Positions 1 through 64,000 of a stretch of 64,000 bases of DNA are shown piece after piece. Each line of letters opens with the position of its first letter. Positions within the stretch are counted from its first letter, which is position 1. This stretch comes from Lophium mytilinum (taxonomy: Eukaryota). The position numbers and the translations under genes were made by a program. The notes under the pieces are model-generated. The model searched no databases. It was not told where the DNA came from and saw nothing but the letters and a program-made list of their open reading frames with translations. Where the stretch lies: the NCBI GenBank assembly GCA_010093605.1, contig MU004181.1, forward strand, positions 496,001 to 560,000. The letters are read 5' to 3'.

Positions 1-765
1 AGCTTTCCCGAAGAGCTGCGCATTGTCATTCTCAAAAACATCGTAGTTTCGGATGACCCGATAAGATCAGAAATATGGACGTCCAAATCACTGGCCTCAA
101 ATACCAGATGGCGGACTTCCGACGAGTACTATGCTAAAGCTCGCAAGTTCAGGTCCGACGTCTTATCAACTTTCGAGACTCCGGGACTATCACACCTTGC
201 GAGAGAGATCTTCTACAAACAAAACACCTTCGATTTCTCCAACATGATACATTTTCATCTCTTCCTCACGGCGACGACGGCCTTGGGGTCCCTTCAGGGA
301 CCCGGAATCGACCAGACGTGGATTAGGCGCATCGTGGTCTGGGTGACGCCTTCGGAGGCGCCTTTCATTAGGAATTGGTGGCAAGATTTGAGAAGGTGTG
401 GAGACCTAGAGAGCTTGGTATTCGTATTGAAACCATCCTTCCCGTACTTTGGCGTACCGCACAACCAGCTGCAAGGAAATCCTTTCCTAGGAGTACTTGC
501 TGACCTAGCTCGTGCTCGGTATGCAGAAAGTGCGCTGAGGCTGCAAGACGATCTGCTGGCAAACAGCGAGGGATTTGTGAAGGAGCCGGGTAGAGTGCGA
601 AGCCCAAAGAGCGTGCTTCAATTCAGCTTGAATGAGAACGATGTGTTCATGCGGCTTGATATGGGAGAGTGTAAGACTAGCCGTACGGAAGAAAGCCTCC
701 GAGACCAGATATTGGATGTGAACCGGAGGTTTGAAAGTGCGACGATGGAGTTGCTTACTGCATAA
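1..765 (+). CDS. F-box-like (DUF7730/2EXR-type) protein, 5' end outside window
   Basis: Frame 1 is open from base 1 (SFPEELRIVILKNIV, an LPxELR-type F-box-like motif; LAREIFYKQNTFDF) and runs into ORF 244..765. Confidence 0.65.
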   Translation, partial: SFPEELRIVILKNIVVSDDPIRSEIWTSKSLASNTRWRTSDEYYAKARKFRSDVLSTFETPGLSHLAREIFYKQNTFDFSNMIHFHLFLTATTALGSLQGPGIDQTWIRRIVVWVTPSEAPFIRNWWQDLRRCGDLESLVFVLKPSFPYFGVPHNQLQGNPFLGVLADLARARYAESALRLQDDLLANSEGFVKEPGRVRSPKSVLQFSLNENDVFMRLDMGECKTSRTEESLRDQILDVNRRFESATMELLTA

Positions 766-1486
766 GTTCTACAGGATGCTCTACGCTTCGTTAGTGTTTT
801 GTAGTAAAGCGTTCATGATGGAATTACTTGCGAATTGAGAATTAAAATGACTGGACATAGATGTAAATGCCAGATATACTGCGCGGGAGTGCCTCCATAC
901 TCACTCTGCGTCTCGTGAATCATCCTGATCCTGATAGGGCTACGCTAAGGGCGGAGCATCTCCCGGTGGGCATTCACTCAACAGCTCAAGCTACAGTTTT
1001 GTCCACCTAGCATGCCGTCAAAGCAAAACACCTGCTCCTTACAACTACCATCACTCTGACCCTCGTCATCCAAATGGCGCACGACCAACAGAACGAGCAG
1101 GCTGCGTGGTTCGCCATTGCAGCAGTGCACCAGCAGACCGGCGCACATGCCCAAGCTCAGCTGCAAAGGATGCAACAAGTGGGGTTGCTGGAGAGTCTTG
1201 AGGTACGTTGAACTTTACCTCTACATTCCTAGGCCATAAATCTGGGCACTTGGACTCGCTACAGCCGGGCTCCAACTTGCTCATTTGACACCACTGTTGG
1301 GAGTAGCCTGGCTACTGAGTAGCCAATCCGTCAAAAGGCAGTCCAATGTGAAGTGCTTGAGCCTCGACACAGCCCTCGGATCTTCGAAGTCCTGATGGGG
1401 TACCCCAAGCAGTGGCGATCCAGTTTCAGCCCAATACCTATGCTTACCAGGTTTAGGCGGTTCTATACTTCGAGTCACCAACACAG

Positions 1487-2077
1487 ATGATTGACCAACT
1501 GCGTTCGACGTCCGATCAATACCTTCAATGCGTCCGCAATATCTTCGTCGACAGATGGGATGAGCTTCTGGCTAGGGATGGCAAACGCAGAGCATTCTAC
1601 TTGACCCTTCTCCGCCTCTCGAACCTCAAGAACGTGTTCTTCATCGCCCTCACACCCCCCGCTCAGGAATACCTCGATTCACTCTTGCTGCAAAGAAATC
1701 CGCCTGCATGGGAACACCTGTCCTTCTTCACCGGTTACAATCGTACACGAATTAGGGCACTGGGCCGAGACGTCGAGAGGTCGTACAAAGGTAGCCTCCA
1801 CGACCCAGCCAACTTCAGGCTGGAGCCCTTCTGGAAGTACCGTCTGGCTGTCGACTGGATTCCACAGAGCGACCGCCATCCTCTCACCGACTGGCACAAT
1901 CAATGGACCACTGAGCATTCTCCTCGGCTCACGCAGTTGGTGAAGCAGTGGACGCAGGAAATTGAGATGAAGTGGATTCAGACCTTTCGGACGCTTCAGG
2001 GACTTCCTGCTGACCCAGGGGTCATACACTGGATCTGGACGGAGGAGTGGGCGGCTTTCGGACGATTTGCAGAGTAG
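1487..2077 (+). CDS. Hypothetical protein, paralog of 2708..3458; last exon, upstream exon(s) uncertain
   Basis: 196-aa ORF; shares VRxIxVxxWD, RxAFY, FIALTP and DWH motifs with the next gene; acceptor-like TTTAG at 1456; possible first exon from ATG 1074 to donor GTACGT 1203. Confidence 0.6.
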   Translation: MIDQLRSTSDQYLQCVRNIFVDRWDELLARDGKRRAFYLTLLRLSNLKNVFFIALTPPAQEYLDSLLLQRNPPAWEHLSFFTGYNRTRIRALGRDVERSYKGSLHDPANFRLEPFWKYRLAVDWIPQSDRHPLTDWHNQWTTEHSPRLTQLVKQWTQEIEMKWIQTFRTLQGLPADPGVIHWIWTEEWAAFGRFAE

Positions 2078-2707
2078 GCGAGAGACACTGCGGATGGGCG
2101 AGGAGGAGAGCACGAGATTCCGGGAGTTGGCACGAGATAGTTGACCTTTGTTTTTTCCAGAGTCCTGGCGCTCGGTATATAGTTTTTGGCAGCTGAACCG
2201 GTAGCCCTAGATACTGCATGGTCACGAAGCCCTTCAAGATATTATCTAAGTCATCAATAACACGTGAACACGTGCTCAATCCGCGATGCATCGCACAAGA
2301 CATTGTATTCGGACACGACTACTCATCTTCACACCCTTCTCAAAGAAGCGCGGTTCATCATTTGCGCTGTAGCCCGCATCCCATGATCCACTTGTTGGCC
2401 CCAACAAACAGCTTTCAGTACATATCCGCATACCCCTTGTACGAAATTCCTCACTGAAACAACTCGCATGTGGCTCAACCAAGCTCTTATCGGCACAGAA
2501 AGCAAGATCTCAAACCTTTCAACCTCAACGTCTACGCCCCTATCCATAATCTCCCAACCAGATTTACGGGGTATATCTATGAGAATCCACACAGCTGGTC
2601 CCACTTGTCGAACATAGCCATCCACAATCCCATACTTTCACACCACAACAATCACCATCAGACCTCGTCTTCCTCTTCATCCACCACCACCAAGAGTTTT
2701 CGGAAAG

Positions 2708-3458
2708 ATGGCCTCCTCTCCATCACAGATTCCCGCTGCTAGCGCCCGTGCTGCCGCCCCTATCGCCGGAACGTCTGCCGCTGCGTCTGCCCCGGAGCCC
2801 GTAAGTTTTCCTTCCCCCCCCCTTTTCCACGCCGATCTGACCATCCCAGGGGCGCCGAATCTACAACACCCCCGCCCACCTCATCAACACCGCTGCCTTC
2901 CTGCCGCCGGCCGCCCACCAAAATGTCCGCACAATCTGGGTCCGCAACTGGGACCAGATGCTCTTCCGCCACGACGTCCGCGCCGCCTTCTACAAAGCCA
3001 CCCTCCTCTTCCCCGATCTCACCCACATCTACTTCATCGCCTTGACGCCCCCCTTGGCCCAGTTTGCACAGGAAGCACCTCCCGTCGCCACCCGCACTGC
3101 CGACTGGCACGTCGACTACTTCCGCGCGCGCAACATGGTCGCGCTCGAGTGTCTACGCGATGACCTGCTCGATGTCGATGCAGCGTCTGGGGACGAGCCG
3201 GTGGAGAAGTACCGCTTTGCGGGGAATTGGCTGCCATGGGAGATGGAGCGGCCCTTTGAGGATTGGCATACTGTGGCGGGGCCGGAGGAGTGGGTGGACC
3301 TGAGGGCCGTGGTGCTGAGGCGGAGCCGTGACCTGGAGTTGGGCTTTTTGCTGTATATGCGGCGGGCGCAGGGGGCGTCGGAGGAGATTGGGGAGTTGAA
3401 GAGGGTGTGGAGAGAAGAGTGGGAGGCGATGGGAAGGAACGTGTTGGGAGGGGAGTAG
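2708..3458 (+). CDS. Hypothetical protein, 2 exons, paralog of 1487..2077
   Basis: ATG 2708; intron GTAAGT(2801)...CTGAC...CCAG(2849) joins in frame to ORF 2958..3458. Confidence 0.7.
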
Positions 3459-5339
3459 GGGTGACGGTGTTGGGAGTTTGGCGGCTTCTTTACACGTTCG
3501 TGTGATAGCATCTTGGACGAGCAGAATCGGCGTCTGCTGGGCAGGGTTTTGGTAGAATGAAGACCCTTGCGAGACATCTTTGAACCTTCCCTGATTGCCG
3601 TATTGTTATACCGTTGCTATATCCCTGAAATGTGATCGTTCTTAAAGTCTTCCAGATGTTTGGCGATTTACTTTTGCATTTGATTAGGCTATGAACCTAC
3701 CTCCTATACTAGAATGATTGCTTATAGCGTTTGAAAGTACGATAGAACTAGTATTGCAGCTCTGAATCTACTGGATGCTTGAAAAGGTGGATGTAATATC
3801 TCAAGCCTTTATTACAAGACCGCGCAAATCACATCATATAATAAGACGTTAACATTAAGAAGGGTTGAACTGCGCACCTTCTAGTAGGAATTTGCACTCC
3901 TACGCGCCTGACCATGGTGCTCCGGAGCATACTGAATTCCAGAAGTCGTGAATGTAATATCCCTGTCCTTCAAATCTGAAAGTCGGAGGAGGGCTTCCAA
4001 ATCTTTGAAGAATGCCGCTGACTTCGAAACCATGCGAATATCTCCACCACTTTGCTATAGCATGGTAACCTTCCTGGTGCCCCTGAATGACGCATAGATT
4101 TGAGATTTGAATGTAATAGTCTAGGACCTTCGAAGTCAGAGAACAATAATCGTAGTCAGCAGAGACGCCAGACTGCCGTCTAGCTTCATGTTGCCCTAAT
4201 TTAGTAAAATTGTGTAGGAGAAGAAGCACTACCCCTTGATGAATTTTAGGATTTGGACAGAAGATGTAACATTCACAAGTCTTCAAAAATAGAAGCATTT
4301 AAACCGGGAATGGCTGCAGGTAGCACTTTGTCCTCGACCTTTAGATCAGAGGTATTGTAATGGATTTTCTGGATAGCACGAAACGTTTGATAGTCATCCC
4401 GGGCCATCCATGAGTATGCGATACCAATCTAGAATCCCCCAACTTTCAATTTACAACATTTGAAATTTCATTGCCAGAATCCATGCGTAGTTCACAGGGC
4501 TCTACAAGAGGGACAATTGACTGTACTGTTGCCATCCTGATAGCACCACCATGGTCCTCCCAGGTAGTGCTTAATACGACAGTGCAAAAGAATCCAAAAC
4601 TGGCGTAATTTCTGAGCGCTCTCTAATGGATGCGTGCAGTCGATAGGAAATCTGCAAGAAACTGTCCGAGGTTCAGCTCTTAAGCTCATACTTATGACAT
4701 CTATGTATGGAAAACCTGCTCTTGTTGGTGGTGCCTCGATACAGAGGCAGACCTCACAGCACTACCACAGCTTGGCCTTTATTTGAGCGCAGCTCTCTTG
4801 TTGATAGACATGTATATGGTCGCGGAGACGTCCCCGCGCGGGTACCACACGTGACGCAGTCACTGGTCCGTGCATTATTCTTCTTTTGTTGATACTCGGC
4901 GTTCTCAGACCAGACCTGCGGCCTCATCCTCACAGCCATCAACCGTGCAGCTCCTGGAGCAGCCGAAACAGTACGTACGTTCTCTACCATCAGCCCACTG
5001 GCCTATAAGCTAACAGTGCTGGCTTTCAGAACCTCAAGACCGCGTCTGCACCCGCGCCTGTAAGCTCTCTAGCTGTGCAGCTCCTGGAGCACCAGAAACC
5101 GTACGTACGGTCCTACTCCCACCTAATACATGTCTTGTACTTACACTCTTGTTACTAGATCCTCAACATCACCCACGCCCGCGCCCGCATCCTCGCCCGC
5201 GTCGCCGTGCCGTCACCCGTGCCACCAGCAACCTCACCAACCTCACCACCGCCCGCACCGACACCAGCAACAGTGAGCCCTCCCCCTCCGCACATCAAGT
5301 CCTCTTCGTATCGATTCTGACCCTCATAGCAGCACCACC

Positions 5340-5537
5340 ATGCCGTCTCTCCGCCGGATGGTGGAGGAGACGAAGTGGAAGGCGGAGATGTGGTGGGCCC
5401 GCCACACCCGCCACATCTCCGACCTGATGGAGAAGAGGAAGGAGAAGAAGGCCGCCGCCGCCGCCGCCCGACGACCGGTGCGCAGGGAGGACATCTCCGG
5501 GCCTGTACGGTCCGTGAACTCTCTGGGCTGGGACTGA
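5340..5537 (+). CDS. Small basic protein (65 aa) with ISGP motif; multi-intron upstream region
   Basis: CACCACC-ATG context and GC-rich codons; intron-like segments upstream at 4971-5029, 5101-5158 and 5273-5329/5332. Confidence 0.45.
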   Translation: MPSLRRMVEETKWKAEMWWARHTRHISDLMEKRKEKKAAAAAARRPVRREDISGPVRSVNSLGWD

Positions 5538-6811
5538 GGTCTGGCTTTTGAACGACGACGGAGAGAATTTGCTGCTGGGGGAGAGAGAGTTCACGGTCGG
5601 TGCAGGTTTGGGGGTGTCCTGGCGTTGGGGGTTTGGGTGCTTTTTGTACTTTTATATGTATTTGTACTTTGTACTCGTATTTGTATTTTTATGTGGATAA
5701 TACCAACGTCTCCCCTCCTCATCTCTGTAGCCTCTGAATTGGATGGAACGTGACTTGTGATTGACTGAACTATGCCACTGGCAAGAGTGGCTCATCCTAT
5801 TCTTCTTTTCAACCTTGAATGTAAGAAACCGAAGGCCCTAGATTGGCGACCTATCATCCTAACGTAAACTCATGGTTACGGCGCCGGCAGGAGGGACTCA
5901 GGATGCTCATTGTTCCAACTGTAGAGGGTATAATTCGAAAACGTAACTCGGCTGTCCAGTAAACTACTGTGATTTCAGTATTAAAGCGCTGACAGGAGTG
6001 GTTCAAGCCGTCCTTATTTCCATCGATCAATGTAAAAAGCCGAAGAGTCTTACTTGGACGCTTAGAAACCAACCATAAATGCAATTTAGAGAAGTAGCTG
6101 GAGCAGTTCGACCTATTCTCATTTTCAATCATAGATGTAAGGAGCTGCATAGCATGATTTAGCCTACGAATATATGAACATTGATACAGTGCTATAGTGC
6201 CTCTGGAGCAGCTCGAACGGATCCAAATTATCAAGAGTAATTACATGAGAGACTTCCTTCAATCCGAATAACAATTATAATAGAGATGCAGTTGCTGAAA
6301 AGGTGGTCTAGCACTACGGGAGGAACCAAAAACTAGATGTCTTGATGTAATGTAGTCAAGGCCGTGATTCGTGGGCAATCTTCTTGAATTGCTCCAAGAA
6401 TGCTATTCCCATCGCCTTTTTCAAGCATCTCTGAAATGGTGACCATATCGCCAGCGAGCAATGCCGAGATTGCTAGTTTGGTGCCGCTGTCTGGAGGGCC
6501 CGAGTCAGCTGAAGAGCATTCAAATATGAGTCTGCTCTCATCCAAGCGAATTGGATGTTCTCCAACAAGGCTGAGTTAAGAGGCGTGGGCTGCTATCGTG
6601 GTGGTAGCTGAGTAGATCCTTGACGTCATATCGTTGGCGCTTGCGACGCGTAAAAGCTCGTGAAGACGCCTGCGTCAGTGAAGCACGCCAGAAAAACAGG
6701 AGGTTGTAAGATTAGGTGTTCAGGTCCTTCACCAGCCAATTTGCAGTGATAGGCCCCTTCTAGTAGTTGGGGGCGAATGTGTTGCGAAAAAGAAAAGCAC
6801 TGCACTATGCG

Positions 6812-6822
6812 GGGTCGAACCT
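6812..6822 (-). promoter_or_regulatory. Pol III B box downstream of the U6 gene
   Basis: Minus strand AGGTTCGACCC matches GGTTCGANCC just past the U6 terminator; an extragenic downstream B box is known for yeast SNR6. Confidence 0.75.
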
Positions 6823-6828
6823 GGGGCT

Positions 6829-6932
6829 AAAAAAAATTTGAAGCTACTCTTTGATAAAGCGTGTCATCCTTAGTGCAGGGGCCATGCTAATCTTCTCTGG
6901 GTTCGCAACATATTGACCAAATGCCCGAAGGC
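6829..6932 (-). ncRNA. U6: U6 spliceosomal snRNA, variant (ACAGAGA box reads CCAGAGA)
   Basis: Minus strand GCCTTCGGGC ATTTGGTCAAT ATGTTGCGAAC CCAGAGA AGATTAGCATGGCCCCTGCACTAAGGATGACACGC TTTATCAAAGAGTAGCTTCAAA T8: 5' stem-loop, AGC triad, ISL/U4-pairing region and oligo-T terminator all present. Confidence 0.95.
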
Positions 6933-6953
6933 GGGAGGACTTGAAAATAAATT

Positions 6954-6962
6954 AAATATATA
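6954..6962 (-). promoter_or_regulatory. TATA box of the U6 gene
   Basis: TATATATTT starts 30 nt upstream of the predicted +1 G. Confidence 0.75.
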
Positions 6963-8682
6963 CCTTAAAGGTCGTCGCGCAGGGGCCTCACCTCTCACCT
7001 GCCAATCACCCCGCACTACTCGCTTAGAGTATTCTAGCAAGTCTTGTGTTCTTTCTTTTCCGCATGAGGAGTCTCAGTGCATTTTTCGGCCTCCTTTGTG
7101 TTCGCTGCCGCTGCAGCTCGACGCGCGCTCTGCTGCCAGCAACCCTCCGCTACATTGACACTCGCGTGCTGTGCGCGACGAGATGCCTCAACCCCTACAC
7201 AGCAGTCGTAGGTCATTGAAATGTAACCGGCGTATGCTAGCCGAGCATTCTTATCCTTCTCCTGGCATGGACATCATCGAAACTGAAGCGCCAGCTCCGC
7301 ATTCTGCGCGCCACGATCTTCATCTATACTCTCAGTGAGACAGCTGCCCGCATTTGGGGCCACGTCAAATGTTTCAGAGAAGTAGGGTGTTTGTATGCCT
7401 CTCTGGTTGCCACTGCGCGCTGGCTCCTGATTACCACTTTGCTGCCGCCGACTACACCACCATCTTCCTCCCCTTCATCATGTCCAGCATGTGAGCAGCC
7501 TTCTAGAACCACTAAAGCTCACACATCTGATAGCAAATGATTCTTTCGGCAAAGAAACGACTCCAAAAACTCCTCGAATATATCGTCGCGATGACTCCAC
7601 CGGTACCAACCGCCTTGTCACTGCCGAAATTACGACGACGGAGGGCGGAGGGCTATGCAGAGAACGATGGCCCGTAATCATCGTCGAGAATACGGAGCTC
7701 ATTGAACGCCGCTCGTCTGACCCCTCTCTGGACCCTAATCCGGTTCAACATAACTATCTCTTTCCGCGACGCGCAGTCTGCCAAACCTATTCACAGCTCA
7801 GACGAGGTTTGAGTCATTGCACGACGGTCCCATCTATCAGGACTGTCATGCCCTGGCTGGCATGCGGTCTTCCCGTCCAACAAAGGTACAATGATGGCTG
7901 GAACGGGGAACAGCGACGGTAATACGAAGATTATCCATTCAACTTTCCTTCTTTTGGATTTCCCTTGGTTCCTGCGGATAGAAGCGTATCCCGTACGATA
8001 ATGAGAGGGCAAGCCTTAGAAATGGACGTGCAAGAGTTGGCAAGGCAGCGCGATGCGGTCAAAAGGGTTGTTCCAATTGGGTGTACAGGAAGACGCCCTT
8101 AACAGATCGCAGAAGAAGCTGATGAATAAAGCAAATGCTTGCGCTTTGAAGTTTAAGAAGAGGGTTTGGACTGGTTGAGGAGTCGCTCATGCAAAGGCAC
8201 GGGCGGTGATGACGCGAAATTCTTCGTCTTTCCCGGCATTTATTCACCGATGAAGTTTCTGCCATTCGTTTCCAAAACATACTTGTGTCTGCCGCTAATT
8301 TTCACCATCCTCAGCACCTGAAACAGGTTTCTCGTTTTAGGGAATACACAGGAATATCATACCGCGTACCGGATCCAGCTGCCGCCCTCCGCTAGAGAGC
8401 AGAACGTGTTGCAAAGGAAGATCTCCATGCACGCGCAGCACCGTCAGGAAGGCTAGAATGAAGTAGGTAGGGGTGAATGTCCGAATCTAAAGGAATGACA
8501 AGCAGAACGCCGCCTGAAGATGTTTCTCGAGCTAAGGTTTTCTGGCACGCATGTTTTGCATTCCTCCCTCCCAAATTCCAGCAGTGCGTCACGACGCACG
8601 TTCCTCATTCCAGGAAGATGCATATAATTGCTTGTCCCGTCCCAAAATACTGATCGTTGTTCTGGACTTTCGAACATTTGCC

Positions 8683-10485
8683 ATGTTCCTCCCCACTGCC
8701 TTGGGCTTTATAGCCGCCTGCTCTTTCATCTCGACCACTTCGGCCTCCCTACATCGGCGCAACAATCCCGCGCAACCACCATGTCCATATCCAGTAAACG
8801 CTTTCCAATATTCCGGATGCTTCAATGACAGTAATCCGTACGATCGAGCGCTTGGAAAGTTTGAGCCGTTGCAAGAGGGCGACATGACGAATGCGCTGTG
8901 TTGGAAATACTGCAAGGCGAGCCCCATGTCTCCACCCTTCAACGAAAGATCGCATGACTGACCAATTTGTCACAGGCAAACAATTACGCGTTCGCTGGAA
9001 CGGAGGCTGGTTATCAATGTACGTGATAGGCGTCCACAGATCCTGCCAAGGTCATACGCTGACGATCTAAGGCTTCTGCGGAACTCAGCTGCCGGCAACC
9101 ACTCAGTATCCAGACTCAACTTGCAACACGACTTGTCAAGGTAATTCTCTGGAGAAGTGCGGAGGTGACGCTCGCCTTTCAGTGTATATAGATCCGACCT
9201 TCCCACAGATCAACGCCACGAGCAGTAATTACGTCTCAAGAGGTTGCTACACCGATGGAAACAGCCGGGCTCTGGATTATCCACAAGACCAGCTCGATGG
9301 ATCGATGATGACTGTGGAGCTTTGCCTAAACACATGTGGTTCGAAAGGATTTTCCTTAGCGGCAGTGGAATTCGCGAGTCAATGCTGTAAGCTGGATCTC
9401 TCCAGTCTTCATCATCTGGTTTATGGAGCACTTCGAACTAACTTCGTAAAGACTGTGATGTTACCCTCGGGCCTTCGGGTCAGCCTACAGGATCCTCGAA
9501 CTGTAGCATGGCGTGCAATGGGAACCCAGACGAAAAATGCGGCGGTGAACTCTTCATGAACTTGTATGAGGCTAAGCTGTTGGAATCGACGGAGCCTTGC
9601 GCACCTCCGGTGTCCTCTTCCAGCTCGTCCTCGTCGTCGACTACGTCGTCCAGCTCAATCTCTTCCTCGGTTTCGCCAAGTTCTACCTCCTCCAGCTCCT
9701 CCAGCTCCTCTAGCTCCTCTAGCTCCTCTAGCTCGTCCCGATCATCTAGTTCCTCTAGCTCGTCAAGTTCTTCAACTTTATCGAGTTCCTCCTCCAGTTC
9801 TTCTCGCTCATCCAGCTCGTCTATTAGTTCGTCGAGTTCATCGAGTTCCTCGTCTAGCTCTTCTAGCTCCTCTCGCTCGTCCAGTTTGTCAAGCTCATAC
9901 AGCTCATCGTCTATCCCCACAACATCGTCTTCCTCAAGCTCGTCTTCACTATCTAGCTCCAGCTCCAGCTCCAGCTCCAGCTCCAGCTCTAGCTCTCAGG
10001 TTCCTCCAAGCAGCACGTCATCATCTTCTTCAAGCCAACGCAGGCCACCACCGCCCTCAAAAACAAAACCCTGGCCTCCACCACCAACACGGCCTCCGCA
10101 TCCTCCCCCACCCCCGATGTGTCTCTGCTCTGGCCCTCGTTCTTGGCGCGGCGCCAAGCTTCCTTGCGTCGGATGCAACGATAATCCACGACAATCCTGG
10201 GAGTTCCCGTTCAAGCTTTTCACATCAAAGTGGACCGACAGATGCCCGGTGTACACGGCGGAGCATCTCATCAAGGCATGCCTCGACGCATGCGAATGGC
10301 AGTACGAGAAATGCTCCAAGGGCGCGGATGCGGACGAAGAATGTACCGCGTGCGAGGAGCAGTATCGGCGGTGCAAGAAGGCGAATCAGCACCTGCGGTA
10401 TCATGGAGAGTGTGGGGGTAGGGGTCCATGGGATCAGGAACCATGCGAGGATGAGGACGAAGACAAGATGAGCTCTGAGTGGTAG
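8683..10485 (+). CDS. Secreted WSC-domain protein (2 WSC domains, Ser-rich stalk, Pro-rich linker, Cys-rich C-terminus); 4 exons
   Basis: Signal peptide MFLPTALGFIAACSFISTTSA; WSC motifs YSGCFND..MTNALCWKYC..FAGTEAGYQCFCG..C..C.GN..EKCGG and YVSRGCYTD..MTVELCLNTC..AAVEFASQCYC; introns 8917-8975 (GC-AG), 9019-9071 and 9387-9451 give one open frame. Confidence 0.9.
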
Positions 10486-12100
10486 AAGGGGTTCGTCTGG
10501 CCTGCGGCACTGTAAGGTGTTATCGAGGTTGCCAACGGATGAGTGTAATCAGTCTGATATGATATGTGACCTCTTCGGCGCTCAATAAGCAATCTCGATC
10601 ACCAGTCGGCGTGCGTGCACCTATTCTCCGCTCCGCAATACATGACTTCCTCAGCCGATCCTCGAGGCTTTGATATTGGCCTTGAGACCGTGCAACGCGA
10701 ACGTATGGTGATAAGGCTCGCGTGCAGCTGTAATATGCAAGCTTTCTCAACCGCCCGTGGCGCTAACGCAAACCATGGAAAGAGAATGCTGGTAAGCGCA
10801 CTCTCGAACACCCCTGTTTGCGCGCCAGCATGCGGCACTTGCACTGAGCCATGCAGACACAGCCTGCTGCACCTGTGAAGCACAGCCGGGTCAATTTCAA
10901 GGTAGATTGGCGATGTGACAACTCCATTGGCATAGTGTAATGCCAAAGGCGTAGCTACAGGCGCTGGAGACATGCGTTAGATGTATATTGAAATGGTCCT
11001 AGGACCTCTTCACCATACCTGTGCTGTGAACCTCATGACAATAGCGGTGACGTCTTCAGTGCGGCAGCCATCCGAGTATCGAACAGCCACGGCACCAGCT
11101 CCTCGAAGCCGAGTCTCCCATGTGAACAGGAGTGTGACGCTAACGACAATCAGGTTGGACCTCGGCCAGTCGTGCTGGTATGACGTAGCCTTACAGCAAA
11201 ATCTCATAGGTCGCGTGGCTGTGAGTTCAAGCTTGAAAAGGAGGGGCGATCCTTTACCGGCCAGTACGTTCTTATGACTACGCCATTCTGGACCAGGGGG
11301 CTAAACCTTCATACAGCACTCTCATCAACATTGATCATCACCGCTACGGAATGAACGGAGAGGCAGTTCGGCGCATGTTTACAGCGAGAGAGATCTTGGG
11401 TCGGGTCCTGGCGGAGACTCTCCAGGCGTGGCATATGAAAGACCTAATTCCAAACGCTCGATAGTTGCCGCTCACCGAGCGCTATATCAAGCATCATGGA
11501 GTCCCTCGGACACTACAACCTTCTTGCTAGGTTTGATGCGGGCTAAAGTGATTTGCGCAATGGTAAGGGTCTTGCCGCGCCCGGACCTTCCTTCCAACGC
11601 CATCACCAAATCGAAACTCCTCATGACGGCAAGTGTTTGTTAGTCGTTAAGGCCTGGTCGCGCGACCTAGTCCTTGAAATCCCCGATCTCTCCTAGAAAG
11701 GGTCGCACTGAAGACACCATCCACTGCGACTGTGTGGGCTCCTTGTGAATGCAAGTCTCGACTTTCGAAAGAAACCATATCTTGATGAGATTCTCTCGGT
11801 ATTATCAGCTACCGCTAGAAGTACGGCGACACCCCCTAATACCCACTCTGTGAGCATGAATATGATATTGGAGCCCTTATTCCACTTCCTAGTCCGGAGA
11901 GTTTTGGCAAGCTGAGGGTTGACTTCCAGTAGAGCATGTGGTGTCTCACGTTTTCATAATGTAGGGGAAAACGCACGCTCAATGTTGGTTTCCCGGAACG
12001 TGCCATAGCCTCCTAATCGTTTTCAACAGGTCAAGAGGTGGCTCAAACTATCTTGTATAGCACAAACAATCCGCGCTTCATTCAAGAGATCGCAGAGTTC

Positions 12101-12605
12101 ATGTCAAGTACGAGAGTTTGAATTAGGCTTGCAGTGCTTGTTCTATAAAGGATAGTCTGAGACACCCCCGGCCGTACCGATAAAATACAGGAGGTATGTC
12201 GAGTGCGAGAGGGTTCGAGTTGAACTCGGCTTCTAAACGCTCTGAGAGATGTTCTAAGACACCTCCGGATGTACTGACAGGCTGCACGAACCATGTCAAC
12301 TGCGAGAGAGTTGAAGTTAAGCTCGAGATGCTTACGATGTAGAAAAAAGTTCAAGACACCTCTGGTCGTACTGCAAATTTCTAGGAAGGATGTCGAGTGC
12401 TAGAGGGTGCGAATTGAACTCCTATTGCAAACGCTCTGAAAGGTATCCTAAGACACCTCCGAACGCACTGAAATGCTACGTCGACTATTTCAAGTGCGAG
12501 AAAGTTTAAATTAAGCCCAAGACGCCTATAATGTAGAAGAAAGTCCAGGACACTCCTAGACGTACTGAAGATTTATAGGAAGGATGTCAAGTGCAAGAGA
12601 GTCTC
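12101..12605. repeat. Degenerate tandem repeat, ~97-bp unit x5 with alternating (dimeric) structure
   Basis: ATGTC(A/G)AGTGCGAGAG-like starts at 12101, 12196, 12293, 12390, 12487 and 12584, each full unit with an AGACACC-like core. Confidence 0.9.
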
Positions 12606-12922
12606 GACTCGACCAAATGTGACCCGCATGGACCTCGATACCAGAAATAAACCCCATTTGGGACTCCACGGAAGCATCCCCGCAAATCAGCCCACTCCTC
12701 TCACCGAATTTCCCGAACTATGCCCCAATAGGCTAGCGCCCGTCCTCTCACTCAACTTTTCACGGCCAACATAAAACCCTTCCGATTCCGAGCCTCCCTC
12801 CTACAGCAACGTAAATTCATCCGCGTCCGCTGTTAGCTTTCCTCTACACTACAAACCGCGTCCGCAACCACGTCTTTTCGATCATCAACAAACCATTCCA
12901 AGTCCTCCCGACGTACGCCATC

Positions 12923-13535
12923 ATGAGCAGCGCCGTTGCCTTCCGCCGTAAGTCCAATGCCGAGCCTGCTGTCAAGACCCAGCGAGATTTGACTGGTTAT
13001 CAGCCCGTGCTACCGTCGCCGCCGCAGCTCGGTACGCCGGCTGGCTTGCCCTGGGTGTTGGCCTCGGTGGGGTGCTTGCTGTGCTGGGTGCTGGTAAGAC
13101 TGTCCTGAATGAGGCTTTTGTTGCATCTCCTTACGTGTATCTAGCTGCTCCGTGGGCCTTAGGCCGTCGTACCCGGTTCGCCGGTGTCCTCCTGCGTGTG
13201 CTGGGTGAGTGCTCCTTGTCCTACTTGATATCTTTTCGATAATTGGCTAACAAATTGTAGTGGGTCCCGCCGCTGCCGCTGCCACCGCGGCCGCCGTCGT
13301 CGCCGTCGCCGCCGGAGGAGAGGGAGAAGAAGAGGAGAGAGAGGGGGGTGTTGCCGGGGGTGCTGGGTTGGTGCTGGGCGCGGTGGGTGGGAGGTGGGCG
13401 GAGATGGAGGCGCTGCTGGGCGTGGCCCGTGTGGAGATGGTGCTGGGGGAGAGGGTGGAGGGGGGCGCGGTGGAAGAAGAGGAGGAAGAAGAGGAGGAGG
13501 AGGGCGAGGAGGTGCCGGTGTTCTTGGAGGAGTAG
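12923..13535 (+). CDS. Small membrane-anchored acidic protein, 4 exons; paralog of 14874..15494
   Basis: Introns 12948-13003, 13094-13144 and 13205-13260 give MSSAVAFRPRATVAAAARYAGWLALGVGLGGVLAVLGA...RWAEMEALLGVARVEMVLGE...EEEE*. Confidence 0.7.
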
Positions 13536-14873
13536 GGGGTGCTGCCGGGAGATGAGGGGGTGAGATTTGGCCGGTGCTGCTGTCCTGTCTGCCGTGGCGG
13601 AGGCCTGGCTGGTCCACCTCCTGCCGATCGAATACGATTCTTTGCCGATGTCATCTTCTATGCAGCGTGATCTGAAGTGCTTTCTTGAAGATCAACGATA
13701 GAGCTGACTTTCGATCATTAGGCCGGTATGAATGTTCCTGCGACTCGACATCACAAAGCTGGATCAAGCATTCAAGCAGTGTATTTAAAACGTACGAAGG
13801 CACCCTGAACAATGGCTTAGGCCTAGAAGAGTCATTCGGGATGCGGCCTTATTTTCAGACGTCCGGCTCTTTACTGACGTAGCGTCCTGCAATTCACAGT
13901 CACAGTGACGAGAGCGGAAATTGGGTCCGAGATTTGTGCTTTGCCTCATTGTTTTAAGGATATGCCAGGGCAATCAGACAGCCCTACAAGGTTAGAAAAG
14001 ACGGATAGATAGTCTGATGATATGTTGGGTACTGGGTCGTCATTATGGAACAAGCTTATTATTTTCAAAGGGGTGAAGCGCAATCACGTGACACCACGTG
14101 ACCTCCCTTCACTTTCTTCAAAATGTTCAACATTATCGCATAAGACCAATGCGCTGCTTAGTATCGAAGCCGAGTCTATCGAGCACTTCGCTAGCTTTGG
14201 CGGAGTTATAATACACCCCATAGCTGGAGAAATCGATATTACAGGCGAAGAATTTGGATCGCTTCGGTGCTACTGTTGCATATTAGGGCACTTCAGACAA
14301 CGGCAAGGCGACGTCAATACTAGATATAGATGACCTGATATATTTCCAAGCGACGCTCGAATGGTTATTTGGCCGTCCTAATGCTAGGGAAGTGGATATT
14401 GGGTCAGGAACACATTTCTCATCTTCGCTATTGCTGTGCATAGCTAGAGTACCTCCAACGCCGGCATACTTCCTGCAATACATAGAAAGTGATTGTGAGA
14501 CTTAGGCCTCATCAGCCAAGCTTCAATAAACGGGGGGTTATCAGGCTATTCCACACCAGCAATATCAATATCAAGCTACGGAATTATCAATTCCTTCATC
14601 AGATTTACGACATATCAGGGTATTTCAAACGGCCACATGTTACTACCAAGACAGACTGGTCCGTCTATCTATTATCGAGCTACCTAGCTGATACTTCCAC
14701 AAATCATCATCACAGGATAGCGTAGAGCCATCGACTTCAAATCACAGTGCACAGACCTTCATATCTGCAGAGAGACAACTTGCATAGGCATGAGGCGGCC
14801 CAGCTCATCCTCTACTACGGCAAACAGCACGGCAGCAGCACCCAGAACCCACGCCGCAGCAGACCACCCCCCC

Positions 14874-15494
14874 TCACTCCTCCGCAGGACCCTCCCCCGG
14901 CACCACACCCTCCCCCAACCCCATCTCCACGTGGGCCACGCCCAGCAGCGCCTCCAGCTCTCCCCACCGCTCCCCCTGCGGCCTCGGGCCCACCCTCTGC
15001 CTCCACCCCCCCTCCTCGGCGCCTGCGCCACGCCTCTCCCACCCCCTCCACATTCCTCCCCTCGCCCTCCACCGCTGTCTGTCCCTCTCCCTCTCCCGCT
15101 CTTCCTCCTCCCTCTCCCTCCGCCTCTCCAACTCCTCCTGCCACATCACCCAGGCTGGGGCGGGCACGGGCGCGGGGCGGTCATCGTCGTCGTCGTTTTC
15201 TTCCTCTTCATCCTCTTCTTCTTCTTCTTCGGCTTCGGCGGCGGGGGCAGCAGCGGGGCGAGCAGCTACAGTACGTTAGCTAACGACTCAAAAGCAACCG
15301 GTGGGGAGCAAAGGGGTACTCACGCAACAGCAGCGGACGCAGCAGCAGCAGCAGCACGGGGAAGATACCGAAAGCACCCAGCGCAAGCCAGGCGGCAGTT
15401 TCGGCGGTGCGGCGGTCTAATATCCAGTCAGTTCTCGGTCTGTGTGGGCAGCACGCTCAGAAAAGGACTTACGTCGAGACAGCACGGCTCCCAT
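14874..15494 (-). CDS. Small membrane-anchored acidic/charged protein, 3 exons, possible N-myristoylation (MGAVLS); paralog of 12923..13535
   Basis: Introns 15472-15417 and ~15323-15266 give MGAVLSRHRRTAETAAWLALGAFGIFPVLLLLLRPLLL...RWGELEALLGVAHVEMGLGE*. Confidence 0.7.
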
Positions 15495-17228
15495 GGCGGC
15501 GGTGTCGGGGGTGCTTTGTAGAGTGGTTGTGGTAATCAAAAAAGGGGCTTAGGGCGCGCGATTCGCGGTGTCGGGCAGCGGGTCGGCGATTGATCGAGGT
15601 TTTTGGAGTCGTTGTGATGATGACTGCGGATTGGAAAGATCTTGCAGTGGGGGGAGGAAGTGTGTGAGCGGATTGGCGCTAGCCGTTAGCGGTGTAGCTC
15701 GGACATTTCGGTGAGAGGAGCGGGCCGGTTTGCGGGAATGCTTCCGTAGATTGGGTAGAGCTCTTGGATGGGGCACTGTGTGGAGAGCTGGACGTTGGAG
15801 GAGTGGGAATCTGGCATTGTTTCAGCGTTTTTTGCAAGGGTGGGTAACACTTCAGATCACCTTCAGCAGTATTGATTTCATTTAGCAGTATTTGGATTCG
15901 AATTGTATCAGAAACTACCATGCCCACCTGTATCCTCTTCGTCTTGTCAACTTTGCCGGCCCTACCCCTAACAATGCGAGTCTGAATGGATCATGTTTGG
16001 CCGATTGGCGGCGGTATTGGCGGAGTCGACAAGGTGTTTATCTAACAGGATGTGCTTGCTGTACTTGTGAAATGTCGCGCATTCATCGACCAACTTTGCT
16101 CCTTTTCTGCCATCGTTCTCGCTCTCGACCTGGATTGCGCGAGGCTTAGAATTTTGCCGCATTCTTCGTTGGTTGAGGAAGAGCTAGCGGACCTATCAAG
16201 ACAAAAAGCTGAACATGATAGTCAGTTCGCGTATTCCATCTAGGTATTTGACGGTCTGGTCATGTCTACCCTAGACCCTCCCTCTAGTCGTGGCAAGCTC
16301 CCGCCTGGTCTGGTGTACCCACACACAATTGGGGAGAAGCTGACTTTGCCTTGCGCATAGCCGTGGTAGATAATTGAGGCCATTGGCAGAGACTTTGCTC
16401 GCTCGGTCGCTGCGAATGCTGTTACTATGTGGTGCCGCGGACGAAACCAATGTATCTGGGGAAGAGTTCTGGAGCAGTAGGGTTCCTCCACTGAAGCATG
16501 CTGCGAGGAAAAGAAAGCAGTCGCGAGGGAGCATTGTCGTCCGGATCAAAGTTTGACAAGGCAAGTGGCTCTCAAGATGTATGAATTCTCCAGAAGGTTG
16601 GTAGTGACTCGACGTGACGTCCCTTAGAATGCCAGGCCCGATGTCTCCATTCTATTTCGTCAAAGGCTCCAAAATGCGGCCTCTGTCCTAGCATCTTGCA
16701 CCTCGCATGCGCTCGCCGTCCTAGACCACTTCCTGGATCTGGCCCTCGGCGGCTGGCTGCTGAACATCGCCTTCTGCATCAGTGTTCTGGGTCCTAAAGA
16801 CCTCGTCAGATTCGAAGTGGCCTTCGTCGGCATCATCCTCCCCCTCGACGTCGTCGATCGCAATGCCGGCGGCAGGACGCACATCGTATTTCTACTCGCC
16901 GCCGCTACGTGAACGATGTACTCCTGTTTGATATCCGCAGGGAAGAAGATCATAGCGCGGACGTCCTCCGTGCGGTCCGAGTCCAAGCGCATAACCGATA
17001 TTGGCTCCGGTAGGTATTCCGCGGTGACCCTAGAGAGGGCGACAATGGCCCTGGTCTGCGCCGGCGTCGGTTCTGGCCTTATGGGAGAGCCCTTTCTGCA
17101 CGCCGAGAGCGCCAACAAGGCCAACTTTGTCGTGGGATATGTGGACCCTGCCGCTGGCGTCCACGCTTCCTGCACCTCGCATTCGAGAGGACATCCTGTC
17201 TGGGTACCCAACCGGAGAACTTGCCAAC

Positions 17229-17445
17229 CATCCGTCACTTGGGCAAAGACACCCCAGGAGTCCAGGGACTTCTCGACCGTCCGTCACTTGGGCAAAGATA
17301 CCCCAAATTCGTCCAAGGGTCCAGTAGTCTCTGGTCATGGGCAAAGACACCCCAGATTAGTCCAAGAGTCCAGCGACTTGTCGGCCGTCCGTCACTTGGG
17401 CAAAGACACCCCAAATTAGTCCACGAAGCCAGTGATCTCCGGTCC
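17229..17445. repeat. Minisatellite, 4 copies of a ~50-58 bp unit
   Basis: Core (CCGTCACT)TGGGCAAAGAYACCCCA at ~17232, 17281, 17338 and 17389. Confidence 0.9.
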
Positions 17446-17615
17446 TAGGCAGCGGCGAAGTATCCCGGGGTTTTGCGTCACCGAGACGAAGAGCTGCGGC
17501 TGGAAGCACAAGGAAGAGGGGAGGAGGGAGGGTCATGCGCGGGCTCCGGGGTCGCGGTCAGCCGGCTGCGTGTATGTTAGCAGAAAACTCGGCGAGAGGT
17601 AGGGGATATGGGGTG

Positions 17616-18152
17616 TTACAAGACGAGGGCACGGTCGGGGTGGCTAAGTAGCAGGCAAATGGGCTGCGGTCCAGGGAATGTGGTTGCCGTCGTCGTCTTC
17701 ATTTGGTCGCTGTAATCGCTGAGTCTACCGCCGTTTGCAAGTGACCAATAGACTCCCTCTTCCCGCTGACGGGGATGGCTTACCGGCTCCACCAATATCC
17801 ACACAAAGAACCTTGTACTCAGGAATCTGTATCTCCGTTCACAAGCGGGCGCGGTCGAGGAACGTCTCGGGACTGCCCACAAGACGTAGAAGTAGCGGAT
17901 TATGGCGAGCGCGGGGACCAATGCGATGCAGACGGCGATGGAGATTTGAATGAACGTGAAAATACTGTGATACGGGAGGTCTGTGACGGCGTGGTTGGGG
18001 GTATGAAAACCGTGGAGGTGCGTGTTGCTGCAGATTTTGGATGTAGCTCTTTCGGTGGTCATGAAAGTAGTCCTGCGGCAAGCACGTGCAGCTGCTAGCT
18101 CCTCCGCATTGTTTCCCTTCCCCACCGTGACGGCGACGACCACAGGCCCCAT
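17616..18152 (-). CDS. Possible small membrane protein
   Basis: ORF with hydrophobic stretch SIFTFIQISIAVCIALVPALAIIRYFYVLW; no family recognised, start uncertain. Confidence 0.3.
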   Translation of the reverse strand: MGPVVVAVTVGKGNNAEELAAARACRRTTFMTTERATSKICSNTHLHGFHTPNHAVTDLPYHSIFTFIQISIAVCIALVPALAIIRYFYVLWAVPRRSSTAPACERRYRFLSTRFFVWILVEPVSHPRQREEGVYWSLANGGRLSDYSDQMKTTTATTFPGPQPICLLLSHPDRALVL

Positions 18153-21100
18153 TCTCTCTCCTTCAGCCTACCTGCGAGTAGCACGCCTATCCCGACGAGT
18201 CTCCCTTGTCTTCCTACCACCACGCTGATATGTCCGCTCCGCCTCGCCCAAGTGCAGAAGCACCCCCCTTCGCCGCCTCACAGACTGGCCTGCTGCCTAG
18301 TTCCCGTCGTCCTGGAGCCGCGGACGCGAGTTCTACAAGTAAGAGCTTGCAAGGCCTTTTGCCACCATGTTGCTAACCATGCCTAAGCAGATACTACCAG
18401 CAATGTGATCCCCTCTTCCCTGGGCGGCGATGACGAATCTCCGCAACGGCCTCCTCCTGAGCGCTGGACCGCGTCCTTCTGCAGCCCCGAGCAAATCGAC
18501 GACTTGGGAAAGATCGCTTTTCAGCGATTCGCTCAGACAGGAATAGAGCATGGGACGAGCCGCAGCACCACCAGCATGCCTCTCATCACATCTGACCACG
18601 CGCAGCCGCCCATGCTGCATCCGCAACCTCTACGCCGCCAAAGCCAACACTCCGTCTTCGCCAAAGCCGTCCTTCTGAGCCAGACCCTCGTCCACAGCAT
18701 CGAACGAGGCCACGACTTCCGCGGTGAGAGCGGCGGTGCCGTGCGAACGTCGGACAAGACGCCCGCTACCGAGCCTACATCACAGCCCGTCACCACCAAG
18801 AAGGCATAACTCCCGGATCTCATGGCGAGCTGAAGCCTTTTCTTTTCGTAAGCGGCCACCATGACCCTGTCATCACCAAAGACGGTGTTGGAGGAGAGAC
18901 CTAGTCGAACTCGGGGTGCGCTGGAGCTTGGGCGAAGGATTAGGGGAGAGGGCTACGGCAGGTGCGCGTCACCTCTTGTATATAGCGTCGCGTTCCTCAA
19001 CACCTCACTTTCTCTCCTATATCAGCATCGTTTGCTACATCACGTACATGGCCTACAACTCCCTGTTTCGTGACAGCGTGGGTGCTAAGCTGCGTAGTCT
19101 GAATAAATCATGTCTCGAACTACATCACGTCGGCCACACCAACACCAATTCCAATAATGCTACGGACATCACTTCCAGCAATGGCCAAACACTTCTATGT
19201 ACTTCTGCAGGTCGTCGCTCCTCGTAGGACTCCCGTGTACAGAACTCTCAGGTATAGACACTGTTCCGGAACCCGCCTTCCACAAGCTGAACCTGCTGAA
19301 CATGATCATACAGTGTATAGTGGAACGCATCGCGCAGTCATGTCATCGTAATTCCGCTGCATAAACGCTGTTTTTGCTTGCTTGACACCACTGTCAGGAA
19401 GGCCTCAGCTAGCAAGTACTCAGGCCGCCAAACGGTGATCCGAATTCAGAGCCCATCATCTTTGAAGCTTGTTTCCCGGACTCTAGGAGTTAGAGAGACC
19501 GCATTTGTTTGTACTAGTTCTACTCTTGCCAGCGCGAAGCCACCATACGGAGGACCCCAGCTAGCCGGTATAGCTTCAGCCAAAAGGTAAGCTAATTCGT
19601 AATGTATGCTTTTTGCTATTGGGTCTTTGATATTCGAAGTTCTTAAGCGCTAAGAAAAGCCAGCGAATGCTTGTTTCTCTCCTTATGGATGGAAACTTTT
19701 CGGCTCAGACACAGACGCGAGCTTGGGCACCTTGGAAGAGCGCTTCCTCCTGACTGAGAGGTTGATCGATATCAATACCATGGAGCCTCGCAGCATGGCC
19801 ATATCTCTCCGTCGTGCTAGTTGACCCTGCTGATGCCATCGTATTTCATCATTTCGACGGGCCGGCCGAACTCACACCACACGCTGCTCGACCATGCCTG
19901 GAGCTCTGTATCAGCGTCTCCCAGCTCTCCTAACCTAGTGCTTGGTGCCGGATCTCTACAATGGCAGACGCTTACGGCAACGAGCGCCGGGCATGACAGC
20001 TGGCTTGTCTCCCGCGATGATGACCTGGTAATCGCAACCTATACCACGCTACTTCGCATTGATATGATGGACAACCCAGCTGCTCGGGCCGCACTCTTTC
20101 CCGCTTAACGCCATTGAACGTATTACGCTAGCTAGAAGGTATTCGGCTACACGAAAATGACCCATCCATAGCTGACTTCGTTGAAGGTCCTCGCTGGTCG
20201 TGGATGGAGGAGCCCCTCGGTCTCAGCATACCGAGTCAGCAGCGACCGAGAATACGACTGCTGCTAAGATGATCCTGAAGGAACAGCGCACCGATCGGTG
20301 CAGCAAACAGTCGCGGCATCCAGTGCTTTGGCTCGGAGTCTCGCCCATCTGGGCGGAGCGGTCGTGGTTGGGTATGAAGACGAAGGAGCGTACTAGGCTT
20401 AGGGTTGTTGACACCTGTTGTACTACAACCAAGTTCTCACCTCCGACGACCTCCGCCTGCCTTGGACACTTCGACACCGCCTAGCCTCAGTGAATTCTAC
20501 GGCCTGCGAACTTCCCAAGCTTAAGCCTTTTTGACCAGTGAGGCTGCCTAAGGTAACTAAAAACTAATTACTGGAGTCTTGGACTCATTTGGGGTGTCGT
20601 TGCCCACGTAACGGATCTTCCCCTAAACCTCCTCACTTTCAAGCATTTAACGCTAAATCGCGCCAAAAGATATCCCAGGCAGCCGAGACAAAACTCTTTC
20701 GCTTGTCTTGCTCCCTAAAGGCGCGCTAGTCAACAAATCGGGCGCGTTGAGGTGATGTCATCGGCGGCCACCCACCCTCCGTTGCTACGTACCGAGTTGG
20801 CAGCAACGGAGGAGATAGTTGCTGCTAAGATCCTTCAGAAGGAACAGCGCGCACGGATGGGTGCAGCAAATGGTCATGGCACCCAGTGGTTTGCCCAGAG
20901 TTTCGCCCATCAATGAGCGGAGCGGTCGCGATTGGGGAATGCATGGGCAAAGACGGAGGGCTGATAACATGCATGGTGCAGTGATTATTATGTGCATGAG
21001 AAAGGGACATGGCAGAGATCCTCGTGCTTTGAGAGAATGAGAGGTTTGAATAACGCAAACAGTGAGTCTAGAAAAACGGTGGGCGCATGTCAAAAAAGTA

Positions 21101-21458
21101 CTATACTACTCTTTCATCATATCATCATGCTTTCTCAGATGTGTGTGTCTTCCAAGCCTCCTGCGGCTGACCGGCATCCCGTGGAGCGTTTCAGGCTTTT
21201 ACGAGCATCATCTGCCAGTGAAGAGCGGCGTCTGCAACGACCATCCGTGCAGCTTGCTAGTTACCCGTAGCTACTCTAATGGCTATTAGGAACGCTAGTG
21301 TATGTGCATTAAGCTGAAAAGGTGGCTGAGATAACGTGACGTCAATGCAGGTTCCGGCGGGCGCCTCCCCCACGCCCCCATCCCAGGAGCTTAGACCACG
21401 CACTAACAGGTGTCCTAGCACTCTAGCTATATATTTCCTATAAGTTCGACCGTCTTTC

Positions 21459-21581
21459 GCCCTCACCACCGTGGTGAGGGTGGTAATGAAACAGTGCTAA
21501 CGTCTATCATAGTAACATGCCGGGTTCGAGTCCCGCTTAGGCGATGGCGCTTAGAGTCCTTATGAGGAAAACACTTTTTTT
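21459..21581 (+). ncRNA. Unidentified Pol III-type small RNA gene (~120 nt)
   Basis: TATATATTT at -31 (21428); A-box-like TGGTGAGGGTGG (21472); B box GGTTCGAGTCC (21523); T7 terminator (21575-21581); 5' hairpin; no tRNA cloverleaf. Confidence 0.6.
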
Positions 21582-21714
21582 GCTTTTGATCTACTATGTG
21601 GCTCTATCTATAGACGTTGTGTTCTTTTGCTATTGATTTTTGAAGTTGTGGAGTCGGTGATGGTTAGCTGATGGAGGAGAAGGGCGGGGGTGAGGCTAAA
21701 ACTTCCGCAGCAAC

Positions 21715-22150
21715 ACCTCGGCCTCTATCTCCACCTCGATCTCTCCTAAGCTCAACAGCCCCTTCTCAACCTCCTACAAGAGCACCTCCTGCACTGCGAA
21801 GAGACTGCACCCCCCATTGACCGTCCTTGTCAAACCCCTCCGCTCGCGTCGTCGCGAAAACTTCAAACGAGCTACGTGCCGACACGGCTACAAAGGAATG
21901 CGGCAGCTCCTACTACTGCTGGGCGACGAGGATTCTTCATTACAAGATTGTTGAGCCGTCAGCTACCTCCACCTAGACCTCCGCCTCGGTCTCTCTCAAA
22001 CTCGACATTGTCTTCATACTCTCCTACAAGAGCACCTCATGCACTACGAAGAGACTGCACAGCCCGCTGGCCATCCTTCCTACCCCTCTTCGCGCACCTC
22101 GTCGCGAAGACTTCAAACGAGCGACGTGTCGACACAGCTACCAAAGGGCG
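21715..22150. repeat. Tandem duplication, ~250-bp period
   Basis: CTCCTACAAGAGCACCTC.TGCACT.CGAAGAGACTGCAC...TCGTCGCGAA.ACTTCAAACGAGC at 21771 and 22021. Confidence 0.85.
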
Positions 22151-24799
22151 GCAATTTCTACCGCGCCCGGGTGACGAGGATCCATCATCACAAGGTTCGT
22201 CAAGCCCCCAGCTGGCAGCAGATTGATCACTTAGACGTGTACAGCTAACCCCGCCGTGGTATTCCTCTCTCTCATGTCTCCTTCGTCTTCACGGCAACCC
22301 CTTCACGACCTTTTCAATCCTCAATCATCCACCTCTTTTCGCTCAACCTCCTCTCACGCAGCCCCCTCAACCTTACGAGCACTGCTGCCGCATCTACTGC
22401 GGCGAACGGCCGCGCCTCTTGCTCGCAGGTGAGCAAGCCTCCTTCAGCATCGTCGAGCATTGATACGGACGAAACACTGTGTCGGCATACTTTCGCCCAT
22501 CCCACCTCCTCCAACATCTCTGGCACTCCAGCCGCGTCTGGGCCCAAGCCCAAGAATGTCCATTATTGCATGGACTTCATCGCCCCGATGAACACAGCGG
22601 CCGACGGCTGTTCCTCATGCTCGCAGGTGGAGTAGTCTCCTCCGGCATCATCGAGCATGGACTGCCAAAGAGACGGGCCGCTTGAGTCTCATCGTCAAGT
22701 TGAAAGTCCCCAGTCTTAACGCCACAAAGCCAACAGGCGAGTCAAGCCTGAGCATTGAGCCCGAAGTCAGCGGAGACGACGATTTACATGTCAGCAACAC
22801 CGGTCGCGAAGGTTCTTCAGCAGTTCCGAACCATGACACACTCGCCGTAAAGCTCACTGGCCTGTGCCGCGATTCCGTACAATCTCTCAAGCCGCTTCGT
22901 CTCGGCCATACCGACGCCGTTCCCTATGTTCCTACCGGGACGCATTATCCCTAAGTCCGTCTTCCGCTAGCATCTATGCCCCAAGTATAACCCCAGGAGC
23001 TTCAATCCGACTGTCACGCCTCGCCAGAAAGAGCCGCGTCCGTTTGTGCCTACTGTCGACGCTACTTTTGGACCCACTACACTTGTCCAGCTTAGCAGCC
23101 GTGAAGATTACGACACGGACAAGGAGAAGGCCTTCTCCTGACATCCTTGAGTCTATCCCATCCCGTCCAACATGTCTAGCACTCCTGTCGTGTCTGGGCC
23201 CGAGTCCAATAACGTCCGCTGTTGTGTGGGCTCAATGGCGCGGATGCGACGAACGGACATCCTTACCACTCGCGTACATAAACCGCCGACCACCAGCCTT
23301 TCCATCATGGCTTCCATGACATGGAGCTTTCCTCACTCCGAAAATGGCTCAAATGCTTACCTCGAGTAACACTTAGGCGACAAGCGCAATGCAGACGGTG
23401 CCGGCGGGTGGCCAAAGGGAGGACAATGACGCATCAGCAGGGGTGGAGAGCAGAGGATGGATAAGATCCTCGCGGATTGCGGACGCATCGAACGAACTTC
23501 ATCACGCGGATTTGGGTCAACATGTCCACTTCTTGACGTACAATTTGCAGACGATCCCGGCATTGCGTCATCTGGGTTGCGTTCGAAAAGCATAGCGCGC
23601 AACCAGGAAGGATATCATTCTCAAGGGAACGCAACTCTGGCAAAGGAAAACATTATCTCCATACGGGTTGCTATCCCCTTCTGACTTCTGGCCTCATTAG
23701 AGGCAGGTGTGAAGATTACGAAGATGCGAAAGGTGATCCAACTTGGGAGGCTTGCAATCTGCCTTGGGAGTAAATGCTATGTACCACCTTGGGGCGCTCG
23801 CAGCACTTGACGTAAATGGAGGAAATGTGAGTCTTGGTGTTTGCTACAAAATTCTCATCATGTACTAATATCTTCTGCGTTGTCCGCCGGTGGAAGATCC
23901 TTCCCGTCTAGTGTCCACCTTCTTTTAACCATACTATTCCTTATGAACTCACAAGCTCACAGAACGACCCCTTGATTGCAGCATGCTTTGCCATCGTCTG
24001 AAGTCCCTCAGCATTTCGTGAAAAAGTTGAGCGAAGTGATCTCCTTCGCCCGGCACAATGCTCGCAATTTCTGCGTGGTCTTATGGTGGCCTTGACTTAA
24101 CACAGGCCTCATACTCCAACCCTTCCTTTTTGCAAAAATTGAATAGGCCTGTTGTAAAGAGCAAAGCAGATCTGTACTACCTAAGTACGAATTCCATCTC
24201 GATTGTCACAAGAAAGTCAAGATGCTTAGGTAAAAGAGATTTGGCCACCAGGCCCGGGATCCGTCCCAATATGGCAATGCTCTGGGCAAAATTCAGCGAC
24301 GGATGACAGCCAAGACTGGCAAGGTTAGAGACAGAGTCACTCCAAAAGCTATGTGACCAGCAAGCTCCCCGCTACAAGGACCTCCTTCAAAGCTCAGGGC
24401 GATAGTGACCGGCAAACGGCACTACGCGATAACCCACCTGTCGGCCATGCTTGTCTCAGCCACACCTACGGATGGAGACGGAGTCTAATGATTTTCGAGT
24501 TCGCTACGGAGGCCCTACGAAACTGCACCAAAATGCCACCCCTAGTAGAATAGACCAAGGACAGCGGAGCGAAATTGAGTGACGAGGCGACCATCGCAGC
24601 CGCAAAGCTGTGCTTCGTTATGATTAGAGTTCTATGCACAAGTATAACATCTATTCGCAAAATTCCACGGCGACGAAGGCCCCAAGACTCCCTACACTAT
24701 CCTTAGCGTTGGCAAATGGACCGGTATATTACACTTCCTCCTCTCTACTCTGCCTCTCCACTCCCTCCACATCCACCACCACCAGTAGCGTCCCCATCT

Positions 24800-25279
24800 G
24801 TCATCCTCCCCCGACAAGCTGCATCATGTGCGTCTTTCCACCGCGCAGCATCATCCAGTCCATCTCGGAGCCGCAGTCTGCGTGCGCACTACAGGTCTGG
24901 TTGACGGAATGGCAGACGCGGAAGCAAGCAATGCTGCTGCCAGGATAGTACGTACCCGGGATAGACGATGACGTCCCCTGGCAAATAAGCAAGAGCATCA
25001 CGAGCATCGACCAGCCGATTTGATGGCTCTCGATGCAGCAGCGGACGAATTTGCTCCCCTCGAAAACTAATTCTCAAGCGGCTTGAACGTCTCGACGTTG
25101 AAGAACGTGGGTGCCAGCTCTTGATCGCAGCACTCGGGGTGGTACTTTGATTCGTCGGCAAGTGCGTGACGGAACACTTGCTCGAGACACGCGTCGCACA
25201 TCGAGTGCTCGCCGCAACCAGTCTCCCGGAGAGGCGTCCCCTCTTTCTCCTCTTCTTCGTACACTACGCGAGCGGCCAT
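24800..25279 (-). pseudogene. Degenerate RBR (RING-IBR) E3 ubiquitin ligase remnant
   Basis: CGEHSMCDACLEQVFRHALADESKYHPECC resembles the fungal RING1 signature C.H..C..CL..F..A..DES.YPP.CC; TAG at 25067 is followed by Cys/His remnants in a shifted frame. Confidence 0.65.
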
Positions 25280-26383
25280 CTTCAGCTCTTCACCTCCACA
25301 GCGTCGATGTGATTGCTAGCTTCCCGTCTGTTGGCTCTTCCTGCCAATGGATGTGGATGATCGTCATTAAAGAATGAGAGAGTGGTGTAGGAAGAACGAA
25401 GGTCAGGGCCCGTCAAGGCTGAGGCAACGCCCATCTCTCAAGCTCCTCATTGATAGTGGCAATCTGCGGGGTGTGGTGGTACGAATAGGCAGAGCCATGG
25501 CAGGGCGTGTTGTCCTCGGCGGTAGGGTGGTCCGCAGACAACTAACTCGCTGTGGAGATTCCTGGACGGTGTTGAGGGTTGAGTCCACCGCTGTAGAGCG
25601 CTATCGTCCTTGGAACAACACCGCTGTCGTCTAAGTGAGGCAGATCAATGAGGGCATCTGTCGCAGGCGAGGTACCAAGGTGCGACGGGGGGTTGGCGAG
25701 GGGTTGTCCAGCTTGCAACGCTCCTGCCGGGCGGGTTGTTGCTTGTCGTGCTTCACTTTGGACGAACGCCTTCACTTGGGTGAAGAGATGGCGCTTGAAT
25801 ATATTCCGCGTATTGGGACCTAGTGAGGCAGCCGGAGTAGACATGGTAACGGAGCAGCGCTACTGTAATGTTAGTTGAAGAATTCTTGCTGGTGAAGCTG
25901 GCTAGCACGTTAGTGTAGAGACTTACCTAGCTGAGCCGGCGTTGGTTCCCTAGCGGTAGTCGTCAGCATGATGTTGGTTGCGGAGACGGTCTAGTGGAGG
26001 GAGAGACGGATGAGGATGTAAGTGGGCGCAGAGCCGAAAATGTGAGGCGCGGAGAGCAGCTACTGTAAAACGGGTAAGGCCTACTGGCAGCTCACTCGCA
26101 GTGTTGACTAGTTTGCAGCCCAGTTGAAGCCTTGCTTTCGTCCAAGAGATGGGGTGCCTGTTGTCTTGATCGTGCCGGCGAGTTGGAAATCTACGGTCTT
26201 TATATCACGCCAGCTGCGGTGTTTGCAATTCGCATGCGTCCTTGCCATAAGTCACCTCTAGCTCGGTAGCTCTCTGCCAGGATCGTTCACATCAAAGACT
26301 ATGAGCCTCGTTCTTAGTCTATAGCATGCCCCTTCGCCGTCGTCCTCAAGGGTGTAGCATACTTCTCGTCGTTCCCAGCTGCT

Positions 26384-26815
26384 TCAGTCCAGCCCATCAC
26401 CTCCATCCACCAGCGCCGGCGTTACAGGCCTACTCTTCTCGTCTTCGTAGAATGCAATGTTGCCCCTCAGTGCAACATACGAGCTGTCCGCGTATCCCAG
26501 CGCCTCGTTGATATCCGTGCTCTTTAGCCCCTTGATCTTCCGAATTTCTGCAGCCGAGTAGTTGACGAGCGCGCGACCGACCTCCTTAGGCGCCGGATTG
26601 TGTTGCTCCCACGTTACTGTTGCCGTCGCGTGGTCGAGACTGGTATCGCGCGCGGTTGTCCTGGAACAGAGGTCCAAAGAATCCGCATCTCATTCACCGC
26701 GCCTAGTACTCGCAACTTGTCAGGAATTATCATGAAAGTAGGGCTGTTTGAACCTACGATAGCATCCACTGACGCTTTCATCATCTTCCACACTCCCAGT
26801 CTCACAGCGGACATA
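26384..26815 (-). pseudogene. PRO1: Isolated C-terminal (PUA-region) fragment of glutamate 5-kinase
   Basis: EVGRALVNYSAAEIRKIKGLKSTDINEALGYADSSYVALRGNIAF matches the fungal Pro1 C-terminus; no kinase-domain motifs seen upstream; 5' boundary approximate. Confidence 0.75.
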
Positions 26816-29800
26816 GTAACTAGGCCATGTGAGCAGTCGACATAAGGCTCAAGATAGGACCAACTTACACTAGCATTCCCGACGGTGCCGCTGGTCGGCA
26901 GGTTCCCAGTGCTGCAGCTTAGATAGTCGCTAGATCATGTGAGAATTCTAACACGAGGGCGCAGGAGTTCAACGACTTATGCCACCATGCGCCACGCAAG
27001 TCCGCAGGAGAAATATCCGGAAGCTCGGAATATCGTCTAAACTAACGCCGTTTCCCGAGTATGTCTGCTTTCCGCTTCGGAGGATAGTATCTGCGAGGTC
27101 GTGGACAAGTCTATGTCCCGTCTCGTCTGGAGCCGGATATCTCTTGGCTTTCTGCCCCTATGATATTGGCGTCTGATTGACGATGCGAGATCGAGGCCAG
27201 TCGTTTAAACCCGTGGACAACAAATCGAGCTCAACGGCCGGGAGGCGGACTTGCGGTCGGTGGGAGCGGAAAGGTCGAAGAGGAGGCCGATGGGCCTTTT
27301 TAGACCGTCTCAGCACCATAGCCAAAGCTTGAGGCGGACCTGGCTCGCAGTTGCTGAGTTTCGCGGTTGGAGAACTGGCCTAGTCTTCGGTGCCAGGCGC
27401 GGACCACCAAGCTGCTCGCTACTTCTTCCAGCTCGGGTTTCGTGAAGACATCCTCCTTAGCTGCCCAAGCTGGAAAGAGATGCTGCTCATGCGCTAGAAA
27501 AATCATCTTCGGCTGTTTTTGTTCCCAGATACCAAGTTTCGGGTTGGCATGCAATTTGCGGAGCTTGTCTTTGTATCAGCCAGCGTACGATTCAACCCGT
27601 GATGAACTGACTTGGAAAACGGGCCTGGAAGAAGTGTCTGTTCCTATATTCGTGCTCCGCGTGAAGCCTCAAGAGGCCGATGATCCAAGGTAGGGGCGGC
27701 GGGCGTGGTCGTTGGTGCGGCGGACGGCTTCGGAAGATGGGAAACATGATCAGGGTCAATTGCCGAAGGAGACCTGGCCTGTTCTGTAGATGGCACAGTG
27801 TTGTGGCGAGTGGTAAAAAAGAAGGAATATTGATATTTCAAAGACATGGTGGATTGAGAGAAGGTGCCGCCCGGCAGACTGGCGGGGTCCAGCATCCCCG
27901 AGGCTGGCTGCGTTGCCTACAACTGAGCCAACATGCGATACTACGTCTTTAAAGATTTTATGCCACTCAAGCTTACATTCCCTGACAATTCTCGGGATCT
28001 CTGCATTTTACTTTAGTAGCATCAAGCCATCTAAGGCTCGAGCACAGCGAATCAGCATGGAGCCTCACAGTCATTGCATACCAGCCACGGCTCCCGTGAC
28101 AGTACCTTCCAGAAGCCGGCTGCCTGTCCGCCTGTCTTCCTGCCCGCCTGCCTACCCCGCGTATTGTAAGACTACCACGACTACGTATTGACGTTCTATA
28201 TCTCCACTTCCGATTGGAGCTTGGCTTGATCACATGACACAAGTGGGGCAGCTCGCTTAGGAATTTTCCCGTACTTAAGCTCGCCATCCTCCTGAACTTT
28301 TCACTCTTCAGTCCTGACCAAACTCAAACCCAGAGCACCAAGTCCCACAAGCACCGGTCGTCGACAACGCCCAAAGCACCAACGCTCGGCCTAGCCAGTC
28401 GAGTGCCAGCCACCGGATCCCGGATCAGCCCAGCCTTGTTTCTTCCCTTTTGTTCACGCGTCTTTCTCTGAATCGAATGGCTAACTGCGCTTCTCCCAGC
28501 AACAACATCGCTCGACGGCAGCACGTAACCAGCATAGAAAAAGTAAGTTCCCGACTCCTCCCCCTTCAAACTCACATCAACACATGTACTGAAACCCCCA
28601 CAGGTTGACGCTCAAAGGACAGGGATAGCTCCTCGTACAATGGACTTCGGTTCGTGCGAGAGACGCGAGGACCCAAGGGGCTTCGGCCTGTTAGCTTGGG
28701 GTTTGAACGGGAGGGGGGCCCGTTCCCACCGCAGCTTTTTTTCATTGAGTGGCTCGCCTTGTGCGGGTGCTTGAAGAAGAAGAATCAATCTCTGCCTTCA
28801 TCAATCTTTTGTGTGTCATGGTTGTGACGTGACTGTGACGTGCGTTGCTCGCTGTGCGTGGTGTTGAGGCTTTTGGCTTTCGCACAAGGCTATCGGACGC
28901 GTCGAAGGCGGGAACTACGTGACGTGAAGACCTGCAGCGTTCTTGGTAAACCCTCTTGGTAGCTAGATGTAGAGTTTGGGTCTCTTTGCCTGCTTTCCGT
29001 CCAGCGCCGTGGTGTTGAGCGTGGCTTCCCGATGGATGTTCTCACGCCACCCCAAGCTGAGCGCGCCTTGGTCAACCCCCGGGCACGACGCCACCCTTTC
29101 CAAGGCCGTGATCAATATAGCTCATATATCACATCTTCACGCATCGTTGCGCATCACTGCCGCAAAATGCGCAGACGCGGTGGTGAAGTTATCGTCTCTT
29201 TTGTGATGCCGACCGACCTCCACGGCAAGCCCTCTCCGGACCAGTCTGCCACTTCATAAACATGATGCCAAATTTCATGATTCCTGCCTCAATTAATGCG
29301 CTGCCTTCTCCGCTGCAATCGCGCATCCTCCAAATGAGCATCCTGGTTGTGGTTGTGGTGTTCTGCTCGGCGCAGATGCCGAACGGTGCGGCTAGAGGGT
29401 CGACGGGGAGCTGGCATAAGACGGGTTGGGAGAGGAGGGTGACAACGCTTTGAGCTGCATATACTATAATCACAATGCGGACTCTCTGTTGCTCAAATGC
29501 AACCACGCAGCTTCACAAATCTGATTTGATATTATTATGGCGAAGTTGTGGCTGCAGACAGGATGTGGCTATCTGTGACATCGTGCAGCGACAGAACTTC
29601 GTGAAGTCGCAACATCGCGACGATTCCGCATGTCGCGGGAGGTATCGCGGAGCTATAGAGCTTGAAAACGGTATGATTCCCGCAAGGGGCCCGCTGTGAA
29701 ATGTGCATCTACTCAGTGGCGGACGATACTGCTTGCCGTAGATGCCTGGCCGAGCGCTCGGCCAGACCACGAAGTAGCACACCACCTCCCTCGAAACTCA

Positions 29801-32800
29801 AGCCGGTGGTCCTACGCTACCACAGAGCAATGGTAGATGGTCTAAGAGCCGATAGTGATGCATGATATACGATTCCTACTCAGTCTGAGACCGACCAGCC
29901 CGACGGGCTCAAGGACGGCAGACATCGTTCAGGGCCGCAATGAAAGCCCACACTGCGGGTGCAAAGGAGATCCCCGACTCTAATTCCATGTCGCAGAAAC
30001 TTTGCGATCGTTTTACCCCTCTTTTCGGGGAGTATGAGCGCTACTGCTTCTTCGTGTAGAACAACGGCTACTCGTCGCAGGGCCTCCAAGGCCTAGGAAG
30101 TATTCGCACCATGGGCGAAGATATGCTTTCTTCGCAATCAATGGAGCCATACAGTATGTATCTAGCCGCTGAAATGCTATGGGAAGACATTTGGTGCACT
30201 CACCTCTCAGTAAGAGGTGCGACTCTGCCTGTTGGGGCCGCCGCGTGGGAATCGCAGAACCAGCCCGAACTCCCATCACCACGACCACAAAACACCACGC
30301 TGGGGATGCGCTGCCACCTACCTACAACCCAAGAGACTTGGTTCCGATTTCCACCATTCCATCTTGACTGTCAGCTCACTCCGGAAGACGAGCTCCCCGG
30401 CCCCGCCAGCACCGCCCGTACCGCCTCAAACAGCGGCGAACCTACGAACCCAGCGGCACTCCCACCATCGCTCCCATCCACGATGAAGCTTCTCGCCTCC
30501 GCCGATACGCTTCAAAGAGTCGCATACCTCATCGACATCTCCTGCCTCGCCGTATTCCTCCTTCGCGCAAACCGCAACTACGAGCGCCGAGCTTCCACGA
30601 CCTAGCGACGCCGCGGATACCCAACACCAGAGTAGGGAAGCGGAATGAAGAGAAAGGGTGGCAATTCGCGGGCGTCATGGTCGCTATCATACATGTATAC
30701 TGTGCAGAAAGACGCTTGGGGGCGGATCGTTGGCCGTCGTCCCGGAGGCTGTGCGGCGAGCTACGACGGCCATGGACTCTCGCAGGGCATAGAGAAACGC
30801 GGCGGGGGGCTGACGAGAAACCATATATGAGGAAATTCCCAGAGACTGCGTCGATCCGGACGGCTGAAGGCACTGGCGTGGTCAAGGGTTGGACGAGGAG
30901 GGGGCCCATACCAAGCCACGGAAAAGAATGCTAGGGAAGCATCGGGGATAGTCTTTGTAGATCATATTGCGAGTTCGAAGGGGCCATTTGAGAGTATACC
31001 ATACTTCTGGCTTCTTGTAGCGTGTGCGAGGCTTCCGGATTGTATAACGTTCCCCTGGAACAAGACCTACATTGTCCCTCCCTAAGTATGCCTCGACGAT
31101 GGCCTTCCAGCCTTCTTGCCAAATGTGCCCATGATGCGAACTGGATTTACTTACGAATGGGCCTTGTAATGTCAGATTCTGGAGCCGCAAAGCGTGTAGT
31201 GCATTTAGAGCTTTTCAGCAACCATGGTACATGATCTTTCTTCATCGATGTCAACTCTGGTACAGCCTGTCATTGTCTCCTATCCAGGATCTCGTCCATT
31301 CAATGTGGGTCCCGCAGCCCCCTGATGCACATAGCTAAGAGGCGATACTGCACTCTTAGTCTGCGTAACGGAGGTGCAGGCCGTCCTCCTGCAGCCGCCG
31401 TCGTCTAGCAGTAAGGGCGCGGCCCCTGATAACCGACCCGCGAGCCCCCACATTGTAGGCGTGGGGTGCCCAGGCCCGGTGGCGACTCACTTCGTTATCC
31501 GACTCAGCCCCGCTCTCCTCCTTCTCTCCTCCACCTCTCTTCCACCACACTTCTTCCATCCATCCTCATCAAACCCCGTCAAGACCAAGCGTCATTTTCA
31601 TCTTCAAGCTACCCCCTGAGCTGTCTCTCTGTCTCTACGTCAACACACCGTCTTTGACATGCCGCAGCAGCATGTCATTGCTTCCAGCTCAAGGTACCCG
31701 TCTGCTTCAGCACCTTCTCTTCGAGGAATCCGGGCAGTTCAGTAAGAACCACGCGATCCGATCCCCGTCTACGCTCCATATCACGCGCAGCACCTATACA
31801 ACGACTCCGTTGTCGCCCGCGTCATCGACCCGAAGGCACGAGAACTCCTCAGGGAGTACCGCCCATACAGAGTTATAAGTGCGCGGCTTCTCCCATCAAC
31901 ACCTCCGCCTTCACTAACAGCTCATAGTCTTCCATGATCATCAAAATGTCGAACATGGGCACGCTCTTCCCCTGGACATCTCCGTGGACAGCAAACAGTC
32001 TGACTTCAATGGCGGCGAGCCCCGCCTGGTAAGACCATCCTACATTTTGTGGCTTCTTCGTTCGAGATCTGACTTCTTCCAGGCCTAGCTATCCTTGACA
32101 AACGGCTCCGTCCAGCAGTCTGCAAGAAAGCAATGTGTGTCAAATTTCGCCGCCAGACAAAGACTTCGATCGACCTGGCAGGTCTGGCACACCTAGGCAC
32201 CGTCTACCGCCCTTGCTCCGCCTGGCGAGGCCTGAGGCCTACGACGATATCCACACCTCGACGAACAGTCCTCTTCCAGCTGTCAGCCCACCGAGCCTAT
32301 TCTCCAGATCCCCAAAGATCTGGCGAAACTCAGTGCCATGGTACGTCAACTGTCGAGTAAACGTCCCATCGTCCTCAAACCCTTTGCTGACGTCTCCGCC
32401 TGCAGTAACGAGCTCTTTGCAATTCGCTTTCCGGCGAGTCTCTTCGACGCAGGGTCGATATTCCCGTGGCACACGCCTACAGCTAGAACTTCATGCTTGC
32501 CTTCGCCGATGGTGCAAACGCAATCGCCCAATGCCTCCATCGCCCAGCGGTGGGGCCAGCCCAGTCTCTTTATCATCCGGATCTCCTCTGTACCGCTTGA
32601 CCAGCCTTCAGTCTTCAAATAGCCTCAGCTCTCATCGCAACGCGATCGTCAACTTTGAAGTGCGGTTTGCTTGTGTCTCAGGATCGACTAAATGGTGTCT
32701 TCCTGCTCTTCACAGAGGGTATGTCTCCACTGTTCGCCAGCGACACTCCGATGCCACGGTTACTAATTCCGCCAAGCGTCGCATGAAAGATTACTCGACC

Positions 32801-33707
32801 CGGCCAATCTCCATTTTCATTCGGAACAGTCTGCTTCCGGTCCGCGTTCATCCTCCTTCCAGCACAGCACAACACCGACCACATCTGCTGATGCCCGCAG
32901 TCCATCACCACCTACGCCCTTCTTATACCAGTACCGCATTTGGTAGGAAGACCTCTGGTACGCATCACTATGCTCCGATGGAACAGCACTTTGCTGATGC
33001 ACTGATCCAGACATCCGCTCATTGCATGTCCAGACTTGGCGAGGGCCCAACTGGTAAGGCCGCAAAAAGAGGAGACTGAGAAAGCATGGAGAACGCAGGG
33101 AGTGAAAGGAAGGGGAGAGGAGGGACAGAGGGGGAACGACGAGGGGGCGTTGTTGGTAATGACCGCCGAAGACCTTGAACGTACGTTCACTCTCCCCCTA
33201 TCCCACGTTTGACGTACTGACCTTCCCTTGCAGCACCGTGGCACCATACGCACCGACATCACATCACATCGCTTCGCAATTTCCACGCATCACTCTCATC
33301 GCAGCGGTTGTCGGCAAGTGCACACGATCACCGGCTCGTCTTCCTCCGAGATCTCCTCAAACCAACAACAACCATGACTCTGCCGGACTTGGACTGAAAG
33401 GAGGGGTGCGCATGTCACTCTACCATCCACAACCCATGCAGCAAGTAGCTCGGGCGGCCCCAAACCCTCACGCCACTGATCACGCACACTCCTCCATCTC
33501 CAAGAACTCCATACTGTGGTCTCTCCAGTCCAAGTCTGGCACAACTCCGAGGAAGACGAGTCGACGCTGGAGTCCTGCCCAACTCTCCACACTCAGCACG
33601 TACCTGGGTGGGGCTCCAACTGGAGGTACAAGGTCTGTGAAGGACAGAAGGTGGTGATGGTGGCGAAGGAAGGGCTACAGGACGGCTTCGGTGGGGGGTG
33701 GTTAGGG

Positions 33708-33981
33708 TGCGTTGCGCCGCTGGTCTGTCAAGGTGTAGGCAAGTACAACGATCATTCACGAGGGAAGGGACAGCAAACCTTCTTCGAACTGGGGAACAGG
33801 AGACCGAAAGGTCGAACGGGGCCAATCTTGTACGCCCTCAGGTGATGGTGTACATAACTGACACCGTTCAACCTTGCGTTCTCCTGTTCCCCAGTTCGAA
33901 GAAGGTTTGCTGTCCCTTCCCTCGTGAATGATCGTTGTACTTGTCTACGCTCGCCTTGGTGGACCAGCGGTTAGCAACGCA
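33708..33981 (+). repeat. Long inverted repeat / candidate hairpin RNA
   Basis: 33740-33803 is the exact reverse complement of 33880-33943 (64 bp); pairing extends imperfectly inward to a very small loop at ~33841 and outward to 33708/33981. Confidence 0.95.
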
Positions 33982-34775
33982 GGGTGGTCGGAGGGTGGGG
34001 ACCACCCAGGGTTGGAACGGTTCAGGGGCCTGGTACTCAATGCAAACTGTCTTTCCCAGTCGAGATTCTCTATTTGCATCGTGACTTCATCTGCTACTGG
34101 CTTTAAATTCTTGATTCTGTCCCATTTTCTCTGTCCCTTCTCAAAGTATGTCTATGCGACGTCGTCTTCGCAATGACCTTTATAGTACGCCTGCTCATAC
34201 CTTACCTTTCAATAGTAATTAGCCTTGATCAGGTTTTTATTACCCGACTGTGTCTTTGTAGTACATTACTGGTGGGCACAGTAAAGAATACGTAGAACTT
34301 CTCCTCGAGGACGTAGGCAGCGACATGGAGAGGGTCCGGGAGGGGGATGTTCAGGTGGCGGGAAGTACAAACATACTGACGTTGAAGCAAAAGCTGAGCC
34401 ATCACTAAAGAACGAAACATGTCTCATTTGCTCTCGGTAGTAGCAGAAGTCTCCCGAAGGTTTTACGGCCAGATTTCAGCAACTTTCTATATCGATTCTC
34501 AGTATCAACTAGTCCGACCTCCAAACATTTCCCATTATCATTCATCACTGGGCTATGGCAATGCCCCATCTTCTCTCTTTGATCTTGAATCTCGTCGGTG
34601 GTCTTGCTTATGATCAATCTTTCGGCTTAGCCAACCAACCCAGCGGTAGTCTTGAATGCTGAATAAAGGCAAGTAGTGGTCTCGTTTGTGTCTTGTTCTC
34701 TATCAGAGCCTCACGGAGGTCTCAGCTGTCCAGCTTCTAGAGCTGGTCTGCTTTGGCCTCCCTCCGATCAACGTC

Positions 34776-34985
34776 ATGCCCTCCCGCAAGACCTACATAC
34801 CCACCGAACCTTTCTACAGCTTCTCCCAATCCAGCCGTTTCTTCTTCCAGCTCCTCATCGCTTACACTTTTGTCCGCTGGCTGTGGCCTGTCGACAGTCA
34901 CTACCAGGTGCTTCTCGTTGTTGTGATCTTCCATGTCGCCGGCGAGCTTGGACGGTATGTGCGGGGAGTGACGATGGAGAAATAG
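34776..34985 (+). CDS. Possible small two-TM protein (69 aa)
   Basis: MPSRKTYIPTEPF...FFFQLLIAYTFVRWLW...YQVLLVVVIFHVAG; C-rich third codon positions. Confidence 0.4.
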   Translation: MPSRKTYIPTEPFYSFSQSSRFFFQLLIAYTFVRWLWPVDSHYQVLLVVVIFHVAGELGRYVRGVTMEK

Positions 34986-37068
34986 GATGGGATTGCGCGG
35001 GCGATCGAGGGACGCTGGCTCCTCCAACCGCCAGCTCCTGCAACCGCTCCATTAGGAAGCTGACTGACTGGAGTGTAGATTGAGCTTCCTCTAAGCTGGG
35101 CGGAGGGTTGAAGGGCGGATGTAACGGCGGTGGAGGTGGGAATCGATGCGGAGGTGGACAGGATGAGAGAAAGGCGAGGATCGCGCGTAGGTTCGGAGGG
35201 AGACTGGACATACGAAGCTGTTGACGACTGAGATGACTGATATAATTGTGATTCGAGATTCCTCTTCGTGTTGTGAGAATTGATGGTGTCGATGTCGCGA
35301 GTCGGTAGCTACGGAGCAGCCCATGGGACGGGGACTGAGGAGAAGATACCTGATCGAGACTCCGAGGGGAGCCTAGTATGACCGGAAATATGTTTCAGAA
35401 GAGATATCTATGGATGAGCTGCATGATGAGAAGGGCTTGCGTTGGCGTCGTGTGTTTTCACACCATCACAAGACGCGTCGCGTCAACATGCAATTTTGGA
35501 TGCTGCAGCAACACATAGGGCTTGTTGTTCAGTACCAGTGAGCCTCATAGTTCGCATCTCTTACTGCCTGGTACAGGGCTTCAGAGACAGACTGCATCAA
35601 CATAGAGTAGCGCATGCTTTCATCTTCGAAACAACACCACGCTAGCTCACCACGAGCATAGCAAGCAAATTCGCAACAATCAAACTAAACAATCAACCAA
35701 AGAAGGATGAAGCTCTTCTTCAACTACCCGCATATAGCGCGTGAGTCAATGAAAAGACAGTTGCTCAAAGAGCGTGCTCGGAGAGCGGTGCAACAAAAAA
35801 TTGTGCCAGGCGGATCCTACTCCCCCCCCCGGGCAGGGGATCTCTGCAGTCCATAGCAGACCGTAACGCATGGTGCAATGCAAGACAGCCTACCAGGAGA
35901 TCGACTTCGTGAGCTCGATCTCCCCAGCTAACCCCAACCAGGGTGGGTGAGTATGAGGAGTTAAGGATTGGGGGGCGACGGAGCCTATATAGTAGAAAAT
36001 ATTCAGGCACGGGCCACGGCGCTAGCTGACTAATCCGCCTGTTGGCCAATAAGAGGCTCTGGAGGTGACTGGGCGGCAGTGGTGATGTGCGGCGTGGAAT
36101 GTGGTGGAATGTGGTGGAATCTGTGGAGCGGAGGGAAGTTGGTCTGGACACTTCACCGTAAATTCTGTCACAGGTAGGCGACTGGTCATTGTGACCCAAA
36201 TACCTGAGTTGAGTTACACTATCTCAGGCTCCTGTTATGACTTGAAGCTTTAGGACAAGTATACCAGAAGGGGCGTTCATTATCATCCAGCTGGCTAGAG
36301 GGTCTTGGGATCGCTGGAATCAATTTGGCGGCAACGACAGGACTCCCAAATCGAACATCAGGACTCGTCTGACGTAATTCACTTTGACCATCCCTTCAAT
36401 ATTATTTACAGCTGCTACTCCTCTGTGTTCAATGGTACTTACAATAGGGCACTATCAAGAGAGACTCGAGGTCTGACGAAGCCGCGCAATAGCAATGGCG
36501 CTATTACCAACATCAGGCACTATAATTTACCCAATGCACACGGTCTACGTCTGTAGTCACATCCCGAGTAAATTCGTCTGGCATTACCATCTATACGTGC
36601 CGTCACTTGAGTCCATCCGGGGGCGCCTTGAACTCCTGCGTTCCTCTCCGCCACCCGGCCGCGAAGCAACGCACTTCCAATGTGCAATGCATAGCCCATT
36701 CTTCATTGTAGAAGGCCAAGAAATGAAGGCTTTGGCAGGGGCGATGTTGTTGCAAATCGGACAGTCAATCTGATAGATATGAGAAGGATGCTTAGAAGCC
36801 GAAGAACTCTACTTTACTTAGCATAATAAGGGGACTACTAGCTAAAAACCCTTGGCTCCTCCACCCACACTCTTCCTATCGTCTAATGTTCTAATTGGCT
36901 GGTGCGGCCAGGCCGAGTCCTGGGAGTCCCCTCTTAGGTGAATAAAGGAGCGAGCAGAGGCCGCGCGGCAGATGGGCCAAAATTAAATGAAAGAAGCCTC
37001 TATAAATTAGGGCTTCAAGAGATCTAGCCTCCCCGTAGGCAAAACAGGCCGCCACACAACGGAACGAG

Positions 37069-37250
37069 GAGGCTTCGCGTGAGGCTTCGCGTTCGGCTTC
37101 GCGTGAGGCTTCGCGTACGGGTATATGTGTAGCCTCATATACGGCCACTCGTATGTCCTTTTGTGCAGCATCATGTACAGCTTACGTACGGCCTCATGCA
37201 TGACCTCATGTACGCCTACACCTACCGTCTTACGCACGGCTACGTGCGCT
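37069..37250. repeat. 12-bp minisatellite, near-perfect at left and degenerate at right
   Basis: (GAGGCTTCGCGT)x4 with one variant, then degenerate units such as GTACGGCCTCAT and GCATGACCTCAT. Confidence 0.75.
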
Positions 37251-37438
37251 GGAATAGATATAGGCGTCGATGCACGTGCGCATGCATACTACAATGGAAG
37301 GCTTGAGGAGGTTCGGGTCCCTCCGAGCCACTCAGAAAGTAATGAAGCGACTAGGGGGAAGGGTGTGCACGGAATGAAAAGGGGTGCGCGTGGATGAAGT
37401 ATGTAGGGACCAGCGCCCGCGTATAATGCTGAGGATCC

Positions 37439-37819
37439 TTAATCATTGTCACCAAAACCAATTTCTCCAGCGAATCGTAGCGTTTCGCCCGTGATATCAA
37501 TTACGATCAACGAAGTTCCGAAGGTCTTGCTGCTCAGGAGTTTCCAGTGACGGTGTTCGACAACGTGGGCGAGCGAGCAGTATGTCAGCGCAGGGAGCCT
37601 TAGAGCTGCACCCAGTGAGGAAGCTCTCCACCATTCATGAATCAGAGCGTTGCCGAGGATGGGGCCGAAGTCGTAGGCACCTCTTGTCCCTTTGAGAGGA
37701 GTATTTGCAGCTGCTGGATTCGCTGAGATCACGCGACTTATAGGGAGAGGGCAGGCGAGAGAAATTCCAGTGTCCGGAAGGAAAAGTAAGTATATTAGAG
37801 GATCGGCAACAGGATCCAT
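37439..37819 (-). CDS. Hypothetical protein (126 aa)
   Basis: ATG-initiated ORF only; no family recognised. Confidence 0.25.
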   Translation of the reverse strand: MDPVADPLIYLLFLPDTGISLACPLPISRVISANPAAANTPLKGTRGAYDFGPILGNALIHEWWRASSLGAALRLPALTYCSLAHVVEHRHWKLLSSKTFGTSLIVIDITGETLRFAGEIGFGDND

Positions 37820-38609
37820 ATCTGAGTTGTCGAATGTGTTTTTGTAGGGGGGAGAACTACAAGAAATAGAAATGACGCAGGTTTCCGGTCAGGGAGTTCT
37901 TCCGCGTCCCTGACATGACAGGTAAGCAATGGCGGCTCGACGTTGTGGCGAAATAGTGCAGCAGACTGGCTAAAACTTGCGATAGCGAAGAAGGATTTTG
38001 CGTGTTGCTGTACCTAGACTGAGTCGGTTTACAGCTAGCTAAGTGAACGTATTAGCCAAGAAGCTTCCCGTGGAAATTTGGATGACAAAGGAGCCCTCTT
38101 GGTGCCAGTGGTCGCTTGGCCATGGACTTCAATACCCAGACAGCAGGTGTGTCTTGAAGTATTATACGCGCCTCCTGACCACAGCGCGCAAAGCCATGCC
38201 CTCGGCCTCCAGCGTATTCGGGCTGTGTGTGTGTCTCTTGGTGTCCTAGCATATGCTTCAGAACATGTTTCGCGCTTTCGTGTCGCCGCTCAGCTTTGCA
38301 CAGAGTGTAGATATTGAGGGGCAGAGAATGTACTTGCGCGATGATGGATAGCTAGCGGGCATTACAAGCCCAGTTGGCTGAGGGGAGCAGTAAAGGAGGA
38401 TTCGTATTTCTCTAAGAGAGAATACGCGCTAATCTTTTCCAGGGTTCCCCGTCCTCCGGCGTGGCCTGCCAAGGATTGAGGCGCATCTCCAACCTACGTC
38501 CGTGCCTGCAAACAGATCCATTTTCCAAAGCGCCCCACCATATCAGCCTTTCAAGTACGCTTGCCGGGGATCCCACTCATTCCATCACCTATCTCTATTG
38601 CGTTTCAAC

Positions 38610-40110
38610 ATGGACGCGTTAGTGGCGGTCGCCGCTGGGGTCCAGTTCATCGACTGCGGTTCTGGACTCGTCAAAAAAATCCGGAAAGCTTGAAGATTGG
38701 TCAAGGAGAAAAAGAACGAGCAGTCCGAGCTTCTTGCTGTTGCGCAAGACATACAGTCGATAACAACAGAGCTTGTATCTTCCCTTACCGCATTCGACTC
38801 TCTCGGAGTCGCCACAGCAGATGTTGCAGCCTTGCGACAGTTCGCGGTAACGTCGCAGACCTTGGCCGGCAGTCTTGTTGACCTCTTAAACAAGATCAAC
38901 GTGCCCAATCCGGATAACAAGATATTGATCAAGGTCCGAGATGTGATCAGAGTCATGCAAAAGAAGGGCCAAGTGGACGTCTTAGAGCAGCGTCTATCGA
39001 GACTGTGCGCTCAGATTATTCTTCACATCCACCTCGCTGTCGTGTAAAAAAATCCGCTTCTTTATGGGCAGACACATGCTAACTCATGTCCATAGTCCAG
39101 CGCTATCCTCGAGCATCCAGTCAATGAAAGATGACTATGACACAGCATTCGCTGCCATTTTGTTCCGATTAGATGGTCTGAGCCGGAACGCAGCGGCCCA
39201 AACAGTTGCGCCTCTTGTCGATCAACCCATTTTGAACGGAACTCTAGATGCTCTTCGGGAGATCGCAACCGGATTAGAAAAACTAAACCAAGCTCGGCAA
39301 CAGCGTTCCGTGCTTCAGAGCTTGAGTTTTGTGCAGATGGATAGCCGCAAATGCACCATAGTTGAGTCACACGAGGCCACCTTGGAGTGGGTATGGGAGC
39401 TGTACGAGAAATGGCTAGGCGATGGCGTGTTCTGGGTGAAGGGCAAATTTGGATCGGGGAAGTCCCTGTTGATGAAGTTTCTCGCCGAGCATACGAAGAC
39501 CGAGCAATATTTCAGACGTTGGGCCAGGGAGAACAACATTCTGATCGTGGCGCACTACTTCGACTACCAAGGTAATGCAATTGGGCGGTCACAGGAAGGG
39601 CTACCGCCGACAGTGCTTTTCCAAATATTGCAGAAGCGTCCAGAACTCATCCCGACAATCTGCGCCAACCGTCTTCAATCGGACCCCCACGGAGTCACAA
39701 CTTGGACACTACATGAGTTATCGGAGTGTTTCTTGAATATTGAAAAGATTCCCGATCTCCCAATCTGCATATTCATCGATAGCCTGGACGAGTACGATAA
39801 TTCCCTCAGCGATTTGTTACGCCTCGTCCTAAAGTTAAGCCAATCGCCCGCTATAAAGCTATGTGTCTCGAGTCGTCAGCTTAATGAGTGCGAAAAGGCT
39901 TTCCGGAATTCGAGTAGCATTTGCGTTCAGGACCATACCCATCGAGACATCGCCCGCTACGTGAAAGACAATCTCACCCAGGACTTTGAACCGCTGGAGC
40001 ATGAAGACCCGAGTGGCTTTGTTAGCACACTTGTAAAGTGAGTTCAAGAGAAGGCACAAGGGGTTTTCTTTTGGGCCTACTTGATAGTGCGCTCGCTACG
40101 GGATGCTGTC
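38610..40110 (+). pseudogene. NACHT-domain NLR-like gene with N-terminal helical (SesA/HeLo-like) domain; two in-frame TGA, 3' truncated
   Basis: MDALVAVAAGVQFIDCGSGLV N-terminal motif; intron ~39043-39097; Walker A FWVKGKFGSGKS; Walker B IFIDSLDE; KLCVSSR; EKAQGVFFWAYLIVRSLRD after the second stop; TGA at 38691 and 40039. Confidence 0.85.
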
Positions 40111-40480
40111 AATGCATATCCAAACGATAAATATCCCCAACTTGTTCCTCCGTCTTCTTCAACAATCCTACAGCAGCATCCCTTCTTGATACGCAACCCC
40201 TGGACTCGACAAGTACATGCAGTTTAGCGTTGATAGAGGGTTCGTCTAGTGCGACCACGACAGCATACCATGTTCCATCAGCGGGGGGACCACCCGTTTT
40301 CATCTTATTCCATGCAATGACTACTTCAAACCTACCACGATGCCCAAACAGAACTTTTGCGTTATCTAATGAGTCAGCTTTTTGAAGTTCTGTGCTAGAG
40401 GGAACATATTTACGGCGAACCATCTCGAGTATTTCACCGATGGTTTCATCCCTAGCGGACCAAGGGATACTATTTGACAT
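40109..40480 (-). CDS. Hypothetical protein (123 aa from ATG 40480)
   Basis: Globular-looking 3' part of ORF 40109..40714 (FEVVIAW...WYAVVVAL...LVESRGCVSRRDAAVGLLKKTE). Confidence 0.5.
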   Translation of the reverse strand: MSNSIPWSARDETIGEILEMVRRKYVPSSTELQKADSLDNAKVLFGHRGRFEVVIAWNKMKTGGPPADGTWYAVVVALDEPSINAKLHVLVESRGCVSRRDAAVGLLKKTEEQVGDIYRLDMH

Positions 40481-41850
40481 AATGATGAGTTCTGTTGCGC
40501 TTATTCTCAGTTGCGAACGAAGAGAAATGTTGAACAGGGTGAGTAGAAACCTCTTACTTGTAGTTCTCGTGCTAGTTTTACAGACTCTAGAATTGTAATT
40601 TTTAGTAAATGCACGCGCGTGTGTCAAACTGCTTGGTAGGCTGATTGCGGTTAAGCAAATTACTTCCCGAAAAAAGTTCTGCGAGGGCGCAAACTTCGCA
40701 AATATCATCTCCACTCTTTATAAACTTTAGCAAATGGACTATGGCTGTTTTTTTATACACACGAGTTCTGAAATTCTATCCAAACGGACCTCTAGTATCA
40801 GGGTCCTACGACACCTTCCAAGAAAATCTAACCACCACGATTTCTCCACTAATCAGCCCCCAAGTTTGAAACGGTGCTCGCCAGAAGATCCGCTTTCGAA
40901 TTTGAGCATGTAGATCTTGGTTTCTAGCTGAACTAGCAGCACCAGCTCCCCACCTGGATGCCGCCTTGACAGGACCACAGCATGTTTTTGAGAACGTCTC
41001 ACCACTTATACTCCACCGTTCCTCGATTGAAGCCTACCATTCACCGTGGAGCGATTTTTCCGCTATGACAGATGGATTTCACCCGGTGATAACATAGAGA
41101 TGATAAATTGAGCCGAGGGGAGTGTGAAGCCATTTCGCGAGGTCTAACTCCTCCGTTAGTGTGACGAAATCGTTGGATGAAATGGAGCTAACCGAGAGCC
41201 ATGGTGAGCAGTTGACTGGATGAGAGGTCGGTGTCATATTCTCCTAAAAGCCGAGTTCCTGGGATCTCGCCTTCATCCACGATAAGAGACATCGAGATTC
41301 AGATGGTCGAAATCTTCTCCTGAGTGGCTCGTTGCGAGATTTGAGTGCGCTTTGCAGAGGTTTGAGCGTATACGGAAGAGGAGGCTGAGCCCTATATTAA
41401 CCGTTGTATGGATAAATAAGAGGCATTTGTCTGAAATCAAACTTGCTAGTCTAAATGCGTGCAGTTTGACCGAAGTGTTGGACAAGACGGAGATGCCTTT
41501 GATTGTCAATCAGGGACGCTGTTTAGGGTACCCATTCTCCATTTTTTCCGTATAGAACACACGGTTGCTATTGATTCCTTAGATACTAGGTAACCTCTAT
41601 ATCCGAATCTGCTCGCAACTGATGGTATAGACGTTGTTCTGGAATTGAGGCCAGCATGGGATGGAGTAAGGTTGTGGCGTTCTATTTTGAGACGGATCGA
41701 TCTCGGCCCCACGTTCCGTCTGATCCTCAGCCCTACGGCCTTGGCAGGGTCCACCTCCATGACCTCACGACATCTCTTCATCCCATCTCATCCTTCTAAT
41801 CTCCCCCCTCGAACCAAACACCCAATTATTTACAATTCCCCACAATCACA

Positions 41851-42729
41851 ATGCTCCGACCATCTCCCTCTTCCCCCGTGGACCTGCTCATCCTCGGAGC
41901 TGGCTGGACTTCCACCTTCCTCATCCCGCTGCTCTCCCCCGCACACGTCTCCTATGCCGCGACGACGACCTCTGGCCACGACGACACTATTCCCTTTCGC
42001 TTTGACCCTAAGTCTACAGAGACGGCACCGTACGAGCGCCTGCCCAAGGCCAAGGTCGTGCTCGTGACGTTCCCGCTCGTCGGAACGGGGCAGAGTAAGC
42101 GTATCGTGGGACTATACGAAAGCATACACGGCAAGGGAGCGAAGTGGATACAGCTGGGTGTGACGAGCATATGGGACGAGAAGAGCGCGCGTGCAGGGGA
42201 AGGCGGCTGGGCTGATGAGAACTCGCCATATGATACGACCAATGAGCGCGCGATCGCCGAGGACGAGCTGCGAGGTCTCGGTGGTGTGGTCTTGGATCTG
42301 TCAGGACTGTACGGAGGAGAGAGGGTGCCGGCGAGGTGGCTGGAGAGAGTAGTAAAGACGAAAGAGGAGGTCCGCGCGAAGGGCTGTGTGCACTTCATCC
42401 ACGGTGCGGATGTCGCGAGGGCGATACTCGCTGTTACGGAACGGCTGGCAGAGGACGGTCCGAAGTGGATTGAGGGAAGGAGATTCATCATTGCGGACCT
42501 GCATGTTTATGACTGGTGGGATCTTACGATGGCATGGGGAGGAAAGAAGGACGAGGAAACAAAGGGGGAGGAGGACAGGCCGCCATATTGCAAGTGGGTA
42601 GGCGAATTGATGGTTGAAACCGGGGTGAAGGCCCTCCCAAGGGCCCCTGAGCTGTTGGGAAGAAAGCTGGACTCGAGGAAATTCTGGAGCGAGCTGGGAG
42701 TATGGCCACAGCAGGGGAGGTTAGCGTAG
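41851..42729 (+). CDS. NAD(P)-binding Rossmann-fold protein (atypical SDR-like, conserved fungal family)
   Basis: VDLLILGAGWTSTFL, LSGLYGGER and VHFIHGADVARAI motifs; 292-aa intact ORF. Confidence 0.85.
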   Translation: MLRPSPSSPVDLLILGAGWTSTFLIPLLSPAHVSYAATTTSGHDDTIPFRFDPKSTETAPYERLPKAKVVLVTFPLVGTGQSKRIVGLYESIHGKGAKWIQLGVTSIWDEKSARAGEGGWADENSPYDTTNERAIAEDELRGLGGVVLDLSGLYGGERVPARWLERVVKTKEEVRAKGCVHFIHGADVARAILAVTERLAEDGPKWIEGRRFIIADLHVYDWWDLTMAWGGKKDEETKGEEDRPPYCKWVGELMVETGVKALPRAPELLGRKLDSRKFWSELGVWPQQGRLA

Positions 42730-43060
42730 GTTGGATCCCGCTATCCAAGCTTTAAATTCCCACTATTTCCATCTGCAAAAGCATATCTCGTACCTCAGAC
42801 GATGGCAGGATTCACAGATGTAGGGATCTGTTTATTGCATTCGTCAGAGTTTGCCAGCTTGGAGTGAAGCGAGAGTGTAGTCAGTCATGGGTCGACGCTT
42901 GGCGGTGAATGGACAGTCTAGCGCGAGCCGAGCGATATTTCTGTCAGAACCTCCACTTCCCTTCAACCGTTCTTTTGCCTCCTACACCTCTCCACCCCAC
43001 CCTACATCAGTGTTGCCAGAACGACACACTTGCAGTAATCCACACACCCCACCCGTACCC

Positions 43061-44251
43061 ATGGCGTCCGACGAGCCCGACATCGTTGATTCACTGATGC
43101 TCGACATCGGGGCTCAAGTCAGACCCGTCATCCCCGAGAGGCCACACGCGACGATCACGAAAAACAAGAGCATTCGACATCGAGCTCACACTCCGCTGGC
43201 GGACTTACCGCCAAAGTCTAATCCTTTCCGTGCGACTCGTCATTACGGGCCCCTGTTACAGAGCCAACTTAGGAGTGCTACGACGAACGCGCCACCGAGA
43301 GCACAGAAACACACGCCGAAAAACCACGAGCTTGTGGAATTCAAAGGATATCTAGTCCCCTCTGGCACGGATTATATCGATGGTCAAGGCCCGCTGTTAC
43401 TGAGATTTGGATCGGTTTCCGACGACCTTCTAGCTCTGCCAGTGGATGAGATTTTCCAGGAGATTTTGAGACAGTGGAATGAGCGCGTAGACATGGGGGA
43501 TGATGCGCTCAATAAGCAATGGCTGTGCGAGTACTGCGGGCCACATCACTTGCAGACCGGTGGCTCCGTGGTTGATCATCTCAAACAAAAACATCAAGAC
43601 GTCCTCGACCGATGCAGGCAGGATATCTTTGCTCTGAAACTCCGCTTTGATCTGCGTATCCAAAGCTCAATTTTCGAGCCACCCCTCTTTGGTTACTGTG
43701 AGCACGCCCTTATGTGGGCTATCGATGAGTACCAGTCAATAACGGCGCTGCCTAGCTATGGCTCCTTTTCCTTCGAAGAACATAGGTTGGCAGACTACAG
43801 CCGAGGAAACCGTTTCAGCCCTCCGGGGTTCCCGCGTTTCGTACCGCGGACCGAACTCGTCCCGCGAGTGGTGCCATGTTGCTCACAGCCGAACTATCAC
43901 GAGATTATGTTCTTGGAGCGCGAGGAACTCCAAAGCATCACTGCCTATGAGGCTTTCAAAGACATCTCGTTTGAAGAGCTCCGAATGCGGGACTACGAAG
44001 AAGGTCGACTCTATGGGATTCTCGGTCGCCCAAAGCCTAAGGACCTCGTTCACACCCTGCACCCAATAACGCAAAAGATTGAGGCGGAGTTCGACAAATT
44101 GGCTATTGGTACGGTTCCTTACAAAAGCCGAATCCTGCTGCGACACATCCTGGATCAAGTCGAGGATAGCATGGCGTTTGGTTCAGCGCGCATGACGAAC
44201 AGGGACAGGGAACCTGATTGGGCTGGCGTTGATATGTATTGTGGTACGTAA
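43061..44251 (+). CDS. Protein with a C2H2-type zinc finger and two GLEBS-like motifs; may splice to downstream exons
   Basis: WLCEYCG...DHLKQKH; YQSITALPSYGSFSFEEHRLADY and LQSITAYEAFKDISFEELRMRDY; GTACGT donor just before the stop; ORF open from 42887. Confidence 0.7.
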   Translation: MASDEPDIVDSLMLDIGAQVRPVIPERPHATITKNKSIRHRAHTPLADLPPKSNPFRATRHYGPLLQSQLRSATTNAPPRAQKHTPKNHELVEFKGYLVPSGTDYIDGQGPLLLRFGSVSDDLLALPVDEIFQEILRQWNERVDMGDDALNKQWLCEYCGPHHLQTGGSVVDHLKQKHQDVLDRCRQDIFALKLRFDLRIQSSIFEPPLFGYCEHALMWAIDEYQSITALPSYGSFSFEEHRLADYSRGNRFSPPGFPRFVPRTELVPRVVPCCSQPNYHEIMFLEREELQSITAYEAFKDISFEELRMRDYEEGRLYGILGRPKPKDLVHTLHPITQKIEAEFDKLAIGTVPYKSRILLRHILDQVEDSMAFGSARMTNRDREPDWAGVDMYCGT

Positions 44252-44599
44252 TGCAGCGTTCCATACAGTACAAGGCCATAAGTCTGGGCACACGGACTGA
44301 ATCCCGTTTAACTCCAATTTGCTCACTCGACACCACTGTTAAGGGGTAGCCTGGCTGCTGAGCAGGCAATTAGTCAAGAGGCAGTCTAATCTGCACTGGT
44401 TGAAGCTTGACATCGCCCTTAAGTCTTCGAAACCATGCGGGGGACCCCAAGCAGTGGCGTACCAGTGTGCCCAGACTTGTGGCTTGTCACTGTACTCGTT
44501 TTCCGGTACTGTTTTTCAAAGTAGAACATGCATTAACACCATATAGGCAAACCTCAACGACAGACATCGCACACATCGGCGAATCCTACTAATGCGAAA

Positions 44600-46195
44600 G
44601 TGAGAGACACCTGGTTCGAGTTCCAAATGGACGGCCCGTTGGTGTTCAAGGCACCACACAACAGCCATATGAACGCCTCTGACTGGTTCTTGCACACTCT
44701 ACTTAAGATGTTTGAGAAATATCTGGTACCAAACCTAAGCTCTTCCTATACCACGTCCGGTCCGTCCAAGCGGATCTTCTTTACCGACATCGAGGTTATT
44801 GACGATCCGCCAATCTACGTTTGGAATGACAAGCAAGGTGAACTCTTTCGCAACAGCCGTGGTGGTACGTTTTGGGCCGGGAAAATCCCAGGCTTGACGG
44901 GGCCCCCTACGTTGAACACGCCACGGGACGTATTCGATAGGCCCGTTCTAGACTCAAGAAATCACAACGTCGCCCTCCAAGTCACCGGCATTATCGTGGA
45001 GCAGACCGACGTGAGCTTCGGAGATTGGATAGGTTCAGGGTGGATGCTGCAGAACCAAACCTTTGGTATAGGACCCATAACTGCCCAAACAGCCGCTCCA
45101 TCCTCGTCAAGCCTCACGAGGAGGCTTCATTTCGCCCTTGATTCGTCACTCCAGTACAGAGATCTGATGAAGTCGACATTCTCGTTTGGCCCGTGTCGTT
45201 CACGACTCCTCGAACTTCCCAAAGACATCCGTCTCGACATCCTCGACTACCTCCTGCGTCCGTCCAAGACCGAATCCGTAGATACCAGCCAACGCAGCGT
45301 CCTCCACCCCGCCATCCTCCGCGTCTGCAAGCAGCTGCACGACGAAGGCTCCGCGTTGTACTCCCAAAACACCTTCGCCATCAAAGAGCGCACCACCTGG
45401 ACCAACCTCTACCCCAAGCCGGACCTCTACCGCCTCCCTCAGTACGACACATTCCGCCCCAACATCAAACACATCGAGTTCTCCGTCACCCTCGTCAACT
45501 ACCGCCCCCTCCGCTACCTCGGCGCCGACCAAAGCCCCCTTAACGACATGTGGACCTGGTCCACCGAGCAAAGCCCCGAGCTCATCTTCGCGTACACAAG
45601 CCGCAACCACCCGCCCGTCAACGGCGCCAAATGGCCGTTCTTCCTCAAGCGCACGAACGCCGGCTTCCTCGCCGATGACACGATGGCGCTAGTCTCGCGC
45701 CCGGAATACCGCCTCGCCCACGCGGCGTACCTGCGCCTCGACCACCGCAGCCTCCTCCTGCCCCCTGTCCCCCTAGGCTTGGTGAACCTAGAGACCCTCA
45801 CGCTGGCCTGCGGCGGGCTGGAGAAGTGGATGTTCGAGACAGAGTTCGCGGAGAGCGCCCGCGCGTCGGCGTTCCGGACCTACCCGCTCGCGGCGCTTCT
45901 TGCGTCAATCATCGCCACGCGACCGCCCGTAAAGAAGATCATCTTGCGGAACGTTGGGGCGGCAAAGGGGGAGTTGGAGGAGTTGATTGGGTACGTGGGC
46001 AGGGGCTTGGCGACCCCCTGCGCCACGTCCCTGTGGCATTCTGTGAGTATTTGGAACTGTCCGGGCTTGTTGGGGCTTGAAAGGGGGTTTAACGCGGATA
46101 TGCGCGTAAGATGGGGAGGGATTGGGTGGGTGGCGTGGGCGGAGAGGGCGCGGAGTGTGTTGGGGGAGGAGTATGAGTGGGTCTTTGAGGCCTAG
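44600..46195 (+). CDS. F-box-like (DUF7730-type) protein, long terminal exon
   Basis: SRLLELPKDIRLDILDYLL...HPAILRVCKQLHDEGSALYSQNTF; CTAAT...AAG acceptor at 44589-44600. Confidence 0.75.
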   Translation: MRDTWFEFQMDGPLVFKAPHNSHMNASDWFLHTLLKMFEKYLVPNLSSSYTTSGPSKRIFFTDIEVIDDPPIYVWNDKQGELFRNSRGGTFWAGKIPGLTGPPTLNTPRDVFDRPVLDSRNHNVALQVTGIIVEQTDVSFGDWIGSGWMLQNQTFGIGPITAQTAAPSSSSLTRRLHFALDSSLQYRDLMKSTFSFGPCRSRLLELPKDIRLDILDYLLRPSKTESVDTSQRSVLHPAILRVCKQLHDEGSALYSQNTFAIKERTTWTNLYPKPDLYRLPQYDTFRPNIKHIEFSVTLVNYRPLRYLGADQSPLNDMWTWSTEQSPELIFAYTSRNHPPVNGAKWPFFLKRTNAGFLADDTMALVSRPEYRLAHAAYLRLDHRSLLLPPVPLGLVNLETLTLACGGLEKWMFETEFAESARASAFRTYPLAALLASIIATRPPVKKIILRNVGAAKGELEELIGYVGRGLATPCATSLWHSVSIWNCPGLLGLERGFNADMRVRWGGIGWVAWAERARSVLGEEYEWVFEA

Positions 46196-46239
46196 AGCCT
46201 TCAAATAGGTAGATAGCAGTGGTAATTTTGATCCTGAAT

Positions 46240-47850
46240 TGCCGGTGTTAGGGGGCCTTCAGGTCAATGTCTAACAATGGAGTGCTATAATGTTGACACT
46301 GGTTTGATACCGTCTGAATTCCTCTGGCACTGCCAAAAAACGTGGAATAAGATGTCAAAGTTTGAGGCGTTCAGATCGTATGAGGCTGAATTAAGAGGGT
46401 TTGGGCGGTTCTTAACACCGTCTAAAGCCCTCTAGCGGTGTTAGAAATTAGAAGACAGGATGTCAAAGTTAAGGAAGCTTAGATTGTATTACGCTAGCAA
46501 TAGGTAGTTTCAGCATATGTCTAATACCGTCTGAAGTCCTCTAGAGGTGCGAAAAAATGCAAGATGGGATGTCAAAAACCGCATGTGCTGAATCAACCTT
46601 CCCTTTAGGAGGTTGGATAGTGTATTGAAGCTAGCACGTCAGGTCGTGCTGGAGTCTATTTGGCAGCGCTTGGCAGGTATTTGGTACTGTCTGAAGTCCT
46701 TTAGTAGTGCGAAAAATTAGGGCATAGGATGTCAAAAACTAGGGGTCTTAGATTAGATTGGGTTGATTTCGGGTCGTTTGGGGGTTAGCTGATACCGTCT
46801 GAAGCCCTCTGGCGGCGCCAAGTACTGGGAGATAGGATGTCAAGAACTGGGGTTCTCATATTATATTGGTTTGATTTGGGATCGTTTCGGGGGTGTTTGC
46901 CGACGTTAGGGGTCCTTCAGCTTGCTCACGGATATTTGAGCTATATGATATTTACTAGTCGCTAGACTACCTAGGGTACCGCATGCATATCCAAAATTGC
47001 GGGGAGAGAGGGCTGCAGACACTCGTTTGACACCGTCTGAAGTCCTTGGAGAAGGCGACAGATTTCAGGAGCGATGTCACCGATCACGACCTGTGAATTA
47101 GATACTGCTTCTCCTTAAGCCGGATCATCGTATGCATCTTTGAAAGTTGACATCTGGCTGGCACCGTCTGAAGTCCTCTGAACAGGCGAAAATTTCGAGA
47201 AGCGATGTCAAGATACACGATGTGCGAATCAGACACTGCACTTCTGCAAGGCAGAGTATTGTATTCATATCGTGCACATCGTAACTTGACTTATGTTTGT
47301 ACCCATGTTGACATCTGGCTGGCACCGTCTGAAGTCCTCGGAGCAGGCGAAATTTTCGAGAAGCGATATCAAGAATCACGATGTGCGAATTAGACACTGC
47401 ACTTTCCTAAGGCCGAGTATTGTATTTATCTCGGACACCTTACAACTTAAACGTTGTTCGTGCTTATTTTGACACTCGCTTGCCGGCGTCAGGGGTCTTT
47501 AGCTTGCTTACGGATATTTGAGATCTAAGATGTTGACTCGTCGCTCTACTACGTAAGGCACCACATGCACGATCAAACTGGTGGGAGTAGAGGTGCTGCA
47601 GACACTGGTTTAACACTGTCAGGGGTCCTTTAGGTTGTTTCCTGGTACTCGAAACGAATTACATTGACTAGTCGCTAGACTACCTGGGGCACTACATGCA
47701 TAGTTAAAATGATAGGGATAGGAGTGCTACGGACACTGGTCTGACAGTGTTCGGCGTCCTTCAGCTTGAATCCGGATATTCGACACCTATACTCTTGACT
47801 AGTTGCCAGAACACGTAGGACACCACATGTAGAACCAAAATAGTGCAGGC
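46240..47850. repeat. Complex degenerate satellite with ~108, ~131 and ~161 bp periods
   Basis: ACCGTCTGAAG(T/C)CCT-like cores at 46309, 46417, 46526, 46686, 46794, 47032, 47163 and 47324; a second unit GGGGTCCTT.AGCTTG...ACTAGTCGCTAGACTAC...CAGACACT at ~46909, 47492, 47622 and 47755. Confidence 0.9.
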
Positions 47851-48074
47851 GCAAAGCAAATTCCACGTGACTGATATGGATGGTGTGGCGGAATGGGATA
47901 GGGTTGGGGTTGAGTTTGTGAGGGGGTCTTATTTCAGAGCTGTGCCCTTTGTAATTTGATCAGTAGTTACCGCCGTCTGGAGTAGCCCAGCAAGTTTCCC
48001 GAACCCAATCCAAATCCTCTATCGTACACGACCGATTCTCGAGCCGATACCCGCTCCATCCTTTCACCCACTCT

Positions 48075-49287
48075 TTACATCTCAATAATAACCTTGAGCG
48101 CCTTGTTCTCCGCCGCCGCCTGGAACGTCCCATACGCTTTCTCCATATCCTTGAACGGGAACGTGTGCGTAATAAGCTTATCCGCGGGCAGCTTGTTCGC
48201 CGCAAGAAGCTTGAGTAGCATAGGCGTAGTGACCGCATCGACTAACCGAGTCGTGATTGCTAACACCATACATTAGCGAACATCGCGCTTGATCAACCCC
48301 ACCAAAAAGCAATAGGGAGTACTCACAAACATTCCTATCCCACAGCTTCTCTAGATGCAAATCCGCCTTCACCCCATGCACGCCCACATTCGCAATCACA
48401 CCCCCCGGCGCAACCAGATCCTGACACTGCGTAAACGTCGCCGGGATCCCCACAGCCTCAATCACCGTATCGCACCCCTTTCCCTCCGTAACCTCCTTCA
48501 CCAACTCCTCCGCCTGGCTCGGCGTCCCTGTATACCCCGCCCCAAACGCCTTCGCAACCGCCAACCGATTCCCATCCGGGTCAATCACGATCAGAATCCC
48601 CGGCGAATACAGCTGCGCCGTCAACAGCGCCGCCAAGCCCACCGGTCCCGCGCCGACCACCACAACGCTCGACCCTGGCTCGACTTTCCCATTCAGCACG
48701 CCGCACTCGAACCCCGTGGGCAGGATGTCCGATAGCATCACCATCGTCGCCGGCTCCACGCCCTTGGGGATCTTATATAGGCTGTTCTCCGCATACGGAA
48801 TCCGGACGTACTCGGCCTGCGTGCCATCGATCGAGTTCCCCAGAATCCACCCGCCAGACGCGCAATGCGAGGGCATGCCGCGGCGGCAATACGCGCAGGC
48901 GCCGCACGCCGAGATACAGGAAATCAAGACAGGATCACCGGGCTTGAAGGCGGACACGCCGGCGCCAGTGGACTCGATAACGCCGACGCCCTCGTGGCCG
49001 AGGATAGTGCCAGGCGAGCAGGTGGGCACGTCGCCTTTGATGATGTGCAGGTCGGTGCCGCAGATGGTGGAGTGGGTGACTTTGACGATGGCGTCGGTGG
49101 CCGCGGTGGGCGAGGGCTTGGGCCGTGTGGTGAGGGAGATGCCGGCGTTGGGGCCGTTGTAGACGAGCGCGTTCATGGTGGATACGCCACGCGCCGAGAT
49201 GTAGAAGGATTTGGTGGAGAGGGGCGTGTGGGTGGCATGTTTGGCGGTGTTGCGCAGTAGTGTGAAGGCGGAGGATCGGGAGAGCAT
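48075..49287 (-). CDS. Zn-dependent alcohol dehydrogenase (MDR/GroES-like), 2 exons, probable mitochondrial presequence
   Basis: ICGTDLH, GHEGVG, structural Zn CGACAYC..HC and GAGPVG motifs; intron 48326-48260; Arg/Ser-rich N-terminus MLSRSSAFTLLRNTA before MNALVYNGP. Confidence 0.95.
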
Positions 49288-50061
49288 TTTGGGGTTTGGG
49301 ATGTGGAATTGGTGTTGGTGGAGGTGAGGTGGTTGAGGTAGGACGATGGAGGCTCTTGAAAAAGGTGGGCGACGACGCGCGTTGACGGGTTTAAAAGACG
49401 CGTGCGGGGTGGGGTGGGCAGACGCCGGAGCATGGGATATGGTGTCGTGACCTGACAATCTTAGGTGGGTAGATACGGTCATAGGATGACCAAGTCAGAC
49501 GTTGTGAGGCTGAGACTGCAATATTTGTGGGGCCATCAGGAGATGTTTTAAAGACTGCCGGGAATCCGAATAGTGCCAAACGAGTCTTTGAAAATCGAGT
49601 ATGTAAAGACTGATGACTAGAAATCCAATTGCGGGGTATATATCCCGGCCATGAGAAAAGTAACAGATAGCGATTCGAGTAATCTTGATGGCCTAGAACA
49701 AATGGTATATATCAGGTGAGATTTTAAAGATCACGTGACTTGGACCAAATGCCGATGCGTACCGGACACATCTTGAACTCTATTCGTATTCCTGGAGACT
49801 TTAAAATTGGCCTTGAAGAGCTGCTAGAAGACGAAGAGAAGTGAAAATGAAAGATCTTACCATCTGGCGACTCTTGCTCTCCGGACATTTGCTCACATAG
49901 GATAAGGCTATGACATCTGGGAATGATCATGAAAGAGGAGGAAAAAACTACATGCGCATGGATGCTGATAGATGCCATGTTCCCTGTGATAGTAGTATAA
50001 ATGATTGTAACGCCGAAACACCTACGCTATGCAGTCCATGACGGTTCGCCGCTACGCCACC

Positions 50062-51735
50062 TCACCAACTGTCGAAATTTCCGAAACCACCAGATTTGGC
50101 TTTCTTCTTCGCCGGTTGCTCGATTTCATCCCAGTCCCCAATGATCTCGTCTTCCGCCTTGGACGCTCCGCCATCTTGCATCGCCGCTTTCAGGTATTTC
50201 CCTACTCCCGGTCCACCTCCTGCAGCTTCGACCTTTCCGTCAGGTCTTATCCTCTTCCCCGTCCATGTGGTCTTATCATCCTCTCTTCCTCCTTGTAGCC
50301 GGATCTCCTCCTCTTCTCTCTCCTTGTCCTCTTTCTCCGTTCGCTCCTTTCGGAACTCCTCAAATGGATCCACAAAAACTACGACATCCAGAATCATGAG
50401 ATCCTCATCTGGTCTATCCTTGTCGCCGGTTTTGGCGTTCTCCATGGCCGTGAGAGTGGTATCCAGTCCTCCAACAACCTTAGCAAAGATGGAGTGCTTC
50501 CTATCCAGATGCGACGCTTGCCGATATAGGATGAAGAATTGCGACGTGTTTGTGTTCTTGCCCTTGTTCGCCATGCTTATGACTCCTCTCGCGTTATGAA
50601 GTAGTGGGCCCTCGAGCTCGTCGTTGAATGGCTTGCCCCATGTGCTTTGCCCACCTTTTCCAGTGCCTGTTGGATCACCACCCTGGATCATGAAATTCTT
50701 GATATTTCGGTGAAAAACGGTACCCTTGTAGTATCCCTTTTTCGCCAATTGTACAAAGTTCCAGACCGCTTTCGGAGCGAATTCGGGGAGGAGTTCGATG
50801 TTGAGATCGCCGAGAGAGGTAGAGATGCGCGCGTAGCCTTTCTGCTTTACGCGCTTCGGTCGCAACATGTAGTCTTCCTCAGATAGAACGGCGCGCTCGG
50901 CGGAGGTGTGGGGTGTCCATCCCGTACTGGTGAAGGACGCAGCAGCCTTGCCAGTGGTGTATTGGGCGGCATTGTAAGGCTTCGGTTTCGACCCTTGCGC
51001 TGCGGAGTGTGTTGCGGTCGCATTCTTCGCTTTCGCGATAGCTACAGCATCATTACTCGCCTGCGACTTTGCCTGCCTGTCTGCGCGAGCTTTCGCGACA
51101 GCTTCCTTGGCGCGCAAAATCTTCCCAGCACTCCCGAGCGCGTCTATATTCACGTTGCTCTCATCCGGGGCCTGCGCCGTAGTCTCGCCATCTTTGATAT
51201 GTTTGAATGCGCTCAGGTCCCGCGACTCGATGTTCTGCGGATCTTGCAACGTTATGATATCTTTCCGCGTAAACTCATCGTCGCTGACCAGATCGCGCCA
51301 GTTCTTCGCCTTGATGTTCAGTCGCTCGACCGTGTCCCAGGCAAACACGTTTCCGGTATTCTTCAGCGTGACGATGTGAGTATTATCCGTGAAGACCTTG
51401 TACGTGACCGGGTCCACGTACTCGTTGTCCTCGTTCTTCGCGAAGTGGAGGGTGATGAGGTCGGCGCGTTTCAGCGGCGCCCCGTCAATGGGATTCGTGC
51501 CATGCTTCTGGAGCCAAGTGAGGATGTGGGTGAGGTCGAATATGGTGCCCGCGGCGGTGCAGACGGGATCCGTGAAGGGCTGGAGGGAGACGGCGCAGAA
51601 GTTGAAGGGAAGGCGCTTGAATGAGGAGCCGACGCCCTTCGACTTGGAGGCGTTGAAGCCGCGGCTGGTGCCAAACGAGTCTTCAGAGGCCCATTCCGAG
51701 TGAGTGATATAGAGCTTGTCGGTATTTTTGCCCAT
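50062..51735 (-). CDS. PPIL2: Peptidyl-prolyl cis-trans isomerase-like 2 (Cyp60/PPIL2 type; U-box plus cyclophilin)
   Basis: MGKNTDKLYITHSEW and KRLPFNFCAVSLQPF (U-box region); FHRNIKNFMIQGGDPTGTGKGG and SMANKGKNTNTSQFF; C-terminal FGNFDSW. Confidence 0.95.
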   Translation of the reverse strand: MGKNTDKLYITHSEWASEDSFGTSRGFNASKSKGVGSSFKRLPFNFCAVSLQPFTDPVCTAAGTIFDLTHILTWLQKHGTNPIDGAPLKRADLITLHFAKNEDNEYVDPVTYKVFTDNTHIVTLKNTGNVFAWDTVERLNIKAKNWRDLVSDDEFTRKDIITLQDPQNIESRDLSAFKHIKDGETTAQAPDESNVNIDALGSAGKILRAKEAVAKARADRQAKSQASNDAVAIAKAKNATATHSAAQGSKPKPYNAAQYTTGKAAASFTSTGWTPHTSAERAVLSEEDYMLRPKRVKQKGYARISTSLGDLNIELLPEFAPKAVWNFVQLAKKGYYKGTVFHRNIKNFMIQGGDPTGTGKGGQSTWGKPFNDELEGPLLHNARGVISMANKGKNTNTSQFFILYRQASHLDRKHSIFAKVVGGLDTTLTAMENAKTGDKDRPDEDLMILDVVVFVDPFEEFRKERTEKEDKEREEEEIRLQGGREDDKTTWTGKRIRPDGKVEAAGGGPGVGKYLKAAMQDGGASKAEDEIIGDWDEIEQPAKKKAKSGGFGNFDSW

Positions 51736-52290
51736 GGTGGATGGCTAGAGGAGTGATTGAAATGTTATGTCGATGACCGTTTTCGAAGGTTTTCGGCAGC
51801 GGTTCTTCCGTCCCGTCTTGGCCGCGCTATTCTACTCTATTTCCACCTGCATCTCAAGCTCTGTTGGACCAACACACTATCAGCAAGACCGAGAAAGGGC
51901 AGCTCTTTAACCGGTAATCTTCCAGCTCTGCACTTTGTGGATACGATTTTGTGAAGGGTGAAGAGCTTTAATATAGCCTTGCCAGTCCTCTTACAGCCTT
52001 CTCTTTTACGCCGTCACACTTTACGGCACTTATCCTTCACTTCCCCGTCGGCAACTTAGCTGCTTGTTATTGCTGGAATATCTTTAACGGAAATATGTTG
52101 ACCATACATTGCTGCACCGTTTGTGGCGCTACTCAACAGCCACACCTTGTCTGAAACAGCCCCTAGATGACCCTCGTTCAGCCAGGCCAAGCGGAGCATC
52201 TCAGGCCTCGTTTTCTTGGCGTCAGTCAACAGCTCGTGAACTGTGCCCTCTCGCCAAAGGCTCATCAGTAGATAGCTGCCAGTTCCTAAC

Positions 52291-53515
52291 ATGTTTCCAG
52301 CCAAAATGTCAATTATCCCCCAGAAACCTCCCCCAATGTACGGCATGCCGTCACCTCATCCCCAGAAAACCTGCAGAGTGTGTTACGACCCTCTGTACGG
52401 CCCTCTCGATGGATTGAACCATCTCCTGGCCCACCGTGCAGCGCCTCGCTCTCGACCTTATGGCTGGGCCTCTAGCCTGTTTTCTAGATTCGACTCGCTA
52501 TTGCACTCCAAGTCCCAACAGAAGGTACGGGCAACACAGCGTACACAATTCGACTTCAAGAGGCTCTGCACAGTCCGGACGGGTGTAGGCCCTCGAGTCA
52601 AACCCCCTATCGGGCTACACCGCTCGCGTGCTCTCACCCCACCCCTATCGCCGAGCAAATCATTCAATCAAAGTAACAAGCCGCAAGCTCAGTCGCCACT
52701 TTTCGCACTTCCTCTGGAGATACGGGAAATGATCTACGAGGAAGCAATCGGAAAATCAAATGTTCATCTTGAGTTTAGAGATGAACTTTTCTGTTATAAA
52801 CTGTTCTGTCATACACTGTGCCCTGAACCCGAGCAAGGCGTATGTGGCTGCCGATACTTGAAACGCAGGGGGCCGAAAAGACAGTTGAATCCATTGCCGC
52901 TGTTGCTATCGTGTAGAATCATGTAAGAATATTTCCTATTCTCTACGTTTGCAAAAACATCTACCTACAATCATACTGGAGGGTCGCATTTGACACTTTC
53001 TTAGCTACTCGGAAGCTATAAGTCTTCTCTACTCTTCCACCCTCTTCTCCTTCCGCCTCGACGTCAGCGGGCCGCTCGTCCACCTCCCAGATCTGCTGCT
53101 TCTCCAACGCTTTCACGCTATCCGTTCCCTCTATCTCTTCTGGGCACCCCGATGGGAAGGTGGCAGCATATGGAGCGGCCCCCTTTCGCCCTCAATAGAA
53201 GAGTGGGAGTTAGCCTGGCTGGTCATTTCGTCTATGAAAGGCCTGCAAAACGTATACGTTGACCTAGCACAGACACGATTCGTCTCCCTACATCCCGAAA
53301 GCCTCCGTGAGAGGTGGCAGGAAATGCAACCTCAGATCCTCGGGCCCGTGAAGACCGTCACCACGCCGCTGAAATCATTTCGTATGGTCTGGCCGGTCGA
53401 AGGGCCTGTAAAAGTAGAGGTCGGAGGAAGGATTTGGCAACTTGAGACGCTCGACCAAGAAACGATAGCGATAGATAAGCAACTTGGCTGGGATTCATGG
53501 GGCTTCGCGAATTAG
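52291..53515 (+). CDS. F-box-like DUF7730-type protein, 2 exons
   Basis: QSPLFALPLEIREMIYEEAIG...LPLLLSCRI|IYSEAISLLYS across intron 52923-53004; exact start codon uncertain. Confidence 0.8.
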
Positions 53516-53591
53516 AGGGCCCACGCGCATCGGCACCCGCTCTTCAATTTTGCGAACACCGAGGCGGTTCCAGCGACCTCCCTCCTCCTCC

Positions 53592-54615
53592 TCAGAACCC
53601 ATTCCTCGCCCGCGGATCCTCATCCCACTCCTCCCGCTCCATCCGCCCCATCAGCCCATGCACCAGCGGCTTCACCATCTCCATATACGCCTGCTCCTCC
53701 ATCACGGGCTTCGACGCCCGCGCAACCAACTCAAACGTCTCCCCGACTTCATCAAACCCCCACTCCCACCACACCTTCTCCAGCACCGCCGGCACGCGAT
53801 CGTACCGCTCCTGATGGTCCACCTTCAGCATCAGCCCCACCAGCCGATTGAACCACCGCCCAAATCCCCCCTTCACATTGGCCCGGTTCCGCACAAATAC
53901 GATCCGCTTCACGCCTTCTAAACGCCGCAGCAACGCGACGAGGTCGGTCGTGAAGTCCGCGGGGTAGTGGGTGTAGCTGCTCGCGTGCAGAACGAGGGTG
54001 AGGGTGTCTAATCGCAGAGTTTTGATGACGTCGAGATCGGCGGAACCGTCGGGGATAGGGAAGTCGAAGGGGTGGGTGCGCCATTGGACTAGCGAGCGGA
54101 ATTGGCGCGTGCCGACGACCCACGCGAGGTGGCGGATGGAGGCGACGAGGGGGGATGGTAGGGGGAGCAGGAGAGTGGGGAGGGGGGAGTAGAGGGAGCG
54201 GGCGAGGAAGTGGGTACGGGTGTAGGCGGGGATGGCGAGGTCGTAGTAGACTACCCGGGGTTCGTCATTATTGCTTAAAAGGGGCAGAATGTGGAGAGGA
54301 GAGATGCCTTCGGCTGCGAAAGGGATAGCAAGCAGTGGAGATGCGACGCAAGAGTAGTATTATGAGAATCTGATGTCGGGATTTCGTTGAGATAGTCGAT
54401 GCAAGAAAATTGGTGATTTACTTACATTGACGGCAGGTTAGTAGTATGGAGAGGGCCCTTGTGGCTGTGTACTCGTCGTCAAGATAGATCCCACCAGGGC
54501 GGTTGCGGTGGAGGAAACCATCGCGACAGAACTCGGGATCATTGACAACATAGGAGAAGACTTGGTTGCGTAGTTCGGCGGGAAGGGTGAGGAGAGTTGG
54601 CGGTGTGTTTGACAT
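53592..54615 (-). CDS. F-box-like protein, 2 exons
   Basis: LLTLPAELRNQVFSYV...SILLTCRQ|FYYDLAIPAYTRTHF across intron 54425-54251, continuing in frame into ORF 53592..53933. Confidence 0.8.
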
Positions 54616-55091
54616 GGTGGATAGATTATTTTTGGGGGCAAATTGGTGTTTAATTTGGGACCTCTAGAGGATACCGGAAAGCGCTGAGAGGTGCAGATGA
54701 AACTTCAGAACTCCGGAAGCTGTTGGTGGGAATTACCAGAGGTCATTAATCATTCTGAACTGAGGTTGAGGATATCGCTGGGAATCGGGGTACTGGAAGA
54801 GATCCACCCTTTGTCGATCTGAAAGCGTGCGGGGCATAGAATAGTGGGGATGGTGATCACGTGAAGGTACATGAACCGTCATCATAGCGAGAGCTTACGA
54901 AATGTGTAGACGCAGGTTCATTTGCTAAGTATTGAGGACCTAACATCAAAGTTAGCATCAAGCAATAGAAGGCGTATAGTATTTTTGGATGTTCTCCACA
55001 TCAGGTCTAGTGTCAAATCCTAGGCGTCAGCCACAACGTCCATCCGTCAGCACCCTCTCTTTTCCATCCAAAAAGTTACCACAACACCAAT

Positions 55092-56558
55092 ATGACTTCC
55101 TTGTTAGAGCTTCTTCCCCAAGAACTGCTTGAGGAAATTTGTCTTCAATGTACATTGACAGACCTCCGAGCTCTTCGGCTTGCTTCCCGCGAGCTGCGTC
55201 GGAAGAGCATCTATATTTTTGGCTCCAGATACCTCCATAGCGTCTCCGCAATGCTATCACCATCTAGTCTCAATGCTCTCCAAGAGATTTCGGGCCGAGA
55301 GGAACTGCAGGAACACGTCCGTGATATTACGATCGGTCCAGAACGAATCAGTGGCAACCTCCCAATCTGGCCCCTAAGGACGTCTTACAAAAAGCAACTC
55401 GACGCCCAGAACAAATTTGAGAGCAGAGGCGACGACCATTGTCTTCTAGCCGCCATTTTTGCGACTCTGCCCAATCTACATCGTATTCGCGTTGGGCCTT
55501 GGGGACAGATGTGTTACGACCCTTACTTTCGGCCAACGCTCAGCATAGGTGCAAAGGAGATTAGGAGCACCTACTTTCGCCCTGTCATGGAAAGCGACAG
55601 CAGTTTGAAAATCTTGCAAAAGTTCCACAACTACGACAACGAGCACGCCTATCGCGAATTCGGCGTCGTCTTCAAGGCCTTACGTGCCAGCGGAATCGAC
55701 CGGCAGGTTCTGGATCTTCACCTCTGCGCCCGCGATCCGCACGTCGACAGATACCAAGTCCGCGAGAGAGGGCCATTTGATTTGACGAGTCGGGACTGGA
55801 AAGCTGTCCATCCGCTCCTTCGCGCTGTTCACATCAGCTTACTGAGATGGACAGATCGCTTTTCTCTCCGCTGGCTGCAGAAGTTCCTCCCTTTTCTTCC
55901 TGAAAATCTCGAAGAGATTATTATTGAGCAGAACTTCAACACCGCTCACGACGGCCAAGGCTGGGTGAATTCATTGCATCTTCTTAGCAATAGCTCTCTT
56001 CCGAAACTCACCCGTCTAGTCGTCGATTCCTACGCTGCTGCGGAAGAGAAGGACATCATTTCGGTATTGCAAATGCTCTCTCCCTCGCTTGAGACCCTTG
56101 TCCTATCGCAATTTGTCAGGGGACATAGGGGCACTCTTTCTTGGCGTGAGGTCTTTCGCACTATCATGGGAATGAAGGCGCTCAAAGCAGTTCACCTATA
56201 CGAATTAGAAGCGTTTGGCTCCCACCACTTCCTGCCGAGCGACAACATAGTGCACAAATGCTTTCCGGAATACGACCGCGCCCATCGCACAAAAAACGAG
56301 TCTATTCCTCGATTTGGTCCCGAGGGTGAGCAATGGATATTTTGTCAAGAAGGGCGTGCCGTGGATCTTTATGGACAAGAGGAGATCCGGGAGGAACTGA
56401 GCCATGCCATCAGACATGACAAGTGGCATGAAACATGTGATGAGTTCGGTCACACTACCCAATTCATGGTATGGTTTCGAACGAAGCCAGGACACTCGAT
56501 GCAGACGGAGGGGCATAGTATCTACAAGGGGGAGCGACCGGTTTGGAAGATGGACTGA
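55092..56558 (+). CDS. F-box protein with LRR-like C-terminal region
   Basis: LLELLPQELLEEICLQCTLTDLRALRLASREL; LPNLHRIRV, LPKLTRLVV and PSLETLVL repeats; 488-aa ORF. Confidence 0.85.
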   Translation: MTSLLELLPQELLEEICLQCTLTDLRALRLASRELRRKSIYIFGSRYLHSVSAMLSPSSLNALQEISGREELQEHVRDITIGPERISGNLPIWPLRTSYKKQLDAQNKFESRGDDHCLLAAIFATLPNLHRIRVGPWGQMCYDPYFRPTLSIGAKEIRSTYFRPVMESDSSLKILQKFHNYDNEHAYREFGVVFKALRASGIDRQVLDLHLCARDPHVDRYQVRERGPFDLTSRDWKAVHPLLRAVHISLLRWTDRFSLRWLQKFLPFLPENLEEIIIEQNFNTAHDGQGWVNSLHLLSNSSLPKLTRLVVDSYAAAEEKDIISVLQMLSPSLETLVLSQFVRGHRGTLSWREVFRTIMGMKALKAVHLYELEAFGSHHFLPSDNIVHKCFPEYDRAHRTKNESIPRFGPEGEQWIFCQEGRAVDLYGQEEIREELSHAIRHDKWHETCDEFGHTTQFMVWFRTKPGHSMQTEGHSIYKGERPVWKMD

Positions 56559-56938
56559 AATTTCGGGGTCGAAAAACAGGTTTGGGAATTGTTCGAACTT
56601 CTTATATCGCTTCAGACCATCTCGTGGAGGCGGCTCTAGACTGTAGAATCAGTGAATCCACCTCGGGCTCGAACTGATAAAGCGCATTCTCTCCTGACAA
56701 TAAAGGTTCCATTACTTACATGGTGAATTACTCTGGGCAACCGTTCATCGCGCTGCTTGTTTACATAAACCCCAACACCTGCCCTACTTTACCTTCATCT
56801 CGCTTTTAGTCTCTACCACCATACCACCAAAACACACTCACACCTTCTCTAGCCTAAGCACGGAACCCAAACCAACCACACATCAGACTCTCATCACCAA
56901 GTCAACACCATTGCCTACCAGCCCACAACACCACAACC

Positions 56939-58090
56939 ATGCCGCCAAACCCACCAAATCCACCAAACACAGGGGCTAACCCACGCTACTCCAAACCCAT
57001 CTGCCCACCCCGCGCAGCATCAAGACTACTAAACTCTCACATCACAAACCCGCGCACACGACCAAAACATCTACCAACCACTTCCACACACCTTGCCACG
57101 CCCTCGCAGCCCTACCACCCCCCCAAAACCGCAACTCTATGCGGCCACCCCCTCCACCCCTCCGCCTCGCCCAAAACCCGCCTCTGCACCCGCTGCATCA
57201 TGTCCACCGCGCTCCGTCTACACAACATCGCGCGCGCCCGCTTCGATGCCCTTGGTGGTCTGCACCTGCCCCCTTCTTGGCGAAACTTGACTTGGAACCG
57301 CGCGCGATTGGCACTTGTTCAGAGGATTAGGAGCTACCTCGTTGCTGAGCATCGGCGCTTTGCGAGGGAGGAGGCGGAGAAGCGGTGGGAGGGGGTTCAT
57401 GCGGCGTGGCTTTTACAAGAAGGTCTCGAGACGGGGTGTGAAGCGTGTAAGGCACTTGAGGGGGAGAGGGGGGATATGAGTTGGATTTTGGGGTTTTTGG
57501 AGGCAGCGCGGGGAGCGGGACCGTGGTGGGAGAAAGCGAACGCAATTCCAAACAGCTCGATCTCTACTTCCTTATCACGAGACAGGGCGCGAGAGATCCA
57601 AAATCGCCGCGTTGCAGCTGTAGGATTGCCGGCCGTCTGCCAGCGTAAGAGTGGCCCCAAGGGGTCGAGCGTCATGCGGGAAATCAGGAGGCAGGCGGAG
57701 TTTGAAATGGCGCTCAAGCGAGTGAGGCAGAGACGATCAGAGCGAGCCGGCTCCGCGAGGGAGATTGAGGCGATGTTGAGGCGGAAGCATAATTTGCCGA
57801 AGACGATGAGGTTGCGTAAAGCGACGTTCACGACGCCGTATGCGGAGCATTGCGCGCGAAAGAGCTTTGTTTGGAGTCAGGAGGAGAAGCTTAGGGCGAG
57901 GGGGGGTATGAGGGTGCGGGCGTGGCAGAGGAAGCCGAGTCCGTTGTGGTGTGTGCTGTCTATTGAGGATGTTGAGGATGATCCAGATACGGTTATGGGC
58001 GAGCAGGGGGCTGAGGACGAAGAGGGGTTTGAGGGGGCAATGGAAGAGAACCCTTGGGAGTTCATTGATTTGCTGTATATTGTTGGTTAG
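56939..58090 (+). CDS. Hypothetical basic protein with possible Zn-binding motif
   Basis: 383-aa ORF with good ATG context (ACAACCATG); CGHPLHP...LCTRC and CEAC motifs. Confidence 0.65.
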   Translation: MPPNPPNPPNTGANPRYSKPICPPRAASRLLNSHITNPRTRPKHLPTTSTHLATPSQPYHPPKTATLCGHPLHPSASPKTRLCTRCIMSTALRLHNIARARFDALGGLHLPPSWRNLTWNRARLALVQRIRSYLVAEHRRFAREEAEKRWEGVHAAWLLQEGLETGCEACKALEGERGDMSWILGFLEAARGAGPWWEKANAIPNSSISTSLSRDRAREIQNRRVAAVGLPAVCQRKSGPKGSSVMREIRRQAEFEMALKRVRQRRSERAGSAREIEAMLRRKHNLPKTMRLRKATFTTPYAEHCARKSFVWSQEEKLRARGGMRVRAWQRKPSPLWCVLSIEDVEDDPDTVMGEQGAEDEEGFEGAMEENPWEFIDLLYIVG

Positions 58091-58522
58091 GGGGTGGAGT
58101 TCAGGCCTATGCGGGGGAGGAGTTGATTTAATTAAGCTACTGTCTGGAGCACCTTACCTCACGAATATAAGGGCACGGTAATCTTCTCGTTTATGACTCG
58201 TGAATTAAGCTTACGAACTTGCAATTGCTAATAAGATGACACCGCCATCTGCAGTCCTATAGCGTGCCTCTAAACCCCCGCAGTTAAAAGTATTGAAAAC
58301 TAACATTCGTCTGGGGGTATAAAGTTTCCCACGAGCTCGAGACATCTTCACGACTGTGAAGTTAGTGTACATTTGCAACATCGTGCTGAGATAGACAAGC
58401 GTAAGTAAGAAGGCGTAGGATCACGTTATGTATTCTTACTCTCATATGTATTCACCATCATTACACTCATTACATTCCCCTATCCGGTCCTGCTCTTCAT
58501 CCTTTTCATACTCTTCCACCCT

Positions 58523-60698
58523 TCAAACATCTCTCGTTCCCGGCTCCGCATTCGGGTTCAACGGCTTCGTCGGATCATACCCCAGAGTCTTCACAATCCC
58601 TAGTCCTTTCGTCCGCCCCTCACGGAATAGTATCCGATCGCCCACCGCGAGATACTCCGGGCGCTGTACAAACCTGAACGCGACTTGCGCCCGATCTCCA
58701 GTCCTGATGTAGCTGCGATCGATATCGATGATAGCGCAGGTCTGGCTTACAGGGCCGACGTGTAGCATAGCTTGGTACTTAGTTTTGATAGTAGTCGCGT
58801 GAGAGAGGATGAGCACTTCAGCGATGAATTCGCGGTACACCTTCGGGTTTAGCGCTGGATTCTCGGGCTTGTGTAGGACGACCATGCCTTTCCGCACGTC
58901 TTTTCGCCGCACGTTCCTCAACGCGAGACTAGCGCTCTGTCCCGCTGCAGCACCCGGGACTTGGATTCGTTTGCGTTCAATGGAGCGAACTTTAGTCGTG
59001 GTGAATTGGCCTAGCGAGTCTGGACCGATGAGGATCGTGTCGCCGGTGTGCACGACGCCGGATTTGATGACTCCGCTCACAACGGTGCCGACGAACGGGA
59101 CGGAGAAGGTGTCGTTGATGTGGAATTCGAGCGCTGCGTCGGCATTGTAGTTGCCGTGATGGGGGAGTATGTTGAGAAATGTCCGAACGAGGTCCAGGTT
59201 GGTGCCCGTGACATTGGAGACTTGGAAGATGGGGCAGATGCGGCGGGAGACGAATTGAGTCTGCGGGAGTGATAAGTATGAAATAGATAGAGAGAAGAAG
59301 AGAGAAATGACATACGGCAGTATTGACACACTCCTCGCGATTCTTGACGAATATCGGGATTTTCCGAGCGCCGGGAGACTTCAAGATTTTGGTCACTTGG
59401 GTAATGGTCTGCTCAAGAATCTGGGGCGGGCAGATGTCAATCTTGGTGATGACGACCATGACGGGGACATTGAGAGCCAGGGCGATTCCGAGATGCTCTC
59501 TGCGTCAAGTCAGATGGGATCAGTAAGAAGCAACAGGAATACTCACTTGCTCATACCAATCAGCCCGTTGTTAGCAGCGACCATGAGCAAGCAGTAATTA
59601 GGCTCACTGCTCAGCAACCCAAAGACGGTAGTCCGTAGGTATCTCTCATGACCTGCCAGATCGGTGAAGCTGATTACTTTGGCCTTGACGGTGTAAGCAT
59701 GCTTCCATGCGATATCAGAATGAATACACTTACGGAGCGTCGCCCGATCTCCTCCCATGTGAGTTTCCTTCCCGCGACATTCGAAGTCACAACCTCGCCT
59801 TTGCTATCAAAACCCATGATCTCCATACCCACGGAACTAGTCCGTCCACTCTCAATCTCGTGTTTGTGGCGGAAGAGATTGACTCGCGCCTTTCCCCTCC
59901 CGTCATCCAGACCGCCTTTGACGAGCACGCCAAGCATAGTGGATTTTCCAGCATCAACTACCCCCATATTAGCTTCTCCCATTCTCAATTATATCATCCT
60001 AGGGATAGCTCACCATTGCCCACCACAGCTATCCTCGTCTCAATAACATCATCCACACTCTCCGGGCGTTTCCTCAGCACCAACTTCCCGCAGCACCCCT
60101 TCTCTTTCAAAGTTCCAGGTCCCACCTCCAACTCATCTCCCTCTTCTCCCACATTTCGCGTCATGAGAACTTTATAGTCCACTCCCACAGTCTCGCATGC
60201 GCCCACTAAACGCATCACCGCTTTCACCCATTCATCCTTTGTGAATTCCATCGAGTCCCCATTATCCTCCAAGCCCAAGTCAAACAGCGCCTCGCCGTGC
60301 CCCTCAACCAATCTACCCTTAACATACTCAGTCAGGGCAGTTGTAGCCTCCTCATCATCCGCGGTAGAGAGAAGTAGGGATCGTAGGTGCACGCGCGGCG
60401 CAGAGTCCGCGAGATTCAGGGTATCAAGTATCGAGAGTTCATCGTGCTCCTCAATTTCCACCGGTTTCTTAGCGGCAGAGGCCGGAGCCGCGCCCGGGGG
60501 CTGTCGGAGAGCTTGTTGCTTCTGAACGAAGTCGGCGAACTCAGAGAGAGCCTGGGAGATTGCAAATACACGTCAGCATTGAACCCCTGTCTTTTGAAGC
60601 ATACAGATAAAAGACGTGTAGCTGTATCATACCGACTCTCCCTTCCTCCGCTCAGTCGTGCTCTGCTTCATATCCTTCTCCTTGCTTTTAGTCGCCAT
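58523..60698 (-). CDS. GTPBP1: GTP-binding protein 1/2 (GTPBP1-type translational GTPase), multi-exon
   Basis: [46 protein letters not shown] and TKIDI motifs; EF-Tu-like domains II/III ending [10 protein letters not shown]; canonical introns. Confidence 0.95.
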
Positions 60699-61554
60699 AG
60701 TCGTTCGTGGCGTGCTCGTCTCAAGTGCGCGTCCGTCGTCCCCCTCGTAATCGTAAACAACGTCGAGAAGTTGTCGTGCGTATCCGGGTGTTGAAGGAGC
60801 TGTCCATGAGACTGTATTCGGGGGTCATTGGGGTGGTGCGATGGGTGTGGATGTGGTGGTGAGGCGTGGGGATGGGACGCGGCGTGATGCGAGGTTTAAA
60901 TGATGGGGCCTTATCGATTGCGAGTCATAGCGGTGGAACGCATGACGTGGGGATTGTGTGGCGCAGCTGGACAGGAACAGTCAGAGGGGGGAGAGGTGAG
61001 TAATAATTGGAGTGAGTCCAAAGGAATGAAGTCGGAAATGTGAATATTTTTAGGGCTTGATTTTATATAGTTTCTCGTTTTCGTGGATCATTGGAGATGT
61101 TGAGCATTGGCTGTGGCGGTGCCTAGTAGGCCGCTTTTGCAGCTGCGGAGTTCAGTGACGGGAGAGAAATCGGCATCATCTATTCCATCACTGCCATCAT
61201 CAACAGCAGCATCTGTGGCATGATGCATCCTGCTCCAGGGTTACTCGACAACATCTTGAAATTTGAGCGTATTCTACAAACCTAGAGGACAAAAGGGCGC
61301 AAGAACGAAAGGGCGGAGATGGAAGGGCGGTTGCTGGATTCATTGACTTAACACCATCCGCGAGTAGCAGTTGGACCTGACAATGATCTTACTTCATCTC
61401 AGTATCATCGCTGCCTGGTTTCCAAGCTTTTCTCGATATCATATTTCTCGAAGCGAGGTATCAGGAAGTATTAATCTATCTACTATCTATTTTATCTACT
61501 TCAATCTACCCCATCATCTCCCTCTCAATCATCTCAGCCGTGCCAATCGTATAA

Positions 61555-63220
61555 TTATGCAGCCTTGACCCCCCTTTCGCCACAGTACTTGGCAACCTCC
61601 TTTCTTAAGCTGCCAGCCTGAGCATCCGCCACGTCCATCACGTCTTGCACGCCGGTAACACCCTTGCAGTAACCTGCGGCCTCATTCATCTGCGCGAGAA
61701 CGGCTTGGAGCTGGTTTGGCAACCACTGGTTTCTATCAGCTTTCATCCGCCGTCTCCTTCAATTGAACTTACGGTTACAATCGGGCTTCCTCCAGTCGCA
61801 GTAGGATGCGCTGTCCGCTTCAAGATATACTCCCTAGTAAAGCACCAATGCCGCCACCTGAAGTCTCGCACCTGATCAAGTGCGAACAAGTACAGCGCCG
61901 CACTTGACGGGTCCGCGAGCGCGAAGTTCTTCAGGGAAGCCGACTCCGCGCAGTCGCGAACGGCGATGAGGAAATCGCGATGATTACCTGGGCGGTAGGC
62001 GCGGAAGTCCTTTAGGATGTCGGTGAGAGGTGTCTCCGGCATGGTGATTTGCAAGAGATTGTCGCAGAGGGGGATCTAGATTACGTTAATTATCGTCGAA
62101 GAGGTCGGAATAATGCATATGGTTAGTGAAACGAACCATGCTATCATTGGCCCCAGATTCGCCACGAAACTCCATCGGTTCGTCGCGGACACCTTCATAT
62201 ACCACGCCCTTCGGAAACATGGACTGGTTCTGAATACCGAAGATGAAAGTGCGGAAGGAGGTGTAGCTGCCTGGTTTACTCTTGTTCCACATTACTAGAC
62301 ACATGTCAGTATTCTCTCATTAACCCATTATTAACTACCAGCGAAAGCAATCGGAACGTACTATTCATCACCTCATTTATCTCCGTCAACGAGGCCACAA
62401 TCTCCCGAAACGCTTCATTAAACGCTTCCCGGTTCTTCGTTAAACACGCGTTCAACGAATCGACAGTTCCTCGCACCAGCTTCGGCGAGTTCTTGACCAT
62501 AGCAATATGCACAAGGACAAAACCCGCCTCAGACGACGTGGGATCCAGCCCCTTCTCGAACGCGCGAACGAGTCTCAGATTATCATAATCCAAGCCCGCT
62601 TTCGGGTTCTCAAGACGGTAGTTGTATAGCGCATACGAGCCTGCATACTCCATGAACGGCTTGAAGCCCGCACTGCACACCCGTTAGTCACGTGATCAAC
62701 CAACATCCAAGTCAAATCTCAAGCGAAAGGAGGGACAAAGAACCTGGGGACGACAACAATACAAAAGAACATACATCTCAGCAACCTTCACGATCGGCAA
62801 ACTGATCGCGGCGGGCAACACCTGCCGCCCTAATCCGTACTCCTCGCCCCGCATGAACCGCAGATGGCATGGCTCGAGCAGGTACGCCGATGCGAGGAAA
62901 GAGTAGTCGCGGTATAACGCGTTCATTAGCGGGAGATCGGCGCGGTACTTCTCAATCGCGTTGCTCAGGTCTGGTAACTCATCGCGGACTGCTGCACCCA
63001 GGGCGCCGGTTGCTAGTAAACCTGGTGAGCCGGATGCAGTCACGATAGGCATGCGGGTCAAGAGGGATTCGAGGGGGGCGAACTCGGTGGGGAGGTGGAC
63101 AATGGGGTCGGCGCGGGGGAGGAAGCCGCGCGAGGTGGAGACCATGAAGGCGGGGAGGGTGGTGTCTTTGGGACGGGGGTCCGTCATGACATTGAAGTCG
63201 AAGGTGGGTAGGGGTGCCAT
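61555..63220 (-). CDS. Indoleamine 2,3-dioxygenase family protein (fungal IDO-gamma/IdoC-like), multi-exon
   Basis: RGFLPRADP, YRDYSFLASAYLLE, SEAGFVLVH, FRGESGANDS, FRWRHW and TATGGSPI motifs. Confidence 0.92.
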
Positions 63221-64000
63221 GGTCGATGAAGCCTTGGAGGAGTGTGAGTGATGGAAGTCAATGACACCAAGGTGTAGAGAGACAAGCTGGCAGTGAGGTA
63301 CGTACGAGTCTTCAAGAAGCAGATGGCTGCCCGGTATGTTTCAGCGATGTATTAACCCTTCAATTGCAAAGATAATCTCAAAATGGTTCCCAGAGATAGC
63401 TCAGTTGATGACAAAGGCTCTTCGCTTCTTTCAAAGTATTTTCGAAACTTGGTGGTGGCGGCTCAACCACGAACAATTTTCTGCTTATATGGCGAGGCCG
63501 GATCCGTTCCGGCCTCCTGATAGCAATAATTCCGGCCTCACCCTCCACGAGGAAAAATTGTCCTAATTCGTACGTAATAACCTCATCATGCGCCCTGAAG
63601 CTTGACTAACAGTATCCACACCGTTGATGGGATAATTGAGACCCCGCTCGCGATGAGGTATGTGTTGTTGTCGTCGTTGAGGCCCCTGGGGGGTGGATGG
63701 GAGTGCCAAGACTTGGGTTTGGTCACGATTTTATTTCATACAAATGTATTCCTCAAATGATCTGAATCTTCTCCGCGTCTCTAATGGTTTTCAAGATCAT
63801 CTGTAGACTTTTTTGGTGGTGTTGGCGTTGTCGTCGCTCTCATCGCCGTCGGTCGTCGTCGTGAGGCTTGAGGCGTTCCTCGTTATCAGCAGGCCGGTGG
63901 TACGCTAACGACGAACCACACCGCCGATTCTTAGCTCCCGCTTTTACGGCACGAAGGATTCTAGACCAATCGTTACCAAAGGGCGGAAGCTGACGTGTGC

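Follow-up and report, generated by a model that had tools for sequence, protein, structure and literature searches.

A U6 snRNA gene reading CCAGAGA in place of ACAGAGA, with intact core and gene signals, in a 64-kb stretch of fungal DNA

Introduction

The ACAGAGA motif of the U6 snRNA is called perfectly conserved and essential in a review (PMC5855946), and a survey of fungal genomes reports that every position of the ACAGA box was 100% conserved in 240 species, 230 Saccharomycotina and 10 outgroups (PMC10581693). According to the same survey, the methylated central A of the box faces intron position +4; if so, the first A of the box stands opposite +6. The nonamer recognised by METTL16 is given as UACAGARAA (PMC10915109), and the contacts described for the METTL16–U6 structure of S. 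pombe are those with the target A and the bases after it (PMC12371086). S. cerevisiae is listed as being without METTL16 (PMC10581693). In this yeast the U6-A47G allele is reported as viable; it becomes lethal at 16 °C only when combined with a cwc2 mutation, the combination being synthetically sick (PMC4081067).

A natural variant of the box is described for Cyanidioschyzon merolae, a red alga with a reduced spliceosome, in which U replaces the central A that is the m6A target (PMC10581693). Human vU1 and other animal snRNA variants are imperfect copies with intact promoters, possibly transcribed and differing in splice-site pairing; they exist beside abundant canonical copies, and the account of them gives expression measurements for U1, U2, U4 and U5 variants, not for U6 (PMC8457000).

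Here we describe a U6 gene in a 64,000-nucleotide stretch of DNA, referred to below as the window. It has in common with canonical fungal U6 genes (RF00026; the SNR6-type Pol III genes of yeast) the match to the full model, the stem-loops, the AGC triad and the terminator, as well as a TATA element at −30 and a B-box-like element downstream, but it reads CCAGAGA where they read ACAGAGA, has one extra nucleotide and is diverged over about 8 nt upstream. Like the algal U6 it is a natural box variant, although here the first A is changed to C, and the copy, a candidate for the working U6, belongs to an intron-rich ascomycete. The changed position is the one hit in the yeast A47 mutants; the yeast allele is a laboratory change to G in S. 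cerevisiae, whereas ours is a natural change to C, accompanied by a neighbouring change and an insertion. Unlike the animal variants, it is known from its gene sequence within 64 kb. To our knowledge, U6atac of the minor spliceosome is the only further RNA of the U6 type for which recognition of another donor class is established; it has its own partners (U4atac and U12) and a different box. The RNA encoded in the window keeps the U4- and U2-pairing sequence of canonical U6 instead, and an identity as U6atac was rejected, since competition within clan CL00009 in cmscan assigned it to U6.

Results and discussion

The gene and its transcription signals

Searching the window with cmscan, we found U6 (RF00026) on the minus strand at positions 6832–6932, with a score of 70.0 bits where the gathering threshold is 44 (E 1.2e-15) and an alignment covering model positions 1–105 of 105. 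It was the sole family above its gathering score in the 64-kb window, and a more permissive Rfam scan of the window gave no second U6. The initial annotation had called an intact U6 gene at this place and named the Rfam model as a way of checking it; the call is borne out by this single full-length match and by the Pol III signals around it.

The TATA near −30, the T-run terminator and the downstream B box of fungal U6 genes, assigned by their familiar consensus motifs, are all present (Table 1). The element GGTTCGACCCC agrees well with the B box consensus of Pol III genes, and it belongs to no tRNA gene, as ARAGORN found none in the 64-kb window. The 10 nt of the 5′ stem-loop are identical in the complete fungal U6 described below. 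An mRNA-type intron inside the gene was considered and rejected, because the 5′ stem-loop lies at the normal distance and leaves no room for one. Positions 6829–6932 are a real, intact-looking fungal U6 spliceosomal RNA gene.

Table 1. Features of the U6 gene and of the U1-like gene (positions in the window)
Feature	Position	Strand	Basis or remark
U6 snRNA gene, transcribed region including terminator T run	6829..6932	−	RF00026 and sequence reading
TATA-like element TATATATTTAA, −30 to −20	6952..6962	−	sequence reading
5′ stem-loop, 3-bp stem and UUCG loop	6923..6932	−	aligned to model positions 1–17
Divergent linker directly upstream of box, including possible small hairpin and extra C	6900..6911	−	cmscan alignment
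ACAGAGA-box equivalent, reads CCAGAGA	6894..6900	−	sequence reading and cmscan alignment
Core: U4/U2-pairing segment and AGC triad, internal stem-loop to ACACGC	6859..6893	−	identity with L007 and Rfam consensus
T8 Pol III terminator	6829..6836	−	sequence reading
B-box-like element GGTTCGACCCC, 7 nt past T run	6811..6821	−	sequence reading
U1-like snRNA gene with apparent 5′ end	35761–35954	−	TATATA at 35986–35991

The core and the 3′ tail

For comparison, metagenomes were scanned with the 3′ part of the U6 gene as pattern, which returned seven loci. By cmscan one of them is a complete U6 with the canonical box (L007; 82.3 bits), having AAUACAGAGA at the box and TATATATA at −30; a motif of the TTCGAA type follows its terminator. 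Another (L005, 987–1027, minus strand) contributes, by blastn, just the final 41 nt of a U6 gene, as the contig stops before the box is reached, and has GCGTTCGAATC, again of the TTCGAA type, downstream of its terminator. Both loci share their gene architecture with the U6 gene of the window; the remaining five of the seven were not U6. A scan of GTDB genomes with the 5′ linker specific to the window gave four bacterial contigs that matched only 19–20 nt of the pattern, and these were discarded as chance.

The gene and L007 are identical over the stretch that begins with CAGAGA, contains the AGC triad and the internal stem-loop and ends with ACACGC, and here the gene also follows the upper-case Rfam consensus save at two places where L007 differs as well. 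In blastn, 57 of 58 positions agreed with L007 over 6842–6899, the single mismatch lying in the 3′ tail; the tail agreed with the L005 fragment at 40 of 41. Judging by the sequences, L005 comes from a closer relative than L007 does. With a core equal to that of L007 and a tail nearly equal to that of L005, there is no sign of general decay. When the RNA was folded alone, neither the known telestem nor the ISL was cleanly recovered, a result that carries no weight in either direction.

The altered box and the linker before it

The box agrees with ACAGAGA at six of seven positions. The mismatch is the first position, where the Rfam consensus and L007 have A and the gene has C (6900); position 6901 is C, too, and there, ahead of the box, the cmscan alignment needs an insertion of one C. 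These base calls and coordinates had been given correctly in the initial annotation, as both our reading of the sequence and the cmscan alignment confirm. The change reaches further than the two substitutions named there: in the alignment the model string UUGgAACgAUA faces a different string of 12 nt with one insertion, and about 8 nt upstream of CAGAGA (model AACgAUA) depart from the consensus. The last three positions before CAGAGA, AUA in the Rfam consensus and in L007, are AAC plus the extra C, and the AAC of the model slightly further upstream is UGC. The clustering of the changes at the end that binds the 5′ splice site by pairing, beside an intact core and intact Pol III signals, was thus seen rightly, but a count of two bases understates it. 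The usual fungal sequence quoted there was close without being exact, since L007 has ...AACAAUA before CAGAGA and the Rfam consensus gAUA. The deviation forms one contiguous block adjoining an otherwise unaltered RNA and its gene signals.

Between the 5′ stem-loop and the box lies a linker of 22 nt, which agrees with that of L007 at only 12 of 22 positions in the cmscan alignments; this suggests that the linker is variable among fungi anyway. Within it GUU-GCG-AAC could form a small hairpin. In yeast, the stretch directly upstream of the box is described as a small stem-loop in the tri-snRNP and the B complex (PMC5855946), and the possible hairpin could be comparable to it. RIP was rejected as a source of the changes, which go towards C and not from C to T.

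As regards function, the changed position would be the least critical and most tolerant of the box, going by the viability of yeast A47G. By base pairing, and in agreement with the initial annotation, the usual U at +6 would be a poorer partner for the altered end, and G at +6 and +7 a better one. The METTL16 nonamer UACAGARAA is missing, as had been claimed for this gene; the corresponding stretch CCCAGAGAA matches it at 7 of 9 positions, which makes methylation of the central A doubtful. A text search of the literature found no description of a CCAGAGA U6, the matches listed concerning unrelated primers and microRNAs by their titles, and a search for printed fungal U6 sequences gave nothing relevant, again judged by title.

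Since the variant contains a CCC homopolymer, an error of assembly or sequencing at the run of C was considered. Of 94 31-mers sampled from positions 6400–7400, fractions of 0.99 and 0.98 were present in the Logan contigs of two runs, which represent one sample, possibly the source of the window DNA. Another 21 runs held about 4 of the 94 sampled words each and one more next to none, a share that is meaningless as evidence. The contigs of the first two runs are independent and hold nearly all sampled words of this 1-kb stretch, and dropping one C would still leave a non-canonical sequence; we therefore regard an error as very unlikely.

Donor sites in the window

Candidate introns were collected as GT...AG stretches of 42–129 nt that join two open frames, each 150 nt or longer, contain a CTRAY branch motif and have a stop codon soon after the donor. 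The heuristic yielded 162 different donors as candidates, of which many are false, and the number expected for each donor class was derived from how often it occurs when the 7120 GT sites of the window are all counted (Table 2). Two further approaches, one anchored on the branch site (817 candidates) and the other an EM search for motifs in 59 candidate groups, were too noisy and were left out.

Table 2. Donor classes among the 162 candidate donors of the window
Donor class	Observed	Expected
GT[AG]AGT	4	0.98
GTA[CT]GT	6	1.32
GTNNGG	7	10.8
GTNNGGG	2	3.05
GT[AG]AGG	0	1.55

In this small and noisy sample of 64 kb, the enriched donors are the ordinary GTRAGT and GTAYGT forms, with T rather than G enriched at +6. 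The class that the variant would favour, GTNNGG, was not enriched among the 162 heuristic candidates. The statement in the initial annotation that introns of this region use ordinary donors agrees with these counts.

A U1-like gene 29 kb away

A further result of the permissive Rfam scan was a U1-like sequence at 35761–35931 on the minus strand, which scores 29.9 bits on RF00003, where gathering requires 69.5; its E-value was 0.001 for the full 64 kb and 1.1e-5 when 701 nt were searched. It has a stem-loop I loop CUCACGAAG of the U1-70K type, a stem-loop II loop CAUUGCAC of the U1A type, an Sm-like site AAUUUUUUG and a terminal 3′ hairpin; its folding (z of −1.9) was uninformative. The 5′ end of the model remained unaligned. 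However, AUACUCACC is found 23 nt upstream of the match and 37 nt after a TATATA, and is the apparent 5′ end of the gene; the 5′ arm is then about 15 nt longer than in the model. Compared with the canonical AUACUUACC, it has one mismatch (ACUCACC), which puts a C opposite intron position +3. In the fungal survey ACUUACC was invariant in 236 of 236 U1 candidates (PMC10581693), and our text search of the literature found nothing on point for an ACUCACC U1.

The U6 gene and the U1-like gene, 29 kb apart, both deviate in bases that touch the 5′ splice site. Going by the pairing, the two variants seem to disagree on the type of donor: A3 of the U1-like RNA pairs with U at +6, and the U6 would favour G there. 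The enriched donors of the window have mixed bases at +3, which do not match the C that the U1-like gene has opposite this position. The U1-like gene, with its low score and odd 5′ arm, is in keeping with a genome that has imperfect copies of snRNAs.

Interpretation of the altered U6

The identity of the gene, its signals, its intact core and its altered box are established. What the gene does is a matter of weighing, and our preferred reading, which we hold at about an even chance, is that it is a divergent, transcribable paralogue which, should it act at all, would serve as a general U6 of slightly reduced strength. Its end pairing with the 5′ splice site would have drifted, with A changed to C at the first position of the box, U to C before it, one nucleotide added and the linker upstream diverged. 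The gene most likely sits beside a canonical U6 elsewhere in the genome of a Mytilinidion-like Dothideomycete. Several U6 genes are usual in filamentous ascomycetes. That the 64 kb contain no other U6 counts against this reading. Since changes in the box were absent from 240 fungal species, one deviant copy is more likely a priori than a change of the whole lineage in U1 as well as U6, and the presence of a second deviant snRNA gene, the U1-like one, fits a genome with variant snRNA copies. As the TATA element, the terminator and the B box are intact, the gene is probably transcribed, and any transcript would enter the ordinary U4/U6.U5 pathway, since nothing has changed in the segments pairing with U4 and U2. 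In that pathway it would serve as a general U6 whose pairing with the common U at +6 and beyond is slightly weakened; it would probably be left unmethylated by the METTL16 orthologue, and it would found no separate spliceosome. If it is merely a deviant extra copy, the gene is an ordinary by-product of gene duplication.

The same block of changes may also mark a young pseudogene, silent or giving an unstable RNA, in which a single complex mutation hit the linker and the box too recently for further decay. A template switch creating the GUU-GCG-AAC hairpin would be an example of such a mutation. A single event would leave such a pattern, in which the changes are contiguous over about 12 nt and include an insertion, and the U1-like gene, with its 29.9 bits against 69.5 and its longer 5′ arm, suggests that there are degenerate snRNA copies in the region; in addition, human variant or defective snRNAs are described as mostly less stable and of low abundance (PMC8457000). 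The promoter, the terminator, the B box and about 90 nt of the RNA are, however, undamaged, and the position hit is one that yeast tolerates; we consider a pseudogene somewhat unlikely. The intact signals and core would also be expected if the gene were the main or only U6 of a Mytilinidion-like lineage, in which a tolerated change of the first position became fixed and the METTL16 nonamer was lost. Many fungi have one locus per snRNA, as one paper states, and if that holds here, the gene is the working U6. The changed position tolerates mutation in yeast, and the U1-like gene, being deviant at its splice-site-pairing end as well, could mean that recognition was retuned throughout the lineage. 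Recognition of the 5′ splice site by U6 would then be slightly unlike that in all fungi surveyed so far. Against this stand the invariance of the ACAGA box in 240 of 240 fungal species and of the U1 ACUUACC in 236 of 236 candidates (PMC10581693), the ordinary look of the donors in the window, where T and not G is enriched at +6, and the mismatch between the U1 C opposite +3 and the mixed +3 bases of the enriched donors. On balance a main or only U6 of this kind is unlikely, and it is still less probable, and in our view doubtful indeed, that the CCAGAGA gene is a working, possibly the only, U6 and the ACUCACC U1-like gene at the same time a working U1 of this Dothideomycete. If both did work, this fungus would be the first intron-rich one known with altered bases for splice-site pairing in U1 as well as U6 and with the METTL16 nonamer given up, a natural experiment on the limits to which recognition of the 5′ splice site can be retuned.

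The initial annotation had proposed a specialised U6 defining a parallel spliceosome, in which the CC end would select a distinct class of introns with G at +6 and +7, possibly together with a variant U1. It is true that the changes are confined to the end that pairs with the substrate, and that a second snRNA gene with a changed splice-site-pairing end is found in the same window. However, the parts pairing with U4 and U2 are unchanged and identical to those of L007, which gives no indication of a separate set of partners; no GTNNGG(G) class is visible or enriched among the candidate donors of the window; the changed position is tolerated in yeast, where A47G is viable; and the U1-like RNA (A3, for U at +6) and the U6 (for G at +6) point to different types of donors. 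We find this proposal barely credible and return to a divergent paralogue of the general U6. Because the box is called perfectly conserved (PMC5855946) and was invariant in the 240 fungal genomes of the survey (PMC10581693), a naturally occurring and expressed U6 whose box starts with C and which lacks the METTL16 nonamer would nevertheless be informative.

Other features of the window

The 557-aa U-box cyclophilin encoded at 50062–51735 had its best named match in Mytilinidion resinicola, with 97% identity over 88% of the query, followed by Lepidopterella (79%), Zopfia (78%) and Glonium (75%), which places the source of the window among the Dothideomycetes, near Mytilinidion. At 33790–33893 the mir-H1 model matched weakly on both strands (37 and 32 bits, gathering score 97); this is presumably a palindromic, hairpin-forming stretch and no true member of the family. 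Within 1–3458 of the plus strand, the open frames 1–765, 1487–2077 and 2958–3458 share ...F(F/Y)IALTPP... motifs and a W-rich C-terminal part, and their sequences suggest a lineage-specific gene family with paralogues in tandem. A frame of 325 aa at 9508–10485 on the plus strand is dominated by a long serine run, after which it is first proline-rich and then cysteine-rich at its end, and its product may be a secreted or wall protein; an acidic repeat frame lies on the opposite strand. At 39064–40041 on the plus strand there is an open frame with an NPHP3_N / AAA_16 NTPase domain of the NLR type. Such domains are typical of variable fungal gene families. Housekeeping genes, namely those for the cyclophilin Cyp8, an alcohol dehydrogenase and an EF-Tu-domain protein, lie near this frame, so that the region around it is not obviously accessory.

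Follow-up and report, generated by a model that had tools for sequence, protein, structure and literature searches.

A probable tRNA-related RNA polymerase III small-RNA gene with a U6-type TATA element in a Dothideomycete fungus

The promoter of the yeast U6 gene, as described in PMC5855946, combines a TATA element with an A block and a B block that are read by TFIIIC and TFIIIB. The same source gives an average of 2.3 U6 genes per fungal genome, and it describes the U6 RNA of S. pombe as spliced by the spliceosome (PMC5855946). Given these two points, a diverged U6 paralogue and a spliced transcript of RNA polymerase III (Pol III) are each possible. Outside the fungi, the rodent 4.5SI and 4.5SH genes, in the account of PMC10137851, contain, besides boxes A and B, a box at -31/-24 that resembles a TATA element.

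Here we describe an element at positions 21428-21581 of a 64-kb stretch of fungal DNA, the whole of which was analysed and is called the window below. An earlier note on this DNA had presented the element as a Pol III small RNA containing a hairpin-masked mini-intron that fits a variant U6 RNA encoded in the same window. The solid outcome of our analysis is modest: the signals of the element provide good support for an orphan Pol III unit, which is probably a tRNA-related small-RNA gene without a match to any known family. To our knowledge, few Pol III genes have been described in filamentous fungi beyond those for tRNA, 5S, U6, SRP RNA and RNase P RNA. A conserved and expressed tRNA-derived RNA with a U6-type TATA element would, if real, be one more fungal Pol III gene and would give rodent 4.5SI and similar RNAs a counterpart in the fungi. 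A literature search found no such RNA in filamentous fungi; the U6 survey of Canzler et al. 2016 entered this search only as it is reported in PMC5855946.

Promoter signals and genomic setting

We identified the following signals of Pol III transcription in the element:

21428-21436, plus strand: TATA element TATATATTT, at -31 to -23 from G21459
21459, plus strand: predicted transcription start, a G (purine after pyrimidine), placed from the TATA spacing
21472-21483, plus strand: weak A-box-like stretch TGGTGAGGGTGG, one mismatch to a loose consensus
21523-21533, plus strand: B box GGTTCGAGTCC, an exact match (11/11) to GGTTCGANNCC
21575-21581, plus strand: T7 run, predicted Pol III terminator

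The window also contains a U6 gene, located 14.5 kb from the element:

6832-6932, minus strand: U6 snRNA gene, matched by Rfam RF00026 with 70 bits
6954-6962, minus strand: TATA 9-mer TATATATTT of the U6 gene, 30 nt upstream of the start of the Rfam match
6811-6821, minus strand: B box of the U6 gene, directly downstream of a T8 terminator

The TATA 9-mer TATATATTT occurs twice in the 64 kb, where 0.13 copies are expected and none of 100 shuffled sequences reaches two. One copy belongs to the U6 gene, the other to the element, and there is none elsewhere in the window. The two are identical at nine of nine positions, and their spacing to the start agrees within 1 nt. We place the putative start of the element at G21459 because of this spacing, the U6 gene having the same 9-mer 30 nt before its Rfam match. 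The B-box pattern GGTTCGANNCC is likewise found at two sites, compared with 0.52 expected in the window, and these are again the U6 gene and the element. No further promoter motif common to the two was seen beyond the TATA element. The T7 run is followed on its 3' side by more runs of four to five T (21584-21587, 21624-21627 and 21636-21640), and T7 runs by themselves show no enrichment (7 in the window, 6.0 expected). The earlier note had listed a U6-type TATA element at -31 from a G, a B box and a T7 terminator for this locus, and each of the three can be read from the DNA. Its claim of an A-box-like element stands in part. The stretch TGGTGAGGGTGG is present, and its position at +14 from the predicted start suits a type-2 promoter. 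However, its likeness to an A box is at chance level, as the loose consensus with one mismatch has 371 such matches in the window.

It is the occurrence of the signals together, and no single motif, that points to Pol III. A TATA element, a B box and a T5 run follow one another in this order on one strand at two sites in the window, the U6 gene and the element, and one in 1000 shuffles contains any such site. From these counts it is very probable that the element is a true Pol III unit, ~121 nt long, with a fungal promoter of the TATA plus A/B type. It is very improbable that there is no gene here and that an AT-rich box, an 11-mer resembling a B box and a run of T have come together by chance in a gene-poor region. 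The chance level of the A box would fit such an accident, and so would the surrounding 25 kb, which are almost without Pfam-recognisable genes. However, the ordered conjunction is as rare in shuffles as stated above, and its sole other occurrence in the window is at a true U6 gene.

The host of the element is, as judged from a cyclophilin frame, a Dothideomycete fungus near Mytilinidion resinicola and distinct from that strain. The named protein that most resembles the 560-aa frame comes from M. resinicola, with which it is identical at 472 of 489 residues (97%), and it is this identity that places the host close to M. resinicola; the relatives that come next belong to other Dothideomycetes and reach at most 79%. 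The protein-coding features recognised to the right of the element are:

42881-44251: frame with a Nup98 GLEBS-like motif, below the Pfam cut-off
48178-49494, minus strand: zinc-type alcohol dehydrogenase
50062-51744, minus strand: Cyp8/PPIL2-type cyclophilin with a U-box, the 560-aa frame

Closer to the element, between 8 and 36 kb, there are 50 open frames with a length of 110 aa or more, only one of which contains a Pfam domain above the cut-off (WSC, 9071-9556). No Pfam domain is found within ~10 kb on either side of the element, and the short open reading frames that run across it stop at once. This part of the window (8000-36000) is gene-poor or lineage-specific, and its GC content of 0.49-0.56 does not give it the look of a RIP-degraded region.

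Words sampled from 21400-21620 were recovered at a share of 0.90 in two DNA sequencing runs and of 0.00 in a run labelled 'RNA?'. An air-metagenome run contained 0.10 of the sampled words from the same interval, which is no evidence on habitat or conservation. Exact and gapped patterns of the element had no matching loci in four scans that covered metagenome, prokaryote genome and viral contigs.

The window also contains no second copy or fragment of the element, which argues against a tRNA-derived SINE copy or another retroposed Pol III element. An internal promoter of the A/B type, a tRNA-like T arm (described below) and a length of ~120 nt would all suit a small SINE, as such elements are described in PMC7279448. 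However, we saw neither flanking direct repeats nor an A-rich or simple-repeat tail, and a retroposed copy would have had to land, by coincidence, at a site that offers the very TATA element of U6 at the spacing of a gene. On these observations within the 64 kb we consider a retroposed origin improbable.

RNA structure and relationship to tRNA

The ~121-nt RNA predicted from these signals would contain three structural features:

21460-21469 and 21471-21480, plus strand: perfect 10-bp inverted repeat CCCTCACCAC/GTGGTGAGGG with a 1-base spacer
21519-21536, plus strand: T-arm-like hairpin that includes the B box GGTTCGAGTCC, pair probabilities 0.78-0.98
21493-21506 with 21538-21551, plus strand: predicted long helix with the T arm on top, ensemble probability ~0.99

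The inverted repeat, already described as perfect in the earlier note, would form a hairpin at the very 5' end of the RNA. With the additional pair G21459-U21481 it comprises 11 pairs, all with probabilities of ~1.0 in the predicted ensemble. Perfect 10-bp inverted repeats with a spacer of 0-5 nt number two in the window, where 0.38 are expected. The other is a 20-nt palindrome with 10-bp arms and no spacer at 29746-29765. The 121-nt RNA has a predicted folding energy of -40.0 kcal/mol (z -2.4), and 2 of 200 shuffled sequences are as stable. When the 5' hairpin is removed, the remainder folds like its shuffles (z -0.03). For this reason the 5' hairpin is the sole structure above chance, and the long helix is a prediction only. 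A complementarity between 21499-21514 and 21592-21618, beyond the terminator, was dismissed as chance since 42 of 200 shuffles are as good.

The T arm reads CGGG-TTCGAGT-CCCG at 21521-21535, which gives it the GTTCGA loop typical of tRNA, and its stem requires a bulged C. The sequence does not fold into a tRNA, as the earlier note had also held. ARAGORN reports no tRNA gene in the window, either by default or when introns in the anticodon loop and reduced thresholds are allowed, and the Rfam tRNA model has no match to the element at E<=10. An intron-bearing or mitochondrial-type tRNA was rejected on the negative ARAGORN result. Only when the ARAGORN threshold is lowered to 70% does a poor cloverleaf model appear, over 21457-21545. 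It contains five of seven acceptor pairs (TCGCC/GGCGA), a 4-bp D stem (CCAC/GTGG) and the T arm, together with an anticodon stem of 3-4 bp and a misplaced 7-nt 'intron'. The tRNA positions U8, A14 and U33 are missing from the element.

Two rearranged forms of a tRNA were considered by eye. In a permuted or split tRNA, TTAGGCG (21537-43) could pair with CGCTTAG (21548-54), followed by a 4-bp hairpin. This form was ruled out: it lacks a G18-G19 loop, has neither an anticodon stem that bridges the ends nor any pairing of leader with trailer, and the hairpin has an ensemble probability of 0.0. Deletion of 21462-21480 restores a 7-bp acceptor stem (CGCC+TGG with TTAGGCG) and U8/A9. However, this deletion was chosen post hoc, and one arm is still missing after it.

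Outside the tRNAs, Rfam finds nothing that accounts for the element. At gathering scores the U6 gene is the only match in the window, and a scan of 401 nt around the element has no match at E<=10, the tRNA model included. A narrower scan of 141 nt returns three matches of only 11-13 bits: a plant C/D snoRNA model, an miRNA model that matches the complementary strand, and the T arm of mascRNA. The last covers 15 nt with 11.3 bits, compared with a gathering score of 42.5, and is the sole tRNA-like signal in Rfam. The miRNA and mascRNA identities were rejected because of these low scores. The 5' end (a hairpin followed by UGGUAAU) has a likeness to the SRP Alu domain that finds no support in Rfam. 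The Rfam scan that the earlier note had named as a check thus yields no family at or near the gathering threshold. Because the ARAGORN and Rfam scans are negative, the predicted RNA is none of tRNA, 5S rRNA, SRP RNA, RNase P/MRP RNA, Y RNA, vault RNA or a known snoRNA. The earlier description of the locus as a Pol III-type unit outside the known families is therefore borne out, its promoter layout being like that of the U6 gene in the window and no known family being matched.

A box C/D snoRNA transcribed by Pol III occurs in S. cerevisiae, namely snR52. The weak match to Rfam snoZ157 extends over 21474-21563, places GUAAUGA at the C box and UAGA at the D box, and provides an 8-bp terminal stem in which four of eight pairs are G-U. 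However, it scores 13 bits (E = 6.7), far from the 55 required for gathering. Moreover, the RNA contains no CUGA at any position, and the G that a kink-turn needs is missing from its C box. A degenerate box C/D snoRNA is an extremely unlikely identity for this element.

The explanation that we favour, to which we give about an even chance, is that of an active orphan Pol III gene, single-copy in the window, which is derived from a tRNA gene and produces an unspliced RNA. Its transcription, start site, tRNA ancestry and absence of splicing are all features that we infer from the sequence. Following the established mechanism of yeast SNR6 and tRNA genes, TFIIIC would bind the internal B box (21523-21533) and perhaps the weak A box, and would position TFIIIB over the -31 TATA element. 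Pol III would then start near G21459 and stop in the T7 run. The product would be an RNA of ~121 nt with a 5' triphosphate, a 5' hairpin of 10-11 bp, a T arm like that of tRNA and, at its 3' end, an oligo-U tail. Its ancestor is most likely an intron-bearing tRNA gene, judging from the low-threshold cloverleaf. The T arm, the five of seven acceptor pairs and the 4-bp D stem would have been kept from this gene, and the tRNA fold would since have been lost. Two observations weaken the case for tRNA ancestry: any B box would mimic a T arm, and the cloverleaf appears only at the 70% ARAGORN threshold. The chance level of the A box and the shuffle-like folding of the RNA outside the 5' hairpin also count against the explanation that we favour.

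The main rival is a tRNA gene in decay, that is, a pseudogene whose Pol III signals survive by chance or because it is young and whose RNA, if any is made, has no function. We regard this as possible and on the whole unlikely. Under this explanation a template-switch (quasi-palindrome) mutation overwrote the 5' acceptor strand and the D-stem strand in one step, and the perfect arms and 1-nt spacer of the 5' hairpin are the expected product of such a single event. The eroded acceptor and anticodon stems of the cloverleaf found at low threshold, its length of 87-89 nt, which suits an intron-bearing tRNA, the bulged C that the T stem requires and the lack of structure beyond the 5' hairpin would all be consistent with decay. 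However, the B box, TATA element and T7 run are intact beside the eroded stems, a pattern that is unlikely under uniform neutral decay. Moreover, the decay would have to be deep, since the tRNA covariance model finds no match at E<=10. The intact state of the TATA element (9/9), the B box (11/11) and the T7 run next to eroded tRNA stems suggests that the promoter has been kept by selection, as expected of the active gene that we favour.

A candidate mini-intron and the unusual U6 gene

The earlier note had further proposed that the element contains a short intron. Its motifs are all present at the coordinates below, and it is defined by these motifs only:

21474-21512, plus strand: candidate 39-nt mini-intron (GTGAGGGT ... 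TGCTAAC ... CATAG)
21474-21481, plus strand: donor-like GTGAGGGT
21495-21501, plus strand: branch site TGCTAAC
21508-21512, plus strand: acceptor CATAG

The elements GTGAGG, GCTAAC and TAG are all found, and the branch A is located 12 nt before the AG of the acceptor. Such a set arises by chance in ~0.5% of shuffled elements (103/20000), or 0.007 times per 123 nt at the shuffle rate of the window; the set was found post hoc. Across the window the same motif model finds 10 short candidates, compared with 7.3 in shuffles, and it is for this reason a weak detector. At 39 nt the candidate is the shortest of the short ones in the window. The others, themselves candidates only, measure 47-64 nt, and most of them have a T at +6 instead of a G.

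The U6 gene of the window is indeed a variant, as the earlier note had claimed. Just 5' of the CAGAGA core it differs from the strongly conserved family consensus by two substitutions and one extra base; the AGC triad and the region of the internal stem-loop look intact. The bases at +5 to +8 of the donor are complementary to four atypical bases of this U6. The complementarity, on which the earlier note had based a link between the two RNAs, is confirmed as a match of 4 nt that was picked post hoc.

If the element and the variant U6 formed a dedicated pair, the 39-nt intron would be cut by the spliceosome, its donor GUGAGGGU would be tuned to the U6 paralogue, and an internal anti-donor resembling U1 would hold this donor in the 5' hairpin. 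The complete set of donor, branch site and acceptor (~0.5-0.7% by chance per element), the fit of the donor to the four atypical U6 bases and the TATA 9-mer common to both units, 14.5 kb apart, can be cited in favour of this explanation, and S. pombe U6 is an earlier example of a Pol III transcript that undergoes splicing (as described in PMC5855946). However, none of our further comparisons lends it support. The match to U6 is 4 nt long and was found post hoc, and the intron is short next to the 47-64 nt of the other candidates. The donor is predicted to be locked in the hairpin with a probability of ~1.0. Joining the exons brings no gain in structure, as shuffles of the joined RNA tend to be more stable than the joined RNA itself (z +0.86). 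Taken as a whole, the element pairs with U6 no better than expected by chance, with the best duplex equalled by 131 of 500 shuffles. Donors of the form GTRAGGGT are not enriched in the window (6 sites, 3.1 expected; 8 of 100 shuffles reach 6), and none of the remaining five has a branch site and an acceptor. Finally, matches to the motif model itself exceed those in shuffles only slightly across the window.

The spliced intron suggested in the earlier note, and a role of the RNA as substrate or partner dedicated to the variant U6, thus find no support in these comparisons, which do not refute them either. We consider this explanation most unlikely, and the mini-intron and its tie to the unusual U6 are probably a coincidence. 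The active, unspliced gene that we favour leaves the intron motif set (~0.5% by chance) and the 4-nt fit to U6 as coincidences of this kind. Were the intron real and dependent on the atypical U6, this would show that a dedicated substrate can be served by a U6 paralogue whose stretch for binding the 5' splice site is altered, and it would bear on the handover of 5' splice sites to U6. With such a private pair of snRNA and substrate, the spliced Pol III transcripts that are known would be of two kinds, the first being the U6 RNAs of some fungi.

Comparison with known systems

The element resembles fungal U6 genes of the SNR6 type, as these are described in PMC5855946, in possessing a TATA element ~30 nt upstream, a B block of the TFIIIC type and an oligo-T terminator. 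In addition, a stem-loop begins at the first transcribed base in both, although for the element this is a prediction. There is no similarity to U6 in sequence or structure, however, and the B box of the element lies inside the RNA at tRNA-like spacing, whereas that of U6 is located downstream of the terminator.

With tRNA genes and pseudogenes the element shares a canonical T loop with a B box, a spacing of ~40 nt between the A-box-like stretch and the B box, a length that would suit a tRNA with an intron, and remnants of the acceptor and D pairings. Unlike a tRNA gene, it is recognised neither by ARAGORN at normal thresholds, with or without introns, nor by the Rfam tRNA model at E<=10, and it has an acceptor stem of 5/7 pairs and an anticodon stem of 3-4 pairs and is without U8, A14 and U33. 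The mascRNA of MALAT1 offers a more local likeness. The T arm of the element matches the mascRNA model, and the predicted helix topped by this arm resembles an acceptor/T minihelix. However, the match extends over just 15 nt and reaches 11.3 bits of the 42.5 required for gathering.

The S. pombe U6 gene is comparable as a fungal Pol III unit, and its intron is a spliceosomal one of the mRNA type (PMC5855946). In the description given by this source, that intron holds the B box and adjoins the catalytic AGC triad (PMC5855946). In contrast, the candidate intron of the element holds the A-box-like stretch. Within the literature searched, no other established Pol III transcript spliced by the spliceosome was found besides S. 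pombe U6.

The closest functional analogue that we can name is the rodent 4.5SI type of gene, and the comparison is one of analogy. The lineages are unrelated, and the sequences show no similarity. 4.5SI genes exist in many copies and have been shown to be expressed, whereas the element is a predicted gene with one copy in the window. As described in PMC10137851, however, 4.5SI is a gene for a small nuclear RNA of ~100 nt that descends from tRNA, and its internal type-2 promoter also requires an upstream TATA-like box, which has the same position as the TATA element described here.
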